Shown: positions 1 to 64,000 of the stretch, piece by piece
Numbering within the stretch: position 1 is the stretch's first letter
Layout of the letters: every line of letters starts with the position of its first letter
Source: an uncultured Chloroflexia bacterium
GTDB lineage: Bacteria > Chloroflexota > Dehalococcoidia > DSTF01 > JALHUB01
Reading direction: 5' to 3'
Assembly (NCBI GenBank): GCA_963726245.1
Contig: CAVSBT010000044.1
Span: 28,177 to 92,176 of the forward strand
DNA: 64,000 bases
Made by a program: the position numbers and the translations under genes
The notes under the pieces: model-generated
What the model was told of the DNA's origin: nothing
What the model saw: only the letters and a program-made list of their open reading frames with translations
The model's database searches: none

Positions 1-442
1 TCGAGTGGACGGCGTAGAGTCGCCCCAGTTCCACCTCCAGGCCGGTCTCCTCTCGAAACTCGCGCCGCGCCGCATCGCGCACGTCCTCGTCGGCCTCAAC
101 GTAGCCGCAGGGGATGCACCACCGCCCCTCGAATGGGGAGGTGCGACGCCGCCCCAGGAGCAGGCGCCCGTCCTGCACGACGACCACGGCCACGCCGGGC
201 AGAGGGTTGGCGTGGAGGACGTAGTCGCAGCGGGGGCAGGCCGGCCGCTCCCGGCCGCCGACGGCCCGCCGCTCGAGGCCGGCGCCGCAGCGGGGGCAGA
301 AGCGATGCGTCTCCACCTCGAAGGCGGCGCGGCAGTCGGGACAAACGACCCTGTTGCCGACGGGGTGTCGGTAGAGGTCATGCTGGGCCCCACAGCGCGG
401 GCAGGTGACGGAGGAGGACTTGTCCGTGTTGGTCTGTGTCAA
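1..442 (-). CDS. NUDIX hydrolase with N-terminal zinc ribbons (partial, runs off window start)
   Basis: Not in the ORF track. Manual translation from TTG at 442 (TTGA overlap with the hemB stop) gives CPRC..CPDC..CPRC..CPRC followed by a Nudix box, [23 protein letters not shown]. Confidence 0.85.
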
Positions 443-1449
443 TCTGTGGCTGATCCCGGCTGCGCCAGCCAGGCGGCGGCCTCCTTGGCGTGGTAGGTGA
501 TGATGATGTCGGCGCCGGCCCGCTTGATGGCCGTGAGCACCTCCAGCGCCGCGCGCCGGCCGTCGAGCCAGCCCAGGCGGTCGGCCGCCTTCACCATAGC
601 GTACTCGCCGCTGACGTTGTAGGCCGCCAGGGGCAGGTCGAAGCGCCGGCGAGCGCGGGCTATCACGTCCAGATAGGCGAGGGCCGGCTTCACCATCACG
701 ATGTCCGCCCCCTCGGCGATGTCGGCCTCGATCTCGCGGAGGGCCTCGCGGACGTTGGGCGGGTCCATCTGATAGCCGCGGCGGTCGCCGAACTGCGGCG
801 CCGAGTCGGCGGCGACGCGGAAGGGGCCGTAGAAGGCGGAGGCGTACTTGGCGGCGTAGGCCATGATCGGCAGGTGGGCGAAGCCGCCGTCGTCCAGGGC
901 GCGGCGGATGGCCGCCACGCGGCCGTCCATCATGTCCGAGGGCGCCACCATGTCGGCGCCGGCGCGGGCGTGCGAGAGGGCCGTGCGGGCCAGCAGCTCC
1001 AGCGTGCGGTCATTGTCCACCTCGCCATCCTCCACAACCCCGCAGTGGCCGTGGCTGGTGTACTCGCAGAGGCAGACATCGGTGATGACGACCAGCTCCG
1101 GCGCGGTCCGCTTGAGGATGCGCACCGCCTCCTGGACGATGCCGTCGTCGGCGTAGGCCTCGCTGCCCTCGTCGTCCTTGGCGGCGGGCAGGCCGAAGAG
1201 GAGGACGGCGGGGATGCCGAGGGCGCGCAGCTCCTCGGCCTCGCGGGCCAGCCCGTCGGGCGAGAGGTGGTACTGGCCGGGCATGGACTCGATCTCCCGT
1301 CGCAGGCCGTGGCCGTGGGCGACGAAGAGGGGGTAGACGAAGTCGGCGGGCGAGAGGCGGGTCTCCCGCACGAGGCCGCGCAGCCCCTCGCTGCGCCGTA
1401 GGCGGCGGAAGCGCGCGAAAGTGGGGTGAAGGACGGTGCGGGTGGTCAT
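439..1449 (-). CDS. hemB: Porphobilinogen synthase (delta-aminolevulinic acid dehydratase)
   Basis: [14 protein letters not shown] Zn site, [17 protein letters not shown] and MVKPA motifs. Confidence 0.97.
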
Positions 1450-1505
1450 GCCGCCCTAATTATACGCCGGTTCCAATCGGGCTGCCGGGGCAGGGAGAAG
1501 CCCCT

Positions 1506-2543
1506 CTACGGCTTGAGCACTATCTTCCCGAAGTGGCTCCCCGTCTCGAGCATCTGCTGCGCCTTCGCCGCGTCGCGCAGCGGCAGCACGGTGTCCACCA
1601 CGCACTTGATCTTGCCCGCCTCGACGGCCTTTAGCCCCTCCAGCAGCTCGCCCTTGTTCCCCTGGTGAGAGCCCAGCAACGAGAGCTGCTTCTGGAAGAG
1701 GAAGCGGAGGTCGGTCCGGCCCTCGAAGCCGGTGGTGACGCCGCAGATCACAAGCCGCCCGCCCCAGGACATGGCCTGGATGCTGCGCTCCCAGGTGGCC
1801 TCGCCGGTGTGCTCGAAGACCACCTCCACCCCTTTCCGGCCGGCGATGCGTTTGACCTCGGCCACCACGTCCTGCGTGTTATAGTTGACAGCCGCATCGG
1901 CACCGAGGGCCTTCGCCTTGGCGCACTTCTCGTCCGTCCCGCCGACGGCGATGACGCGGGCGCCCGTCAACTTCGCCACCTGAATGGCCACGTGGCCGAT
2001 GCCGCTGCTGGCGCCCCAGACGAGCACGTCCTCGCCCGGCTTGAGCTGCGCCCTCCCGATCAGCATGTGCCAGACCGTCAGCAGCACCAGGCCGATGCCC
2101 GCCCCTTCCTCCCAACTCAGGTTGGCGGGCATGGGTACCACGTTGGCCTCGGGTATGCGGGCGTACTCGCCGTAGGCGCCGTCCAGGGGCCCCGTCTGGA
2201 AGCCGTATATCTTGAAATGGCGGCAGAAGTACTCGTTGCCCGAGGTACAGGCGGCGCAAATCCGGCAGCTCACGCCGGGGTGGATCATGACCTTGTCGCC
2301 TACCTTGACAGTGGTGACGGCGCCGCCCACTTCCGCAACCTCGCCGGCGATGTCGCTGCCCGAGATATGCGGCAGGTCGAACTTCATGCCAGGCAGCCCC
2401 CGCCGGGCCCACACGTCGTTGAAGTTGCAGCCGATGGCGTGGATCTTGATGATGACGTCTGTCGGGCCCGGCTTGGGGTCCGGCACGTCCTCGTACTTCA
2501 AGACCTCTGGTCCGCCGTGCTCGTGGAACACAACCGCTTTCAT
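1506..2543 (-). CDS. Zinc-binding alcohol dehydrogenase / quinone oxidoreductase (MDR) family protein
   Basis: MKAVVFHEHGGPEVL start, structural Zn site CxxCxxC-x7-C, GASSGIG nucleotide-binding motif, HFGKIVL C-terminus. Confidence 0.9.
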   Translation of the reverse strand: MKAVVFHEHGGPEVLKYEDVPDPKPGPTDVIIKIHAIGCNFNDVWARRGLPGMKFDLPHISGSDIAGEVAEVGGAVTTVKVGDKVMIHPGVSCRICAACTSGNEYFCRHFKIYGFQTGPLDGAYGEYARIPEANVVPMPANLSWEEGAGIGLVLLTVWHMLIGRAQLKPGEDVLVWGASSGIGHVAIQVAKLTGARVIAVGGTDEKCAKAKALGADAAVNYNTQDVVAEVKRIAGRKGVEVVFEHTGEATWERSIQAMSWGGRLVICGVTTGFEGRTDLRFLFQKQLSLLGSHQGNKGELLEGLKAVEAGKIKCVVDTVLPLRDAAKAQQMLETGSHFGKIVLKP

Positions 2544-2778
2544 GTCTTGCTCTCCTCTGATTGGCAGCCGGCGCTACTCCAGCCCAACGGCCCGCATACG
2601 ATGGGTCGCGAAGGCCCTCCCCCGTGCGCAGCCACCTCTCGGCGCCGCTGACGGGCAGGCCCGCGCGACCAGATGAAGTCCGCAGCCAATGATCGCCTCT
2701 GTGAGACAGTAGCGCAAGGGCCCGGCGGACGGACGAAGCGCCGCTACAAGCCGGCGGGCCAAGCGATGGCCGGCACGC

Positions 2779-2807
2779 TTGAGAGCACGCTGCGACGGTG
2801 ATATGAT
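2779..2807 (+). promoter_or_regulatory. Sigma70-type promoter for riboswitch copy 1
   Basis: TTGAGA-N17-TATGAT with an extended -10 TG, about 17 nt upstream of the aptamer. Confidence 0.65.
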
Positions 2808-2824
2808 ACATGGCGCAGGAAACG

Positions 2825-2888
2825 GGCGATGAAGCTCGCCCGCCCGGATCATCCGGGGTACCGCCCAAACAGGGCTGATAGCTTCTAC
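2825..2888 (+). ncRNA. Fluoride riboswitch (crcB motif), copy 1
   Basis: P1 GGCGA-UGAAGC-UCGCC, P2 GCCC-AAACA-GGGC, then UGAUAGCUUCUAC, whose GCUUC can pseudoknot with the P1 loop GAAGC. This matches the crcB-motif architecture. Confidence 0.85.
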
Positions 2889-2914
2889 GGACTCACAGCC
2901 GTAGGAGCTTTCTT
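2880..2914 (+). terminator. Intrinsic terminator (riboswitch expression platform), copy 1
   Basis: AGCTTCTACGG-actcacag-CCGTAGGAGCT followed by TTCTT. Its 5' arm overlaps the pseudoknot strand. Confidence 0.75.
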
Positions 2915-2998
2915 GATGACGGGTTATGCCAGGCTCAAGCGTTCTGCAACCTTTCCCTTAGAGCCGACCAATCCATAGCTCTAGTATCGCTTGCTCCA

Positions 2999-3391
2999 AT
3001 GCCTACACGAACACCCTTCGACGTCCTTGGAGTCCCTCCTCATGCTAAGCTTGCCGTCATCCGTGCTGCATACCGCGCCCTCGCTCGGAAATACCACCCA
3101 GACACCGGTCGCATCCCCAGTGACAGATCGCACAAGCTCATGGTCGAGCTCAACTGGGCAATGGAGGAGCTGCAACGCGATCTTGCCGGCTGGCGAACAC
3201 GGGCTGGCGTCCAGCAGCCCGCCGACGCGAAGACCGACTCTTCCGTCAGAGTCCAGAACAATGAAGCCCCTGACTCCTCCACGCCCCACGCCAAGGCCTT
3301 TGACGAACGATGGAGGCGATTCATGGAGAAGTACTCGAGGAGCTGCTCCACGGACTCCTCCGACGAGACGCCGCTCTCAAAGAGCTGGTGA
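2999..3391 (+). CDS. J-domain (DnaJ-type) protein
   Basis: PFDVLGV...IRAAYRALARKYHPD...MVELNWA, a J-domain with the HPD motif. Confidence 0.8.
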   Translation: MPTRTPFDVLGVPPHAKLAVIRAAYRALARKYHPDTGRIPSDRSHKLMVELNWAMEELQRDLAGWRTRAGVQQPADAKTDSSVRVQNNEAPDSSTPHAKAFDERWRRFMEKYSRSCSTDSSDETPLSKSW

Positions 3392-3427
3392 AAGCCAGTG
3401 CCACCCCACAGTCGAAGAGGCGAGCGC

Positions 3428-3456
3428 TTGAGGCCGGGTGTCGGAGGTGCTAGCAT
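3428..3456 (+). promoter_or_regulatory. Sigma70-type promoter for riboswitch copy 2
   Basis: TTGAGG-N17-TAGCAT with an extended -10 TG, in the same position relative to the aptamer as copy 1. Confidence 0.65.
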
Positions 3457-3473
3457 ATAGACACGGAAAACGG

Positions 3474-3537
3474 GGCGATGAAGCTCGCCCGCCCGGACCA
3501 TCTGGGGTACCGCCCAAACAGGGCTGATAGCTTCTAC
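3474..3537 (+). ncRNA. Fluoride riboswitch (crcB motif), copy 2
   Basis: Near-identical to 2825-2888: GGCGAUGAAGCUCGCC...GCCCAAACAGGGCUGAUAGCUUCUAC. Confidence 0.85.
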
Positions 3538-3563
3538 GGATTCACAGCCGTAGGAGCTTTTTT
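3529..3563 (+). terminator. Intrinsic terminator (riboswitch expression platform), copy 2
   Basis: AGCTTCTACGG-attcacag-CCGTAGGAGCT followed by a T run. Confidence 0.8.
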
Positions 3564-3564
3564 C

Positions 3565-4431
3565 ATGGGGTTTGGGGAACGCGCTGTGGTCAGCACAGAG
3601 GTGGCGCCGCTCGCGCTGGACCTTTCTCGGGTCGCGGGCTACGTGGCATCGTGCCGCGTACCCGATGGAGGGTACTTCTTCGCCCAGATCTCGCCTGCCA
3701 GCGCCCAAGACACCTACTTCGCCCTTGCCTCTCTGCGACTCCTTGGGCAAGAGCCCCAAGACGTGACGGGTGTGAAACGATGGGTAGAGGAATGGCGCCG
3801 GACACCCAGTAACGTGGCCAGCGTCCACGGCGCGTACCTTCTCTGCGGCCTGCTTGAAGAGCTAGGCGAAGGCCTCGATCCGGCGCGTCCCTACGCCAGG
3901 CTGATCGCCGACAGCGAGAATAGCCTGGGGGGCTTCGGTACCTACGAGAACGTGTACGTGGAATCGGCATCAGAGCTTCAGGTGACCTGCGAGGTCGTGT
4001 CGGTGCTGACAAGATTGGGATGCCCGCCCAACCATGAGCGTGTTGAGAGTTTCTTGCGTCGGTTCCGTCAGCCAGACGGCGGATTCGGCCTCTACCGCTC
4101 GACGCTGCCCTCAACCTACCACGCGTGCGCCGCGCTTGCCCAACTGCCGGAGTCAGGGCCCCTCGTGGACGGCGCGCGGCTCTACCTCCAACGAGAGGCG
4201 CAGCGGTGGGCGGCTTATTTCCTAGACGATGTCTTCTACCTGATCCAAGGACTCAGCTTGACCGGCAGCGCGGCGGCATCTGCCGCCAATGCTGCCACCC
4301 ACGTGCTGGCCTGCCAGCGGCCGCGGGGTGGCTTTGCCCGCGCTCCCGTCATCGGCATTCCCACGCTGGAGCACACCTACTACGCCCTTCAGGTGCTCGA
4401 TTCGGTGGGTCTCCTCAGCGGGCAGCGATGA
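3565..4431 (+). CDS. Prenyltransferase/squalene-cyclase (PFTB-like) repeat protein
   Basis: Repeated (Q/R)xxDGGF..S..xTY(F/H)AxxxL units. Start moved from 3478 (inside the riboswitch) to ATG 3565, or possibly GTG 3601. Confidence 0.8.
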   Translation: MGFGERAVVSTEVAPLALDLSRVAGYVASCRVPDGGYFFAQISPASAQDTYFALASLRLLGQEPQDVTGVKRWVEEWRRTPSNVASVHGAYLLCGLLEELGEGLDPARPYARLIADSENSLGGFGTYENVYVESASELQVTCEVVSVLTRLGCPPNHERVESFLRRFRQPDGGFGLYRSTLPSTYHACAALAQLPESGPLVDGARLYLQREAQRWAAYFLDDVFYLIQGLSLTGSAAASAANAATHVLACQRPRGGFARAPVIGIPTLEHTYYALQVLDSVGLLSGQR

Positions 4432-5831
4432 GAAATGACGAGGGGATGCAAGCATTGAACCAGGTCCCCAAGAGTGAGGCCCCCAAAGACACCGCCGAAG
4501 CGGTCGTGCTGCGACCGAGGGGCACGTACAACGACTTCGTGTTTGATGAGCGATACCGTATGGTACGCCTGAAGGGGGTGGTCCGCCGGGCCGGCTCGGT
4601 GGCCGAGGTGGGAGAGGTGCGCGGGGCATGGGACTCCGACGGCGAGCCCTTCCAGGCTCTGGTATTCACCGCTTTGCCCACATTGCCCGGCTGTATAGTC
4701 CGCGGCCACGTCGAGGGCGCGCTGGAGGGTCGAACTGCGGAGGGCGCCAGGCATGCGCTCGTGCTGAGCACAGCCGGTCAGGGCGATGCTCTGTCTCAGA
4801 AAACGCTGGCTGGGCAGGTCCTACCAACGGCTGTCGCCCTCCTAGGTTGGAGGCCGTCCACCGAGGTGCGGTGGCTGGAGAAGGACGCAGCGCTCGCCCT
4901 GCTGTGGGAGGGACGCCAGAGACTGCTTGCCGATCGCGCCCGGCAGCGGCCGGCGCGGCATGGCGCCGCCTGGAAGGCGCAGCCCGGTGAACGCCCCCGA
5001 GAGGGTTCGCCCTACACGGAACCCCACACCTGGGCCGAAAGGATGGTGGGCAGCCTGCCCTTCCGATTCCAGCGTTATGTGCAGGACGAGCTTCTGGAGG
5101 AGGAACGCATACTCTTCTTCGTGGAGCGGCCTCCCTTCCGGCCGCCTGGGGCGCGCTGGGGCGTCCTGCGACGGCAGCGGTTGAGCGAAGGGCTTCTCAT
5201 CGTCACCGACCGGCAGCTCTTGTTCATGGAGGACGCTCTGCCCCCAGACATAACGATGGTTCACTGGGGGTACATCGCCCGTGTGACGGCCGTGGAACGA
5301 ATCCAGAGCGCAGAGCTGCGCGCGGAACCCGACCGCGCTGTCCTTCACGTCCGGGTGCATGCGCAATCTGGGTCAGAGCACCTCTCTGTGCCCTTTCCCC
5401 CGGAATGCAAGGACCCTCTCGCCGAAGTCGAGTCGCTCCTGCGGTCCTTCGCTTCGCCTGAAGGCGGCGCGGTCAGACGCCTCTACGCCGAGGAAGACGG
5501 GGCGAAAGACAGGGAGGTCGTGGAGGCGTCCAGCCGGGTAGGGAACTGGGCACGGGTCGAGGGGAAGGATGTGGTGGTTCACGGCCCGCGCGGCGAGGCG
5601 CGCCTTGACTCTGCCTGCATCTCGACTGTCGAGTTCATGAACTCACTGGTGGGGTGCCGCTTGAGATTCTTCTCGCCACAAGAGAGGCACCTTACCGAGT
5701 CCTCGGTGCCCTTCGAGTACCCTGAGGCTGAGCTGTTCCTGGCGGTCTACAAGAGGGTTCGCTGGCTGCTCGCGAGGCCGCTCGCTGCCCAGCCAGCCGG
5801 GCAAGACGCCGCCGCAACCGTGCAGCGATGA
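4428..5831 (+). CDS. Degenerate family I inorganic pyrophosphatase domain fused to PH-like domain(s)
   Basis: ATGA-coupled to the upstream gene. N-terminal AVVLRPRGT..FDE..DSDGEPFQALV..PTLPGCIV aligns by eye to Ppa (VVIEIP..DGDPVDVLV..P..PG.V). C-terminal L.EEERIL..GLLIVTDRQLLF resembles a bacterial PH domain. Confidence 0.7.
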   Translation: MRNDEGMQALNQVPKSEAPKDTAEAVVLRPRGTYNDFVFDERYRMVRLKGVVRRAGSVAEVGEVRGAWDSDGEPFQALVFTALPTLPGCIVRGHVEGALEGRTAEGARHALVLSTAGQGDALSQKTLAGQVLPTAVALLGWRPSTEVRWLEKDAALALLWEGRQRLLADRARQRPARHGAAWKAQPGERPREGSPYTEPHTWAERMVGSLPFRFQRYVQDELLEEERILFFVERPPFRPPGARWGVLRRQRLSEGLLIVTDRQLLFMEDALPPDITMVHWGYIARVTAVERIQSAELRAEPDRAVLHVRVHAQSGSEHLSVPFPPECKDPLAEVESLLRSFASPEGGAVRRLYAEEDGAKDREVVEASSRVGNWARVEGKDVVVHGPRGEARLDSACISTVEFMNSLVGCRLRFFSPQERHLTESSVPFEYPEAELFLAVYKRVRWLLARPLAAQPAGQDAAATVQR

Positions 5832-5981
5832 CGGCGGCCCGGCCACCCGGAAGCCCCTGCGCTCTTGTTCCAAAACGCTCAGCGGCGTGGACCTGGCCCC
5901 CCGCCCGGCCGAGGGTGCTGACTCTGCTATACTGGCGCCGCTGCACGGAGCCGATAAGCCATTATGACGGCAAGGTGTCCT

Positions 5982-6675
5982 ATGGCAAGGCTGCTGGCGG
6001 CGCTGACCGTCGTCCTCATGCTCACCCTCACTGCCTGCAAGAACGCCACATCTCACCACCACTGGGACGCCCAAAGGGATCGCAGAGCGCATAGACTGCA
6101 TCGCGGGAACGCCCGAAGCCATCATGGGGTGTGTAGAGCGTGCGGTGGCAGGCTCGGGAGGGTATCGCATTACGATCACCGGTCAGAATCTTGTCCTGCC
6201 CGAGTGGGGCGGGATCGACAGCGGAACGATTGATGTCGGCACGGACGGGACTGTGGTCCGAGGTGACGTCGAACGCACCGGTGACGGGCCATACTCCCTC
6301 GTCTCACTTGGCGGCGAGACGTTCTTCCAGCGCGGGACTTGTGACCACATGGCCCGTGTTCCTGGTGGCGGAGCGGCCGTGGTCACGCCCTTCCTGCTGG
6401 GCACCAGCGGGGCGTTGAGCCGAGCTACGAATGTGCGATTCGGTGGGACCGCCTACAAGGACTTCATAGCGGTCCGGGCGAACGTTGAAGACCTCGGTGA
6501 CGTGCTCATCCAGCTTGACACGTCGACCTACCTTCCGTTTCGACTGGTCAAAGAGCCTGGCCCCAACGGCGGAAGCCAATTCCAGTGGCTGTTCAGCGAT
6601 TGGGGACAGGCGCCGTCGGTCTCAAGACCGGCCGGCACACCCCCAGATCAGGGACCGGGCGGCAACCCCTGCTGA
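5982..6675 (+). CDS. Putative lipoprotein (apparent frameshift near 6050)
   Basis: Lipobox MARLLAALTVVLMLTLTA-C in one frame. The body continues in the 6124..6675 frame, which is open upstream of 6124. Confidence 0.6.
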
Positions 6676-6871
6676 AGGGGTCGGGCCCCGCTCAGCCTCC
6701 ACGTATTGACCCCTGCGCCGACTTCAGAAGTGCGCCTTCCGTCCGATCCTTTATTGGTGGCAGCTTGCCACCTCTCCTGACAAGAGGCTCATGGTCGCCC
6801 TACGGGAAGAGTGGTCTAGAGAGCAGCATGCGGACCAGGGGCCGGCCTCCGATGCGGAAGCGGCTCGCTGG

Positions 6872-7255
6872 ATGAGCCTGCGTCACGCTTCCTGCCGCCT
6901 CGACGTCTGCCCCAGCACCCTGCGCCGGCGAATCCGAAAGGGCCAGTTGCCCTGGCGCATCGTCAACCACGGCCGCCGCTGGGCCTACGAGGTGCTGGTC
7001 CCCAACGGCGCCTCCCCATGCGCCGCGCTCGAACGGGTGGTCAGCGTGGAAGCCCATCTCCCTCACCAGGTGGACGAGAAAGAGAAAGAGATCAACCGCC
7101 TGAAGTACGATATCCACCGCCAGGAAGAGCAGATTGAGAATCTGTCCCAGGCCCTGGCTCGGGCGCGGGCCGGAAGCCGCTACACGCCGGAGGACAGCCC
7201 CTTCACCAAGTATCGAGATCTGGCGCTCCGGCGCCGCCGCTGGTGGCTCTTCTAG
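6872..7255 (+). CDS. Helix-turn-helix DNA-binding protein with coiled coil
   Basis: MSLRHASCRLDVCPSTLRRRIRKGQL (MerR/excisionase-like HTH) followed by heptad repeats. The start could be at 6791. Confidence 0.65.
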   Translation: MSLRHASCRLDVCPSTLRRRIRKGQLPWRIVNHGRRWAYEVLVPNGASPCAALERVVSVEAHLPHQVDEKEKEINRLKYDIHRQEEQIENLSQALARARAGSRYTPEDSPFTKYRDLALRRRRWWLF

Positions 7256-7284
7256 TTCGCCTGTCTTGTGCCGGGCAACCGGCG

Positions 7285-7509
7285 TCAGATGATCGGGCAG
7301 GTTAGCGTATCGGCAACGCCCGGGCAGCCCCGCACTTGCTGCGCCAGGCGGCCCAGGGCCGCGACATCCTGCGCCTCGCAGCGGACGAAGGCGTCCCAAG
7401 GCCCCAGGACCATGTCAAGTCCCTTGATACCCGGCTCCTTGAGGGCGTGGGACACCTTGGCGACGTCAGCGGTAGGAGCAAGCTTCACCAAGACGTAAGC
7501 AGAGATCAT
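7285..7509 (-). CDS. Lrp/AsnC ligand-binding domain protein
   Basis: AYVLVK...V.GPWD.....V..C.GV.DT.T pattern of a stand-alone RAM domain. Confidence 0.8.
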   Translation of the reverse strand: MISAYVLVKLAPTADVAKVSHALKEPGIKGLDMVLGPWDAFVRCEAQDVAALGRLAQQVRGCPGVADTLTCPII

Positions 7510-7612
7510 CGCAAACCTCCCGGCACCATTCGAGACTCACGGAACGCGGCGATGATAGCGGAAGGGCCGCCCCATGGCAAGGCGAAGGCTGATAGCCCGT
7601 CCGCGTCAGGCG

Positions 7613-7918
7613 TCAGGCTGGGCGCCTCAGGTAGATCTGCCGGGCGATGGAGAAGTCGATGGCCACCTCTGTCTCGCCCACCTGCACTACGGCGGCGGGC
7701 CGCTTCTGGAGGAGCCGCAGCACCGCATCGGGAACGATGCCAAGGCTGCTGAGATGCTCCAGGCGGCGGCCGTCGTCCGTCCCGATGTAGGCCACACGCC
7801 CCTCATCGCCCGGCCGCAAATCGGCGAGCGATGTCGCCTGTCCATCCCCCAGCCAGGCCCTCGGGCCACGACGGCGGCGCACGCGGGCCCGTCTGTGTCC
7901 GTGCATTCCCCACATCAA
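7613..7918 (-). CDS. feoA: Ferrous iron transport protein A
   Basis: SLADLRPGDEGRV...L.SLGIVP...VGETEVAI, an SH3-like FeoA pattern, in an operon with feoB. Confidence 0.85.
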   Translation of the reverse strand: MMWGMHGHRRARVRRRRGPRAWLGDGQATSLADLRPGDEGRVAYIGTDDGRRLEHLSSLGIVPDAVLRLLQKRPAAVVQVGETEVAIDFSIARQIYLRRPA

Positions 7919-8124
7919 GAGGCTTCCTTCCTAGCTTTGGCGCCCGTCTTCAGCACGGCTCCCGCCTTCCTGGCCAGCCGCACGAGGGCGCTTCGAGATT
8001 CGTCCACGGTCTGGTAGCCGCAGCGCGGGCAGCAGACGACCGGGCAGCCGCCCGAGAGCGGGCAAGCGGGGCTGCAACGCACGTCGTCTGGTGTGAATTC
8101 GTGGCCGCAGAGCGCGCACTTCAT
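7915..8124 (-). CDS. Small Cys-rich protein in the feo operon
   Basis: CxxC..CxxxCPxxxxCxxxCCPxCGY, tightly coupled between feoB and feoA. Confidence 0.75.
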   Translation of the reverse strand: MKCALCGHEFTPDDVRCSPACPLSGGCPVVCCPRCGYQTVDESRSALVRLARKAGAVLKTGAKARKEAS

Positions 8125-8125
8125 G

Positions 8126-10096
<1,971 letters not shown>

Positions 10097-10146
10097 AGTC
10101 TCATAGTCTGCAGCAGAAACTCCTCAGCTCTCACTTTCTATCTTCG

Positions 10147-10160
10147 TTAGTAGATGCTAA
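10147..10160. promoter_or_regulatory. Putative DtxR/MntR-family operator upstream of feoB
   Basis: TTAG-tagatg-CTAA inverted repeat about 50 bp upstream of the feoB start, resembling TTAG-N6-CTAA boxes of DtxR-family metal repressors. Confidence 0.45.
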
Positions 10161-10327
10161 TCGACACAGGGCCATCCGGCCCTTAATCACCCTGCTAACG
10201 GGCCTAATGAAGCCGGCAAACCTGATATTAATGCGTGAAGGGCTGCACAAATCGGTCGATACGCTGTACAATAGGGGCGACGGAATCCTTCTCGCAATCC
10301 CCGCCCGCGTAACGGTGAGGTGTTATT

Positions 10328-10741
10328 ATGTCTACCGCCCCTACCTCCAGCAGCGATCCCAGCGAGTCCATCGCGCTCAAAGACCAGCCCACGGCTCAAG
10401 TCCACATTCCGGATGAGCTCCGCGTCGGCGTGCTGGCGGGCATGGAACACCACGAGCTGCGTCTGCAGGCCCACTTCCTGAGCTGCGACACCTGTCGCAA
10501 GGCTGGGCTGACGCTGGCCGACCTCGCCGATATGCCTGACGCCCGCTGCGCTCCCCAGCAGCCGATCACCTGCTGGCAGGCCCGCAACGCCCTCTTCCGC
10601 TTCTTCGACCAGGGGAGGACCCTGGACCCCGACGGCGTCGCCCACCTCAACGCCTGCGAATGCTGCCGGGACCACTTCCTGGAGCCGGCGCGCGCCCTCC
10701 GCGCCCTGGACGAAGAGTCCTCCGTCTCCGGACTAGACTAG
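10328..10741 (+). CDS. Hypothetical protein with two HxxxCxxC zinc-binding motifs
   Basis: GAGGTG RBS; HFLSCDTC and HLNACECC motifs. Confidence 0.7.
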   Translation: MSTAPTSSSDPSESIALKDQPTAQVHIPDELRVGVLAGMEHHELRLQAHFLSCDTCRKAGLTLADLADMPDARCAPQQPITCWQARNALFRFFDQGRTLDPDGVAHLNACECCRDHFLEPARALRALDEESSVSGLD

Positions 10742-10812
10742 CGCCGCTCACCCTGTCGACATGAACAGGCCCCGGACCTGAGGTCCGGGGCCGTCGTGTG
10801 TGTGCCCGACCG

Positions 10813-11100
10813 TTAGCTTGCCCGCGCCGCCCTGGCCCTCCGCCGTTCAGTCCCACGAGACCTCGCGACCTGCGCCGCATCCACGGTCAGTCTCGAGGCC
10901 TCATCGGCACGCTGAAGACCGATTTCAAGCACAGGTACGATCGCCGCGGGAAGAACGTCCTCGGGACTTTGGCCGATATTGACGGCGCTTATCCCGAATT
11001 TCACCACGATCCCCCAGAGCCCCTCCTCCAGGCCCGCCTTCCGAACCATCATTTCGGCAAGCTCTTTGTACGTAAACATGATTTGCTTGGTCTCAGCCAT
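10813..11100 (-). CDS. Hypothetical 95-aa protein, third gene of the hicAB-like operon
   Basis: GGGGAGG RBS before MAETKQ; the start overlaps the hicB-like stop. Confidence 0.7.
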   Translation of the reverse strand: MAETKQIMFTYKELAEMMVRKAGLEEGLWGIVVKFGISAVNIGQSPEDVLPAAIVPVLEIGLQRADEASRLTVDAAQVARSRGTERRRARAARAS

Positions 11101-11671
11101 GCTCGACCTCCCCTCGAGCCAGTACGCTTCGCGCTTGACGAGCTGTTGTATACTCCGTGGCGGGCACAACCACGCCAGCACCTAACCGCCCCGTTAAAGG
11201 TGCCCCCTCTGTGACGGCCTCCTGGATTACCTCCATTTGCAGGTAAGACCTGCGGCGGGTATAGACGCGAGCGAGGCGATCATCCAGCCGGTCCGCCAAA
11301 ACCGCCAGCAGATCCTCGGCACCCACTCGGGCCGCGATCGCTGACACGAGGAACTGGTTCAGACTCACTCCGTCGCGATGGGCAAATTCGGCAGCGCGCC
11401 TGTGCATGCTCCTGGGCAATCGCAGAGAGACGGTCCCGCTGTAGCCCTGGCTAGCAAAGGGCTCCGGAATCGCCATACCCTGAGAGTCAGCGCTATCCAC
11501 CCAGTTCTCGGCCGCTTCCTCTAAGTTCTCGTACGCTTCCTCGGGTGTATCACCCTCAGCGAAGCAACCCGCAAACTCCAGAACTTGGGCTGCATAGCGC
11601 CCTGAGTCATCCGGCATGATAACCCGCGCGTAGGGCTTTCGCAGGTACTGCACGGCAAGTTGGCTAGGCAT
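11093..11671 (-). CDS. hicB: HicB-family antitoxin with RHH domain and long C-terminal extension
   Basis: GCFAEGDTPEEA..NLEEA...IPEP...YSGTVSLRLPRSMH...GVSLNQ; AAGGAG RBS before MPSQ. Confidence 0.9.
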   Translation of the reverse strand: MPSQLAVQYLRKPYARVIMPDDSGRYAAQVLEFAGCFAEGDTPEEAYENLEEAAENWVDSADSQGMAIPEPFASQGYSGTVSLRLPRSMHRRAAEFAHRDGVSLNQFLVSAIAARVGAEDLLAVLADRLDDRLARVYTRRRSYLQMEVIQEAVTEGAPLTGRLGAGVVVPATEYTTARQARSVLARGEVEHG

Positions 11672-11936
11672 CTGCGACTCCTTCCTCGTAGTCCAAGTCT
11701 TCTTCAAGCACGTCGAGGATGTTGTCGACAGTAATGGGGCTCATCGCGCCCGGATGGTTTGGGATGGTGAGCGGCGGTCGCCCCTCTTTCACGAATGTCG
11801 GCTCCTTTCCCCGCTTGTGAGGCCACCGTCCCACGGAGCGAGCGATGCTCCTGAGTTCCTTGCTCTCAACATTAGCCTTGCGCAAGCGGACTCGCCCGAT
11901 CCGGAGGCGGAGCCTTCGAATCCTTTGCGGATTCAT
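11664..11936 (-). CDS. HicA-like toxin (dsRBD fold, predicted)
   Basis: 90-aa basic protein, KELRSIARSVG..KRGKEPTF..PPLTIPNHP, overlapping the hicB start. Confidence 0.65.
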   Translation of the reverse strand: MNPQRIRRLRLRIGRVRLRKANVESKELRSIARSVGRWPHKRGKEPTFVKEGRPPLTIPNHPGAMSPITVDNILDVLEEDLDYEEGVADA

Positions 11937-12115
11937 GGTATCGTATTTAATACCACAAGTCCGCTCGCATGTCAAGTATCGACAGGCCCAAATGGTCGCT
12001 TGAGGGGGGCAGTCCAAGGATTGTCGCGCTTGCCTTGCGCGCGACTGACCTGGTAGCTGTAGGCGCTGGGGTCGGCCGCCACGCCGAGAGGCACGAGGCC
12101 GTTGCGCGCCTCGCC

Positions 12116-12331
12116 CTAGTACAGCTTCACCAGCGTCACGGCCTTCACGGGGCAGCGCACGACGCACTGGTCGCAGAGGATGCACTCGTCCTCGTTGTCG
12201 GGGATGGAGTGGGCGGTGTCGCCGTCGTTGCGGAAGAAGATGTCGACGGGGCAGGACTGGACGCACTCGCGACATGTGGGCTCGCGGGCGCAGAGGTCGG
12301 CGTCTACCTCGAGCCGTACGAACATGGGCAC
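12116..12331 (-). CDS. 2x[4Fe-4S] ferredoxin
   Basis: C-x5-CxxCxxxCP and CxxCxxCxxxCP motifs. Confidence 0.9.
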   Translation of the reverse strand: MPMFVRLEVDADLCAREPTCRECVQSCPVDIFFRNDGDTAHSIPDNEDECILCDQCVVRCPVKAVTLVKLY

Positions 12332-12336
12332 GTCAG

Positions 12337-13236
12337 CTAACCTCCTAACGCCCCCTTCACCAGGGCCGGTATCTGCGAGAAGTCATCGGCCACGACGATG
12401 CCGGCCTCGCGCATGATGCGTGCCTTCTCGGCGGCCGTGTCCGCCTTCCCCTCCACGATCGAGCCGGCGTGGCCGAAGCGCACGCCCGGCATATCGGCCG
12501 TGAAGTGGCCGGCGATGAAGGCGACGATGGGCAGCGAGTTGCCCTCCCGCTGCACCCGCTCGGCCAGGGCGGCCTCCAGAGGCCCGCCCGGTTCGCAGAA
12601 TACGACCAGGGCTTTCGTATCGGGGTCCTTCTCCCACACGGGCAGCAGCTCGGCGAAGGTGCCGCCGATGATGGGGTCGCCGCCCATGCTCATGGCGGTG
12701 CTCTGACCGAGCCCGTTCTGCGTGAGCAGGTTCGAAAGCTCCGTGGTCATACCGCCGGAGCGCGACATGATGCCCACGGGGCCGGGCACGAAAGACTTGC
12801 GCGCGTCCTCGGCGGGACCGCCGATGGAGCCCACCTTGGTCTTGCCCGGCGAGATGAGCCCCATCGTGTTGGGCCCGATGACGCGGCTGCCCCGCAGCCG
12901 GGCCAGCTCCAGCACCTGCACCACGTCGCGCCGGGGTACCCTCTCGGTGACGATGACCAGCAGGGGCACGCCGGCCTCGATGGCCTCGAAGGCGGCATCG
13001 CGCACGAAGGGGGGCGGCACCGCCAGCACCGAGGCGTCCACGCGCTCCTTCTCCGTGATCTGGCGAACGCTGTCGTAGACGGGGACGCCCAGGACGTCGC
13101 GGCCGCCGCGGCCGGGGGTCACGCCGCCTACCACCTTCGCTCCATAGTCCAGCATGTCGCGGGTGAAGGAGACGGCTTCGCGGCCGGTGATACCCTGGAT
13201 GATGACGCTGGTATCCTTGTCGACGAGGATCGACAA
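12337..13236 (-). CDS. sucD: Succinyl-CoA ligase alpha subunit-like (ADP-forming acyl-CoA ligase)
   Basis: QGITG, IGPN, SRSGG, GGDP and FGHAG (phospho-His) motifs. Confidence 0.88.
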   Translation of the reverse strand: MSILVDKDTSVIIQGITGREAVSFTRDMLDYGAKVVGGVTPGRGGRDVLGVPVYDSVRQITEKERVDASVLAVPPPFVRDAAFEAIEAGVPLLVIVTERVPRRDVVQVLELARLRGSRVIGPNTMGLISPGKTKVGSIGGPAEDARKSFVPGPVGIMSRSGGMTTELSNLLTQNGLGQSTAMSMGGDPIIGGTFAELLPVWEKDPDTKALVVFCEPGGPLEAALAERVQREGNSLPIVAFIAGHFTADMPGVRFGHAGSIVEGKADTAAEKARIMREAGIVVADDFSQIPALVKGALGG

Positions 13237-13242
13237 CGCGAC

Positions 13243-14463
13243 CTACCTCTCTTTCGACATCTCCGCTGTGCCAGCCGGCAGACAGGCCCTCCGCGCCGCC
13301 TCGTCGATGGAGACGGTGCGGTCGAAGTACTCGACGCCGTAGTGGCGGAGGAGGCGGAAGCCCTCCTCCTCCCAGGCGCCGGGGATGCGGAAGGCGGCGA
13401 TGGTCTTCGCCGGGTCCCGCCCCGACTCGACGCAGCCCTTGATGACGCCCCGCGCCACCATGTCGACGCGCGTGTTGTTCACCACGTTCATGATCACCGC
13501 GATCTTCTCCACCCCAGGCTTGGAGAGGATGAGCTTGGTGAAACCAGCCACCTTGCGCACGCTTGGGTTGCCGCCGATCTCGCAGTAGTTGGCGGGCTGG
13601 CCGCCGTGACGACGGACGGCGTCGAAGGCGGTGAGGCTGGCGCCGCCGCCGCCGATGATCAGGCCCAGCGGGCCATCGAACTCCACCAGGCGGCCGGCGA
13701 CACCCCGGTGGTCGCTGGCGTCCACCTCGACGGCCTGCAGCTCCAGCGGCGTCGGCTGGCGGGCAGTGCGGCCGCCGGCGTCGACGCCCAGCGCCTCGAG
13801 CAGCGCCTTCTGCCGTCCTACCGCCTCGTCCTCCACCTCGATATGGCAGTCGAGCGCCGCGTAGGAGCCGTCCGCCAGACGGGCCAGCGGGTTGATCTCG
13901 GCCAGGGTCAGGTCGTGCTCCAGGAAGGCGCGGGCCAGGCGGAAGAGCACGCCCGTGAGGGCGGTGAGCTCGCCGCCGGAGATGCCCAGGGCTGCCACGC
14001 AGTCCTTGAACGGGAACTCGGTGAGAGGCAGGAGCGAGGAGAAGGTGCGGCGCGAGATGTGCTCCGGCTCCTTCTCGGCCACCTCCTCGATGTCGATGCC
14101 GCCGCGGTCGGAGACGATGGCCACGGGCAGCTTGGCCAGCGTGTCGTAGGTGACGCCCAGGTAGTACTCCTGGGCGACGGCGGCCCTCGGCTCGATGAGG
14201 ACGCCCACGGGCTGCCGGCCCCTGATCTCCAGCCCAAGGATGGCCTCTGCCGCCTGGCGAGCCTCGGCCGCGCTCTCGGCGAAGCGAATGCCGCCCGCCT
14301 TCATGCGGCCGCCCGAGAGGACCTGCGACTTCAGGACGGCCGGGAATCCGACCGAAGGCGCCGCGCCCGCCGCCTCATCGGCCGTGTGGGCGAGGCGGCC
14401 GGCGGGGATAGCTATCCCCTGGCGGGCCAGGAAGGCCTTGGCTTCGAACTCATAGAACCGCAC
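13243..14463 (-). CDS. sucC: Succinyl-CoA ligase beta subunit-like, divergent
   Basis: ATP-grasp KSQVLSGGRMKAGGI and EINPL motifs. The ligase loop reads GGGGASL..PANYCEIGGNP. Confidence 0.85.
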   Translation of the reverse strand: MRFYEFEAKAFLARQGIAIPAGRLAHTADEAAGAAPSVGFPAVLKSQVLSGGRMKAGGIRFAESAAEARQAAEAILGLEIRGRQPVGVLIEPRAAVAQEYYLGVTYDTLAKLPVAIVSDRGGIDIEEVAEKEPEHISRRTFSSLLPLTEFPFKDCVAALGISGGELTALTGVLFRLARAFLEHDLTLAEINPLARLADGSYAALDCHIEVEDEAVGRQKALLEALGVDAGGRTARQPTPLELQAVEVDASDHRGVAGRLVEFDGPLGLIIGGGGASLTAFDAVRRHGGQPANYCEIGGNPSVRKVAGFTKLILSKPGVEKIAVIMNVVNNTRVDMVARGVIKGCVESGRDPAKTIAAFRIPGAWEEEGFRLLRHYGVEYFDRTVSIDEAARRACLPAGTAEMSKER

Positions 14464-14509
14464 TAGCTGTCTCTCCGTCTAGGCTGATGGTCTGGGACCG
14501 TTTTGGGTT

Positions 14510-14597
14510 GCCACAGATTCACACAGATGAGACACAGATTCCCAGACCGCCGGAACCTGTTGCGGGCAATCTGTGTTTGTCTGTGCCCATCTGTGGC
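14510..14597. repeat. Intergenic inverted-repeat element built of ~10-bp CACAGAT units
   Basis: gccacagattcacacagatgagacacagatt ... aatctgtgtttgtctgtgcccatctgtggc. Confidence 0.8.
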
Positions 14598-14606
14598 TCA
14601 TGACTG

Positions 14607-16284
14607 CTACACGACGGCCAGGGCCCGGTACTCACCGAAGACCTTGCGCATGGCGTCCGACATCTCGCCCAGGGTGGCGTAGGCCTTCACCGCCTCCAGG
14701 ATTGCCGGCATGAGGTTGTCTTCGCCGCGCGCCGCCTCCTCCAGGCGGGCCAGCGAGGCCGCCACCGCCTGGTCGTCGCGCTCTGCCTTGAGGGCCCGCA
14801 GGCGCTCCTGCTGGGACCGCGCCACCTGGCTGTTGACTCGGAAGATGGTCTGCGGCCGCTCGCCCGCCTCGACGAAGCGGTTGACGCCCACCAGCACCCG
14901 CCGTCCCTCCTCCAGCTCCCGCTGCTGGGCCATCGCCGCCTCCTGGATCTCGCGCTGCATATAGCCGGACTCGATGGCGGCCACGGCGCCCCCCATGTCA
15001 TCGATGCGGTCCAGATACCGCTGCGCCGCTCGCTCCATCTCGTTGGTCAGGTGCTCCACGTAGTAGGAGCCGGCCAGGGGATCGACGGTGTCGGCGACGC
15101 CCGTCTCGTGGGCGATGATCTGCTGGGTGCGAAGGGCGATCCGCTGCGCCTCCTCGGTGGGGATGGCCAGGGCCTCATCGTAGCAGGAGAGGGCAAGGGA
15201 CTGGACGCCGCCCAGGACGGAGGCCAGGGCCTGGAGGGCGGCCCGCACGATGTTGTTCTCCGGCTGCTGGGCCGTGAGGGTGGCGCCGCCGGTCTGCACG
15301 TGGGTGCGGAGCATCCAGGAACGCGGGTCGCGGGCCCCAAAGCGCTCCTTCATCAGGCGGGCCCACCAGCGGCGCAGAGCCCGGTACTTCGCGATCTCCT
15401 CGAAGAAGTTGCTGTGGGTGTTGAAGATCCAGGAGATGCGAGGCGCGAACTCGTCGATGTCCACGCCTGCCTTCGTCACCGCCTCGATGTAGGCGATCGG
15501 CGTTCGCGAAGGCGAAAGCCATCTCCTGGACGGCGGTGGCGCCGGCGTCCCGGATGTGGTAGCCGCTGACGCTGATGCTGTTGAACCTGGGCAGCCGGCG
15601 AGCGCAGTAGGCGATGAGGTCGGCGGCCAGTCGCAGGGAGGGCCGCGGCGGGTAGATGTAGGTGCCACGGGCCACGTACTCCTTGAGCACGTCGTTCTGG
15701 GCGGTGCCCATGAGCTGCTCCGGCGCCACGCCCTGCTTCTCGCCGACGGCCACGTACATCGCGACCAGCACCGCAGCCGGGGCGTTGATGGTCATGGACG
15801 TGCTCACCTGGTCCAGGGGGATGCCGTCGAAGAGAAGCTCCATGTCCCGTAGCGAGTCGATGGCCACCCCCACCTGGCCCACCTCGGCCTCCGCCCACGG
15901 GTGGTCGGAGTCGTAGCCGCACTGGGTGGGCAGGTCGAAGGCCACCGAAAGGCCCGTCTGGCCCTGGCTGAGCAGGAAGCGAAAGCGCTCGTTAGTCTCT
16001 TCGGCGGCGCCGTAGCCGGCGTACTGGCGCATGGTCCAGAGCCGGCCGCGGTACATCGTAGGCTGGACGCCGCGTGTGAAGGGGTACTCCCCGGGATAGC
16101 CCAGGTCGCGCTCGTAGTCCAGGTCGGCGATGTCGAGCGGCGTGTAGAGGCGGCCGGTGGGCCCGACGCTGGTCGAGAAGTCGGCGTCGCGCTCGCCGCC
16201 GGCGTCCAGCGTCTTCGCCAGCGTCTCGTCCTCCCATCGCCGCAGCTCGCGGGCGACGTCTTTCGGCTTTCCGTTTCTACGCAC
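14607..16284 (-). CDS. Methylmalonyl-CoA mutase family, N-terminal (substrate-binding) subunit; 1-nt frameshift near 15498
   Basis: [34 protein letters not shown], then [16 protein letters not shown] and DPLAGSY in the second frame. Removing one base restores ANAIAYIE. GGAG RBS before GTG 16284. Confidence 0.9.
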
Positions 16285-16301
16285 GCGTCCGCTCCACCAG
16301 A

Positions 16302-17490
16302 CTAGACCACGCTTTCGCTTCTTCAGCCGCCCAATCTCCTCTTCGCTGAGACCAACCTCGCGGAGCCACTTGTCGGTGTGCTCCCCCAAGCGAGGCGGCG
16401 GCTTCTCGAGGGTTGGCGGCGTCGCCGATAGGTGGAACGGCGGCGCCACCACGTCGATATCCCCGGTGACTGGGTGATGCATGCGACGTCGCAGCCCCAG
16501 GTGCTGGACCTGCCGGTCGGCGAAGACGGCGGCTAGGTCGCGCACCTCGGCGCACGGCACGCTCTTCTCATCGAGGCGGCACACCGCCTCCACGGTTGTG
16601 AGCAGAGCAAAGCGCTTGTCGGCCAGCTCCTGAAGCTCCTCGCGGTGGGCCACGCGAGAGGCGTTGTCGACGAAGCGCGGATCCTCCAGCAGACCGCCCA
16701 GGTCCATGGCCAGGCAGAAACGCTCCCACTGAGGCTGATTCATGATGGAGACCGTAACCCAGCCGTCGGCGGTACGATAGGAGCCGTAGGGAACGACGGA
16801 CGGATGGGCGTTGCCCAGACGGGCCGGGTTCTGGCCGGTGACAAAGAAGCGACCGGCCTGGTAGGTGAGGAGGGCCACCGAACTCTCGATGAGAGAGGTA
16901 TCCACCATCTGCCCTTCCCCCGTCCGCTCGCGATGGAGGAGGGCAACCACGATGAGGTAGGCGGCGAACATGCCGGCCGAGATGTCCGACACGGCAGCGC
17001 CGGAGCGCATGGGGGCGCCGTCCGGCTCGCCGGTGAGGAACATGATGCCGGAATGAGCCTGGGCCATCAGGTCGAGCGACGGCTTGTCGCGGTCCGGTCC
17101 CGACTGGCCGAAGCCGGAGATGGCGCAGTAGATGACGCGGGGGTTAACCTTCCGCACCTCTTCGTAGGAGAGGCCCAGGCCTTCCATGCGTGCGGGCAGC
17201 GAGTTGTGCAGGAACACGTCCGACCGCTCGATGAGGCGTCGCAGGACGTCCCGCGCCCTCTCGTCTTTGAGGTTGAGGGTGATGCTCTCTTTGTTGCGGT
17301 TCAGGCTGAGGAAGTAGGAGCTTTGGCCATCCACGAACGGAGGGCCGTAGGCGCGGGAGTCGTCGCCGGTGCCGGGCGTCTCCACCTTGATGACCTCGGC
17401 GCCCAGGTCGCCGAGCATCTGGGCACAGAAGGGAGCGGCCAGCACCCGCCCCAGCTCGAGCACCCGTATTCCTTCGAGCGCCTGCCTCAT
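16302..17490 (-). CDS. CaiB/BaiF family III CoA transferase
   Basis: [33 protein letters not shown] and PP.LGEHT motifs. The natural end is probably ...VV* at 16302 if one extra A is removed. Confidence 0.9.
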
Positions 17491-17566
17491 GGCTTCGCCC
17501 CCAGGCCTGTCTCAACGCCCACCGAGCCCCACAGGGTGAGCCCTCAGAGAAGGATCACCTCTGGCG

Positions 17567-17851
17567 TCAGTACTCCTTGGTCTCCACCGCCTCGACGATC
17601 CGGGCTCGCGGGCTCTCAATGATCTGCCCTGCGACGCGACCCCACAGCTCGCGCAGCGCTGCGCTAAGGGCCTCCGCCTCGCTCAGATTATCGAACTCAA
17701 GGTCGATCATGACGTAGTTCGGGTTGTCGGCTGCTCGCATGACCCGGTAACGGCGCACGCCCGACCGCTCCCGGCCGGCAGGATCGCTGTCGAAGGCCCG
17801 CTTCCAGGCGTCGAAGTCGGGAACCGGGTGTTCGATCCGTAGGATGTGCAT
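17567..17851 (-). CDS. Small dimeric alpha/beta-barrel (ABM/cyclase-like) hypothetical protein
   Basis: H.V.DFDAWK.AFD.DP..R..SGV pattern; GAGGAG RBS. Confidence 0.75.
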   Translation of the reverse strand: MHILRIEHPVPDFDAWKRAFDSDPAGRERSGVRRYRVMRAADNPNYVMIDLEFDNLSEAEALSAALRELWGRVAGQIIESPRARIVEAVETKEY

Positions 17852-17920
17852 CTCGGCTCCTCACTTGAGGGGAACTTCAGTCTCGTCGAAGGCTGAGTCG
17901 GCACGGTCTGTTAGCATGTC

Positions 17921-17986
17921 AACGGATGCCGAACGGATTAGCGGATACGTCCCGATTGCCCATCCGTTTATCCGTTCCCCATCCGC
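17921..17986. repeat. Intergenic inverted-repeat element built of CGGAT units
   Basis: aacggatgccgaacggattagcggat ... atccgtttatccgttccccatccgc. Confidence 0.7.
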
Positions 17987-18008
17987 TGTGAGTCTTTCCT
18001 CCGTTCGT

Positions 18009-18031
18009 GGCGACCTGAAGGTCGCCGCTAC
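18009..18031 (-). repeat. GTAG-family REP hairpin
   Basis: Reverse complement reads GTAGCGGCGACCTTCAGGTCGCC. Confidence 0.7.
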
Positions 18032-18105
18032 GACGGTCCCACCCCTCCGTCATTCGCAGGTTCGGCGCGGGCGCGGCCGCCCGGGCCTTCAGCCCTGGGA
18101 CCGCC

Positions 18106-19161
18106 CTAGTGCGACCCGTTGCTATCGGGGACCAGCACTACCTTGCCCAGGATCTCGCTGTTCTCCATGATGAGCTGAGCCTGGCCGGTCTCACGGAGGG
18201 GGAACACCTCCGACACCACGGGCTTGATGTCACCCGTCTCCACGAATCGCATGGCCTGGATGAGCTCCGCCTTGCTGCCCAAGGTCGAACCCATGATCGT
18301 GAGCTGGCGGAAGAAGATGTGTCGCAGGTCGGTGAGCCCCTCGAAGCCGGAGGTGGCGCCGCTGGTAACGATAATACCGCCCCGACGCGCCGCTTGGACG
18401 CTGACGGGCCAGGTGGCTTCGCCGGGGTGCTCGAAGACGATGTCTGCGCCTTTGCGCGCCGTGATGCTCTTCACCTCTTCGAGGACATCCTGTTTCTTGC
18501 GGTTGATGAGGAACTCCGCGCCCAGCTTCCGGCAGGCCTCCAGCTTGTCGTCACTGGAGGCGACGGCGATCGGCCGGGCCTTGAAGAGCCGCGCGATCTG
18601 AATAGCCATGATGCCCAGGCCGCCGGCCGCGCCCCAGATGAGCACGAAGTCGCCCGGCTTCACCTGGGCGCGCGTCACCAGCTTGCGCCAGGCGGTGACC
18701 AGCACCAGCGGCAGCGAGGACGCCTCCTCCCAACTGAGGTTCTTGGGCTTGGGGATGACGTTGTAGGCCGGGACGCGGATCAACTCAGAGTGCGCGCCGT
18801 CGAGAGGCCCCGTCTGGAAGCCCCAGATGCGGAACTCCCGGCAGAACACGTCCTGCCCCGCGGCGCAGGCTTCGCACTGACGGCAGGAGAGGCCGCAGTG
18901 CACGACGACCTCATCGCCGGTCCGCACGTTGTGGACCTCGCTGCCCACCTGAACGACCTCGCCCGCGGCATCGCTTCCCGAGATGTGGGGAAAGGCGACA
19001 GCCAGGCCGGGCATGCCGCGCCGGGCCCAGATATCGTTGTAGTTGCAGGCCGTAGCCTTCAGCCGAACCAGCACATCGTTGGGCGCGACTTCGGGTTCGG
19101 GTATCTCCCGGTAGTGGAGGACTTCGATGCCCCCATGTTCGTCAAAGACTACGGCTTTCAT
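18106..19161 (-). CDS. Zinc-binding dehydrogenase (MDR), paralog of 1506..2543
   Basis: Shares CN(Y/F)ND(I/V)WARRG, HISGSD and GFQTGPLDG segments with the first copy. Confidence 0.9.
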   Translation of the reverse strand: MKAVVFDEHGGIEVLHYREIPEPEVAPNDVLVRLKATACNYNDIWARRGMPGLAVAFPHISGSDAAGEVVQVGSEVHNVRTGDEVVVHCGLSCRQCEACAAGQDVFCREFRIWGFQTGPLDGAHSELIRVPAYNVIPKPKNLSWEEASSLPLVLVTAWRKLVTRAQVKPGDFVLIWGAAGGLGIMAIQIARLFKARPIAVASSDDKLEACRKLGAEFLINRKKQDVLEEVKSITARKGADIVFEHPGEATWPVSVQAARRGGIIVTSGATSGFEGLTDLRHIFFRQLTIMGSTLGSKAELIQAMRFVETGDIKPVVSEVFPLRETGQAQLIMENSEILGKVVLVPDSNGSH

Positions 19162-19371
19162 GACCCCTCCCTCGCATCATCCCCTCTGTCGCGACCGCCC
19201 GCGGAGGCGCGCCCGCAACAGAGGGGAAGATAGCCAGAAAACCGGCCTCCGCCGGGAATGATGCCCCGCCGGAGGCTGACCTAAGCCACTGTTAATATTA
19301 TGTTACAACGAAAACGATGGAGCGGTCTAGATGCCAGGAGAGAACGTGGCCCCTAATATAAGGCATTTGCC

Positions 19372-21937
19372 TCAGCCGCGCCGCCAGCGCCCCAGTGCCT
19401 GGCTCAGGGCGGCGTAGGGGCCTCCCAGCGCCTGTTCCCAGTCTCCCGGCACCAAGATTGTGGTAGGGGACTCCCGATGGAACTTCATCCGGTAGTAGAG
19501 GATGCCGAGAAGGTAGAGCTGGACTCCGCCTACATTGAGGTTGGTGTCGCCGGAGTAGAGAATCGCCTGCGCCCGGCGTACTACCTCGTCGGGAACGGGC
19601 GCCGGCGCATAGGAGTCGCCCAGCATCATGGCGGCGCGTGGATCGTCGAGCTGGGCGCCCAGGAGCCACTCGTGGCGGGCGCGCTCCAGGTCGCCGGCCT
19701 GGAGGTACCACTGGCCGAGAGCGCGGCGCACGGCGCCGTCGTCCGGGTGCCGGGCTACGGCATCCTCCAGGATCGCGAGAGCCTCCTGCGACTGACCGGT
19801 CGCCATCAGGATCGTCGCCAGGTCCACGCGGCCGGCCACGTCCCCGGGCCGGCCCAGGATGAACAGCCGGCAGTCCTGGGCGGCCTTCCCCAGGTCTAGG
19901 CTGGAGGCCGCAGGCACCAGAAGCTGCTGGCCCACGAGGCACGGATTCAACGCCACGATTGAGCTGCCCACTATCTCCTCGAAGTTCTGGCGCCGGAAGT
20001 CGGTGCCTGACCAGAAGGGCGAGAAGGCCATGCTCGCGTCGAGGCCGATGGCGGTGGCATAGGCCTCCCGCGCCTCTTGGGCCGTACCGGCCTGCTCCAC
20101 CACGCTCGCCGCGGCGATCGTCACCACCCCGTCATGGCCCGCCCGGCGGATGGCCTCCAGCGCCGAGTCGCGCGCCTCCGGGAGGCGACCGGCAAGAAGA
20201 TAGGCCCGCGCCAGATTCGCGTGACCGATGGCGCCGCGCGGTTCCAGGTCCACGGCACGCTCCAGATGAGCGATCCCCTGGTCGAGGAGCGGTCGCGGCG
20301 CTCCGCCCATGTAGGCCATGGTCTCGCTCAGGCCCAACTCCAACTGGTAGACGGCAAGGTCAGGGTCGCCGTCCACCGCTCGCTGGAAATCAGGGACGGC
20401 CTGCAACCAGCGGCCGGCATCGGCGTCCGCGAGGCCCTGAGAGTAGTGGCGATGGGGTCCGTCCAGCTTACCCCAGAAGAAGAGGACCGCCACCAGGGCC
20501 ACCAGCACTGTGACGGACGGCAGCAGAAGAAGGCGCCGGCGCCACAGTCCGGCCCACCGCGCTCCGGGCGAGTCATCACCTGCGTCTGGGCTGGAGGGCG
20601 GCTCCGGGACAGCCCTCGCCATCAGAGCCAGCACCACGGCCAGCGGGATAAGGGCCGTCTTCGAGGCGTTCGGCGCGTCGGCCAGGCTGTGCACCAGGAA
20701 GCCGGCGACGGCTGCCCCGCAGGTCAGTAGCAGCAGGCGCGCCTCGGGCGTGGCCCGCCGGTACCCTCGCCACAGCGCACCTGCGGCAGCCGCCACCACG
20801 ACCACCATCACACCGACGCCGGCTGCGCCCAGGTCATCAGCAGCCTGTAGGAAGCCGTTGTGGGCGTGTACAGCCTGAATTGGGTAGGCGCCGCTGTACT
20901 GCGTGTACATCAGGCCGTAGGTGCCGGGGCCCGTGCCCAGGAGCGGCCGGTCGCGGAACATCTCCCCGCCGGCGGCCATGGCATCGAGTCGCGGCGAGAG
21001 CGAGCCGCGAAAGAGCCACTCCGGCCGGGATTCCCACCTTGTGGCCACTATCAGCGCCGCGCCCAGCACGCCCGCCAGGACCACGAGCGACGCCGCGTAG
21101 AGCGCCAGGCGGACACCGCTCCGCGCCACATGCAGACGCGGCATCCGCAACAGGTCCGGGCGGGACACCGCGACCCACCCCACCACGGCCAGGGTGGCGG
21201 CAACTGCCGCCCCGATCCAGCCCGCCCGTGACAGGGTGAAGAAGAGGGCGCCGGCCATGAGCACCAGCGCACCGGCCGACGCAACCCGCAGCAGTACCCT
21301 CCGGCCTTCCAGGAGCCCGACGACGCAGAAAGGTACTGCCGGGACAAGGCTCATCGCGAGCATGTTCGGGGTGATCGCCGACGTCGTGAACCCTGGGCAC
21401 GGTGGGCGGTAACAGGTCGCCAAGACCCCAGGAAGGGTCAACCGCCCGCGAGAGCCGCAGCCAGCCCAGGTAGTCACGCCCCACTTCGAAGAGGGCGTAG
21501 GCGGCCGCCGCCGACATCACCAGCAGCAAGGCCCGCCGCACCTGCCGGACGTCCAGCAGGCTGTCGTCGGCGGCCACGTAGAAGACGAGGACTACCGTTA
21601 TCATCTGGAGGGTCGACTCCAGGCTCACCCGCCAGTTGACGGAGGCAGCCGTGGCGGCCCCGTAGGCGAGCAGAAGGGCAAACACGGGCCAGTCCAGGAA
21701 GGTCCGCCCCGGAAGCCGGCGGCGGAATGAGAGGTGGAGCAGGTAGCCAATGATAACCGCCGCGGTGACGGCCTGAAGGGCCACCGTCGGGCGGAACACG
21801 CGGACGCTGAGATAGGGCTCGCCGCTGATGACGTAGTAGCCCAGCCAGGCGGCGAAGCCAAGCATGAGCCCGCTTCGGATAATGAACGTGCGGCGGCTGG
21901 GCGCGACCTCCGCTGAGACCGAGACACTCACAGCCAT
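19372..21937 (-). CDS. O-antigen ligase-family membrane protein with C-terminal TPR repeats; frameshift near 21368
   Basis: Many TM helices; SRAGW, R...G.G.GTY and HAHNGFLQ (Wzy_C) motifs; TPR-like helices. Removing one base restores HPNMLAM. Confidence 0.8.
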
Positions 21938-22157
21938 CTGGCTCTCGGCACTTTCAGAAGCAGGGACGCAGTGGTCTTCTCGCAAGGGCAACGGGCTCAG
22001 CGGTCCCGCCAAGCCAGTGGCCATTCTAGCACAGGCGGGCCGTAGCGCCCGCCCTTCCCCATCGCCGGCGGTGTGGTGTTGTTTTTCGGTGGGGTGCCGA
22101 AAATCACAGTAGAAGGTACTGGCGCGCCAGCACTTGTACTTCCTCAACTGCCCGGCC

Positions 22158-22913
22158 ATGGAATTGCGCATGCGTGAGACACCGCCCGAACGAGCGGCTC
22201 CCGCCGCAGAGCCCAGCCTTGACACCGAGGGGCTGGCGGCTGCCCTTGCCGCCTGGCGCCGCTCGCTGGAGTCGGTGCGGAAGAGCATTGACGAAGCGAC
22301 AGCATCGGTCGGCCTCTTGAACGCCACCCTGCGAGAGATGGCGCCCATCTGGCGCAGCGTGGGGCAGTTGCAGAAGGCGCTCACCGAGATAGACTGGGCG
22401 GAGGCCATAGACGAGGTCACGGCCACAGCCGAGGAGACGCTGGCGAAGGCGGCCGCCCTCCGGCTCGAGACAGCCGGGGCGCACGGTGAGGAGACCGCCC
22501 CGGAGCCGGGAGAGCCGGACATGGAGGCAACGCTGGAAACCGCTCGGGCTTTCAGTGCCCGCAGCCGGCCTCCGGCCATTCTGGAGGTTCCCGTCACCAA
22601 CGGCGGCGCCCCTTACTCCTATACCTTGACCGTTGAGGAGATGGGATCGAGGGTAAAGCTGGTTCCCCTCCACCAATCGCTCAGCCGGATGGCGGGGGTT
22701 CGCGAGCTATCGCTGAAGAGCTACACCAATGGCGTCGCAGTGGTCACCATAGACTCGGAGACCGCGCTGGAGGTCCCTGCCCTGGAAGAGGCCTTCTCGA
22801 AGGAGATGCAAAGGGCTTGCCGAGTCATAGCCGGTGAGGGCCCTTCATTCCTCGTACGGATGGGTGGCGACGCCGCATCCGTTGGACAGGACAAACATGG
22901 TAGTGCCAAGTAG
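22158..22913 (+). CDS. Hypothetical protein
   Basis: Long ORF with genome-like codon use, immediately upstream of the GGDEF gene. Confidence 0.6.
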   Translation: MELRMRETPPERAAPAAEPSLDTEGLAAALAAWRRSLESVRKSIDEATASVGLLNATLREMAPIWRSVGQLQKALTEIDWAEAIDEVTATAEETLAKAAALRLETAGAHGEETAPEPGEPDMEATLETARAFSARSRPPAILEVPVTNGGAPYSYTLTVEEMGSRVKLVPLHQSLSRMAGVRELSLKSYTNGVAVVTIDSETALEVPALEEAFSKEMQRACRVIAGEGPSFLVRMGGDAASVGQDKHGSAK

Positions 22914-22927
22914 GAGAAGTTCTCGCC

Positions 22928-24151
22928 ATGGGCATGGCGGAGTGGTGGTCCAAGAACACGCCTCGTCGCGAGGCGGGCGGCGGTCGCAATGCCGGCGACG
23001 GCCGCGATGGCGACACACAAGCAGCGCGAGGTGCCAACGTGTCTGAAGAAGAGACGGACGCCAGCCTCCTTCCTAGCGACCACCAGCGCCGGCTGAACGT
23101 GCTGGCCCTCCTTCTCCACAGCGCCGGCAGCGTGGAGGAGGTGCTGTGCACCCTGGCCGAGAAGGGTCCCCACGTGACGGGCGCCTCCGTCGTCTGCCCT
23201 TTGCTCCTCGACAGGAGGCGTGACGTCCTTCACGCGAAGCGGCTTCAGGGGAATTGCATCCCTTCGCTGGATACGCTCAGCGCCGCCCTGGAGATGGAGG
23301 TCACTGAGCTGGAGTTCCCGCTGCCGGTGCAGAGCCTTCGGCGACGAACCCTGGAAAGCGGCGAGATGGAGACGGCCGGCAGTCTCTGTGACCTGTTCGA
23401 GGACGTAGTGGGCAAGCCGGCCTGCGAGGCCGCTCAGCGGGCTCTCGAACCCAAGTGCGTGGTGCTGGCGCCCATGGTGATGGACGGTGATCCCATGGGC
23501 CTGCTCGTCTTCCTTTTCGACGAGGAGGAGTTGGACCGAGAGCTCCTGGAGCTGCTGACCGGCCATGTCACCCTGGCCCTCAAGAACCTCACAGAGCTGG
23601 AGGAGATGGGCCGGTTTGGCGAGATGGACCAGGTGACCTGGCTCTACAACCATCGCTACTTCATGGAGGCGGTGGAGCGCGAGATGCTGAGGTCCAAGCG
23701 TTATCGCCGCCCACTCTCCCTCATCTTCCTGGAAATCGACCGCTTCTCAGACTTCAAGGAAAGCTATGGCCCCTCTCTGGGCGACCGGCTTCTGCAATCC
23801 GTGGGCATGCTCCTGGCGGAATCGGCGACAGAACCGGAGGTGGTGGCCCACTTCGATGACAGCGACTTCGCCCTGCTACTGCCGGAAGTGAATCGCGCCT
23901 CCGCCGTCTCCATCACGACCAGCCTCATGGCCCGACTGGCCCAGGTCGCCGTTTTCGGCGGCTCCGGGACGGCGGAACGCGTCACTGCCAGCGTGGCTAT
24001 CGTCTGCTACCCGGAGGACGGCACGACTGCGCACGACCTCGTCGCCGCCGCCGCCAACGGCCTGGAGGAGGCAAGGAGGGAGAAGGGGGCGGAAACCCCC
24101 AACCCAGAGTCCGCCGAACCAGCCTCGAAGGCCGTAAAACGGGCCAGCTAG
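22928..24151 (+). CDS. GAF plus degenerate GGDEF domain protein
   Basis: D.VTWLYNHRYF, LSLIFLEIDRF and YG..GD..L motifs, but the active site reads HFDDSDF. Confidence 0.85.
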   Translation: MGMAEWWSKNTPRREAGGGRNAGDGRDGDTQAARGANVSEEETDASLLPSDHQRRLNVLALLLHSAGSVEEVLCTLAEKGPHVTGASVVCPLLLDRRRDVLHAKRLQGNCIPSLDTLSAALEMEVTELEFPLPVQSLRRRTLESGEMETAGSLCDLFEDVVGKPACEAAQRALEPKCVVLAPMVMDGDPMGLLVFLFDEEELDRELLELLTGHVTLALKNLTELEEMGRFGEMDQVTWLYNHRYFMEAVEREMLRSKRYRRPLSLIFLEIDRFSDFKESYGPSLGDRLLQSVGMLLAESATEPEVVAHFDDSDFALLLPEVNRASAVSITTSLMARLAQVAVFGGSGTAERVTASVAIVCYPEDGTTAHDLVAAAANGLEEARREKGAETPNPESAEPASKAVKRAS

Positions 24152-24287
24152 CCCGATCCCGCCTCTGCACCGCCGCTGATTGACACCGCCCCCGATCCAT
24201 GCTAATCGTGAGTCGCTTTGGATAGCGTCCGGATCATAGGCGCTGGCCAGCGGCCCGGCTCATAACAGGCATCGGGAGGTTTCAGTG

Positions 24288-25109
24288 ATGGACCTGGGAC
24301 TTAGTGACAAAGTGGCCATCGTCACGGGGGCTGGTCGCGGCATCGGCCGTGCAATCGTCCTCACCCTGGCGGAGGAAGGGGCGAGAGTGGCCGTGAACGA
24401 CGTCTTCCAGGAGCGGGCCCAGGCCGTGGCCGCCGAGGTGAAGGCGAAGGGGGGACAGGCCATCGCCGCCGTCGCCGACGTGACCGACAGGGCGCAGGTA
24501 GAGGAGATGGTTTCCCGGGTCGTGAAGGAATGGGGGACCGTCCACATCCTGGTGAACAACGCCGGCATCCCGGCCACAAGCGCCGAGGAGATGCAAGGCG
24601 GTTTCGGCGGGCCCTTCTTCAGCCAGCAGGACCAGGCGGACTGGGGCCGCGTGATGGACGTCGTCACCTACGGCGTGCTCAACTGCTCGCGGGCCGTGCT
24701 GGACCACATGTCGAACCAGGGCTGGGGGCGCATCGTCAACACCATCTCGGACGCCGGGCGGATCGGAGAGGCCCGGTTGGCCACCTACTCCATGGCCAAG
24801 GCCGGCGTCACCGGCTTCACCAAGGCACTGGCGAAGGAGATGGGACGCTACCGCATCACAGTCAACTGCGTCTCGCCCAGCACAACGGAGACAGAGACCA
24901 CCGCCTCCCTCTTCGAGGCGGCGCGTCAGAGCGAGGAGGGCGCGGCCCGCCTGGAGGCAATCGGACGCCAGTACCCCCTCTACAAGGGATTGGGGCGCCT
25001 GGGCCAGCCCCAGGACATCGCCAACGCCGTCGCCTTCCTGGCCTCGGACCGCGCCGAATCGATCACCGGCCAGGTTCTGAGCGTCAACGGCGGCTACGCC
25101 ATGGTCTAG
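24288..25109 (+). CDS. Short-chain dehydrogenase/reductase
   Basis: TGAGRGIG, NNAG, YSMAK and ITGQVLSVNGG motifs; GGGAGG RBS. Confidence 0.93.
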   Translation: MDLGLSDKVAIVTGAGRGIGRAIVLTLAEEGARVAVNDVFQERAQAVAAEVKAKGGQAIAAVADVTDRAQVEEMVSRVVKEWGTVHILVNNAGIPATSAEEMQGGFGGPFFSQQDQADWGRVMDVVTYGVLNCSRAVLDHMSNQGWGRIVNTISDAGRIGEARLATYSMAKAGVTGFTKALAKEMGRYRITVNCVSPSTTETETTASLFEAARQSEEGAARLEAIGRQYPLYKGLGRLGQPQDIANAVAFLASDRAESITGQVLSVNGGYAMV

Positions 25110-25161
25110 AGCCGCGGGCCTCCGATGCGACGACGTGTCCGTCCTTCCGAAGGCCATGCGC

Positions 25162-25218
25162 GTAGCGGAGGGCTTCAGCCCTCCATGGCCTCTGTGGAAG
25201 GCTAAAGCCTTCCGCTAC
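25162..25218. repeat. Inverted pair of GTAG-family REPs between convergent genes
   Basis: GTAGCGGAGGGCTTCAGCCCTCC ... GGAAGGCTAAAGCCTTCCGCTAC. Confidence 0.8.
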
Positions 25219-25239
25219 AGGGGCAAGCTCCTAACGCCT

Positions 25240-25701
25240 CTAACTGATCGGCGGCAGGGCCGTCCAGTCGTAGCCGATGGCGGGATCGTCGTGGGGGATG
25301 CGGATCTCCTCACCCTCGGGGTCGTAGATGCGCGAGGTGAAGTAGATGAGGTGGGTGGGCCCGCTCAGGGCCTTGCAGCCGTGGGCGACGCCGGGGGGAA
25401 TCTTGAGAAGCTGCGACTCATAGTGGTCGCCCAGGAAGAGCTCCTGGAGCTGGCCCCGCGTCGGCGAGCCCTCCCGCAGATCGTAGAGCGCCACCTTCAG
25501 GTTGCCGGCCGGCACGTACCACCAGTCGATCTGGGTGCGGTGCACGTGCCAGGCCTTGGCAACGCCGGGGTACATCATCGAGTGGCTGGCCTGAGCCCAG
25601 CCCTCGCGGATGATCTCCTCCGTGTTGCGGACGATCTCCCGGAAGAAGCCCCGCTCGTCGGGATAGGTGACCAGCCGCTTCAGCTCGACGCCCTCGATCA
25701 T
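25240..25701 (-). CDS. rfbC: dTDP-4-dehydrorhamnose 3,5-epimerase family (cupin)
   Basis: DERGFFRE, AWHVH, D.R..SPT and IPPGVAHG motifs. Confidence 0.85.
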   Translation of the reverse strand: MIEGVELKRLVTYPDERGFFREIVRNTEEIIREGWAQASHSMMYPGVAKAWHVHRTQIDWWYVPAGNLKVALYDLREGSPTRGQLQELFLGDHYESQLLKIPPGVAHGCKALSGPTHLIYFTSRIYDPEGEEIRIPHDDPAIGYDWTALPPIS

Positions 25702-25769
25702 GGTTCGACCTCGGGTGAAGCATATAGCGGCTCCCCCGTCGACGCAACGCCTGGTGCGTGCTTGCGCTA

Positions 25770-26726
25770 CGACGATCCGCCCGTACCGCTGTGACCTGGA
25801 GCTTGTTCCCCCACCGTCCGATAGCAGAGTTAAACAGCCAGACCATCCACCGGTAGATGTGATGGACTCCCGGCCGCGACAGAAGTCGCATCACGCGCCC
25901 CGGTTCGTGTTTGTAGTACATGAGATAGCGGCGCGCATAGACCCGGAACCCCGCCGACTGGAGTTCCCTTCGCACGTCCTCCGCATTTAGCCGCGCCACA
26001 CGATTGCCCGCGCCCTCGTGGTTCAAGGAGATGCCCAGACGCACCGCCACCTGCGTCCCCAGCGCCTCGGCAGGCTCGTTTACACTGACCGCACGGCTGG
26101 CCACGCGGGCCAGCTCGCGCACGCCCAGCATTGGCTCGGCCAGGTGGTGGAGGCCATCGTGGACGTAGCCAACGTCCACGGAGCCAGTTCGAACCGGCAG
26201 ATGTTCCACGTCGCCGACGACCACAAGGTAGTCCAAGTCAAAACGCTCGGCGCGCTGTCGTGCCCGGCGCGCGCACCCCTCCGAGATGTCCAGCGCAATG
26301 ACCTTGGCGCCCTCGCGCGCCAGAAACTCTGCATCCATCCCACTGCCGCAGCAGGCATCAACGACCGTTGCCCCTCTTACAGGCGATAACAGTGCAACGC
26401 TGCGCCGGAACTTTTCGGCCATCAGCCACTGGTAAGCCAACGGGGCGCCGTCGGGGCGCGACGATCTCGAACTCCACTGCCACCTCGCGGTCGAAGTAGT
26501 TTGCCTGCTGCCGCTTGTGCTGACAGAGGTGATCCACCTCGTCATGGATGTGCGACGTATCAAGGCCGGATGGGAGCAGGATGGGGATTCCGCCGCGCAC
26601 TGGGTAGGTCGCTCGGCAGCGGCTGCATTCAAGCATGCCGTCAGCAAGCCCTCCCTCCAGTCCCAGTAGGTCACTGTCGCGGCAGACCGGACAGGTCAGT
26701 AGAGTCAGGAGGTCAGAGGCGTTCAT
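25770..26726 (-). CDS. Trm112-like zinc ribbon plus class I SAM methyltransferase; frameshift near 26462, 3' end uncertain
   Basis: LTCPVC..LECSRCRATYPV..GIP, then DACCGSG and GDVEHLP in the second frame. No in-frame stop occurs before rfbC, so the end coordinate is approximate. Confidence 0.7.
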
Positions 26727-26728
26727 GC

Positions 26729-27967
26729 CTAGTTCCGCAACGAACTCAATGCAGGTCCGGGCAGCGACGCCGGCCCCTGCTCGTGCAGGAGCCCTGGACG
26801 TCCCTTCCGACGCAGCGCGTGGTCATAAGCTTGAAGGTGGACCTGCGCACACCGTTCCACCGAAAACCGCTCCACGGCGCGCTGCCGGCCGGCAGAGCCC
26901 ATGCTCTCGCGCAGGACGGCATCTCGCAACAGACGAAGCGCGGCCTTCGCGATGGCCTGCGGGTCCAACGGCGACACGATGTATCCCGTGACGCCGTCTT
27001 CGATCACCTCCGCCACCGCGCCCACGTCCGTCGCGACGACCGGCAGACCCATCATCATCGCCTCCTGTACCACGGTCGGAGCACCCTCTGAACGGGGCAC
27101 GGACGTGAGGACGAAGACGTCCATGGCGGCCAGCGCCGGCCGCACGTCGGCCCGTGGCCCCGCGAAAACCACGTCGCGACCGACGACAAGCCCCAGCTCG
27201 GTCGACAGCCGGTGCAGGCCACATTCATACCCGCCGTGGGTGTAGTAGGACGCGCCCACAATCAGAAGCTTCACGTTTGCCTGCCTGGCCCGCGCGATAG
27301 CGGCAGCACGGATCAGGTACTCGTGGCCCTTCTGCGGGTTCAGATTCCCTACGGTCCCCATCACAAGGTCCTCTGGCACGAAACCAAATTCCGTAAGCGC
27401 GGCTCCCTGGTCCACATTCTCTACAGCGAAGGCTTCCGGATCGACGGGTGGGAAGAAGACATGAAGCCGATCTCCCAGCGCCTCCGCCCCCGGGTGGACA
27501 CTCGCCACCGCCCGCCCCGTGCTCATGACCACGTCCCCGAGCCTGGTCACGAGAGGCATCACCGCTCGGCGAAGGAGCATGGGGGGACGCGTATCGAGAA
27601 GCTGCCAGATGACGGGGACATTCTCCAGCCGCGCCGCGATGGCGCCGTGCGGGTTGACGAGGCCGTTTATCTGCACAACGTCGATGCTGCGCTCGCGGAC
27701 TGCGCTGCGGATGGCCCGCACCTCCGGCCAGAAGCGGGCAGCGAATCGGAGTTGCGTGAGCGGATGCGGCGTAGCGCGCAGGCGGTGCAGCGGCATCGTG
27801 ATCACGTCCACGCCAGCAGCCCGCAGGCGTTCCGCGGCGTCGCCGGGCTCATCGGACAAGAGGACAGAGCTTTCCACACCCGCCCGCCGGAGCGGCGCCG
27901 TCAGCCGGAGTGCCTGGTTATGCGGCCCGCCGAAGACGGGGTAGTGAATGACTGAGAGGAGGTTCAT
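26729..27967 (-). CDS. Glycosyltransferase family 4
   Basis: GNLNPQKG and EGAPTVVQEAM..GLPVVATDVG motifs. Confidence 0.92.
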   Translation of the reverse strand: MNLLSVIHYPVFGGPHNQALRLTAPLRRAGVESSVLLSDEPGDAAERLRAAGVDVITMPLHRLRATPHPLTQLRFAARFWPEVRAIRSAVRERSIDVVQINGLVNPHGAIAARLENVPVIWQLLDTRPPMLLRRAVMPLVTRLGDVVMSTGRAVASVHPGAEALGDRLHVFFPPVDPEAFAVENVDQGAALTEFGFVPEDLVMGTVGNLNPQKGHEYLIRAAAIARARQANVKLLIVGASYYTHGGYECGLHRLSTELGLVVGRDVVFAGPRADVRPALAAMDVFVLTSVPRSEGAPTVVQEAMMMGLPVVATDVGAVAEVIEDGVTGYIVSPLDPQAIAKAALRLLRDAVLRESMGSAGRQRAVERFSVERCAQVHLQAYDHALRRKGRPGLLHEQGPASLPGPALSSLRN

Positions 27968-28734
27968 CTCTGGCTGGTGGGCCTCACCGCTACAGAATGC
28001 AGCCGGTAGGCGAAAAGCGAGGGAATCATCCTTTGGGCCAGTCGGTAGAGGCGTGAACTATTCCCGCGCCACCGTTTCTTGCCTATCCACGGGATGTCTC
28101 GAAGAAGGCTCCCGCCGTGCCCGCCAATCTCAACCGGATGGAACCCGACGGAAGTCAGCATCCTTCTCAAAGAGTAAGGATTGAAGAAGCGAAGATGCGG
28201 ATCCCGCCACGGTTGCTCCACGGCGAGATTGTCCCCTAGCGGATTCCATCGGCCCAGCAATGCAAGATCGATGCGCCTGCGCCAGTATGCCACGTTGGGA
28301 ACGGTGACGATCAGCACACCCCCCGGTCGGAGGACACGGAAGATTTCGGCCGCCGCCAGGTGAGGTTCGAATAGATGCTCCATCACCTCAATGCAGACCG
28401 CAGCATCGAATGTCGCCTCCAAGAACGGCAGCGGGGCCCCGTCATCTATCTTTCTTGCGTCGAGCCCCAACGCCTGCGCGGCCCGAACAGCGTTCTCCGA
28501 AACGTCGAGGCCAACGTATTCGCATCCGTGGTCACGCAGATAGAGGCCTGCCGTGCGGCCGTCACCGCATCCCACCTCCAGACATCTCCACCCTGTGCGA
28601 ATGTGCGCTTGGAAGAGCTGCGCCAGAGTCGGCGTGATAGCGCCGGAGGGGCAGAATCCATCGTCGGACCAGTACGTCTCGTAGTAATCGCTCACCCCCG
28701 CTGTGGAATGCTTTCCCACCTTCATCGCCGGCAC
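27964..28734 (-). CDS. Class I SAM-dependent methyltransferase
   Basis: LEVGCGDG, EVMEHL and RVLRPGG motifs. Confidence 0.9.
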   Translation of the reverse strand: MPAMKVGKHSTAGVSDYYETYWSDDGFCPSGAITPTLAQLFQAHIRTGWRCLEVGCGDGRTAGLYLRDHGCEYVGLDVSENAVRAAQALGLDARKIDDGAPLPFLEATFDAAVCIEVMEHLFEPHLAAAEIFRVLRPGGVLIVTVPNVAYWRRRIDLALLGRWNPLGDNLAVEQPWRDPHLRFFNPYSLRRMLTSVGFHPVEIGGHGGSLLRDIPWIGKKRWRGNSSRLYRLAQRMIPSLFAYRLHSVAVRPTSQR

Positions 28735-29994
28735 CTACGCAAGGGTGCGCTCCCCAATCAAATCCAGGACACGGTCAGCATAATCGACCCAGGAGTGTCC
28801 GCCTTCCACTCGCCGTCGAGCCGCTGCGCCCATTGCGGCGCGCAGGTGGTTGTCTTGGAACAAGCGCTCGATCGCCTGCACAAGCGCCGTTGCATCCCCA
28901 GCCGGGATCACCAGACCATCCTCTCCATGCGTGATTAACTCACTCGTCCCGGCGTGATCGCTCACGATAACCGGCAAGCCGGAGGCCATCGCTTCCAAGG
29001 TGACCAACCCATATGAGTCCTCAAGCGACGGTAGCGCGAACAGGTCAGCCTCGTGCATGATCTCGGCGACGCCGCCGTGCGCAGTCGGCCTCCAGTAATG
29101 CAGGTTGTCCGGCGGGTTTCGCAGAACTTCGGGACTCACCATGGGCCCGACAAGCACAAACTCGATCGGTCGATCATGAAGCCGCCGTGCGGCCTCGACC
29201 AGCACTCGCACGCCTTTGCGGTGTGAAATCTGCCCGACGTACAGACAGCGAATCACCCCACCTCGCCTTCCTTGTTTGTCCCTTCTGGCCGGCGGCGAAA
29301 ACGCCGACAAGTCAACACCGTACGGCTCAACCGCTACCCGTTCCTTCGGCAGCCCCACCTCTTCCAGTTGCCGGGCGACGAAAAGAGAAGGGACCAGGAC
29401 GAGACTGGCCGTCTCCAGTTCTCGCTCAACACGTCGTGCGATCTTGGGCGACACCAGTTCGTGATCGCCGTTCCGCAAACCACCCAGTTCCGTCAGAAAG
29501 CGGTTGTGGCAGAGCGGATGGCTGTTGACGAAATTGAGTACTCCCAGCCTGTTGGAGGCTCGCGCCTCTCGCAGGGTCAGCTCGGCCGAGGCGAACATCC
29601 CTATGACGGCATCCCACTCGCCTCCCATTAGCCGGTGGGCCACGGCCTGGTCGAAGCGTTCTTTCGCTTCGTACATCAGGCGTGCGGCAAGAGGCTCTCC
29701 TCGTGGCAGCCGACGTGCGACCACACACCCCAACTCTGGCAGGCGGGCCACCGTCTCCACGCGCCCCGGCGGAACCCCCGCGAACGAGTAGCGGCCAACC
29801 CCCCGCGCAAGCCGCCGACGGAGACCGGCGAACGGGACATACCTCGTTGCCGCCAGCAACTTCGCGGCGTAGAGGGTCGCGTAGAAGCGTGCCAACTGGC
29901 CGCGGCTTGCCGCTCGCCGGGCGATAGCCAGTACGGATCCCTCGCGGTAGGGCGTGGCCACCACTATCTGGGGGGAGCAGCCGTTCAAACCCAC
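28735..29994 (-). CDS. Glycosyltransferase family 4
   Basis: VGQISHRKG and EDSYGLVTLEAMASGLPVI motifs. Confidence 0.92.
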   Translation of the reverse strand: MGLNGCSPQIVVATPYREGSVLAIARRAASRGQLARFYATLYAAKLLAATRYVPFAGLRRRLARGVGRYSFAGVPPGRVETVARLPELGCVVARRLPRGEPLAARLMYEAKERFDQAVAHRLMGGEWDAVIGMFASAELTLREARASNRLGVLNFVNSHPLCHNRFLTELGGLRNGDHELVSPKIARRVERELETASLVLVPSLFVARQLEEVGLPKERVAVEPYGVDLSAFSPPARRDKQGRRGGVIRCLYVGQISHRKGVRVLVEAARRLHDRPIEFVLVGPMVSPEVLRNPPDNLHYWRPTAHGGVAEIMHEADLFALPSLEDSYGLVTLEAMASGLPVIVSDHAGTSELITHGEDGLVIPAGDATALVQAIERLFQDNHLRAAMGAAARRRVEGGHSWVDYADRVLDLIGERTLA

Positions 29995-30125
29995 CCCCCG
30001 CCCGCTCGGGGCATAGAAAGGATCCTCTCCACGGTTCGCTCGAAGTCCTCTGCCCAGCGCTCCGCCGTATGCCGGGCGATCTTCCGCGCCGACGCCTCGC
30101 CCTCGGGGGCCCGTCGCTCCGGCAT
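29985..30125 (-). pseudogene. C-terminal remnant of a GT4 glycosyltransferase
   Basis: Translates as MPERRAPEGEASARKIARHTAERWAEDFERTVERIL..., which resembles the C-terminus of the GT4 ending at 30990 (DPDQRRRMGE..IEWWAGEFE). Confidence 0.6.
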
Positions 30126-30983
30126 CTATGCCAGTGCCGTAGTCACGGCGGGCAAGGTCACTTCAGATTGGCAAGGCCGAAGGCCGCGCGCTAAGTGACC
30201 CCCGGGAGCACGTGGGTTCCATTTGAGATTCGCCCTTACCGCTCCCCGTACGGTCTCGAGGTCTACGCCCCTGCCCAGAGCCGTGGCCAAGAGAGCCGAG
30301 ATGTCTTTGGGCAGGCATTCCCCCGAAAACCCTCGTGCAGCAGGGTAGACAAGAGAATGGCTTGTTCCGATTCGGCTATCAAAGAGCAATAGGGAGCGCA
30401 GCTCCTCGAAGTCTACCGAGAGAGCCTGCGCCAAGTCGTAGAGCTCGTTGAAGAAGGCAACCTTAAGGCCCAGATACGCATTGTCGGCGTACTTCACCAG
30501 TTCAGCCGTTCTTGGTGATGTCTTGAGAATCGTTGTCTTCGGCCCGTAGGCCAGACGGCAGATCTCTTCTGCGCGGCCAACGGCAGGTTCGTAGCCACCC
30601 AGTATCAGGAAGGGTAGATTCGACAAGTCCGCGTACAGGTGTCCCGGCGTCGTTCCCACGAACTCGGGAGAGAATACGATGTTGCCCCCTCGTTCCTCGT
30701 TCAGAATATCCGTGGTTCCGACAGCGACCGTGCTATGGCAGATCAACAGAACCGATGCTGGTACAACGCTGACAGCCTCTCTGACAATCGATATGTCACA
30801 TGAACCGTCCGCTGCGGGCGGAGTGGGGACACAGACGAAAGCAGCGTCCCACGCCGACGGATCACAGTCGAGGCCTATCGCCAACGGCGGATCGTACAAT
30901 TCGACATCGAACTTGGTTCTCAGCAGACTGTGTATCGCCTTTCCGACCATTCCAAAGCCAATGATACCCACACGCATCTTCAT
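30126..30983 (-). CDS. Short UDP-glucose/GDP-mannose dehydrogenase-family protein
   Basis: GFGMVG, CVPTP, SPEF, AELVKY..N and GFSGECLPKD motifs. Lacks the usual C-terminal domain. Confidence 0.85.
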   Translation of the reverse strand: MKMRVGIIGFGMVGKAIHSLLRTKFDVELYDPPLAIGLDCDPSAWDAAFVCVPTPPAADGSCDISIVREAVSVVPASVLLICHSTVAVGTTDILNEERGGNIVFSPEFVGTTPGHLYADLSNLPFLILGGYEPAVGRAEEICRLAYGPKTTILKTSPRTAELVKYADNAYLGLKVAFFNELYDLAQALSVDFEELRSLLLFDSRIGTSHSLVYPAARGFSGECLPKDISALLATALGRGVDLETVRGAVRANLKWNPRAPGGHLARGLRPCQSEVTLPAVTTALA

Positions 30984-30989
30984 CGTCGG

Positions 30990-32111
30990 TCACCTCCCCG
31001 CAGAGATGCATTGCACCATCGCCTCAAACTCTCCGGCCCACCACTCAATTGTCCGCGGCCGGATCCGCTCGTAGCCGCCCTCGCCCATTCGCCGGCGCTG
31101 ATCGGGGTCGACCGCCAGCCGGCGCATCCGGTCCAGAAGGGCGTCGCTGTCGGCGGCCGGGACGATGAAGCCGGTCTCCCCGTCCAGCACTCGTTCGCGG
31201 ATCTCACCGGCGTTCTCGGTGGCAATCACCGGCAGGCCGGCGGCCATCGCCTCTTGCACCACGTGGCCGTAGGGGTCGCCCAGGGTCGGGAACACCAGCA
31301 CGTCCGCAAGGCCGTACCATCGAGGCAGGCCTGGCTTCTGAACGAAGCCGGGGAAGACCACGTTTGGCAGGTCCTCGGCCCGCGCGCGGTAGCGGGCCTC
31401 GTCGGCGCCGTCGCCGACCAGCACCAGAGATGCAGGCACGCCTTCGGCCCTCAGCCGAGCGTAGGCGTCCAGCAGATAGTCGATACCTTTGCCGCTCCAG
31501 AGGCGGCCGACGTACAGGTAGACGCAGCCCGTCAAGCCAAGCCGGCGGCGGGCCTCGCTGTCCTGCCGGGCCTGACGGGCGCCGAAGGCGAAGTGCTGGA
31601 CGTCGACCGGTTCCGGAAACGCCCAGATCCGGCCGGGGCGGGCGCCGTAGTGGCTAACGTAGGCGGCGGCGTCGGCACCGGGCACATGGAAGGCGTCCAC
31701 CCGGGGAAACAGCCAGCGCTTGGCGAGTTCTCGATGCCGGCTAACGGGGCGCCAGGTGTCGAACACCTTCATCGCATGGAGCATCACTTTCACGCGACGC
31801 TGCTTTGCCAGCAGGGCTCCCGCGACGAAGGAGAGGTTCTCGTACAGAGTGATCAGCAGGTCCGGCTGCAACTGGCGCAACTGGGGGAGGGGGACCTGCA
31901 GGCCGGCCAGCCGCGAGCGTTGCAGGTAGCTGTAGGGGAACATCCAGCGCGATTCGTCCACGTGCCAGCTCCGGTCCGGTTCGAGCCGCTGGTTGAAGCA
32001 GACGTGCAGGTCGACGTTGGCCCGCCGGGCGATGACATTGAAGCGCTCCACCATGTAGGGCGCTGGAATGTTGTTCCAGTAAACGACGCGGGGATTCGAT
32101 GTCGCCGTCAT
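30990..32111 (-). CDS. Glycosyltransferase family 4
   Basis: VVYWNNIPAPY, VGRLWSGKG and DPYGHVVQEAMAAGLPVI motifs. Probable start at MTATSN (32111). Confidence 0.9.
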   Translation of the reverse strand: MTATSNPRVVYWNNIPAPYMVERFNVIARRANVDLHVCFNQRLEPDRSWHVDESRWMFPYSYLQRSRLAGLQVPLPQLRQLQPDLLITLYENLSFVAGALLAKQRRVKVMLHAMKVFDTWRPVSRHRELAKRWLFPRVDAFHVPGADAAAYVSHYGARPGRIWAFPEPVDVQHFAFGARQARQDSEARRRLGLTGCVYLYVGRLWSGKGIDYLLDAYARLRAEGVPASLVLVGDGADEARYRARAEDLPNVVFPGFVQKPGLPRWYGLADVLVFPTLGDPYGHVVQEAMAAGLPVIATENAGEIRERVLDGETGFIVPAADSDALLDRMRRLAVDPDQRRRMGEGGYERIRPRTIEWWAGEFEAMVQCISAGR

Positions 32112-32327
32112 TTGACCGCCACCAGCAGTGTGTTCCCGGACAGGAAGTTCTTGACAGCCGCCGCCGGCGCCCACCGGTCCAGCAGCAACGCGATCGATAA
32201 TCCCCTTCTCCCAGCGTCGGGGCACCAGGCCGGTGACCGACACATCGAGACAGAGCCGGGTGAGGGCCTCGTACTTCGCCTGAGCAGAGCGGGTCACACA
32301 TGTGTGGCCGATCACGAGCACGCGCAT
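32112..32327 (-). pseudogene. N-terminal remnant of another GT4, in frame with the downstream GT4
   Basis: MRVLVIGHTCV...K.EAL...VPRRW is itself a typical GT4 N-terminus; GGAGG RBS. Confidence 0.55.
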
Positions 32328-32332
32328 CGCCG

Positions 32333-33682
32333 CTAAGCAACCCTCCTAGTAGCGCTCACCCCGCTGCTCGGGCCGCCTTCTTCGGCTTGGATCGGCGGCA
32401 TGGCCCCAACCTCCTCCACAGCCTGCTTCGGATCCCGCCCCTGCAGTATTGCCTCGTAAGCGCGGCGGACGCGCTCCCCGTAGTGCCCCCACGTGTAGCG
32501 TGCCTCAATCAGCGCTCGTCCCCGTGCTCCCATCTCTCTGCCAAGCTCCGGGTGAGCGTGGAGAAACGCAATCTTCTCCTGCAGCGCCTCGATGTCCCGC
32601 AGCGGCACAATGAAGCCATCGATACCATCACGCACGACTGAGCCGCTGTTCGTTGTCGTAAGCACCGGCAGGCCGGAGGCCATCGCTTCGTAGGCCACGA
32701 GCGCCGAGCCTTCTGCTAGCGATGGGAACACGAAGAGATCGCTCTGGCGGAACCAGTGATCCACCTCATGCTTGGGCACCTGCCCGACCCACTTGTAGAG
32801 ACCGGCGTATTCGCGCAGGATCTGTCGCCCATCCTCATCCACCCCACCAACCAGGAGAAGTTCAGCGTTCGGCAAAGGCCGCCTGCGCCAGGCCTCCAGC
32901 AGGTAACGGACCCCTTTGCGCAGGCCGATCTGCCCTACGTACAGGACGCGGAACATACCGTCCTCGCGGTCGCACACGGGAGAGAACTGGTCCACGTTCA
33001 CGCCATAGGGGATGAGCACGATCTTCTCCAGGGGGACACCGTGCTCCAGGAGACAACGCACCACGAACTCCGAGGGCGCGAAGAGATAATCGGCAAGCTC
33101 ACGCTCTGCCCTCAACCGCGAGTTCGACGTGAAGCGACTAATGTCCCCACCTTCCTCCAGTACGACCTGCATGCCGTATTCATGGGCGATGGGTACGTCC
33201 AGCACAGTCGTTGCGCCGAGCTCCCTGGCTGCACGCAGAGTGCAAAGGGCTGCGCCCTCGAAGGCATGGACGATAGCCGGCGGCGCGCTGCGTCTCAGCC
33301 AGCGGCCGACCGCCGCATCGAACCGTTCATGAGCCCAGTATTCGGCGTTCCACCGTCTGAATACAGGCATGCCCTGCACCGCGCGGTAGGCAAACGCTAT
33401 CAGGTGGTGCGTCGGGAAGGTCATAACCAAACGAGGGTCAAGTTCCGGATTCCAGCGCCTCCGCAGGTTGCCTTCGATCCACCTTCGCAGGGGTGGCGGA
33501 GTCCCGCGCCAGAACCGTTCGCTGAATAGCCCTCTGTTCGTCCGGTAGACACCGACTACAAAGCAGCGGAGGAGACCGGCCTCCTGGAGAGCGATAGCAG
33601 TAGCATATGCATGCTGGTGCACGGGCTGACTGAGCACCACCCGTCCGGGGGCGAACTCAACGTTATTCCGGCCCTTGTTCAT
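32333..33682 (-). CDS. Glycosyltransferase family 4
   Basis: VGQIGLRKG and EGSALVAYEAMASGLPV motifs. ATG 33682 overlaps the restored wzy stop (ATGA). Confidence 0.9.
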   Translation of the reverse strand: MNKGRNNVEFAPGRVVLSQPVHQHAYATAIALQEAGLLRCFVVGVYRTNRGLFSERFWRGTPPPLRRWIEGNLRRRWNPELDPRLVMTFPTHHLIAFAYRAVQGMPVFRRWNAEYWAHERFDAAVGRWLRRSAPPAIVHAFEGAALCTLRAARELGATTVLDVPIAHEYGMQVVLEEGGDISRFTSNSRLRAERELADYLFAPSEFVVRCLLEHGVPLEKIVLIPYGVNVDQFSPVCDREDGMFRVLYVGQIGLRKGVRYLLEAWRRRPLPNAELLLVGGVDEDGRQILREYAGLYKWVGQVPKHEVDHWFRQSDLFVFPSLAEGSALVAYEAMASGLPVLTTTNSGSVVRDGIDGFIVPLRDIEALQEKIAFLHAHPELGREMGARGRALIEARYTWGHYGERVRRAYEAILQGRDPKQAVEEVGAMPPIQAEEGGPSSGVSATRRVA

Positions 33683-35200
33683 AAGAGACAAGACTGCACG
33701 TCCTGCAACGCCTCCTGGCCTTGCTCCTCGCTGCTGCTGCGGTCGAGGACTGCCACCTTCGCCAGCACCCCCACCAGCAGCCAGAAGTACACGTTGATCG
33801 GGTCGAAATCCGAGATATTGTGCCTTCATGTCGTAGACCAGGTTCCAGGCAAGAAATGCCAGGATCGCCGCCGATACGACGCGAAGCTGGGCGTCGCGCA
33901 GGCGAAAGTGGTTGTGCAGGCCACGAACCATGATGGACCCCATAAGAAGTGCAACGAGCAAGAGGCCCACAATGCCCAGCTCCAGCACCACCTTAACGTA
34001 CCAGCTTTCATACCAGGTGCCGCCCACAGCCTGGAACATCTTCGGGTCTGCAAAGGCGTAGCGGCTGGCGCCTGTGTCGATTCCCGTACCGAGGCCGCCC
34101 CAGCTGACGCCCAGGGCCTGGCGAAAGCCATCAACAAAACTGCTTAACTCCCCCCTCCCCGTCTCGAACGCGTGTCCGATTACCTCCCCCCCACGGGCGC
34201 CGATTACGGCGAAGGTCGCGAAAAGGACCACCCCCATAGCGAGCGCCCTACTCGGAGACATCCCCATCCTGCGACGCTCCAGGAGAAGGATGAGCACAAC
34301 CATCAACGGGCCGAGCAGGAACGCCCCCCGCGCGCCGCTCAGGAACACCGCCGCCAGCATCACCAACCAGACAAGACAGCCCAGAAAACTGAACGATGTG
34401 CCTGCAAGGTAACCACGCCACCAGGCGTAGGTCACAGCTATCATGCTTGAGCCGAAGATGTAGTACTGTGTCACAGACGAGAATGTGCTGGGGATGCGTC
34501 GGATGAACCCTCCGCTCTGGAAGTTGAACTCGGCGAAGCCCTGAGTAGCAGACGCAGCCGCTCCCCCATAGTAATGGTATACGAGCGCGGATTGACCACC
34601 ATGGATGAGCAGCGCCTCGGCGATGCCGATGACGGCAGGGATCAGAGCCACGATGCTCATGAGACCGAGCAGTCGGGACAGATCCTGCTTGTCTCGCACC
34701 AGGTGATAGCCGAGGAAACAGAGGGGAATGTACATCAGCCAGACCTTCACGCCGAGCGCCCCCACGAGGCGGTTGGGAAGGGAAGGGTTGAAGGCCTGTA
34801 CCACCACCAGAAGCGCCAGCATGGCGAACAGAACGATAGGCGCGCCTGCAAAAGAGAAGGGGAGCCGCCGCACACTGTAGTAGGCAGCGAAGCCCACGTA
34901 CGCCGGAATGACGAACAGGATATCCTTCAACAGCACAGGCAGGGTGGTGTCCGGATACATGGCGAGTACCGGGATGCCTGAGACGGGGAGGTAGATCAGG
35001 AGCCCGTAGACCGACCAGCGCCAGTTCAGCATGCCGATCACGAGCGCCACAGCAAACACGAGAAGGCCGACCAGCGGGAACGCATAGCCGCCTCCGGCAG
35101 CAAGCCCGACCAGGCCAGAGACGGCGATGGCGACGACCAGCGCCCAGATCTCCCTCGGAACGGATACGACACCAATGCGAAGGGCGGCGCTACGAAGCAT
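33679..35200 (-). CDS. Polysaccharide polymerase / O-antigen ligase-like (Wzy); frameshift near 33810
   Basis: Many TM helices; SGARG, GLGTG and ESWY.K..ELG motifs. Removing one G restores DFDPINVYFWLL and a stop at 33679. Confidence 0.8.
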
Positions 35201-35221
35201 CTCATCCTGCTCCGGTTGACA

Positions 35222-36715
35222 CTACGATGAACGCTGACCGTCCCATGCTGTCCTTCCCGCGACTAGCTCTGCCTCGCGCAACCCTCGCCGCCGGGCCCCG
35301 GTCGGTAGCAGGCTTGTCAGGAGCACCCACCACTGACGAAGGTCTGACAGGCGGGGAATAAACAGATCAGAAAGCCGAACGCCGGTTCTGAGAGTAAACT
35401 GTACAACAACCGCCAGCGCGACAGCATATGACAAGCTAACGCCCAGGGCAGCGCCTGGCAGGCCAAGCAGTGGCACCATAACCCCCAGGGCCGCCAGGCC
35501 CACCACCCAACCCACGATTTCTGCGATGGTAGCGCCGACTGGCTTCCCTGCACCGCGAAGACAATCGCCGAGCAATTGGCGTAGCGACGCCGCCACGATC
35601 CCCAAGACCAGAATCCGGACGGCCGGCACCGCCGGAGCGAAATCGCCGCCGTAGATGACGGGCACCAGCAGCCCGGCCACCCCAACAATCAAGCCGGCGG
35701 TGGCCAGGTTCATCAACAGTGAGAGCCGAAGGATCTGTCCCGTCAGGAGTCGTTGCTCTGTCACTGTTGGAGCGGCTGCCACTTCCGGCAGCGCGACCAA
35801 CCCTAGGGCTGTCCCCTGGGCCCTCAGTACCAGGGACGCCGATATGGCGATGGAGTAGAGCCCCGCGTCATATGCGCCGAGCAGGGCTGTCACAAGGAGA
35901 AGGTCGAGTTGCATGGAATCGACGGGGGTCAGGTTGCCGATGTGCGCCCGCAGCCCGTAACCAAGCGTGCGCCGCAGCAACCTCAAATCAATCTGGGGCA
36001 GGCCAAAGGCACGCAGGAAGGACCGCAATGACAGCGAAAGGACCAGCGTGAGCGCGAAAACGTTGGACAGAAGCGTCGCAACAACCATCCAGTGGACGGA
36101 CCGCAGGCCTATGCCCATGAGCAGCACAAGAACGACTGCATAGGAGAGCGGCACTGATAAGCGAACGGCGTTGAACCAAAGAAACGCCCGTGAGCCCTGA
36201 TTCAGGGCGTTCACGTACCGTGTCAACAGATTCAGAGGCAGATAGGTGACAAGGAAGATGATGCCGGTGAGCGCGACAGTGGATCCAAATCGGTGGAGCG
36301 CCAGTAGTAGAATCACGGAGCCCAACGCTGACAGGGTCAGCCACTGCGCAAGCGAGGCCACCAGGGCATTGCCGATGAGTGCCGGAATCTGGCGGCGGTC
36401 TCGGGCCGATTCGTATACGTACGCAAGAGGCAACCCAAGATCGCCAAGATACGCAATGACCGACGGCCAGAGGATGATTGCAGCGAACTGGCCCCGGCCC
36501 TCCACACCCAGAACGCGTGCCACCAGTACCCCCGTGATCAGTCCGACGGCGCAGATGCCGAACGTGACCAACAATGTCTCGAGGATGCGAAGCGCGTACC
36601 CCCGGGACTTCACCGTTGCTTCGGCAGCCATCACGTCTTCACCTGAGGAGCCAGCAATAGGGCGCCAAGTTTCCGCCCTGTCCGGCGGTATCGGAAGCCC
36701 CGTTTCGGCGGTCAT
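35222..36715 (-). CDS. Oligosaccharide flippase (Wzx/MOP family)
   Basis: ARVLGVEGRG.F, DLGL, GLYS.A, YG.DF and PLLG..GAA motifs; many TM segments. Confidence 0.88.
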   Translation of the reverse strand: MTAETGLPIPPDRAETWRPIAGSSGEDVMAAEATVKSRGYALRILETLLVTFGICAVGLITGVLVARVLGVEGRGQFAAIILWPSVIAYLGDLGLPLAYVYESARDRRQIPALIGNALVASLAQWLTLSALGSVILLLALHRFGSTVALTGIIFLVTYLPLNLLTRYVNALNQGSRAFLWFNAVRLSVPLSYAVVLVLLMGIGLRSVHWMVVATLLSNVFALTLVLSLSLRSFLRAFGLPQIDLRLLRRTLGYGLRAHIGNLTPVDSMQLDLLLVTALLGAYDAGLYSIAISASLVLRAQGTALGLVALPEVAAAPTVTEQRLLTGQILRLSLLMNLATAGLIVGVAGLLVPVIYGGDFAPAVPAVRILVLGIVAASLRQLLGDCLRGAGKPVGATIAEIVGWVVGLAALGVMVPLLGLPGAALGVSLSYAVALAVVVQFTLRTGVRLSDLFIPRLSDLRQWWVLLTSLLPTGARRRGLREAELVAGRTAWDGQRSS

Positions 36716-37885
36716 CTAGAAGCGCTCACGATCACCTTGCGGGTCGTCGATCGCACTGTGCGCCGTAACCGTCTCTCGCGAGCGGCCGTTGAGGGCCGCG
36801 GTTTCGACCTGTCGTTTCAGATCGGGGCGCAGATACCTGGTCGCCGGCTGATAATGCGTGCAATCCTCGCACACATCGGGAATCTGTCTCTCATGGAGCC
36901 AGCGGCGCCGGAGATCCGCGAGCTTCGAACCTGACCAGAGTTCGAGGAGGGAAGCTGAGTGCGCGTTACCGAGCAGGAGATCGTCGCCGACATCCAAGTC
37001 ACGACATCCACAAACGGAGACTCTCCCATCCCAAAGCACGGTGAGACCGAAATAGAGCATCGAGCACGGGTAGGTCTTTCTTGGCGGGCGGCGCAACTGC
37101 ATCCCTGCTGGCAGCTCCTCACGTGCAATTCGACCGCTCCAGCTATCGAACCGGAGGTTGGCGTCCACGCCGTCTACTAGGGGGGCAATCCTGCGGAAGT
37201 CCGGTTTCCTGCGAATAACAGACATCGGCTCATCGGCTCGGATACAGATGCTGACCTTCACCGGATGCCCCATCCCTTCATTTCGCTCAAGGAGTTCGAC
37301 CAGCCCGTCATACATCTGCCGGTAACGCGTCGATCGGTAGATTCGCCTATACGAAGCGTCGTCGAATCCGGCAGTACTCAGCCGCAACTCTGAAAGACCG
37401 GACTTCAAGATGCGGTCGACACCGACCTTGCGGAACAAGATGCCATTCGTGAATAGGCTCGTTGACTTGACCCCTTGATCTCTAGCGAGGGAGATCCGTT
37501 CTAATATGTATGGGTCAACGAGTGGCTCCCCGACCATTGGCGTAAAGCCGAGTCCGAGGACGCCCAGATCGGCAACTTCTTGTGTCAAGCGACGGCACAG
37601 CGACATGTCCATGACGCCAGTCGGGCGCTGCTGATATTGATATGCGCAAAAAACGCAGTTGGCGTTGCATATGTTTGTTGTCTCAAAGCCGACGCTTTGC
37701 GGCAGTACTTCAGCCTTCTCAAGCACGTTGCGCACGTCGTAGACCTTCGTAAGCCACCAATCAGCCAGAGTCGTGACCACCTTTCGTGCAGCACGCTTGG
37801 CAAGGTAAGGGTCGATGATCATCGCTCCGCTCCCCCTCGTCTCGCCCTGGCGGGCGGTCCCTCCCGCGACTGGGGCGACCTTCAC
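36716..37885 (-). CDS. Radical SAM protein with SPASM/twitch domain
   Basis: CNANCVFC, GEPL, and C-terminal C..DG.V..CGC..CEDC motifs. The start may be at MIID further downstream. Confidence 0.9.
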   Translation of the reverse strand: MKVAPVAGGTARQGETRGSGAMIIDPYLAKRAARKVVTTLADWWLTKVYDVRNVLEKAEVLPQSVGFETTNICNANCVFCAYQYQQRPTGVMDMSLCRRLTQEVADLGVLGLGFTPMVGEPLVDPYILERISLARDQGVKSTSLFTNGILFRKVGVDRILKSGLSELRLSTAGFDDASYRRIYRSTRYRQMYDGLVELLERNEGMGHPVKVSICIRADEPMSVIRRKPDFRRIAPLVDGVDANLRFDSWSGRIAREELPAGMQLRRPPRKTYPCSMLYFGLTVLWDGRVSVCGCRDLDVGDDLLLGNAHSASLLELWSGSKLADLRRRWLHERQIPDVCEDCTHYQPATRYLRPDLKRQVETAALNGRSRETVTAHSAIDDPQGDRERF

Positions 37886-37903
37886 TGTGTCCTGCCCCTT
37901 CTC

Positions 37904-38746
37904 CTACCTCAGTAGCCAGTGATGCGCCGCCAAACGTTCGAAGGTATACGATGGAAGAAGGCTCCGCGCCTCAGCCAGCAGGGTGTCGTCCGAGAATTCG
38001 ATGATGAGCCGGGGCCTGGCGCTCGATAGCAGACCAAGGCCACCCCGCAGGACATCCACTTCCGCACCTTCGACGTCAACCTTGATGAGATGGGGCGGCG
38101 CAACCGACCGGGCTAACTCGTCAAGCGTGCAGCAGCGCACACAGAGCCCTTGCTCCTCGCCGCGCTCTCGCATGAGAGTCCACATAGTGCTGGACTTGTG
38201 GGCATGCAGCACAGCCTCTCCGCCAGTAGCGGAAAGAGCGATGTCATGCACGGTGATGTTCTCGAGGTCATTCATTCCGATTGAGGCCGCTAGGCGCTGG
38301 CGATTCCGCGGCATCGGTTCAAACGAGTGAACCTGCCCCGAATCCCCCACAAACCGGCTCCCGAGCAGAGTAAAGAACCCGATATGGGCACCAACGTCCC
38401 AGAACCTCATGCCTGGTCTCAAGATGCTCGCCACCGCCTGCTGCACAGTCGTCTCATGCGTGCCGCTCCAGTAGTATTTTTCGCTCCGCGGGTAGATCAG
38501 CAGCCGTAGCCCCTTGCCAAGGCCGGAGCGCACCACAATCGGGGTCGGAGCCTCAGGCACAAGGCGGTTGACCAGCGGGCGCAGCACCATTGCGCCAAAT
38601 GTGTTGCTGCGCAGCGAAGCCGCGATGGAGGGGGGGATAACGTTCATGATCGCGACGATCTTGGTACCAGCCGCCACGGCTCCACCTCCAGGATCGTTCA
38701 CTAGCGCAGGCCCAGAGACGCCACTCTTGCGCCAGCGCCATTTCAC
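37904..38746 (-). CDS. FkbM family methyltransferase
   Basis: DVGAHIG, FEP and IKVDVEGAE motifs. Confidence 0.9.
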   Translation of the reverse strand: MKWRWRKSGVSGPALVNDPGGGAVAAGTKIVAIMNVIPPSIAASLRSNTFGAMVLRPLVNRLVPEAPTPIVVRSGLGKGLRLLIYPRSEKYYWSGTHETTVQQAVASILRPGMRFWDVGAHIGFFTLLGSRFVGDSGQVHSFEPMPRNRQRLAASIGMNDLENITVHDIALSATGGEAVLHAHKSSTMWTLMRERGEEQGLCVRCCTLDELARSVAPPHLIKVDVEGAEVDVLRGGLGLLSSARPRLIIEFSDDTLLAEARSLLPSYTFERLAAHHWLLR

Positions 38747-38803
38747 CCCCGGCGCGACGACGTCCAGATCCGCTCGGTCTTGGCGTTCCAGGGCGGTTTG
38801 CGA

Positions 38804-40798
<1,995 letters not shown>

Positions 40799-40802
<4 letters not shown>

Positions 40803-42070
40803 ATCTCCACCTCCTTTAGGGCCTCTGCCGCCACACTGCCACGGCTATCGGCAGCAAGCACAAGGGTCAACAGCTGCTTATAGCCATCGATTGCCGCCGC
40901 CTTGGAAAGCTCTGCCGCTGACCAGGTGTGGGCCGACTTGCCCATCTGGGCGCACAGCTCCTCGTCATCGGCCAGCCTCTGGAGCGCGTCTAGAAGAACC
41001 TTAGGTTCGTCAGGTGCTACCACCAGGCCGCCGCCGCTGGCCTCGATCTCGCGCGCGGCCTCGCTTGTGAGCTGGACGGCTGCAACGAGGGGCTTGCCCA
41101 CGGCGAAGTAGGAGGTCAACTTGGAGGGTAGCGACATGTCACGCACGCTGCCGCGTTGATTGACGAGCAAGATATCAGAGGCGGCGAGAATGCTGGGGAA
41201 GATGCTCGCTGGCTGTATCGGCAGGAAGCGCACATTGGGAAGGGCGTACCCGGCCGCCAACTGCTCCAGGTGTGACCTCTGACTCCCGTCTCCCAGTAGC
41301 ACAAAGAGCAGCCGTTGATCCCGCTGCGCGGCCCACCGGGCGCACTCGACCACGCCCTCGAGTCCCTGCTTGTGCCCCATGTTGCCAGCATGAAGGCACA
41401 CGATGGCGTCGTGCGGCAGGCCAAGCTGTTCGCGCACGACATCCCTGTCCACCGTGCGGTTCTGAAGATGCGTCCAGTTTCGAACACGGAGGATGCGGGC
41501 TGGTTGTACGCCCAGAGACTCGAGGTAGGACCGAAAGCCCTCGGCGATAACACCAACGGCGGCTGCACCACGCGCGACCCATCCTTCGGCCGCACGCACC
41601 ACGCTGGCCACCCGCTCACCGCCGCTTATGCCGCTTTGTTCCGCGGCCTGTCCCATCAAGTCCTGAAAGATGAGCCCGTACGGGACGCGGAAGCGCCGCG
41701 CTGCCAGGCGCGCCAGCAGTCCTCCACTCAGGCTCGGGACGACGCCGATTACAGCATCTTGCCGTGGAAAGGCCAGCGCCGAAAGGCCTGTGAGGAGAAA
41801 GGTCCCTTCGTACAGCGCGCGCCGGACGGCCGACTGCTTGCCGGGCACGTAGTGCCACCGGCGGCGGACATCGACGCCGTTTCGTTCTTCTCGGAGCCAG
41901 GTTCGCCACCGATAGCCGTCGAACACGCTCCAGGCGGGGTAGTGCGGCAGGCCAGTGACCACCGTGACCTCATGGCCCTGGTCCGCCAGGTATTCAGCGA
42001 GGCCGGCGGTGTAAGGGGCGATGCCGGTCTCTTCCGGCAGGTAGTTGATGCCAAGAAGCAGGACTCTCAT
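40799..42070 (-). CDS. WcaI-like glycosyltransferase family 4
   Basis: GINY.PE.TGIAPY, GNMG.KQGL and PSKL..Y motifs. Confidence 0.88.
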
Positions 42071-42816
42071 TGACCGTCTGCCCTAGCCAAACATTTCAAG
42101 GTCGCCAGGAGACACCGTAGGTCCCCGGCAAGCGTGATGTTGGCCACGTACTTGACATCCAAGGCAATCCTTACCTGTGGAGGGATTTCGTTACGGCCTG
42201 CCACCTGCCAAGGGCCTGTTATCGCCGGCGTCGAGTCCAGGATCTCCGGGTACGAGGACGGAAGCGCGATCTCTTCAACGGCGTACGGTCTGGGACCGAC
42301 CAGGCTCATCTCTCCCGTAATCACATGCCAGAGCTGCGGCAGTTCGTCGATGCTGAACCGTCGGAGGATGGCCCCTATCCTGGTCCTCCGCGGGTCTTCC
42401 GGAAGCTTCAGACGCTCTTCATACTCGCGTGCTAGCATGGGCTTCGCTTCCAAGAGATCGGCCAGCATGTGGTGAGCTCCGTTCACCATGGTTCTGAACT
42501 TCAACATGTGAAAGGGGCGTCCATGCCGTCCAACGCGCTTGGCGCGGTAGAGAACCGGCCATCCGGACAGCAGCAGTACAGCGAGGGCAACAACGGCAAT
42601 GATCGGAAGGAGCCCGACAAGAAGCACCGTGCCCAGCGTGATGTCCAAGAGACGTTTGCCTCGCCGCTGGTAGAACGTGGCGGCCGCCGACCGATACCTC
42701 AGTGTTGGAGCGGCGCGGGCCAACAGCCTCTCGATGCTCTCAACATCGACTTCCGCTTCTGCCTCCGACATCTGCGGTCTCAATACCTCAATAGGCTGTG
42801 TTCCCTGGCTTGTCAT
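42067..42816 (-). CDS. Priming phosphoglycosyl transferase (WbaP/WcaJ-type)
   Basis: KRLLDI, KFRTM, DPR.T.IG and DELPQL...GEMSLVGPRP motifs. Confidence 0.92.
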   Translation of the reverse strand: MTSQGTQPIEVLRPQMSEAEAEVDVESIERLLARAAPTLRYRSAAATFYQRRGKRLLDITLGTVLLVGLLPIIAVVALAVLLLSGWPVLYRAKRVGRHGRPFHMLKFRTMVNGAHHMLADLLEAKPMLAREYEERLKLPEDPRRTRIGAILRRFSIDELPQLWHVITGEMSLVGPRPYAVEEIALPSSYPEILDSTPAITGPWQVAGRNEIPPQVRIALDVKYVANITLAGDLRCLLATLKCLARADGQ

Positions 42817-42818
42817 GT

Positions 42819-43962
42819 TCAGGCGGGACCTGGCTCGGACTCGAAAGTCCAGTCGTGTTCAAGAACGAGTGCGATCTCGGAGGCGGCCGTGTAGGCATCT
42901 CCGTCGACGACAACAGACCTGATCTTCATGCCGGCCGGCGGCACAACGCGTACCGTCGTGGGAGGGACCTGCGGACCCGGCTGCTTTTGCATGAGGAGCC
43001 GGCACTCCCAGCAGCCCGGCCCCGTATAGACGATGGCGGGGGAGACCTCCTCGATCTGGAGGGCCTTCTGCTGGCCCGGAGTCAGGGCGGAAAACCGGCC
43101 GAAGACGACCCTGCCACCCTCCTCCGAGGCCTCATCCACGCCGATGCTGCGTCCCCGCTCCGTGGCTGCAACAAGGCGGCTGTCAGGCGGCGTCAGCAGG
43201 CGGACGTAGCCGCCGTTCAAGCCTGCTTGCTGGACAGGCAGGGCCAGGAGCCGCACGAGCCCGCGCGCCACGTCCGTCTGGGCCGTCCGGTAGCGCTCCG
43301 GAGAGCCGACGTCGAGGAAGTAGCTAGAGGAGCGGTAGCCGAAGACAGGGACGCCCAGCTCGACCAGCCGCGGAAAGAGGTCGCCGCCCAGGTCGGAGAA
43401 GCCTTCCGGGATGAAGCTCAGTACCCAGGGCTCCATGACCAGCGCGCCAGCGGCCGCCCAGGGAGAGGTCGGCACCTCTTTCGGCTTCTCGACAAAGCGG
43501 CGGATGCGGCCTCCCGGCCCAACGTCCGCCACGCCGCAGCGGGCCAGGTCCGCTTCGCGGTAGAGGGCCATGGTGAGGGCGCCTCCGCACTGGCGGTGGA
43601 AGCCGGCCAAGCGGCGCAGGTCGAGGCTGGAGAGCACGTCGCCGTAGAGGACGAAGAAGGTGCGGTCCAGGAAGTGCTCCAGGCGCCGGAGGGCGCCCGC
43701 CGTCCCCAGGAGGGCTTCTTCTTCCGAGTAGAGCACCCGCAACCCCAGTCGAGACCCGTCGCCCAGGTAGGAGCGGACGGCCTCCGGCCGGTGGTGGAGG
43801 TTGATCGCCACCTCGCGAACGCCGGCCTGAATCAGCCGCGCCAGCAGATGCTCCAGCAGGGGCCGGCCGCCGATGGGCAGCATCGGCTTGGGGAGAGCGT
43901 CGGTCAGGGGTCCGCAGACGCTTGCCGCGACCGGCGGCCAGGATGACGGCTTTGGGCGGCAT
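42819..43962 (-). CDS. Sugar-1-phosphate nucleotidyltransferase (HddC-like) carrying a DUF4012-protein-derived C-terminal tail; frameshift near 43911
   Basis: AVILAAGRGKRLR[P]LT..PKPML, LGTAG, YGD, FVEKP and DVGSPE motifs. The tail is homologous to the C-terminus of 44561..46552. Confidence 0.85.
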
Positions 43963-43967
43963 GGCGT

Positions 43968-44558
43968 CTAGGCCCACAGCCAGTCCCTCCCCCTGTGCAG
44001 AAGCCAGTCGACGCTCTCCCGCAGATCGACGGCGATGTAGGTGATAGGACAATCTCGCAGGCGCGGGTCGACCAGCGTCTCCTGGCCGCGGCCGGTCAGC
44101 ACCAATATGGAGGGGATGCCGACCTCCCGCGCCGCCAGCATATCGGCGACGCCGTCTCCCACCAGACAGGAGCGGCCAGGATCGACTCCAAAGCGCTGCA
44201 TCGCCTCCAAGAGGAGGCCCGGCGCCGGCTTGCGGCAGGCGCAGCCCGCCTCCGGCGCGTGCGGACAGTAGTAGGCGCCATCGATGCGACCACCGGCGGC
44301 GGTCACCAGCTCAAGCATGCGGGTGTTGATCTCCTCCAGGTCCCAGGAGGACATAAGCCCCCGTCCGACAGCCGACTGGTTGCTGACCACCAGTACCGGC
44401 AGGCCCTTGCGCGCCAGGTCGCGGAGGGCCTCCAGGGCGCCGGGCAGGAACTCGAACTGGTCCCAGCGGCGCACGTAATCCGGCCGGTCGTGGTTGATGA
44501 CACCGTCCCGGTCCAGGAAGACGGCGCCGCACTCCCCGCTCCTCAAGCCGCAGAGCAC
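43968..44558 (-). CDS. gmhB: D-glycero-D-manno-heptose 1,7-bisphosphate phosphatase (HAD-IIIA)
   Basis: FLDRDGVIN, SNQS, CPH...C.CRKP and VGD motifs. Confidence 0.9.
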   Translation of the reverse strand: MLCGLRSGECGAVFLDRDGVINHDRPDYVRRWDQFEFLPGALEALRDLARKGLPVLVVSNQSAVGRGLMSSWDLEEINTRMLELVTAAGGRIDGAYYCPHAPEAGCACRKPAPGLLLEAMQRFGVDPGRSCLVGDGVADMLAAREVGIPSILVLTGRGQETLVDPRLRDCPITYIAVDLRESVDWLLHRGRDWLWA

Positions 44559-44560
44559 CC

Positions 44561-46552
44561 CTATCCCTCCTCCGGCAGGCGGTAGCGCACCACCACCTCG
44601 TGGTCGCGCCCCAAATCAATCGACAGGTCAAGGTCAGAGGCGTGGCGGGCCTCGCCATCCAGCTCGACGGACAGCACGCGCGCCCCCTGAGGCGGGACGA
44701 TGTGCAGCCGCCAGGGGACGGCCGCCGTGCCGGGCTGCTTCTGGAGAAAGAGACGGTATTCGTGGATGTCTGACTCTACCCGCACGACGGCGGGGGCCAC
44801 GTAAGCGAAGGAGAGGCTGCGGCTCTCGCCGCTGGCTACGGCGAAGAAGCGCCCGAAGACGCTGTGCCCTGCCTCGCTGCCCACTTCGTCGACGCCGGCG
44901 GAGTTCCCATCCTGGCGCGCCTCCAGCAGGCGAGCGCCGGGCGCCGTGAAGAGACGCAGGTAGCCGCCGTACATCCCGGACAGCATGAGGCGCTTCACCA
45001 GCAGGGGGTCGCGGCCGCTCTCCCAGGCAGGCAGGTCATTCCGATAGTCCACCTCGACCTGGACATGGGCGTTGCCCAGCTCGTCCAGCTCCGCAGTCAG
45101 GCTCACCTCTTGCTGGAGGACGATGTTCAGCTTGGTGCTGTTCACGCTGGCGTCCACCAGCATCAGGTAGTCGCCGTCAGGCTGTCGCAGGCCGCCGTCC
45201 AGACCCATGCGGGTGGCCGGCGCCTGTAGATCGGGCTGGTCGGAGTAGAAGAGAAAGCTCTTGCTGTCCCTCAGCCGCTCCAGCGTCTCCAGGAGCGTCG
45301 ACCAGCCGGACGAAGGCGTCTCCATGAGCCGCCCGAGCACTCCCTCGGCCAGGAAGGCCACGAAGGCCTTACGGTCGCTGCCAGGCTCCAGAGGGCTCCG
45401 TGTAAGCGCCTCCGTCACCTCCAAGGCGTTCGCCTGGTTGACGGTGACGCCGTACTCGGGTACCTCGACCGGCCCCGTGACCGCGAGAAGCTCTTCCAGG
45501 GTGGCGACGTTGATGGCCAGAACGCCGTCGACTTTCGCCGTGCCGCCGCCCATCTCGAAGAAGGTCAGCGCCTGTCGCGCCGCCGTCGGGAAGTCGGGCG
45601 ACCAGTTGGCCAGGGCCAGGTTCCAGCTCCAGTCCTTGAGGAGGTAGTCTCTGAGAGGCGCCGGCGGCTCGACGTAAAGGCCCGTGCGCTCCTGCCACCT
45701 CTCGCCGAAGGCGATGGCATCTTCGAAGGACATCGCCTCCACGCGCCCATCGCGCAGGGTCATGAGGCCGCAGACGGAAATCAGACCGCCGGTGGGCAGC
45801 AGCTCGGCGTTGTTCTGGGCGAGCACCAGGTAGGTACGAGGCTGCTCGAAGCCCAGGAACCGGGGCAGGAAGTCGGCGGCATCCCCGTAGGTGCGGGCCA
45901 GCTCCTCGACCTCGGCCGTGTCCTCACGCGCCTGACGCACGGCCGAGGCCAGAGGCGGCAGGAGGTTGCCGTCGGGCAGGCTCTCCTGCCGGGCCTTGAT
46001 CACCTTCACTTGCTCTGCCACCGCTGTCATGGGTCCTCTCGTCCTATCGATGATGGTGCGCGCCTTGCCGGACAGGGGCCCGGCCTCCTGGTCGCGGACC
46101 TCCCGGTACTCCCAGGCGGCATCGACGCCCAGCCTGCCCACCTGTCCCGCTTCCACCCCCATGGCGAGGAGCTCTCGCGCCGCCTTGAGCTGGTCGCTCA
46201 TCCAGGGCAGCCGCCCGGCCAGGGCCGCCAGCCCATCGCCGTCGAGGCGGCGCCAGGCGGCGCGAAATCGTACCTCGGCATCGGTCAGCTTCGATTCAGC
46301 CGTCGCCAGCTCGTCGTCGCTGACATCCAGCCCCCGTTCCCGCAGGAGGCTCTGCGCCTCCTGGAGGGCTGCTCGACCCGCCCGTGCGTCCTGGTAGAGG
46401 GCGTAGTACCGGCTCCCTATCAGTCCCAGCGCCAGAGCGACGGACAGGAGGGCGAAGGCGACGAGCGCCCAGCTACCGAACCCGGCCCGGCGTCCTGGCT
46501 TCCCGTCGGGGGCTTGCGGGCCGCGGCTCTCGCCCGGTCTGTCCGCCCCCAT
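44561..46552 (-). CDS. DUF4012 domain membrane-anchored protein
   Basis: N-terminal TM; YLVLAQNNAEL.PTGG, ANWSPDFPT.A, RKAF and QKQPG motifs. Confidence 0.85.
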   Translation of the reverse strand: MGADRPGESRGPQAPDGKPGRRAGFGSWALVAFALLSVALALGLIGSRYYALYQDARAGRAALQEAQSLLRERGLDVSDDELATAESKLTDAEVRFRAAWRRLDGDGLAALAGRLPWMSDQLKAARELLAMGVEAGQVGRLGVDAAWEYREVRDQEAGPLSGKARTIIDRTRGPMTAVAEQVKVIKARQESLPDGNLLPPLASAVRQAREDTAEVEELARTYGDAADFLPRFLGFEQPRTYLVLAQNNAELLPTGGLISVCGLMTLRDGRVEAMSFEDAIAFGERWQERTGLYVEPPAPLRDYLLKDWSWNLALANWSPDFPTAARQALTFFEMGGGTAKVDGVLAINVATLEELLAVTGPVEVPEYGVTVNQANALEVTEALTRSPLEPGSDRKAFVAFLAEGVLGRLMETPSSGWSTLLETLERLRDSKSFLFYSDQPDLQAPATRMGLDGGLRQPDGDYLMLVDASVNSTKLNIVLQQEVSLTAELDELGNAHVQVEVDYRNDLPAWESGRDPLLVKRLMLSGMYGGYLRLFTAPGARLLEARQDGNSAGVDEVGSEAGHSVFGRFFAVASGESRSLSFAYVAPAVVRVESDIHEYRLFLQKQPGTAAVPWRLHIVPPQGARVLSVELDGEARHASDLDLSIDLGRDHEVVVRYRLPEEG

Positions 46553-46566
46553 GCGGGCCCCGGCGC

Positions 46567-47112
46567 CTACCGGCGGGCCCGCCGCGCCGCGTCCCGGGCC
46601 ACCAGGAGTCCGGCAGCGACCATAGCCGCCGCCAGGACGACCCAGAGCCAGGGGAAGCCGGAGCTGCCCTGGCTGCCGTCCGGGCCTTCACCCGTCACCG
46701 GCAGTTGGACGGCCGTGGCGGTTCCCGACACCACACTCACCTGCGCACTGAGGTCACCGCAGCTGGCGTCCACGATGATGGGCCCTGCGGTGCTTCCCAC
46801 CTGCAGAGAGGTGGTCGCTGTGCCCGTCAGGTCGGTGAGGACGGGCCCGGCGTACACGGAGGCGTCGGAGCCGGGCTGCGAGGCGATGGCGAACGTGCAC
46901 GCCAGCCCGCTCACCGCCACTCCCGCGACATCACGGACAAGGGCCGTGATGGTGATGGTGTCACCCACTTGAGGCGCTGTGATGGAGCTCGTGAGGGTGA
47001 CGTTGCCGGTCGGAGGCGGGTACTGGGCCTCAACGCTGCCCCAGGCCGTTACGGCCAGGAGTAGGGACGTTGCCAGGACCACCAGCCTCCAGTTCCAGAA
47101 GTGTCGCGCCAT
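46567..47112 (-). CDS. Secreted Ig-like protein with LPxTG sorting signal
   Basis: Signal peptide, AQYPPP, Big_1-like beta strands, then LPVTG, a TM segment and a basic tail. Confidence 0.85.
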   Translation of the reverse strand: MARHFWNWRLVVLATSLLLAVTAWGSVEAQYPPPTGNVTLTSSITAPQVGDTITITALVRDVAGVAVSGLACTFAIASQPGSDASVYAGPVLTDLTGTATTSLQVGSTAGPIIVDASCGDLSAQVSVVSGTATAVQLPVTGEGPDGSQGSSGFPWLWVVLAAAMVAAGLLVARDAARRARR

Positions 47113-47186
47113 GATAAACCTCCCTTATGCACTATCCCGGCGGCCGCGCTGGACCGCCCATTTGCCGCAGTTCCCCAGGACCACAC

Positions 47187-47843
47187 CTAGAGGTGATCGG
47201 CGCGTACCACCAGGCGGTGACTGTAGCCCTGGGGACGTCCCTGCCAGGTTCCCCCGCAGGTAACCAGAGTGACCATCTCCCGGCCCGTCGGGCCCACGAT
47301 CTCCTGGGAGGGCGCCGAGTCGGCCGGGTAGAGAACGCTGATGGTGACGACGTAGCGGCGGACGGTTCCGTCTTCCAGACGGACCTCCACCAGGTCGCCG
47401 GCCTGCATCTCCCGCAGCCGGGCGAAGACAGCCGGTCCGTAATCGTGATAGTCCAGGTGGCCGGAGAAGACCGCGTTGCCGGCCTGCCCCGGACGAGCTG
47501 TGAAGTCGTACCAGGCGACGTCGTCCGGGCCGCTGGGGTTCTGCATAGCGCCGTTGGGGTCCAGGCCCTTCACCGTTACCGGCGCGTCGATGCCGATCTT
47601 GGGGATAAGCAGGCGGACCGGCAGCGCGGTTGGGGCCTGCGCTGTAGGCGTCGACACTGCCAGCCCCTGCGGCTGGGCCGCCGGCTCCATGGCGTACAAT
47701 GAATCTGGAGGGGGGGCCTCCCGGCTCCGCCCGGGCCAGGCCAGACTCAGCGCTGCCATGGCCAGGGCTGCCAGTCCCAGCAGGGCCAGCACGACCCGGA
47801 GAAGTCGCCACGCTCTGTATCGGGGACCAACAGAATTGCTCAA
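47187..47843 (-). CDS. Class F sortase
   Basis: L.IPKIGIDAP, WY...PG..GNAV.SGH.D and LVTCGG...Y.HR motifs. Confidence 0.93.
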   Translation of the reverse strand: MSNSVGPRYRAWRLLRVVLALLGLAALAMAALSLAWPGRSREAPPPDSLYAMEPAAQPQGLAVSTPTAQAPTALPVRLLIPKIGIDAPVTVKGLDPNGAMQNPSGPDDVAWYDFTARPGQAGNAVFSGHLDYHDYGPAVFARLREMQAGDLVEVRLEDGTVRRYVVTISVLYPADSAPSQEIVGPTGREMVTLVTCGGTWQGRPQGYSHRLVVRADHL

Positions 47844-49234
47844 GATGAGGCCCCCCCATGAACCCCCTGACGCTGCTTCGTCTTGTGGCCATCGCCGTCG
47901 GTGTAGTAGTAGCGGTAGTAGTAGTAGTCACCACCACCGCGCTGAGTAAGCTTGTTGAGGACTGCTCCCAGCAGGTTCGTCTTCGCCCGGTTGAGCAACT
48001 CTGTAGCGCGCTGGAGGGAACCGGCCCGCGTGCGGCCGGAGTCGACCACCAGCAGCGTGCCGTCGACGCGCGAAGCGAGGACGCTGGCATCAGTGACGGC
48101 CAGAGCAGGCGGGCTGTCCAGGATGATGATGTCCGCCGCTTGCTTGAGGTTTTCCAGCACGGTCTCGAGGCGTCGTGAACCCAGCAGCTCCGACGGGTTG
48201 GGCGGCTGCGGCCCGCTGGGCAGCACCCAGAGATTCTCGAAGGTGGTGGGCTTCACACAGCCGTCCAGCTCCGCACCACCGGACAGGAGAAGCGTCGTGA
48301 GCCCCGTGCCGTTTTCCACGCCGAACACACGGTGCAGGGTCGGGCGTCGCAGATCGGAGTCGACGGCTATGACGCGCTTCCCCGTCTGGGCCATCACCAG
48401 GGCCAGGTTGGCGACTGTTGTGGACTTCCCCTCGCCGGGGTTGGCGCTGGTCACGAGCAGGGTCTGGGCCGGCCAATCCAGGGTGCTGAACTGGACGTTG
48501 GTGCGCAGCATCCGGTAGGCCTCTGCCACCGGATGATGGTGACGGGTGGCAACAAGGGCGGACTCCGCAGAGCGGGGACGGTGGAAGCGCGCTACTCCAC
48601 CCAGGGTGGTCAGGCCGGCCGCCGCCTCGACCTCCTCCGGCGACTTCACGGTGTCGTCCAGGTATTCGAGGAACACAGCCAGGCCGCCGACCAGGATCAG
48701 CCCGGCCAAGGCTCCCAGCACAGTGTTAAGGGGGACGCTGGGACGGACCGGGCTGCTCGGCAGAGTGGCCGCCTCCACGATGCTAACGCTGCCCGACCGG
48801 CTGAACTGGTTCTCCGTGTTCTCGATGATGAAGGCGGCGGCCGCCGTGTCGGCGATGCGGCGCGCTTGCTCGGGGTCGGCGCTCTCCGCTGAGACGCGCA
48901 GGAGCTGGGTGTCCGCCACCGCCTCTACATCAATCATCCCCGCCAGCACCTCCGGCCCGAAGGGGAGGGCCATGTCGGCGACGACCGTCTCCAGGACGGG
49001 CCGCTTCTTAATGAGCTCGCGGTAGGTCTTGGTAAGGCGCTCGCTGGTCAGGATGTCGTTGTAGGCGATGGTGCCGGGGACTTGAGTCTGGTTCACCAGC
49101 ACAGTGGCAGAAGCGCGGTAGATAGGCGTGAGAAGCTGGCTCACCCCGTAGCTGCCGGCGCCGCCGAGAAGCAGCCCAACGACCAGTAGCCACCACCAGC
49201 GACGCAGGAATCGGGCGTAGCGAACAACTTCCAT
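47840..49234 (-). CDS. Polysaccharide co-polymerase / tyrosine autokinase (Wzc-like)
   Basis: Wzz-type N-terminal domain, AEAYRMLRTN, GEGKST, DSDLRRP, DSPP, and a Tyr cluster DYYYYRYYY. Confidence 0.94.
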   Translation of the reverse strand: MEVVRYARFLRRWWWLLVVGLLLGGAGSYGVSQLLTPIYRASATVLVNQTQVPGTIAYNDILTSERLTKTYRELIKKRPVLETVVADMALPFGPEVLAGMIDVEAVADTQLLRVSAESADPEQARRIADTAAAAFIIENTENQFSRSGSVSIVEAATLPSSPVRPSVPLNTVLGALAGLILVGGLAVFLEYLDDTVKSPEEVEAAAGLTTLGGVARFHRPRSAESALVATRHHHPVAEAYRMLRTNVQFSTLDWPAQTLLVTSANPGEGKSTTVANLALVMAQTGKRVIAVDSDLRRPTLHRVFGVENGTGLTTLLLSGGAELDGCVKPTTFENLWVLPSGPQPPNPSELLGSRRLETVLENLKQAADIIILDSPPALAVTDASVLASRVDGTLLVVDSGRTRAGSLQRATELLNRAKTNLLGAVLNKLTQRGGGDYYYYRYYYTDGDGHKTKQRQGVHGGASS

Positions 49235-49439
49235 CGGGTGCCGACCTCTCTTGCAGAGCGCGGATTACTCAGGTGCTTCTATAGTTGGCGATGAGCCCAA
49301 AGCCCAACAATTGGCGAAGACGCGCAGTGAGAGTGACCGGCGCCCTTAGGGACGGGGGCCACGGCACCAAGGTCGGCGCCCCCCGGTTTGGAGGCGCGCT
49401 AGAGGGCGTCAGGTGAAGAGGATGAGAAGGAGCGGCGGC

Positions 49440-49991
49440 TTATGACGGTGGACGGCTGGACAGGGAGTCGGCGTAGCGGCGGAGAGCCTCTACCTGTCTC
49501 TCGGAGATGACGGCCTGGGGCCGCTTGCGTCGCACCGCCTCGTAGGCCTGGGGCAGGCTGTAGCCCATTCGCATGAGGACGGCGCTGGCAACGCAGACGC
49601 TGCGTCCGACGCCGGACTGGCAGTGGATGAAGACCTTGCGATCGTGGGCCAGTTCACCCATCACCCACTCGACGGCTCGCTTCAACTGCCTCTGGGTGGG
49701 CGGCGCCCGATCGGTCATGGGGACATGGCCCAGACGGAGGCCATGCCGGGCCAGGAGATCCTCGTCGTCGCGGCCCTCCTCACGGATGTCCAGGACGCTG
49801 GTGACTCCGCTGCGGGCCAGCGCGCCCACCTGGGTGCGCCTGAAGCGGGGGCCCTGGGCAAGGGAAGGAGTGATCCAGGCGATGGTGGGGCCGCGGCCCG
49901 GGCGCGGCAGCCGCCGCGTGACAACGAAGAGGGCGCTCCTCACGAGTCTCATCGCCGAAAGAAGACCGATCTTCGTGGTCGGGGTTGACAC
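49440..49991 (-). CDS. Dual-specificity protein phosphatase
   Basis: P-loop HCQSGVGRS. Confidence 0.88.
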   Translation of the reverse strand: MSTPTTKIGLLSAMRLVRSALFVVTRRLPRPGRGPTIAWITPSLAQGPRFRRTQVGALARSGVTSVLDIREEGRDDEDLLARHGLRLGHVPMTDRAPPTQRQLKRAVEWVMGELAHDRKVFIHCQSGVGRSVCVASAVLMRMGYSLPQAYEAVRRKRPQAVISERQVEALRRYADSLSSRPPS

Positions 49992-49998
49992 GGCGGCC

Positions 49999-50799
49999 CT
50001 AAGCCTGGCTGCCCAAGGCGGACTTGTCGGGTCGCCACACAGAGACGATCATGTCGCTGAAGCTGGGCGCCCGATAGGCTATTCGGTCCAGAGTGCGCAA
50101 GAGGGCCCAGGCCACGTCCTCCGGCAGGGATTCCACGAAGAGGCTCCAGCGCCGGAAGAGCCAGAGCACGGACACGCCGTGGCAGCGCTCCAGGCGCAAC
50201 CAGGGGCGGGCCAGGCCGCGCAGGATAGCCAGGTCGCCCTTGAAGGTGTGGTTGGGCGGGGGCTGCCAGTAGGCCCGGCCCTCCATGACGGGGATGTTGA
50301 GGAGCCTCTTGGCGCGATAGAGGCTGCGCCCCAGCCGGCAGGACAGGCTCTCGAAGTTGGCAATGGCGATGATCGCCCGTCCGTCCGGCTTGAGGATGCG
50401 GGCCACCTCGGCCATGAAGGCGCGGGGTTGGACGAAGTGATCCAGGGAGCCCTGGCAGACCACACAGTCGAAGGAGTCCTCGGAGAAGGGGAGTTGCTCG
50501 GCGATGCCCCGCACCAGGACCACCGACTGCCCGCGCTGCTCCCGCCTGAGGCGGGCCAGGCGCAGCATGCCCGGCGACGGCTCCAGGCCCCACGACTGCC
50601 AGCCCTGCTCCTGGAAGCGCCCAGCCTGGTCAGCGGAGCCGCAGGCCGCGTCCAGCAGGCGGCCACGATGGGCACCGTTTGCGGCCTGTTGCACTGCCTG
50701 CTCGCTGCGCCAGAAGACGAAGACGCTGTCCCGCCGCCATGGTCCGGGGACCAGGTCCTCGGACAGGTCGTAGCTCAGGTCTACCGATGCGCTGCTCAC
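49999..50799 (-). CDS. Class I SAM-dependent methyltransferase
   Basis: LDAACGS, AEQLPF..FD and RILKPDG motifs; GTGA overlap with the upstream gene. Confidence 0.85.
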   Translation of the reverse strand: MSSASVDLSYDLSEDLVPGPWRRDSVFVFWRSEQAVQQAANGAHRGRLLDAACGSADQAGRFQEQGWQSWGLEPSPGMLRLARLRREQRGQSVVLVRGIAEQLPFSEDSFDCVVCQGSLDHFVQPRAFMAEVARILKPDGRAIIAIANFESLSCRLGRSLYRAKRLLNIPVMEGRAYWQPPPNHTFKGDLAILRGLARPWLRLERCHGVSVLWLFRRWSLFVESLPEDVAWALLRTLDRIAYRAPSFSDMIVSVWRPDKSALGSQA

Positions 50800-51440
50800 G
50801 GTGTCTCCGCGGCCTGCCGTGGCCGGCGCGGCCGGCGGGCTGCCTCCGTCGGCGGCGCGGGCTCGGCCTGGCGCTCCTTCACCACGCTCAGCAGCACGTA
50901 CATCTCCTCGAAGCCCACCAGGTGGCCCAACCAGCGCTCCCATCGATACTGCATGCCCCGGCTGCGGTTGGCGGCCGACTCGAAGAGCCGCGAGACGGCG
51001 CCGCGAGCCAGCCCGCGGCCTCGCTCCGGCGCGCCGCGGGCCGTCAGATAGAGGCGGCTCTCCTCGATGACGTAGGAGGCCCGCGTCGGGCAGCGCTCAC
51101 TGCGGCGCCGTGGGTCGAAGTACTCGAAGGTCTCGATAGTGTACAGGCGCTGGTGGCGGGGGTCGCGCGAGGCGGCCCAGACAGAGGTGGCGTGGGGCAG
51201 GCGGACGTGCACCAGGGCGCCCGGCTTGCAGACGCGCCAGACCTCCTCCAGCGCTCCCACGAAGTCCGCGGTGTGGGCCAGGGCGCGACCGGTGTCCACC
51301 TCGTCGACAACGCTGTCGCCCAGGGGCAGGCCGGCCTCTAAGTCAGCCAGCACGTCGGTCGTCGGGCCGGAGCGGGGCCGGAAGCGGAGGCTCTCCGCGC
51401 GCTTCGGCCCTTCGTCCAGGTCCAGCTTGACGATTGCCAA
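50796..51440 (-). CDS. Methyltransferase-like protein (divergent SAM motif)
   Basis: DLE.GLP..D.SVD, E.WRVCKPG..PH and DP.H pattern. Confidence 0.7.
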   Translation of the reverse strand: MAIVKLDLDEGPKRAESLRFRPRSGPTTDVLADLEAGLPLGDSVVDEVDTGRALAHTADFVGALEEVWRVCKPGALVHVRLPHATSVWAASRDPRHQRLYTIETFEYFDPRRRSERCPTRASYVIEESRLYLTARGAPERGRGLARGAVSRLFESAANRSRGMQYRWERWLGHLVGFEEMYVLLSVVKERQAEPAPPTEAARRPRRPRQAAETP

Positions 51441-51452
51441 GGTCCTCCTCCG

Positions 51453-52253
51453 TCAGATGTCAGGAGCGCTCGCCGGCACCGGCTCCGAAAGGCCGGTCAC
51501 CAGAGCGATGCGCGACAGGTACTCGTGGATGACGGGCTGCGGCGCCCCGTCCATTACGACTCGTCCCTGCGTCAGGAGCACTACCCGGTCGCAGAAGCGG
51601 GCCACGCTCCACAGGTCGTGGGAGACGAGGACGATTGTGACGTTCTCGGCTCGCAGCTTCTCGATGTGAGCAAAGCATTTGCTTTGAAACTCGGCGTCGC
51701 CTACAGCCAACACCTCATCGACCAGCAGGATCTCCGGGCGGACGTGGACGGCCACGGCAAAGCCCAGGCGCACGTACATGCCGGAGGAGTAGGTGCGCAT
51801 CGGCTGATCGATGAAGTCCCCCAGCTCTGAGAACTCGATGATCTCCGGCATGCGCTCCCGCGCCTCCTTGAGGCTCAGGCCCAGGAGCACGGCGTTAAGG
51901 ATGGCGTTCTCGCGGCCGCTTATCTGAGGGTGGAAGCCGGCACCCAGCTCGAGAAGCGCCGAGACGCGGCCGCTTATGCTCACCTTCCCCCGCGTGGGAG
52001 GGGCAATGCGGGACATGAGGCGAAGGAGCGTGCTCTTCCCCGAGCCGTTGGGCCCGATGATGCCCACGCTCTCGCCCTTGCGAATGGTCATGGAGACGTC
52101 ATCCAGGGCCCAGAAGGGCCAGCGCTGGCGACCGCTCAGAACGGAGGGAAGGTGCAAGACCGCCGTCTTCACTGAATCCGGCCGGTGAAGGTTCAGCATA
52201 TAGCGCTTGCCGACCCGCTCCAGCACGATGGCCTCGGACGTCTCAGAGAGCAT
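51453..52253 (-). CDS. wzt: Polysaccharide ABC transporter ATP-binding protein
   Basis: GPNGSGKST, YSSGMYVRLGF and DEVLAVGDAEF motifs. Confidence 0.93.
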   Translation of the reverse strand: MLSETSEAIVLERVGKRYMLNLHRPDSVKTAVLHLPSVLSGRQRWPFWALDDVSMTIRKGESVGIIGPNGSGKSTLLRLMSRIAPPTRGKVSISGRVSALLELGAGFHPQISGRENAILNAVLLGLSLKEARERMPEIIEFSELGDFIDQPMRTYSSGMYVRLGFAVAVHVRPEILLVDEVLAVGDAEFQSKCFAHIEKLRAENVTIVLVSHDLWSVARFCDRVVLLTQGRVVMDGAPQPVIHEYLSRIALVTGLSEPVPASAPDI

Positions 52254-53019
52254 CAGCAAAGCTCCCTTCGAGACGCCGGAATGCGCCGGTGCCCAGGGCG
52301 ACCGCGACAGCGACAAAGGCTATCGATGCCCACAGCTCCGGACCCGGCAGGGTGTTGTGGATGAAGAGATTCCGCCAGGCCTCGATGATCGGCGACATCG
52401 GGTTCAGGAGGAAGAGGGGCCTCAGACCCTTCGTCCACTCCAATGGGTAGAGGATGGGCGTCACGTAGAACCCCAGGTTCAGGAAGACCTCGGTCAGGTG
52501 CTCCAGGTCGCGGAAGAACACGTCGAGCGAGGCCAGCAGCAGGACTATCCCCATCATCAGTCCCAACTGGACGAGGGTGAGGAGGGGTATGCCCAGGAGC
52601 CACACCGGCGACGGCCGCTGGCCGGCGGCCACGATGAACACGAAGAGGATGGGGATGGAAAGGAGGAAGTGGACCATGTTGTTGGCCACGACGGACAAAG
52701 GCAGGACGAAGCGGGGGAAGCGCACTTTCTTGATGAGGTGGCCGTTATTGGCAAAGGACGGTGTCGCCATCATGACGGACGCAGAGAACCAGGTCCAGGG
52801 AAAGAGTGCCGAGAGCAGGAAGAGGTGGTAGTCGGGGATGTCGAAGCGCGCGATCCGCTTGAGCGCCAGGTAGAGGACGCCGCCGAGGAGCAACGGCTTG
52901 ATCAGGGACCAAACGAAGCCCAGGGCAGTGTCTTGATACCGGAGCTTGAGTTCCCGGAACGTAAGCAGAAGGAGGAGTTCCCAGGTCCTGCGGAGCTCTC
53001 GGAGAGCGACGGCCTCCAC
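52243..53019 (-). CDS. wzm: Polysaccharide ABC transporter permease
   Basis: RELKLRY...LG..W, FRDLEHL, FY.TPI.Y and LNP motifs. Confidence 0.93.
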   Translation of the reverse strand: MEAVALRELRRTWELLLLLTFRELKLRYQDTALGFVWSLIKPLLLGGVLYLALKRIARFDIPDYHLFLLSALFPWTWFSASVMMATPSFANNGHLIKKVRFPRFVLPLSVVANNMVHFLLSIPILFVFIVAAGQRPSPVWLLGIPLLTLVQLGLMMGIVLLLASLDVFFRDLEHLTEVFLNLGFYVTPILYPLEWTKGLRPLFLLNPMSPIIEAWRNLFIHNTLPGPELWASIAFVAVAVALGTGAFRRLEGSFADAL

Positions 53020-53133
53020 CCCCTCTCATAGAGCCTTCGATTGCCTAGACTAGCAGGCGCTCCCTGCGAGATCAACGGCCCCGGCACAAAAGGGGCAAAA
53101 GCGGATGCGGTTTCTCACTTCTCCACGAGCCTT

Positions 53134-53199
53134 GTAGCTGCAGTGCTTCAGCCCTGCCAAGAGAGTAGCCCAATGGCAGACCTGAAGGTCTGCAGCTAC
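53134..53199. repeat. Inverted pair of GTAG-family REPs
   Basis: GTAGCTGCAGTGCTTCAGCCCTGCC ... GGCAGACCTGAAGGTCTGCAGCTAC. Confidence 0.75.
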
Positions 53200-53359
53200 G
53201 GCGGTGCACCGCAAAGCTGTCTCCTCGACGATCATCAGGCCAGCAGGGGCGCCAGGCTCAAGCCTGGCCTTCAGAGTCTGGGGCGAACGGCATCAGCCCG
53301 GCCTATAGATTCCGCGCCCGGGGATACAAACCTTCTATGCAAACTCGTCCGGCCCCGCC

Positions 53360-53388
53360 TTGACAAGATTCCGCATAGATGGTATATT
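53360..53388 (+). promoter_or_regulatory. Near-consensus sigma70 promoter with no downstream plus-strand gene
   Basis: TTGACA-N17-TATATT with an extended -10 TG. Confidence 0.75.
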
Positions 53389-53394
53389 GATTGT

Positions 53395-53515
53395 TGCTCC
53401 AAGTAGCTGAGGGGACAAACCCCCGGCGGACGAATCCAGAGGAATCGAGGCGGAGGGCCCCAACCCGAAGCCTCAGGACGACTGGAGGAGGGTGAAGCCG
53501 GGAGGAGAAGCCAAG
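53395..53515 (+). ncRNA. Candidate structured small RNA (unknown family)
   Basis: Follows the promoter. Closing stem CTCCAAGT..CTGAGG / CCTCAG..ACTGGAG encloses small hairpins; many GGA motifs. Confidence 0.45.
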
Positions 53516-53516
53516 G

Positions 53517-54527
53517 TTACTTGGGGCGCTTCTTTTTGCCCCGCGGCGCCTTCTTCGGCCGCACTATCCCCGGCATCTGCCACGAGCCGTCCTCCATCCA
53601 CTCCTTCCGCAGGGTGGCGATGAAGGGCAGGTTCCTGTAGACCTGGTGATAGTCCAGACCGTAGCCCACCACGAACTCGTCCGGCACCTCGAAGCCCACG
53701 TAGTCCAGCGGCACGTCCACCAGGCGACGCGCCCGCTTGTCCAGGAGGGCGCAGACGCGGACGCCGGCCGGGTGGCGGGCCTCCAGGTAGGCGAGCAGCG
53801 TGTTCAGGGTCATCCCCGTATCGACGATGTCCTCCACCACCAGGATGTCCCGCCCCTCGACGTTCTCGTCCAGGTCCTTGAGGATGCGGACGGCGGTGCT
53901 CTTGTCCCCCTCGTATGACGAGATGGCCATGAAATCGACGGCCAGTGGTAGCGAGACGCGGCGCATGAAGTCGGCCATGAAGCAGGCGACGCCGCGCAGG
54001 ACCCCCACCAACAGCGGCGCCCGGCCCTTGTAGTCCTTCGTAACCTGGGCGCCCAGCTCGCTGACCCGTCGCTGGAGCTGGGCCTCCGTGAACAGCACGC
54101 GGTCGATAGCCGGGATCGCCTCGGGTGAAGGCGGCCCATAGCCGTACTTCGCCAGGAGCCGCAGGTAGTCGCGCTTGTTCAGGAACTTGATGCGAACCTC
54201 GGGGTAGAGCTCGCGCAGGAGGCGCAGCTTGCGGTGCTTGTCCGTCACCAGCGCCTGCCTGAGGGTGGTGAGCTCGACGTAGAGGTCCAGGTCGGGGAGA
54301 TAGAAGTCGGGGGTGAAAGCCTCGGCGATGCGCTCGCCCTCCCAGCGGAGGGGGAAGGAGCGCGGCTCGTACTCCCAGGCTATGCCGTAGAAGTCGAGGA
54401 TGCGGGCGAACTCGACTTCGCTGTCATGGGCGAAGCGGACGGCAGGCGCGGAAGCCCGCCCGGTCTCGTTCTCGGCGGGCGTTTTGTTCTCTTGCTCGGC
54501 GCCGCCCGAAGGCCGTTGTTCGGCCAT
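53517..54527 (-). CDS. hpt: Hypoxanthine phosphoribosyltransferase with N-terminal PD-(D/E)xK-like domain
   Basis: C-terminal GVLRG, VVEDIVDTG.TL and FVVGYGLDY...RNLP motifs; N-terminal SE..FA..LD..W.YEP..TPDFYL..YVE. Confidence 0.9.
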   Translation of the reverse strand: MAEQRPSGGAEQENKTPAENETGRASAPAVRFAHDSEVEFARILDFYGIAWEYEPRSFPLRWEGERIAEAFTPDFYLPDLDLYVELTTLRQALVTDKHRKLRLLRELYPEVRIKFLNKRDYLRLLAKYGYGPPSPEAIPAIDRVLFTEAQLQRRVSELGAQVTKDYKGRAPLLVGVLRGVACFMADFMRRVSLPLAVDFMAISSYEGDKSTAVRILKDLDENVEGRDILVVEDIVDTGMTLNTLLAYLEARHPAGVRVCALLDKRARRLVDVPLDYVGFEVPDEFVVGYGLDYHQVYRNLPFIATLRKEWMEDGSWQMPGIVRPKKAPRGKKKRPK

Positions 54528-54754
54528 CTTCGCCTCAAGTGTAGCACCCCTTTTCGAAACGCGCTATCTTATCTTGCTTCCCGTCTCGAACATCCTGCTT
54601 TTGATTTCGTGCTTTTCCGCCCCTTACCGCTAAAGACTGTCGTCCATTCAGCCGATCATACCGATGCGAAAGCAACATCTTCCGTGTTGCTTAGTCCGCA
54701 TTGCGAGAAGAATATCGCTGCATGCTCCCTGTAGGAGGGGAGGAGGAACCCGAA

Positions 54755-55354
54755 ATGCTGAGAAAGATAGTGGCGACGCTGGCCGTCGTCTGTGTATTGG
54801 GGTCGCTGTCGGCCTTCGGCGCCCTATCGATCTTCACCGACACCGCCCCGTTCCCGGCAACGCCTTCACCGCGGGCACCGTCGACATCAGCACGTTGCCC
54901 ACCAGCGCCCTTGTTACCTTCAGCAACATGACGCCGGGCGACAAGGTCACGGCACCGATTACGGTCAGCAACGACGGCACCCTGCAGCTACGCTACGCCG
55001 TCACAAGCGTGGCCACCGATGCCGATGTCCCCACGCCCCTGCATCTGAGGACCCAACTGGACCTCACAATCAAAGTCGGGCGTGACCACCTGCGACAACG
55101 ACGACTTTGACACCGATGGAACGGTGCTCTACGGCGGGCCGGCTACGACCTGGGCGGCGACGCCCCGGGGATCAACGTCATCGGCGACCCAACTCAGGGA
55201 TTCGACAGCGGCGACCGGACGCTGGACTCTTTGCGATGACGAGGTGCTGTGCTTCCAGGTGGAGCTACCGTCGGGCACCGGCAACGCCTACCAGGGCGCC
55301 ACGACGACGGCCACCTTTAGCTTCATAGCCGAGCAGACGACCAACAACCCGTAG
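54755..55354 (+). CDS. TasA/CalY-like SipW-dependent protein (several apparent frameshifts)
   Basis: Signal GALSIFTD, then N.FTAGTVDI, NMTPGD..ITVSNDGTL.LRY and CFQVELP..GNAYQG..F.AEQ, spread over several frames; GGAGGAGG RBS. Confidence 0.75.
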
Positions 55355-55387
55355 GAAAACGCAGTCAGCCAGGGAGGGCACTCGACC

Positions 55388-56089
55388 GTGAAGGCACCCG
55401 CCGGAACGACCTGGCAACGACTGGCGTTGCTGCGTCAACTAACTCTGCCCACCATCCACCGCATCAGCACCGCCTCGCGCTGGCACAGACCAAGAGCGCC
55501 CGACTTGGGACAGGCGTGGGCGGTTCTCAGGCAAGGCGCCCGCGCTTTCCCCGCGGGCGCCCGGCGCCCACTGCTGGCCATCGCCACAGACCTGGCGCTG
55601 TTCGTCGCCGCTCTGATGGCGGTGCTGCTGGCCGCCAGCCTGGGGCCGCGACTCTACGGCTACTCTCCGGTTATCGTCTACGGCGGCAGCATGGCGGACA
55701 CCATTCGCGTCGGCAGCATCGCAGTCACCAAAGAGATACGGGCAGAGGACGTGGCCGTGGGCGACGTCATTGTCTTTCGCCCGCCGGATACCGCTCCAGA
55801 CCGCTTGCCCGTGATGCACCGCGTGGTCTCCATCCGAGAGGAGGATGGCCAGCGCATCTTCCGCACGAAGGGTGACGCAAACGCTGCACCCGACCCCTGG
55901 GAGATGTACATCCAAGGGCGCGGCGCCAGAGTGGTGTATTCGGTGCCCTACGTCGGCTACCTGGTGAACTTCGCCAAGACGCCTCTGGGTTGCACGCTTC
56001 TCCTGCTGTTGCCGGTCGGCTATCTGGGCCTCACGACATTGAGGAGGATCTGGGCCAGGGGGGTTCAGCCCGCTAGGACGGCGCCGTGA
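55388..56089 (+). CDS. sipW: Signal peptidase I, SipW type (S26B)
   Basis: GGSM..I..G, VGDVIVF, HRV, TKGDAN..D and VPYVG motifs. Confidence 0.9.
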   Translation: MKAPAGTTWQRLALLRQLTLPTIHRISTASRWHRPRAPDLGQAWAVLRQGARAFPAGARRPLLAIATDLALFVAALMAVLLAASLGPRLYGYSPVIVYGGSMADTIRVGSIAVTKEIRAEDVAVGDVIVFRPPDTAPDRLPVMHRVVSIREEDGQRIFRTKGDANAAPDPWEMYIQGRGARVVYSVPYVGYLVNFAKTPLGCTLLLLLPVGYLGLTTLRRIWARGVQPARTAP

Positions 56090-57180
56090 AGCCAAGGACT
56101 CTCCTCTGCGCGCTGCTCGCGATCCTGGGGCTCACTGGCCCACTCGTCCAGGCGGGCGTGACGGCCATCCTCGTCGATCAGGCTCAGAACACGGGCAACA
56201 CCTTCACCGCGTCGTCCTGCTTCCCCGGCGACACCGGCCTGCTCAGCCCCAGCGCTCAGGCCGCCGACACGGGAGGCGACGGCAACGGCTTCGAACTCAA
56301 CGCCACCGACGCCTTCGCCGACGGCGGCGGGTACGCCTCCAACGTAGACGGCGCGGGCGACCGCCACCGCTACTACAACTACGGCATCTCCATCCCATCC
56401 GGCTGCTCCGTCAAGGGCATCGAGGTGCGCCTGGACTGGTGGCTGGACAGCACATATGGCGCCAACAGCATGAGCATAGAGCTGTCCTGGGACGGCGGCG
56501 CCTCCTGGACGGCGGCGGAGACAGACAGCACGGAGACCACGTCAGAGCACACAGCGACCCTGGGAAGCTCGACGGACACCTGGGGAAGAAGCTGGACGGC
56601 CGGAGAGCTGGGCGACGATTACTTCCGGGTGCGGGTCACCTCCAACAGCGACGACGGCCTCCGCGACTTCTACCTGGACTGGGTCCCAGTTATGGTCTAC
56701 TACGGTCCCGGTGGCGGTGGCGGTGGCGGCGCCAGCGCTCCTGCGGTCATCATCCCTCCCGCCGCCTGCCACCTCCACCCCAACACCCGTCGTCACGCCA
56801 GCGCCCGTTGCCACGCCAGCCAATACTCAAACGCCCACGCCCATCGCCACGCCCATACCCTATCCGCCAGGCTACGATGACGCCTACCCCTTCTACATAC
56901 CCCTTCGCCATGCCCACGCCCATCGCCACGCCCACACCCTATCCGCCAGGCGACGTGACGCCTACCCCTTCTACATACCCCTTCGCCGTGCCCACGCCCA
57001 CCGCCACACCCGCCTGACACCCATCGACACGGCCCCACGCCAATAGCCACGCCCGTCGACACGCCCGCCAGCACACCCATGGCAGCGGATACGTGTACCC
57101 CCACGGACACGCCAGCGACCACAGACACGCCGACCACCCCGCCCACACCTACAGGGACGGCGACGCCAACACCCTCTTAG
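56086..57180 (+). CDS. Second SipW-substrate-like secreted protein with Pro/Thr-rich tail (frameshifts in the tail)
   Basis: VTAIL.DQAQNTGNTFTA cleavage-type motif and a beta-rich domain. The PT repeats continue in other frames to a TAG at 57180; the end is uncertain. Confidence 0.65.
56831..57000 (+). repeat. About two tandem copies of a ~78-bp Pro/Thr-coding unit
   Basis: acgcccatcgccacgccc..ccctatccgccaggc..tgacgcctaccccttctacataccccttcgcc is repeated. Confidence 0.8.
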
Positions 57181-57185
57181 CAAGG

Positions 57186-57210
57186 GCAGGGGCGCACGGT
57201 CGTGCGCCCC
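57186..57210 (+). repeat. REP-like hairpin
   Basis: GCAGGGGCGCACGGTCGTGCGCCCC between convergent genes. Confidence 0.6.
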
Positions 57211-57238
57211 CAGAATACGTCGCTACACAGGAACGACT

Positions 57239-59122
57239 CTAAGACGCTGGCTGTTGCGCCTGCTCCGCCCACCGCTTCACGTCGAAGGAGTAGTCTTCGG
57301 ACATCTGCTCCCGGGTTACCTTGCGCAGGGCAGTCTTGGGCAGGGGCGTGTCCGTGAGGATGACCCGGCTGACGCGCTTGTAGGGCGCCAGCTCGCTGCC
57401 GTGCGCCTCAATCTCGGCGGCCACCAGCGACCGCAGGCTATCCTTGTCCAGGCTCAAGCCCTCGGCCTGGGCGCGCTGCTGCGCCTCCCCGTAGTTGGGG
57501 TAGACGACGGCGCAGACCTGTGTCTTGTCGCGCTCCTTGCGGCCTACCACGCAGATCTCCTCGAGCAGGGGACTCTGCGCCAGCCTATCCTCTAGCTCGT
57601 CGGGATGTACCTTCTCCCCGGACTCCAGGACGATGACATACTTGCAGCGGCCGGTGATGTAGATGTTGCCTTCCTCGTCCATCCGGCCCAGGTCGCCGGT
57701 GCGGAGCCAGTCGCCGGCCCGCGCGGCCCGGGTGGCCGCCTCGGAGCGCCAGTAACCCGGCGACACGTTCTCGCCCTTGACCACCAGTTCGCCCTCACCA
57801 TGGAGGTGAACGTATATCTCCTTCTCCGGCACGTCGATGAGAGCCACTTCGACGCCCCGCACAGCAGGCCCCACGCTGCCCAGGTGCTCCTCATAGTACT
57901 GGGTAGTATAGAAGCGACGGGGCCAAAGCCGCTGGCCTGAGCAAACGGGCGCCGCCTCCGTCAGCCCCCAGCCCTGCACCATAGGGACGCCCAGGCGGAA
58001 GAAGTTGTGGGCCGTCTTCGGGTTGAGGGCGGCACCCCCGCTCACCATGAAGCGCAGCCGGCCACCGAGCCGGCCGTGCAGCTCGCGGAAGACGGCCCGC
58101 CCGATGTTGAAGCCCGTGCGACGCTTCACGGTGCCGACCAAGCGCAGACCTCGGTCGAAAAGCTCCCGCTGGCCCTCGGCCTCCAGGCGGCCCACGATGG
58201 CCCGATACATCAGGTCGTACAGCGCCGGCACCCCCAGGAAGACGGTCGGGCGGACTTCCGTCATGCGCTCCGCGACGCGGAGCAGGTTGTTCTCCATGGT
58301 GACGGTGGCCCCGTAGGCCATCGTAATCAACAGACCCACGGTAAAGGGGAAGGCGTGATGGAAGGGCAGCACCAGGAACACGGCGTCGCGCTCGCTGAAT
58401 GGGAAGGTGCCGCAGACGGATTCCACATTGGCCGTGAAGTTGCGGTGGGTCAGCATCACGCCCTTCATCCCGCCGGTGGTGCCCGACGTGTAGACAAGAG
58501 AAGCCAGGTCGTCCGGCCCCACGCGCGTCGCGCTGAGGGCAGCACGGCTCTCCTCCGTCGCCCGGCCCAGGGCTTCCTCGAACCCCAGCACTTCGGGCCG
58601 CTGCTGCCAGAGCCAGAAACCGGCTGAAGGCACGTGGTCATCACCCGTGGCAAGACCCTCTTCGCCGACAACGATGATCTTGAGCCCCCGCAGGTGTTCG
58701 CGGAGCCTGCCCATGACCGCCGACGAGACAACAGCGAAGCGAGCCTCCGACTGGTGTATCATGGTGCTGACTTCGCTGCCCTTCAGCTCTGTGTAAAGAG
58801 GCACGCCGACGCCGCCCGCCATGACCAGCCCCAAATAGGCGACGACCCACTCCAAACCGTTCTCGCAGATGATCGCCACACGGTCCCCCGGCCGGAGACC
58901 CAGGGCTATGAGGGCAGCGCCGAAGTCGGCCGCTCTCTGCCTCAGTTCGGCGAAGGAAAGGGTGCGGAAGTCGCTTCCAGCCTTGACCTGAAAGGCCACC
59001 TTCCGCGGCCAGCGACGGGCGCTCTGGTCCAGCACCTCGGGTATGGTGGCTACTCCGAGCGAGGTGCGATCGCGCCCCAAGGGGAGCAGTGAGGCGCGGC
59101 CCAGGATTCCGTCCGTCTTCAT
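57239..59122 (-). CDS. Long-chain fatty acid--CoA ligase (AMP-binding family)
   Basis: YTSGTTG..KGV.LTH, SGGA, QGWGLTE, TGDLG and GR motifs; GGAGG RBS before MKTDG. Confidence 0.9.
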   Translation of the reverse strand: MKTDGILGRASLLPLGRDRTSLGVATIPEVLDQSARRWPRKVAFQVKAGSDFRTLSFAELRQRAADFGAALIALGLRPGDRVAIICENGLEWVVAYLGLVMAGGVGVPLYTELKGSEVSTMIHQSEARFAVVSSAVMGRLREHLRGLKIIVVGEEGLATGDDHVPSAGFWLWQQRPEVLGFEEALGRATEESRAALSATRVGPDDLASLVYTSGTTGGMKGVMLTHRNFTANVESVCGTFPFSERDAVFLVLPFHHAFPFTVGLLITMAYGATVTMENNLLRVAERMTEVRPTVFLGVPALYDLMYRAIVGRLEAEGQRELFDRGLRLVGTVKRRTGFNIGRAVFRELHGRLGGRLRFMVSGGAALNPKTAHNFFRLGVPMVQGWGLTEAAPVCSGQRLWPRRFYTTQYYEEHLGSVGPAVRGVEVALIDVPEKEIYVHLHGEGELVVKGENVSPGYWRSEAATRAARAGDWLRTGDLGRMDEEGNIYITGRCKYVIVLESGEKVHPDELEDRLAQSPLLEEICVVGRKERDKTQVCAVVYPNYGEAQQRAQAEGLSLDKDSLRSLVAAEIEAHGSELAPYKRVSRVILTDTPLPKTALRKVTREQMSEDYSFDVKRWAEQAQQPAS

Positions 59123-59235
59123 GCGTATCCCTCCATTCAACGCTTCTTCACGACCCGCTGCTGCCCGTTCCGCTGCCATGTGGCCCGCCGAGAAGAGGAC
59201 GGGGGCTACGGCCCGGAGAAGGCCGACGACCGGTG

Positions 59236-59442
59236 TCAGACGACGTCAGGCAGCGGCCACTTCAGGTCGCAGCTCAGGCAGCGGGCCTGGATCATCTGGT
59301 CGCCGCTCCAGTAGCTGAGAGTGAAGCCTTTGCCGCAGCGGGGACAGTCTTGATCCCCGATCCGCACCTGACGCTGCGCCCGCGGGGCACCCGATCCCCT
59401 CCTGCGTTCTTCGCCCGGCCGTTCCTCAGAAGCGGCTGTCAT
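59236..59442 (-). CDS. Small zinc-ribbon protein
   Basis: CPRC-x16-CLSC; GGAGG RBS. Confidence 0.55.
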   Translation of the reverse strand: MTAASEERPGEERRRGSGAPRAQRQVRIGDQDCPRCGKGFTLSYWSGDQMIQARCLSCDLKWPLPDVV

Positions 59443-59607
59443 GACGCCCTCCTAACGGATGATTTTACACCAAACAGGGGCACCAAGCGCCAACCCGATC
59501 GGACGCCCAGGCGCTCCGGTCAACCGTTACCCAACCGACACCCAGCACCCTGCAACCGTCACCCCGCACCGCCGTTGACACATGTGAGGGACCAATTCGG
59601 AAGAGTC

Positions 59608-60294
59608 ATGACACAAGCTGAGGAGATACTCCAGAGAATCTGGCCCGGCGAGGCCGGCCGACGCGTTTACACCATCCTCCGCGAATGGTGCCGCGACCTC
59701 GACCAGCGTGACTCCTATAGCGGCGAACACTCCACCCTGTCGACCGAGTACGCCGTGATGCTGGCTCGCCGCCTGCGCCTCAGATCCAACACTGTAGCCG
59801 GCCTTTGGGTGGCGGGCCACGTTTATGACCTCGGGAAGATCGCTGTGCCGGAGGAGCTGCTGCGCCGCGACGGTCCCCTAACCCCGGCAGAAATGGTGAT
59901 GATGCGGACCCACGTCACCAGCGGCTATGGCATGGTGAAGGATTGGCCTGTGCTTCGCTCGTCGCCACGCTGGCTGTCTCGCTTCGTTCTCGATGTCATC
60001 CTTCACCACCATGAGCGCTGGGACGGAACGGGGTACCCCACGGGCCTGAAGGGAGAGGATATCCCCCTGGGCGCCCGCATCACGGGCATCACCGACGCCT
60101 TCTCCGCCATGATTCTCGACGCGCCATATCGACACGCCCGCGCCCTCGAGGCCGCCCTCCGGGAAATCGAGACCCACGCCGGAAGCCAGTTCGACCCCTA
60201 TATGATACCGCAGTTCGCAGCCCTGGTGCGGATCATCGGCCGCGACGAGGCCACCTGGCGCGAGCTGCATCCTCGAGAAGACCTGGCCGCCTAG
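59608..60294 (+). CDS. HD-GYP domain protein (HD dyad changed to YD)
   Basis: D.YS.EHS, HVYDLGK, HHHERWDGTGYP, D.FSAM and GSQFDP motifs. Confidence 0.88.
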   Translation: MTQAEEILQRIWPGEAGRRVYTILREWCRDLDQRDSYSGEHSTLSTEYAVMLARRLRLRSNTVAGLWVAGHVYDLGKIAVPEELLRRDGPLTPAEMVMMRTHVTSGYGMVKDWPVLRSSPRWLSRFVLDVILHHHERWDGTGYPTGLKGEDIPLGARITGITDAFSAMILDAPYRHARALEAALREIETHAGSQFDPYMIPQFAALVRIIGRDEATWRELHPREDLAA

Positions 60295-60407
60295 CCCTTC
60301 CCACGCTATCAGCCAGAGACTGGCACAGACTGCCCACAGCAGGTTCACACGACCCCAGCGTGAACGCTGGCCTGCCGGCAGGCAGGGGCATCTGAAGGCG
60401 AACCATG

Positions 60408-60427
60408 CCCCCGCCTTCAGGCGGGGG
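60408..60427. repeat. REP / IS200-IS605-end-like hairpin
   Basis: CCCCCGCCTTCAGGCGGGGG. Confidence 0.55.
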
Positions 60428-60577
60428 TTCAGGATTCCCACCAGCGACGAACCAGTCACTCATCAGACACCCGAGGGACAAGGCGAACGGCGCGTGATAT
60501 ACTATTATGTTAAATATGTCAAATAGGCGTCCTGGGTGGCAATGCCGCGCCGGGACGATGCGGAGGTGATGATTTCC

Positions 60578-60793
60578 ATGGGGCTCTGGCTGAAGGGCTG
60601 CCCCAAGTGTGGAGGCGACCTTTATAACGACAGCGACGTCATGGGGTACTACCGTCAGTGCCTGCAGTGCGGCTACACGTTTTACGAGCAGCGCCGTCGC
60701 CCGGCGCAAGAGCCGGTCTCCAACTCTGTCTCCCAGCGAGACGAAGGTGGGGGGTCCGGCGGACCCGAACCCACACTCTCCGAGGCCGCCTGA
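60578..60793 (+). CDS. Small zinc-ribbon protein
   Basis: CPKCGGDL...CLQCGY; GGAGGTG RBS. Confidence 0.75.
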   Translation: MGLWLKGCPKCGGDLYNDSDVMGYYRQCLQCGYTFYEQRRRPAQEPVSNSVSQRDEGGGSGGPEPTLSEAA

Positions 60794-60808
60794 GCGGCCT
60801 CGTTCTTT
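60781..60808 (+). terminator. Intrinsic terminator
   Basis: CGAGGCCGC-CTGA-GCGGCCTCG followed by TTCTTT. Confidence 0.6.
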
Positions 60809-60931
60809 CCCCGCGCTCCGTCAAGCTGCGCTGGCTCCGCGGGCCTGTGCAACGGGGAGGTGCGGAAGCCAGCGACAGTGCTTTCGAGTACAATAGGAGC
60901 AGCCGCCAGTATCCGTGACGCCGGGAGACCT

Positions 60932-61459
60932 ATGGCCACTTACGACCTCGGCCCTGTGGATGCCCTGGATGCCGAGGCCATCGGCGCGCCGGGCAAGCGA
61001 ACCTTCCGCATCCGGGCCTGGAAGGATGAGTTCACAGCATCCCTGTGGTTGGAGAAGCAACAGCTGCTGGCCCTTTCCCTGGCCCTGCGTCAGGTGATGG
61101 CACAAACCGGCCAGAACCCGCAGTCCACGCCTCCGCCCACGCAGCCCTTTCCCGAGCAGCCCACCGTGGACATGAAGCTGGGGCGCCTGGCACTGGGCCG
61201 CGACGAGGACAGCGACCGGCTGATCCTCTGGGCGCATCAGTCGGGGAGCAGCGAGGACGCGCCGCCCGACTTCAGTTGCCACTTCGCTTGGGAACAGGCC
61301 CTGACCTTCTGCGAGCGGGCGGAGGCTGTCTGCGCCGCCGGACGGCCCGTCTGCCCTCTCTGCGGCGAGCCCGTTGACCCCGAAGGCCACGTTTGCGTGC
61401 GCTCCAACGGCCACTCGCGGGACGAGGTCCCGCCCGTCGAATCCGGCGAAGGCCCGTAG
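60932..61459 (+). CDS. DUF3090 family protein
   Basis: AIG.PG.RTF, EKQQL.AL and AAGRP.CPLCG.P.DP.GH.C.RSNGH motifs. Confidence 0.88.
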   Translation: MATYDLGPVDALDAEAIGAPGKRTFRIRAWKDEFTASLWLEKQQLLALSLALRQVMAQTGQNPQSTPPPTQPFPEQPTVDMKLGRLALGRDEDSDRLILWAHQSGSSEDAPPDFSCHFAWEQALTFCERAEAVCAAGRPVCPLCGEPVDPEGHVCVRSNGHSRDEVPPVESGEGP

Positions 61460-61494
61460 CCGGAGAGGTCCTCTCGCGGACGGGGCCGCATTCC

Positions 61495-61524
61495 TTGACA
61501 GGCTGCGAAGGCCGTCCCTATAAT
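61495..61524 (+). promoter_or_regulatory. Consensus sigma70 promoter of the tRNA operon
   Basis: TTGACA-N18-TATAAT. Confidence 0.85.
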
Positions 61525-61534
61525 CCTTTCACAC

Positions 61535-61610
61535 GGGGATATAGCTCAATTGGGAGAGCGCGGCGTTCGCATCGCCGAGGTCGGGGGTTCGAATCCCCCT
61601 ATCTCCACCA
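61535..61610 (+). tRNA. tRNA-Ala(CGC)
   Basis: 76-nt cloverleaf, anticodon loop TT-CGC-AT, G3:U70 pair, TTCGAAT T-loop, encoded CCA. Confidence 0.96.
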
Positions 61611-61627
61611 ATCGGAAGCTCGACGTC

Positions 61628-61676
61628 AAGGGCTGGAGGTTGGACGGGGAACGGTCGCGTCCAGCCTCCAGCCCTT
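61628..61676. repeat. Long hairpin with 7-nt periodic arms in the tRNA spacer
   Basis: AAGGGCTGGAGGTTGGACG ... CGTCCAGCCTCCAGCCCTT. Confidence 0.7.
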
Positions 61677-61694
61677 CTCGTGGATCACTGGGGT

Positions 61695-61737
61695 GCCCCT
61701 GTAGCTCAGCCGGACAGAGCAGCGATTTCCTAAGTCG
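61695..61737 (+). pseudogene. 5' half of tRNA-Arg(CCT); T-arm and 3' acceptor strand missing
   Basis: GCCCCTG-TA-GCTCAGCCGGACAGAGC-A-GCGAT-TTCCTAA-GTCG, followed by unrelated sequence. Confidence 0.8.
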
Positions 61738-61938
61738 GCCCCCCTATACGCTGTAGCCTCAGCTTCTACATCCCCACCCAGCCCGAAAGTTGTCTTGGCC
61801 AGCGGACGCCCACCCCGTCGGCCTGCAGCGGCCGGTACCCGTCCTCTGCCCTGGCCGACGAAAACGCGCGTCTCAACTTGTGGGTTGATACCCCGCCAGC
61901 GCCGCCATATAATGCCGCCATCCGCACCTGGGAGGGGA

Positions 61939-62589
61939 ATGATGTCCGCAGCCGCCCACCTCTGCGTCCGGTGCAAGCGACCGCTCGGTGAAGGCCTGTT
62001 CTGCCAGTACGACGGCACCTACGTCCTCGACTCCGAAGGCACCGTCGTCATGGCCAGCCGCGGCGAACGCCTCCTTGCCTGGCTGGTCAGCGGCCTTATC
62101 CTCATATTCACGCTTTTCATCGGCTGGCTCATCTGGTGGTTCATCGTCGCCCCCCGCGGCCAGAACCCCGGCAAGGCCGTCGTCGGCATCCGTGTCATCC
62201 GTACGAACGGCGACGCCGTGCGCACCGGCGGCATGTTCGTCCGGGGGCTTGCCGGCATCCTCGCCGGCCTCATCCCCCTCTACCTGGACGACCTCTGGAT
62301 ACTCTGGGACCGCGACGCCCAGACGCTCCACGATAAGCTCGTGAACACCGTCGTTGTCAGGGCCAAAGGCTCGGAGAAGATCGTTGAGACCGGCGGCCTC
62401 GGCCAGTTGCCTGCCGGCGTGACGCCGCCGCCCGCCTTCGCGCCGCCCATCAGCTTCTCATCGTCGCCCTCACGGGCCGGAGAGGCGCCCGATCAGGCGC
62501 TAGCCCGCCTCGCTGACCTCCGGCAGAAGGACCTGATCTCGGAGGAGGAGTACCAGGAGAAGCGCCGCGCGATCATCGACAAGCTGTAG
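61939..62589 (+). CDS. RDD family membrane protein with N-terminal Cys motif and C-terminal SHOCT domain
   Basis: AS.G.RL.A, GQNPGK..GIRV, QTLHDK..T.VV and L..L....LISEEEY..K motifs. Confidence 0.88.
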   Translation: MMSAAAHLCVRCKRPLGEGLFCQYDGTYVLDSEGTVVMASRGERLLAWLVSGLILIFTLFIGWLIWWFIVAPRGQNPGKAVVGIRVIRTNGDAVRTGGMFVRGLAGILAGLIPLYLDDLWILWDRDAQTLHDKLVNTVVVRAKGSEKIVETGGLGQLPAGVTPPPAFAPPISFSSSPSRAGEAPDQALARLADLRQKDLISEEEYQEKRRAIIDKL

Positions 62590-62739
62590 GGGAGCGTCGG
62601 GAACTCTCTGTCGGCGATACTCCGATCCTGCCGCAACCGCGCTTCAACAACACCCAGCAACGAGACTGATACCGATGTGCGGGCGCGCTACGCGTGTCTG
62701 GACTAGGGCCGGCCGGCCCAGCTCGAAGGGAGCGACCCG

Positions 62740-63942
62740 ATGAAGCAGAAAGATCGCTCTGGGTCTCGTGTCACTGGCGGCGGCTGCTGTGACTCTGCTG
62801 GCGGGCAGCGCCGCATCAGTCTCGGCCCAGCCGGTGGCTACCATCGCCCTGCCGGACCCTGGCGAGCCCAAGGCACTCTATGCGGGCTGTAATCTCCTCT
62901 CCCTAACATTCCCCGATGGGACGACGAGCGAACAGGTTATCGATGTTGTCACGCCTCCAGAAGCGGTCGAGACGCTGTGGCGCCAGACGGCCACTCTGGA
63001 CCGCTTCGAGGGCTTCTCGCCCGCGTTCCGGCAAGCGAGCGATCTGCTGACCGTAGACTTCCTGGACCCGGTGTGGATATGCATACCCAAGACCCTCGGG
63101 CCCATGCCCACGCCTGCCGTCACGCCCACACCTGCGCCGGCAGCCTCGCCGTCCGCGGGTACGCCCACACCTGCGCCGGCAGGCCCGCCGTCCGCGGGTA
63201 CGCCCACGCCGACGCCGGCAGGCACGCCGTCCGCGGGTACGCCGACCGCCGAACTGGTGCTATCCTGGATCGAACTGCAGCGGCCGCAGGGGATCGTCTG
63301 GATCTGGCTTACGAACTACGGGCCGGACAGCCTGGTCAACGTGACCATGGAACTCCAGTGTTCAACGACGATGGCCACTCCCTATGACGGCAACCTAGTC
63401 GCCGGGGGCGGGTTTCAAGCGCCGATCAGCCTCACCCTTGCCAGCGGCAAGGCCGCGAGCTCCAGACCGCCTTGACTATCGATGTCAGCAAAGCCGAGTA
63501 TATTGTCGTTTGCCAGTTCACCAACGAGAGCTTCACAGACCCCGACCCGAGCACCAACAAGCGCAGCCGGATCCTCACGGCGCAGGCCGACCTCGCCGTT
63601 ACCGACATCTTCCCGCAGAGTCTGCCGACCGGGGAAGTGTACACCAGGATCACGAACAACGGTCCGGACAGCCTGGTGAATGCCCCACTGCATTTCTCAT
63701 GCTCGTACACGGCGACAAACACCATGGGTCAGACCTCGACGAAGGTTAACCCACTTAACACCACCACGGTCAGCCTAAAGCCAGGAGAGACCAAAGAGTT
63801 TGACGCACAGATCTGGGTGGATACCCTTTGCGCGATGTACGAGGTGAAGTGCGAGGTCGAGGTGTACTACGATTCCAAACCGGACGACGACACCTACGAG
63901 GAGACGATACCGATGTGGGGCGGCTACGGGTGTCTGTACTAG
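62740..63942 (+). CDS. Secreted protein with PT-rich linker and two CARDB/DUF11-like Ig repeats (frameshifts near 62750 and 63460)
   Basis: Removing one A restores the signal peptide MKQKIALGLVSLAAA. TN(Y/N)GPDSLVN occurs twice. Confidence 0.65.
63104..63250 (+). repeat. ~33-bp Pro/Thr-coding tandem repeats
   Basis: acgcccacacctgcgccggcag..gccgtccgcgggt repeated about three times. Confidence 0.75.
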
Positions 63943-63976
63943 GGCCTGCCGGCCCTAGCTCGAAAGGAGGGACCCG

Positions 63977-64000
63977 ATGAAGAGAAAGCTCACTCTGGGT
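63977..64000 (+). CDS. Start of the next paralogous secreted protein (partial)
   Basis: AAAGGAGG RBS, MKRKLTLG, and a leader nearly identical to that of 62740. Confidence 0.6.

Follow-up and report, generated by a model that had tools for sequence, protein, structure and literature searches.

The 64,000-nt stretch of Chloroflexota DNA analysed here (the window) contains two fluoride riboswitches which head two serial transcription units. Riboswitches of this class have been described before, but the effector module behind them here, a prenyltransferase-like alpha/alpha-toroid protein (protein B) followed by a pseudo-pyrophosphatase fused to tandem PH-like domains (protein C), is undescribed in the literature searched. 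The data point to a conserved non-transport gene set that is part of the fluoride response of Dehalococcoidia and other Chloroflexota. We lean towards a reading in which both units are fluoride-induced and proteins B and C are binders or scaffolds, probably without catalytic activity of their own. Membership of a riboswitch regulon is among the few clues from which the physiological role of an unknown protein can be deduced, and it was such membership that revealed CrcB and CLC-F to be exporters of fluoride. The locus comprises the following features:

2779..2807, + strand: promoter-like site A, predicted (TTGAGA, 17-nt spacer, TATGAT, with TG)
2816..2894, + strand: fluoride riboswitch aptamer, copy A (RF01734, 39.3 bits, E 2.2e-7)
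2880..2915, + strand: terminator A (11-bp stem 2880-2909 plus TTTCTT run)
2916..2978, + strand: 20-codon ORF, read from the sequence, with its ATG 8 nt after AGGAG
2999..3391, + strand: J-domain protein, 130 aa (PF00226, E 4.9e-10)
3428..3456, + strand: promoter-like site B, predicted (TTGAGG, 17-nt spacer, TAGCAT, with TG)
3465..3543, + strand: fluoride riboswitch aptamer, copy B (RF01734, 37.3 bits, E 1e-6)
3529..3564, + strand: terminator B (11-bp stem 3529-3558 plus TTTTTT)
3565..4431, + strand: prenyltransferase-like alpha/alpha-toroid protein (protein B), 288 aa (PF00432, E 9.8e-13)
4428..4949, + strand: pseudo-pyrophosphatase domain of the 467-aa protein C (Foldseek, family profile)
4950..5831, stop included, + strand: linker helices and tandem PH-like domains of protein C (AF2, Foldseek)

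A scan with RF01734, proposed in a preliminary description of this DNA, matched both copies over the full model (1-64) and above the Rfam gathering cut-off of 34 bits; no third match at this threshold was found in the 2.68-Mb genome. Alignment of the copies (2824-2918 versus 3473-3567) shows differences at 5 of 95 positions, four of which lie within the two stretches of about 90 nt that had been said to show few differences. The overlapping terminators ascribed to the two aptamers are likewise present as 11-pair hairpins with T-rich runs. In the predicted fold of either copy the 5' arm of the hairpin overlaps the pseudoknot strand of the aptamer, and the 3' arm carries an AGGAG ribosome-binding site, located 8 nt ahead of the ATG at 3565 in copy B; a z-score of -5.1 was obtained for the 110-nt fold of the terminator A region. 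Terminator overlap of this kind has been described for crcB RNAs in the accessible part of PMC2864571, and together with the RF01734 matches it agrees with the earlier assignment of crcB-type aptamers on a predicted ON-switch platform. The preliminary description had also given each copy its own -35/-10 promoter. For copy A, a consensus scan of the region, which returned two sites against 0.4 expected, predicts a sigma-70-like site with 10 of 12 consensus matches; site B aligns with site A, but is weaker and falls below the scanner's threshold.

Covariation of the P1, P2 and pseudoknot pairs is evident in 62 distinct related aptamers: 98.7% of structure cells are paired, both partners vary in 10 of the 14 pairs, and none of 500 shuffles attained these values. 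The P1 and P2 counts are biased toward the model used to fit the alignment; the search model did not contain the pseudoknot, yet in its helix, which joins the P1 loop to the 3' tail, 99.7% of cells are paired, and one of its pairs occurs as AU (27), GC (17) and GU (16). As core and pseudoknot nucleotides also agree with the fluoride consensus, both RNAs are, as judged from their sequences, genuine RF01734 fluoride aptamers with terminator-overlap platforms. They share the aptamer core, P1, P2 and pseudoknot, the use of the pseudoknot strand as terminator 5' arm and the predicted ON logic with other switches of this type, but differ from them by a 16-nt hairpin inserted between P1 and P2 and by a ribosome-binding site that is also inside the terminator, so that control may be exerted at transcription as well as at translation. 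The genes that follow also fall outside the classes named in the accessible parts of fluoride-riboswitch reviews.

The locus had been described as a pair of tandem fluoride riboswitches. It resembles tandem riboswitches in having two near-identical, complete switches on one strand, both passed from the first promoter; in such tandems, however, both switches lie in one 5' UTR, whereas here the copies lie at a distance of 649 nt, and a complete gene of 393 nt as well as another promoter-like site intervene. Since relatives moreover have a single switch, a classical tandem riboswitch was rejected: the copies stand in separate 5' leaders, are not conserved as a pair, and represent two serial transcription units that arose by recent local duplication. 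Relatives at 83-92% identity possess only one switch, followed in the usual operon by three genes A, B and C, with gene A coding for a coiled-coil protein of roughly 190 aa; the arrangement in the window is derived relative to this layout. Copy B is the orthologous copy, its homology to the relatives including the upstream flank (in blastn, 3438-3570 aligns to positions 1-133 of the related locus L049). The duplication reaches as far as the ATG at 2916, and the 20-codon ORF starting there probably represents what remains of the duplicated beginning of the lost gene A. Gene A itself has been cleanly deleted, in frame, from the window's genome. The orthologous start of the toroid gene is the GTG at 3586, and its first seven codons derive from the deletion junction that fuses it to the start codon of gene A; protein B would thus now be translated from the riboswitch-controlled start of A. 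Loss of gene A might be a sign of decay of the module in this genome.

The gene downstream of copy A indeed codes for a J-domain protein, as previously stated; the PF00226 match (residues 6-59) scores 39.8 bits against a cut-off of 27.8, and an HPD motif is present at residues 33-35. No known substrate-binding domain was found in the protein. Homologues at 79-87% identity also comprise 130 aa, and contigs from two other studies bridge terminator A into the J-domain gene. None of the J-domain homologues in six related genomes (45-56% identity) is associated with a riboswitch, which indicates that the link to a chaperone is lineage-specific; the riboswitch-J unit is an add-on limited to the closest lineage.

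Homologues of the B-C gene pair occur in Chloroflexota at identities down to about 31%, with a toroid gene directly upstream of the protein C homologue at 40 of 63 related loci, or 40 of the 51 that offer at least 300 nt of room. A survey of gene neighbourhoods, suggested in the preliminary description, confirmed the riboswitch link: a same-strand aptamer occurs within 1,545 nt upstream at 29 of the 31 loci with at least 1,700 nt of upstream sequence, which are not independent because many come from related metagenomes and several are near-duplicates. Aptamers were also seen at seven loci with shorter upstream sequence and, in two other Dehalococcoidia genomes, just upstream of toroid genes that show 36% identity. 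A further sign that the module is conserved comes from the relative P0038, in which protein A and the tandem PH domains form a single polypeptide (50% identity over 121 aa, E 7e-38). The wide survey used a custom model, R1, built from Chloroflexota examples; since seven distant-locus aptamers score 29.8-31.4 bits in Rfam, under the cut-off of 34, and only 5 upstream aptamers in a 19-locus sample reach it, the wide association depends partly on R1.

That fluoride is the signal is supported by other genes behind the aptamer. In sister families the same aptamer is followed directly by crcB; in related loci these genes code for Na+/H+ exchangers, DUF190 proteins, subunits of the NADH-dehydrogenase/formate-hydrogenlyase type, and gpmA-type His_Phos_1 proteins, the latter being riboswitch-controlled in this lineage. 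Several of these gene classes are known members of fluoride regulons according to the accessible text of PMC5533749 and PMC11139923. Several loci contain three to five aptamers ahead of very diverse genes, and the operon is patchy, occurring in 2 of 18 genomes of the window's bacterial family, with the toroid present in 3 of 401 genomes of the phylum. Both observations would suit genes that hitch-hike in mobile or variable fluoride islands, or aptamers that have drifted to another ligand. We nevertheless regard this explanation as very improbable, because in clades spanning 31%-92% identity the operon's 5' leader itself contains the aptamer, with the ribosome-binding site inside the terminator, because deletion of gene A left the following gene joined in frame to the riboswitch-controlled start, and because the fit to the fluoride consensus extends to core and pseudoknot nucleotides.

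The source genome is a 2.68-Mb bin (82.8% complete, 6.3% contamination). Neither CrcB nor CLC was found in the window, as had been noted before, or in the rest of this 82.8%-complete genome, and CrcB was not found in any of the 18 genomes of the bacterial family, two of which are single-contig. However, CrcB is present in one Dehalococcoidia genome whose toroid gene sits under a riboswitch, and crcB adjoins a member of the module family at two distant loci. The missing exporter is a trait of this bacterial family and not of the module; the term "exporter-less" is apt for the genome, in which no known exporter was found, but not for the gene set, which coexists with CrcB elsewhere. A fluoride aptamer was detected in only 3 of the 18 family genomes, indicating that most of the family manages without the module. 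The absence of CrcB from the family and of CLC from the window's genome, along with two invariant or near-invariant arginines of the toroid, would be compatible with the sequestration suggested in the preliminary description, in which the module would trap fluoride or metal-fluoride inside the cytoplasm and serve as the main defence of cells without exporters. Stoichiometric binding, however, would be outpaced by continued influx of HF, and neither the co-occurrence with CrcB in one genome and beside crcB at two loci nor the scarcity of aptamers in the family fits such a role, which we consider highly unlikely.

Protein B matches PF00432 with 48.6 bits (cut-off 26.5) in three stretches, and the same family was recognised in all toroid homologues among the matches listed (163 homologues were found). 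Its stop codon overlaps the start of the next gene (ATGA at 4428-4431), in keeping with the coupled two-gene operon, led by a PFTB-repeat protein, that had been proposed. Residues C30, C250, R252, R259, E133, E137 and E269 are conserved in 80-100% of 117 members; since an active site or a ligand-binding pocket could be built from these Cys, Arg and Glu side chains, the designation "non-catalytic" is unproven for the toroid. One might thus consider protein B an enzyme acting on an isoprenoid or another lipid or diphosphate, in an operon that remodels the membrane or a metabolite pool, e.g., to lower HF permeation, with protein C as the membrane- or substrate-targeting subunit. The above-cut-off PF00432 match and the conserved residues are in line with this proposal, as is a dynamin-family GTPase gene which in one genome follows the toroid gene under its own aptamer; PH-like folds, moreover, often bind membranes. 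Zinc ligands Asp, Cys and His characterise the beta subunits of protein prenyltransferases, and a DxDD motif class II cyclases. The 288-aa toroid sequence, however, lacks a DxDD-type motif, and among the 117 members no His reaches 80% conservation, nor is one conserved at the presumed zinc site of prenyltransferase beta subunits. No PPTA-type alpha-subunit gene was found among the scanned operon genes, nor any alpha-subunit-like, lipid or isoprenoid gene in the operons examined. An enzymatic toroid therefore appears unlikely, and we retain the reading of protein B as a binder or scaffold. The toroid occurs without protein C in some genomes, so that an obligate B-C complex is not required.

The N-terminal domain of protein C scores 16.8 bits with PF00719, below the cut-off of 23.5, which distant family members and the family profile do exceed. 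Its AF2 model (pLDDT 77.7) shows the family I fold, a beta-barrel core with two helices, and retrieved pyrophosphatases (PPases) from the PDB with Foldseek at E 2.3e-10 and target TM-scores of 0.56-0.66, and the family profile matched a PDB PPase at E 2.3e-17. Fourteen catalytic, metal- or PPi-binding positions were compared, numbered as in E. coli PPase (E20, K29, E31, R43, Y51, Y55, D65, D67, D70, D97, D102, K104, Y141 and K142). Of these, the window's protein retains D65 alone; D67 has become E, and the losses include K29, R43, Y55, D70, D97, D102 and K104. Every family member checked keeps 0-3 of the 14 positions, and the canonical PPases of five related genomes keep all of them. By sequence comparison, the domain is a true PPase homologue but a pseudoenzyme; with 1 of 14 catalytic residues left, a replacement pyrophosphatase is ruled out. 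The earlier term "PPase-like fusion" is correct as to the family I fold and the fusion, but the catalytic residues are nearly all gone. Some source annotations name protein C genes "inorganic pyrophosphatase"; they should not be counted as PPases.

Protein C shares the fold of family I PPases (PF00719) and homology at profile level, but continues for about 290 aa beyond the PPase domain, and this C-terminal part holds two PH-like domains. Conservation within the protein is highest in the PH-like half, and not in the PPase half. The linker and PH region was modelled with a pLDDT of 79.9 and a pTM of 0.81, and Foldseek searches identified tandem-PH proteins (BBS5 at 1.2e-4, Rtt106, Pob3) as well as single bacterial PH domains (target TM-score 0.61-0.64). 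A profile of the region found 280 cluster representatives among 1.84 billion. Two consecutive helix-capped PH-like beta-sandwiches likewise occur in Rtt106, the Pob3/FACT middle domain and BBS5; bacterial DUF1696-type and PF14470 (bPH_3) domains were also compared. Tandem-PH proteins are protein- or ligand-binding modules rather than enzymes. Identity to them is only 7-15%, with Foldseek E values of only about 1e-4 and no detectable sequence relationship, and fusion with a pseudo-PPase, like control by fluoride, is new here. With toroid, pseudo-PPase/PH and J-domain proteins identified, the previous statement that the downstream genes do not encode transporters is borne out.

As a pseudoenzyme, protein C might also serve to sense or regulate pyrophosphate or phosphate homeostasis and adjust phosphate metabolism under fluoride stress, its dead PPase domain binding PPi, Pi or metal-fluoride, or docking on the PPase of the cell. 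The true homology of the domain is consistent with such a function, as is a genome which encodes a membrane H+-PPase and in which a soluble PPase was not found. In the accessible text of PMC11139923, PPase genes are among the most frequent neighbours of fluoride riboswitches and phosphate protects against fluoride, which also speaks for it. We still judge a sensor function improbable, because the metal- and PPi-binding residues are almost all replaced and the PH-like half is better conserved than the PPase half. As far as the available part of PMC5533749 goes, Enterobacter cloacae FRM possesses a riboswitch-controlled fluoride-resistance operon, ppaC-uspA-eno-gpmA-crcB. Both systems consist of one fluoride riboswitch and a multi-gene operon with a pyrophosphatase-related gene, and gpmA-type genes are riboswitch-controlled in the present lineage too; but the E. 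cloacae operon, as described there, provides active copies of fluoride-sensitive enzymes and an exporter, whereas the operon in the window combines a dead PPase-like domain and PH-like domains with a toroid partner and has no exporter.

In the mechanism we propose, the two units would go back to a single riboswitch, duplicated along with the promoter-like site before it and the terminator, ribosome-binding site and start codon that belong to it. Copy B would be the ancestral switch of the conserved Chloroflexota operon A-B-C, and copy A would drive the small J-domain co-chaperone; transcripts from promoter A would have to pass both switches to reach B and C. From the mechanism of the riboswitch family and the local anatomy, the 11-bp hairpin is expected to end transcription and bury AGGAG when fluoride is absent. 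With fluoride, the aptamer pseudoknot would capture the 5' arm of the hairpin, allowing read-through and exposing the start codon 8 nt on. Proteins B and C would then act in the cytoplasm, without transport, on fluoride-damaged or fluoride-sensitive proteins, and the J-domain protein may recruit DnaK to the same stress response in this genome. The modes of action first suggested, sequestration, chaperoning or protection of metal-phosphate enzymes, are hypothetical.

A more far-reaching version, doubtful in our view when taken as a whole, is that the coiled-coil/toroid/pseudo-PPase-PH operon encodes a transporter-independent fluoride-tolerance machine, a complex that binds fluoride-poisoned Mg-phosphate enzymes or metal-fluoride, that this machine is the principal inducible fluoride defence of a family without Fluc/CrcB or CLC-F, and that the J-domain protein functionally replaces the coiled-coil subunit and couples the module to DnaK. 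If the proteins do confer tolerance without export, they would represent a second principle of fluoride defence and candidates for the engineering of fluoride-tolerant strains for defluorination; Dehalococcoidia and other Chloroflexota are relevant to dehalogenation and organofluorine turnover in sediments.

Searching the window with Rfam release 15 at gathering thresholds identified three RNAs, namely one tRNA and two fluoride aptamers (copies A and B) which both exceed the RF01734 cut-off of 34 bits, confirming the crcB-type assignment of the preliminary description. The genome, a 2.68-Mb bin of 46 contigs (82.8% complete, 6.3% contaminated), contains no further fluoride aptamers. The features of the locus, and three others of the window without apparent link to it, are as follows:

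2779-2807: promoter-like site A, TTGAGA and TATGAT with TG, 17-nt spacer (scanner prediction)
2816-2894: RF01734 aptamer, copy A, 39.3 bits
2880-2909: terminator hairpin A, 11 pairs, followed by a T-rich run (scanner)
2999-3391: J gene, J-domain protein of 130 aa (PF00226, 39.8 bits) with HPD motif and no further domain
3428-3456: promoter-like site B, aligned to site A
3465-3543: RF01734 aptamer, copy B, 37.3 bits
3529-3558: terminator hairpin B, 11 pairs, followed by a T-rich run (scanner)
3565-4431: prenyltransferase-type alpha/alpha-toroid repeat protein of 288 aa (PF00432, 48.6 bits), here termed the toroid
4428-5831: protein C, 467 aa, its start overlapping the toroid stop (ATGA)
8126-10096, minus strand: FeoB ferrous-iron transporter gene, no apparent link
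11093-11707, minus strand: HicB-family antitoxin-like gene, no apparent link
61535-61607, plus strand: tRNA gene (Rfam), no apparent link

The J-domain gene behind copy A and the translationally overlapping pair beginning with a PFTB-repeat protein were thus correctly described. The two copies (2824-2918 and 3473-3567) are indeed near-identical, with 5 differences over 95 nt, one of which retains pairing within an inserted hairpin (C-G to U-G). Upstream of this block, weaker similarity extends across the common promoter-like site; of the promoters described for each copy, site A is supported by the scanner's prediction, whereas the aligned site B, the weaker of the two, escaped the scanner. 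An assembly artefact as the origin of the duplication was rejected on the basis of the five differing positions, the unique flanks, and independent contigs bridging copy A into the J gene.

The predicted fold (z-score -5.1 in copy A, -2.6 in copy B) consists of P1 and P2 with an additional hairpin inserted between them, followed by the terminator. The pseudoknot-forming strand of each aptamer is the 5' arm of the terminator, in agreement with the overlap proposed earlier, and AGGAG is located within the 3' arm of both terminators, with an ATG 8 nt downstream (2916 and 3565). A terminator-overlap ON design is described for crcB RNAs in PMC2864571; the switches of the window differ from it by additional predicted occlusion of the ribosome-binding site. 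Binding of fluoride would stabilise the pseudoknot, which in turn would prevent terminator formation and free the ribosome-binding site. ON regulation by fluoride can be proposed with fair confidence from this anatomy and the established mechanism of the riboswitch family.

The only Pfam signal in protein C is a sub-threshold pyrophosphatase (PPase) match at residues 30-100. In the AlphaFold2 model (29 homologues, pLDDT 77.7), however, Foldseek matches the N-terminal ~170 residues to family I pyrophosphatases of known structure (E 2.3e-10, target TM-score ~0.6), and the family profile matches the Thermus thermophilus PPase with E 2.3e-17, identifying the N-domain as a true PPase homologue. Fourteen catalytic, metal- or PPi-binding positions known from the E. 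coli enzyme are invariant across five canonical PPases of related genomes, but protein C keeps only one of them (D65), and no family member, including distant ones which pass the PPase cut-off of Pfam, keeps more than three. Judged from these residues, the catalytic apparatus is gone, and of the PPase-like fusion proposed previously the homology stands while the domain appears to be a pseudoenzyme.

Conservation within protein C is highest over its C-terminal 290 residues, which have no match in Pfam or NCBIfam. Modelled alone (pLDDT 79.9, pTM 0.81), this half forms two beta-sandwich-plus-helix units resembling the tandem PH domains of BBS5 (E 1.2e-4), Rtt106 and Pob3 as well as single bacterial PH domains (target TM-score 0.61-0.64). 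The ESM Atlas yielded unnamed clusters at 0.91 and, as weak leads, bPH_3 and BBS5. Out of 1.84 billion proteins, a profile of the PH half retrieved just 280 cluster representatives; most are 440-530 aa long and carry the PH pair C-terminally. Prediction of a complex of protein C and the toroid, both supplied as alignments, scored 0.00 against a mark of 0.32, which is evidence neither way.

Among the main rival explanations for the operon is that it would serve the homeostasis of PPi or phosphate. PPase genes are known as frequent neighbours of the fluoride riboswitch (PMC11139923). The genome encodes a membrane H+/Na+-pyrophosphatase (G000:C17:205704-207872, L111; PF03030, E 7e-245), and no match for a soluble family I PPase or for DHHA2, the family II marker, was found in it, leaving the dead domain of the riboswitch operon as the sole family I PPase fold detected. 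Protein C combines an oligomer-prone dead-enzyme fold with two binding domains and has no plausible catalytic site; canonical family I PPases form hexamers. The second main rival is that the toroid, in which Cys, Arg and Glu residues are conserved, acts as an enzyme.

A survey of the neighbourhoods of homologues bore out the association with fluoride aptamers. Protein C has 37 homologues in a 90%-clustered collection, and scans yielded 63 loci (5 genome, 58 metagenome), the record titles of which denote Dehalococcoidia, Chloroflexia and Chloroflexi bins. A toroid homologue, with identities to that of the window down to 36%, lies directly upstream of the protein C gene at 40 of the 63 loci, corresponding to 40 of the 51 that leave 300 nt or more for it. 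Of the 31 loci whose upstream sequence reaches 1,700 nt or more, 29 contain a same-strand aptamer hit of our own covariance model R1 within 1,545 nt upstream, counted over non-independent loci, many from related samples and several near-duplicates, that cover at least five identity bands from 92% to ~30%. The two exceptions (L095, L097) are weak partial homologues; an upstream aptamer is also present in seven shorter loci, the remaining 25 being too short to judge. In G004, a genome of a different genus of the same family (60% identity), the operon follows an aptamer of 37.4 bits, above the Rfam cut-off, and a second aptamer (35.3 bits) precedes a His_Phos_1 gene and a DUF6062-containing gene. 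Across the phylum, the toroid gene occurs in three of 401 sampled genomes, the window's included. Both others show aptamer hits immediately upstream of the toroid, and its neighbours with aptamers of their own in these two genomes are a dynamin-family GTPase and an Na+/H+ exchanger.

The basis of R1 was a set of 14 Chloroflexota aptamers detected by RF01734 (13 above the RF01734 cut-off), and the R1 hits in the related loci gave an alignment of 64 sequences, 62 of them distinct. Standard pairs occupy 98.7% of the alignment cells belonging to P1, P2 and the pseudoknot, and ten of the 14 pairs are changed on both sides; none of 500 shuffles reached these pairing and covariation values, and pairing fell to 38-57% when the partners were shifted by 1-3 columns. 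The pseudoknot is the more independent test because it is absent from the R1 model; it is 99.7% paired, with one position occupied by AU 27, GC 17 and GU 16 times. Rfam takes a more cautious view of the related aptamers than R1: it confirmed nine fluoride hits at its cut-off in a sample of 19 loci, and in an E-value search of 4,227 Rfam families at seven further loci all 14 hits with E ≤1 were RF01734 at the same coordinates, albeit weak (20.2-31.4 bits) and below the cut-off.

In relatives, the unit consists of one aptamer followed by gene A, the toroid gene and the gene of the pseudo-PPase-PH protein. Gene A encodes a protein of 185-198 aa that combines a helical N-domain with a leucine-zipper-like coiled coil, belongs to no Pfam family and gives only sub-threshold bZIP-like matches; a relationship to DUF6062 was considered and rejected, the two being unrelated by BLASTP. 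A natural fusion of gene A to tandem PH domains (P0038, an NCBI protein of 462 aa; 50% identity over 121 aa, E 7e-38), in which the gene A part stands where the pseudo-PPase domain would otherwise be, links A and C functionally. Homology of the window to its closest relative, locus L049, spans copy B up to 3570 and restarts at 3587, which corresponds to the start of the L049 toroid, so that gene A has been deleted; the gene was not found elsewhere in the window's genome. The riboswitch-controlled ATG of gene A has become the in-frame start of the toroid ORF, whose orthologous start is a GTG at 3586. The arrangement in the window is the derived one.

The resemblance of copy A to relatives is limited to aptamer, terminator and ATG, which are followed by a 20-codon ORF and then by the J gene. 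Short Logan contigs of two other studies, used solely for what they bridge, connect terminator A with the J gene at ~92-95% identity (X1, 2880-3210; X2, 2819-3017), and past 3410 contigs of two runs diverge from the window, so that the unit of riboswitch and J gene is real but not always located beside the operon. The sequencing runs listed for the region are all DNA runs, with shares of at most 0.18. No aptamer was found near J-domain homologues (45-56% identity) in six related genomes. Since the scanner reported no terminator between J gene and toroid besides that of copy B, transcripts from promoter A would pass two switches. Public calls of the J gene, including that on the window's own contig and those of close homologues (P0311-P0317), are often truncated to 76-83 aa with internal Met starts; they lack the J domain, and the chaperone link would therefore be missed in annotations.

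None of the operon proteins is a transporter. Taken together with the apparently non-catalytic protein C, the coiled-coil product of gene A, which in the window's genome would be replaced by a J-domain co-chaperone, and the MoxR ATPases which join the operon at other loci, this favours a chaperone-like role, in which the proteins would bind or scaffold others affected by fluoride. Capture of fluoride or metal-fluoride is the third main rival to such a scaffolding role.

The gene set had also been characterized as exporter-less. Neither CrcB nor CLC was found in the window's genome, and CLC was likewise not found in that of its genus-mate. However, one toroid-carrying genome has CrcB, and crcB occurs within a few kb of distant tandem-PH homologues (L098, 4962-5674, plus strand; L093, 2344-2667, minus strand), a result based on two CrcB query ORFs; in L098, an aptamer and two unnamed genes are followed by a tandem pair of crcB homologues. 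Sister families within the order have the aptamer directly upstream of crcB. CrcB (PF02537) is encoded by 7/7, 4/7 and 4/7 genomes of three such families and, in total, by 15 of the 23 other sampled genomes of the order, often directly behind a fluoride aptamer, as opposed to none of the 18 genomes of the window's family, among them two single-contig ones. Any fluoride aptamer at all is present in only 3/18 genomes of that family. The lack of an exporter is therefore, as far as incomplete bins show, a trait of the family and not tied to the module. Six of the 17 other family members possess a CLC, of the CLC-F or another type. The one CLC of G004, ~140 kb from the operon, carries the motif GREGP together with CBS-type extensions at its C-terminus. 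Both the Thr/Val and the Asn/Met markers that distinguish CLC-F (PMC4113899) are missing from it.

The riboswitch class and its architecture are already known. New, within the literature searched, are the membership of the coiled-coil/toroid/pseudo-PPase-tandem-PH operon in the fluoride regulon and, by its residues, the pseudoenzyme nature of its PPase; the searches revealed nothing relevant linking these protein families to fluoride riboswitches, and earlier gene-association tables may count members as PPase. The finding is of solid interest for fluoride biology, riboswitch regulons and Dehalococcoidia.

Other aptamer-preceded genes at the loci code for MFS transporters, Na+/H+ exchangers, NADH-dehydrogenase subunit-H-like proteins, PP2C phosphatases, MoxR AAA+ ATPases with DUF58, HEAT-repeat proteins, DUF6062, and a DUF190-CBS protein; as greedy chaining of ORFs is noisy in high-GC DNA, only those with Pfam or homology support were used. 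Several of the aptamer-preceded classes belong to the known fluoride regulon, namely Na+/H+ antiporters, formate-hydrogenlyase-type subunits, PPase and gpmA (PMC11139923, PMC5533749). Some metagenome contigs are fluoride islands with five (L088, L094) or three (L066, L090) aptamer hits in ~10 kb, most below the Rfam cut-off (20-31 bits), which precede MFS, MoxR AAA+ with DUF58, PP2C, NADH-dehydrogenase subunit-H-like, HEAT-repeat and DUF190-CBS genes.

A second aptamer, convergent with the operon in G004 (L010, 9634-11788, minus strand) and located downstream on the minus strand in L043-L052, drives a His_Phos_1 gene, a gene for a 450-505-aa protein with an N-terminal match to DUF6062, or both; L094 has a full-length DUF6062 gene placed between its aptamer and the gene of the pseudo-PPase-PH protein. 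By its appearance, DUF6062 is a further uncharacterised family of the fluoride regulon. Both genes are absent from the window, and a DUF6062 protein was not found in its genome with the query used. The genus-mate contains a single fluoride aptamer (L026, G001:C7:8117-11192; 1501-1576, minus strand), which precedes a His_Phos_1 (gpmA-like) gene and adjoins a zinc alcohol dehydrogenase gene. As an alcohol dehydrogenase gene (1506-2543, minus strand) also lies beside the switch in the window, the fluoride-responsive cargo of the same neighbourhood may differ between the two genomes. Four clustered tRNA genes are found immediately upstream of the operon's aptamer in one clade (L055, 1177-1629; L056, 3311-3764), where a T-box leader follows the operon (L056, 6658-6882).

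Follow-up and report, generated by a model that had tools for sequence, protein, structure and literature searches.

We identified, at positions 4428..5831 of the forward strand of the window (the whole 64,000-nucleotide stretch of an uncultured Chloroflexia bacterium analysed here), a frame, open throughout, encoding a 467-residue protein in which a pyrophosphatase (PPase) fold with a confirmed dead active site is joined through a linker to two PH-like domains in tandem. The gene, hereafter the target gene, lies behind fluoride riboswitches, and we consider the chances about even that its product is a non-catalytic scaffold in a fluoride-stress complex.

When the single target protein is searched, PF00719 gives an E-value of 0.006 and 16.8 bits, under its gathering cut-off of 23.5 bits, the NCBIfam model NF002317 gives 14.2 bits against a cut-off of 200, and Pfam and NCBIfam return nothing beyond this sub-threshold PPase match. 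A profile built from 22 family members, on the other hand, matches 37 solved family I PPases with a best E-value of 6e-17. The AlphaFold2 model (mean pLDDT 77.5) gives a best Foldseek E-value of 1.5e-10 with a TM-score of about 0.6 on the target, and family I PPases account for all 32 of the matches listed (ranks 1-50, repeat chains omitted). Thus, the PPase fold that an earlier reading made from the sequence alone (the sequence-only reading) had proposed for the N-terminus is borne out both by the family profile and by AlphaFold with Foldseek; with its beta-barrel core and flanking helices, it spans residues 22-173 (4491..4946, forward strand). The domain shares its fold, and detectable homology over the N-terminal ~150 residues, with family I PPases (Ppa, PF00719), such as those of Thermus (2prd) and Mycobacterium (4z7x), and keeps the structural motifs PxGxxNxYxxD, DGxPL and PGC/V. 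However, the target differs from these enzymes in keeping only one of 14 catalytic or substrate residues, in not reaching the Pfam cut-off when searched singly, and in carrying a C-terminal extension of ~290 residues that contains the two PH-like domains.

The active site was mapped by alignment to the Thermus PPase 2prd and three canonical PPases of related genomes, and the count of one in 14 was made against a list of catalytic and substrate residues, which we take to be E20, K29, E31, R43, Y51, Y55, D65, D67, D70, D97, D102, K104, Y141 and K142 in E. coli PPase numbering. In the target, LRP stands in place of EIP (E20 to L), D-F-V in place of K-x-E (K29 to D, E31 to V), KG in place of DR (R43 to G) and DGEPFQ in place of DGDPxD, with D67 replaced by E and D70 by Q; D97, D102 and K104 are replaced by T, R and A, and Y51, Y55, Y141 and K142 by S, V, R and P, leaving D65 as the sole residue retained. 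Each catalytic substitution listed in the sequence-only reading was reproduced in this alignment. In family I PPases, the lost residues are those that hold PPi and the metals.

Residues 174-227 (4947..5108, forward strand) form a linker that, judged from conservation and the model, is disordered at ~185-202 and then forms two helices; its most conserved residues are W182, E204, P211, R213, F214, L222, E226 and R227. It is followed by a first PH-like domain (PH1, residues 228-342; 5109..5453, forward strand), delimited by the model, Foldseek, VIA-align and conservation, with the conserved residues R234, T260, D261, D269, G281, E290 and R291, and by a second one (PH2, residues 365-448; 5520..5771, forward strand), delimited by the model, Foldseek and VIA-align. 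In the C-terminal model (pLDDT 90.5), both units show the PH-like superfold, a seven-stranded beta-sandwich closed by a C-terminal helix. Foldseek matched this model to tandem-PH proteins and bacterial PH domains, and VIA-align gave Z 8.0 with an rmsd of 3.1 over 110 residues against the PH-GRAM domain of myotubularin (1lw3), a Z of ~8 being moderate on the tool's scale, Z 7.6 with an rmsd of 3.2 over 111 residues against the bacterial PH domain 3b77, and Z 6.1-6.6 against the PH domains of p62 and Sin1 for model residues 152-254 (PH2). The target thus resembles bacterial PH domains (3b77, 3dcx and 3hsa) in having, twice, a beta-sandwich capped by a C-terminal helix, and shares the PH fold with eukaryotic tandem-PH proteins (BBS5, Rtt106 and centaurin alpha-1) and myotubularin PH-GRAM; unlike known PH proteins, it has a conserved residue set peculiar to its own family, and it shares 5-17% sequence identity with the structural matches. 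At E-values up to 1, PF00719 was the sole Pfam family to match the target protein, leaving the PH and bPH models (bPH_1 to bPH_6 and similar) without a match. The fusion of a dead PPase to a PH-like part, as read earlier, therefore stands, and so does the PH-like pattern, but not the single domain, since the model shows two in tandem; the conserved site in the linker and PH1 had been overlooked. A search of the ESM Atlas with residues 200-467 returned unnamed hypothetical clusters at 0.90-0.91 and bPH_3 at 0.84, which we treat as leads only.

Two fluoride riboswitch aptamers were found upstream on the forward strand, both matching model positions 1-64 of 64 of RF01734, at 2816..2894 (aptamer 1; 39.3 bits, E-value 2.2e-7) and at 3465..3543 (aptamer 2; 37.3 bits, E-value 1e-6). 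Both scores exceed the gathering score of 34 bits, which upholds the riboswitch context claimed earlier, and a genome scan returned these two fluoride riboswitches only. A promoter-like site (2779..2807, forward strand; TTGAGA, 17 nt, TATGAT with TG; 10/12 matches in a consensus scan) lies directly 5' of riboswitch 1, and the scan of the region gave two sites versus 0.4 expected from shuffles, as pattern matches only. The 3' ends of both aptamers are overlapped by hairpins, as in an expression platform: a terminator-like hairpin at 2880..2909 (forward strand; 11-pair stem, 8-nt loop and T-rich tail) at aptamer 1, and a terminator hairpin at 3529-3558 at aptamer 2, whose 11-pair stem is followed by TTTTTT (3529..3564 with the T tract, forward strand), the tract ending at the start codon of the next gene. 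In this riboswitch class, fluoride binding prevents terminator formation, and by analogy we infer that the target gene would be switched in a fluoride-dependent manner.

Across the family, a same-strand fluoride riboswitch precedes the gene in 36 of the 39 related loci with usable upstream sequence. These comprise Rfam gathering-level matches in the window, in loci L001 and L003 and in 18 of 60 metagenome loci scanned, and full-length sub-threshold Rfam matches in 9/9 and 6/7 further loci; matches to our riboswitch model R1 arise partly by construction, because 23 of the sites found with R1 had served to build it. These counts show that the dead-PPase-PH family is, as predicted from its upstream sequences, almost always fluoride-controlled. 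Many Chloroflexota fluoride riboswitches are missed by standard annotation because they score just under the Rfam threshold.

Riboswitch 1 precedes a gene for a J-domain protein of 130 aa with an HPD motif (2999..3391, forward strand; PF00226 E-value 4.9e-10, 39.8 bits, cut-off 27.8), whose homologue in locus L033 (87% identity) likewise lies 3' of a riboswitch. Riboswitch 2 precedes a gene for a prenyltransferase-like alpha/alpha toroid protein of 288 aa (3565..4431, forward strand; PF00432 E-value 1e-12, 48.6 bits, cut-off 26.5, the scan having been made on 3556-4431, and the true ATG being at 3565). The repeats of this protein carry conserved DGGxF and GGFG, and its homologues in related loci score 50-72 bits with PF00432. 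Its gene shares the letters ATGA with the target frame, whose ATG overlaps the TGA stop; in nine other loci, all those with ORFs listed, the two genes overlap by 4 or 11 nt or are spaced by 0-1 nt, and of 68 loci, 43 have the toroid gene next to the target gene. The ATGA overlap and the RF01734 matches upstream agree with the earlier proposal of a PFTB-repeat partner co-transcribed with the target behind a fluoride riboswitch. Complex prediction for the target and the toroid protein gave a score of 0.54 (best of three controls 0.00), which lies in a weak band where a pass is likelier to be false than true, except for pairings that were probable beforehand; contacts agreed at no less than 62% between runs, and the partner pLDDT was at least 81. 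Of 157 solved complexes, 116 attained the benchmark mark, as did 2 of 215 mismatched pairs, and the passes at or below 0.60 comprised 18 of the 157 solved complexes and both passing mismatches. The prediction thus lends weak support to a target/toroid pairing.

The usual cassette in relatives encodes a coiled-coil protein, the toroid protein, the dead-PPase-PH protein and a DUF6062 protein. The coiled-coil and DUF6062 genes of most relatives were not found in this genome, and because they are absent, any complex formed here would be a reduced form. In one of the 184 proteins seen, P0036, the cassette coiled-coil protein is fused to the tandem PH module and replaces the PPase fold, which is in keeping with an N-terminal position that serves for oligomerisation or as a scaffold.

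The list associating genes with fluoride riboswitches reportedly goes back to Baker et al. 2012. According to a review, pyrophosphatase genes are among those most often tied to fluoride riboswitches (PMC11139923), and a report on Enterobacter cloacae FRM describes a fluoride-riboswitch operon ppaC-uspA-eno-gpmA-crcB (PMC5533749). Our locus is similar to this operon, as described there, in its RF01734 control and in the gene neighbours seen in related loci, namely enolase, a universal stress protein and the phosphoglycerate-mutase-like His_Phos_1. However, the E. cloacae FRM PPase is, in the same report, an active family II enzyme that depends on Mn and is thought to substitute for the inhibited activity (PMC5533749), whereas the target fold is dead, and in contrast to that operon, with its crcB, no exporter gene lies in the operon of the target. 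This genome yielded neither a CrcB nor a CLC gene; among 17 relatives within its taxonomic family, 6 have CLC genes, with open frames of 616-728 aa. In a 401-genome sample of the phylum, CrcB was found in 6 of 18 genomes carrying the family versus 183 of 383 non-carriers, where the carriers are the 23 listed minus G110, G218, G290, G349 and G402 (only the PPase part matched, and these are canonical PPases), and two of the background genomes, G260 and G071, are unpublished, each being a non-carrier positive for CrcB. We dropped the notion that the family replaces CrcB (Fisher p 0.33, the related genomes not being independent). In the carrier G426, crcB lies 2.3 kb away from the family gene.

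We propose that the target would be a cytoplasmic protein, not a pyrophosphatase, made up of a stripped PPase fold, a helical linker that is conserved, and a pair of PH-like domains. Fluoride would bind the upstream riboswitch or riboswitches and thereby block the overlapping terminator hairpins, such that the target would be made only then, and would be translated in step with the toroid protein encoded directly upstream. The dead PPase fold would be kept as a structural, probably oligomerising, scaffold, oligomerisation being suggested because family I PPases oligomerise, and the polar surface conserved across the linker and PH1 may be the working site, to which the toroid protein would bind, joined in relatives by the coiled-coil and DUF6062 proteins. 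The resulting fluoride-induced complex would lessen fluoride damage by means other than PPi hydrolysis. Such a protein would resemble pseudoenzymes, dead paralogues reused as scaffolds or regulators, in having an enzyme fold under purifying selection without catalytic residues. The conserved acidic and basic residues of the linker and PH1 are equally compatible with a small-ligand or catalytic site. More broadly, the cassette might be a previously unrecognised intracellular, non-export fluoride-tolerance machine of Chloroflexota, whose reduced form here, together with the J-domain co-chaperone, would constitute the entire riboswitch-controlled response, a possibility that we regard as tentative and rather doubtful.

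The conservation of the family bears on the other readings. Among 146 members examined, 0 (n=20), 1 (63), 2 (40), 3 (18), 4 (2), 5 (2) or 6 (1) of the 14 catalytic residues are kept, six being the maximum, and the former catalytic columns are retained in 0 to 61 members. Some more distant members pass the PF00719 cut-off; the most PPase-like one seen, L069 (PF00719 87 bits), is without K29, E31, R43, D67, D70, D97, D102 and K104. In 113 diverged members, conservation of at least 80% is seen at 3 of 152 positions in the N-domain (G88, G97 and A155, none formerly catalytic); the corresponding figures are 11 of 54 for the linker, 13 of 115 for PH1 and 2 of 84 for PH2. The sequence-only reading had offered a fluoride/Mg sensor or decoy, and a domain that binds fluoride, Mg2+ or PPi in the old pocket without turnover, as sensor, sink or decoy, would suit a fold descended from the classic fluoride target, a gene that is fluoride-induced as judged from the riboswitches here and in related loci, and a pocket in which D65 is retained and D67 has become a conservative E. 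Nevertheless, a role at the Mg-PPi site would need conserved ligating residues, and the pocket is poorly kept (K142 in 0, K29, D70 and K104 in 2 each, D102 in 5, D67 in 10 and D65 in 56 of the 146 members), the residues with PPi- and metal-holding roles are gone, and the three conserved N-domain positions include no former catalytic site, so this reading is poorly supported and we consider it unlikely. The loss of nearly all catalytic residues could also mean that the PPase-like part is a functionless remnant in decay. However, omega against 11 homologues is 0.16-0.30 for the N-domain, and the fold is recognisable in members at 25-35% identity, and for these reasons the N-domain is maintained, not decaying; the PPase-like domain is moreover retained across the 224 clusters, at 50% identity, of the target family, and the model is confident there (pLDDT 81-92 over residues 21-110 and 72-92 over 111-170), making a remnant highly improbable. 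By the same measure (PH1 0.14-0.26, close to the N-domain range; all domains 0.14-0.31), purifying selection is acting on all domains of the target.

It is also conceivable that the target is a regulatory subunit of an active pyrophosphatase under fluoride stress, either of a soluble family I enzyme through mixed oligomers or of the membrane H+-PPase. Family I PPases are obligate oligomers, which a dead paralogue could join, the carriers G032 and G033 also encode canonical PPases, and an H+-PPase is present in this genome. However, a canonical PF00719 gene was found neither in this genome (82.8% complete; the target itself excepted), nor in the carrier relative G004 (93% complete; the family protein itself excepted), nor in the 16 remaining genomes of this taxonomic family, so the earlier suggestion of a subunit modulating the host Ppa is poorly supported here. 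The membrane H+-PPase is the only pyrophosphatase found in this genome, and nothing ties the target to it, its gene being on a different contig without a riboswitch; we therefore give a regulatory subunit little credence. The converse notion, that the family is confined to genomes without a soluble PPase, was dropped since G032 and G033 have both. Finally, the target might be an enzyme after all, either a fluoride-insensitive PPase working through other residues or a protein whose E/R/D/T cluster in the linker and PH1 catalyses another reaction. Polar residues are strongly conserved there and beyond (E204, R213, E226, R227, R234, T260, D261, D269, E290, R291 and R351), every domain is under purifying selection, and some source records name relatives 'inorganic pyrophosphatase'. 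Yet these names are automatic labels, not tests, the PPase pocket is without conserved polar residues, and PH-like folds are typically binding modules, the structural neighbours found being binding domains throughout; an enzymatic role thus appears improbable.

How microbes deal with fluoride is read mainly from fluoride riboswitch regulons, which are also relevant to the engineering of organofluorine degradation. To our knowledge, most riboswitch-linked genes other than those for exporters, antiporters and extra copies of inhibited enzymes are unexplained. Our analysis defines a widespread family that is automatically annotated as 'inorganic pyrophosphatase' yet cannot be one, and its place in a conserved four-gene cassette makes it a testable candidate for a fluoride response not reliant on export. 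It also cautions that a PPase under a fluoride riboswitch need not mean simple enzyme replacement. If the cassette is indeed an intracellular machine, part of the textbook link between these riboswitches and 'pyrophosphatase' may rest on dead look-alikes, not on spare enzymes. In the literature searched, a dead family I PPase of this type is nowhere described, and we found nothing relevant on pyrophosphatase-like pseudoenzymes, on DUF6062, or on a fluoride riboswitch in Chloroflexi or with a prenyltransferase. The sequence-only reading had also overlooked that the gene is part of a cassette that is conserved widely and lies under fluoride riboswitches.

The two fluoride riboswitches of the window are near-identical and stand in tandem some 650 nt apart, in the order riboswitch 1, J-domain gene, riboswitch 2, toroid gene and the target, an open ORF of 467 aa by translation (4428-5831, +). 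Both aptamers exceed the Rfam gathering score of 34 (2816-2894, +, 39.3 bits; 3465-3543, +, 37.3 bits), and the 3' end of each is overlapped by a terminator-like hairpin of 11 pairs (2880-2909 and 3529-3558, both +). A promoter-like pattern match precedes the first aptamer (2779-2807, +), and a TTTTTT tract leads from the second hairpin straight into the ATG, at 3565 (+), of the gene for a prenyltransferase-like alpha/alpha toroid protein (288 aa; PF00432, 48.6 bits), whose TGA overlaps the target ATG as ATGA at 4428-4431. This regulation is of the standard fluoride riboswitch type, and by analogy with the known behaviour of the class, fluoride would be expected to allow read-through. The gene between the riboswitches, which ends at 3391 (+), encodes a J-domain protein of 130 aa (PF00226, 39.8 bits, HPD present); the metagenome locus L033 has the same arrangement of a J-domain gene with its own fluoride riboswitch, and such a fluoride-induced DnaK co-chaperone hints at a protein-folding aspect of fluoride stress.

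The target alone matched PF00719 at 16.8 bits (E 0.006), under the cut-off of 23.5. A word-indexed search gave 37 relatives, and an exhaustive one 224 representatives (E up to 1e-3); a profile from 22 relatives matched 37 solved family I PPases (best E 6e-17, profile positions 18-156). When the AlphaFold2 model of the target (mean pLDDT 77.5) was searched with Foldseek, family I PPases made up all 32 matches shown from ranks 1-50 (best E 1.5e-10), in agreement with the PPase fold that the sequence-only reading had proposed. Each residue substitution named there was likewise reproduced in our alignment to three canonical PPases from related genomes. Scored against the 14 residues of the E. coli PPase catalytic set, the target retains D65 alone, the other 13 positions being L, D, V, G, S, V, E, Q, T, R, A, R and P. 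Among the 146 members of 400-620 aa in a set of 184 proteins, no more than six of the 14 are kept in any one, and 123 members keep two or fewer; even the most PPase-like member seen, from L069 (PF00719 87 bits), is without most of them. The likeness to PPases is thus real and the domain appears catalytically dead, the loss of these residues being a property of the entire family: family I PPases are homologous to the N-domain, but their defining catalytic features are missing from it.

Residues 200-467, modelled with 57 sequences (pLDDT 90.5, pTM 0.88), form two beta-sandwich-plus-helix units, PH1 and PH2. With this model, Foldseek returned the tandem-PH proteins BBS5, Rtt106 and centaurin and the bacterial PH domains 3dcx and 3hsa (TM-score 0.68 on the Foldseek target), and VIA-align matched it, with Z values that are moderate on the scale of that tool, to the myotubularin PH-GRAM domain (Z 8.0) and bacterial 3b77 (Z 7.6). 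The bacterial PH-like pattern first noticed at the C-terminus therefore stands as to the fold, with two tandem units rather than one. A Pfam search of the target matched no PH family; these domains share the PH superfold and belong to no curated family. The 113 family rows compared, none above 60% identity to the query, reach the 80% conservation threshold at 3/152 positions of the PPase-like domain (G88, G97 and A155), 11/54 of the linker, 13/115 of PH1 and 2/84 of PH2. The residues that make up the conserved set are W182, E204, P211, R213, F214, E226, R227, R234, T260, D261, D269, G281, E290, R291, R351 and R445. Conservation in the family is thus concentrated in the C-terminal half, not in the PPase-like domain.

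We gathered three genome loci and 64 metagenome loci of the family. At the Rfam gathering level, the genome loci L001, L003 and L002 hold two, one and no riboswitches, respectively, and three batches covering 60 metagenome loci had riboswitches in 12/20, 6/20 and 0/20. In E-value mode, all nine further loci gave a full-length RF01734 match (27.9-31.6 bits) ending at, or at most about 70 nt from, the first listed cassette ORF, and six of seven more distant loci gave one or several riboswitch matches, all 13 of them to RF01734. Sub-threshold variants keep the invariant core and have an additional hairpin inserted between conserved strands; they score 24-32 bits in L002, L049, L052, L053, L055, L056, L059, L060, L063, L065, L067, L069, L072, L073 and L076. 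Since many Chloroflexota fluoride riboswitches fall below the gathering score, standard annotation misses such sites. A riboswitch model built from 23 sites and run on 68 sources gave 64 matches, those to its own training sites being by construction. Of the loci, 29 are cut off upstream and 39 are usable, in that they include the first cassette gene's start and over 150 nt of sequence before it; in 36 of these 39, a same-strand riboswitch lies within 1.5 kb upstream, the exceptions being L038, L058 and L080. On these counts, the family is a hallmark of fluoride riboswitch control.

By tblastn, a toroid gene lies 5' of the target in 43 of the 68 sources, and in 32 sources the toroid is itself preceded by a gene for a 193-aa coiled-coil protein. 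DUF6062, a Cys-rich protein, is encoded nearby in at least 27, frequently behind a convergent riboswitch of its own. In nine other loci with listed ORFs, toroid and target overlap by 4 or 11 nt or are 0-1 nt apart. Neither a coiled-coil nor a DUF6062 gene was found in the window or the rest of its assembly, and the window holds a reduced cassette with a J-domain gene, as in L033. At the position of DUF6062 in relatives (5964-6675), two ORFs in different frames meet: one (5964-6233) has a lipoprotein-like signal and leads into the other (6124-6675), of 183 aa; apart from a weak TIG hint, Pfam gave no match there, and this may be a frameshifted gene or a novel small gene. The region is bounded by an alcohol-dehydrogenase-like gene (1506-2543, -) and an HTH gene (6791-7255). 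Comparison of window 2600-7260 with L021-L025, L033 and L082 showed that the riboswitch-controlled gene sets of close relatives differ here (coiled-coil, DUF6062, His_Phos_1 and J-domain genes); in a same-genus genome the site carries only a His_Phos_1 gene under riboswitch control, accompanied by remnants of DUF6062, so it behaves as a variable fluoride island.

In the window's own assembly (46 contigs, 82.8% complete), no fluoride riboswitch was found beyond the two described, and CrcB, CLC and a soluble family I PPase were not found either, which at this completeness is not proof of their absence; contig C17 carries a membrane H+-PPase gene. CrcB and canonical PPase were each found in 0 of 18 genomes of the same taxonomic family, two of which carry the target family, and in sister families the riboswitch precedes crcB in the usual arrangement. 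In a phylum sample of 401 genomes (18 carriers, after removal of five with PPase-only matches), CrcB occurs in 6/18 carriers versus 183/383 non-carriers (Fisher p 0.33; unpublished genomes G260 and G071 included), and two other carriers own canonical PPases. The family is therefore neither a strict CrcB substitute nor bound to the absence of Ppa.

We propose that the PPase fold would serve as a non-catalytic scaffold, that the linker-PH1 surface would be the working site, and that target and toroid protein may form a complex. The complex prediction weakly supports this pairing: it scored 0.54 against 0.00 for the best of three controls, with at least 62% of contacts agreeing between runs and partner pLDDT of at least 81, where the score mark is reached by 116/157 solved complexes and 2/215 mismatches, and scores up to 0.60 comprise 18 of those 157 and both mismatches that passed. 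In P0036, a protein from a public genome, the cassette coiled-coil protein takes the place of the PPase fold and is joined straight to the tandem PH domains, with no toroid gene between. No other of the 184 proteins shows this fusion; though a single example, it is consistent with an N-terminal part that acts as a scaffold or oligomerises.

The N-domain might instead use its old pocket as a fluoride, Mg2+ or PPi sensor, or as a sink or decoy, which is unlikely given that the pocket is unconserved and that no host Ppa was found in the 82.8%-complete assembly; on the same two grounds, we think it quite unlikely that the target is a modulating subunit of an active pyrophosphatase. Beside the family-wide loss of catalytic residues, a hidden enzyme seems quite improbable. 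Purifying selection acts on all domains (omega against 11 homologues, 0.16-0.30 for the N-domain and 0.14-0.26 for PH1), and that the PPase-like part is a decaying remnant is very hard to credit. Our literature search found no description of the target family, DUF6062 or a dead family I PPase; family members may have been counted as 'pyrophosphatase' in the riboswitch-linked gene list of Baker et al. 2012. Among fluoride-riboswitch regulon genes, a class already known, we regard the target, with its putative scaffold, as a new pseudoenzyme architecture.

Neighbours in distant loci include enolase, NUDIX, HEAT-repeat, MFS, universal stress protein, His_Phos_1, DUF190-CBS, MutS domain V protein, a dynamin-DUF6062 fusion and MoxR-DUF58, of which several are of classes that earlier papers tie to fluoride operons (PMC5533749, PMC11139923). 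Where MFS carriers stand behind fluoride riboswitches, they could be transporters with a fluoride-related role that has gone unnoticed. In L067, a riboswitch stands immediately before an MFS transporter, and enolase ends the same gene run (907-2275, 6730-8061). In L003, from a Chloroflexia genome, the stretch directly upstream of riboswitch and family member (1342-4331) encodes a protein with MutS domain V and a fusion of a dynamin-like GTPase with a DUF6062 segment, and L076 has five short riboswitch-like sites grouped around the genes for DUF6062, DUF190-CBS and the family member. Further along the window, translations suggest a FeoB-like transporter ORF (7613-10096, -; 656 aa), preceded on that strand by small ORFs that look like FeoA.
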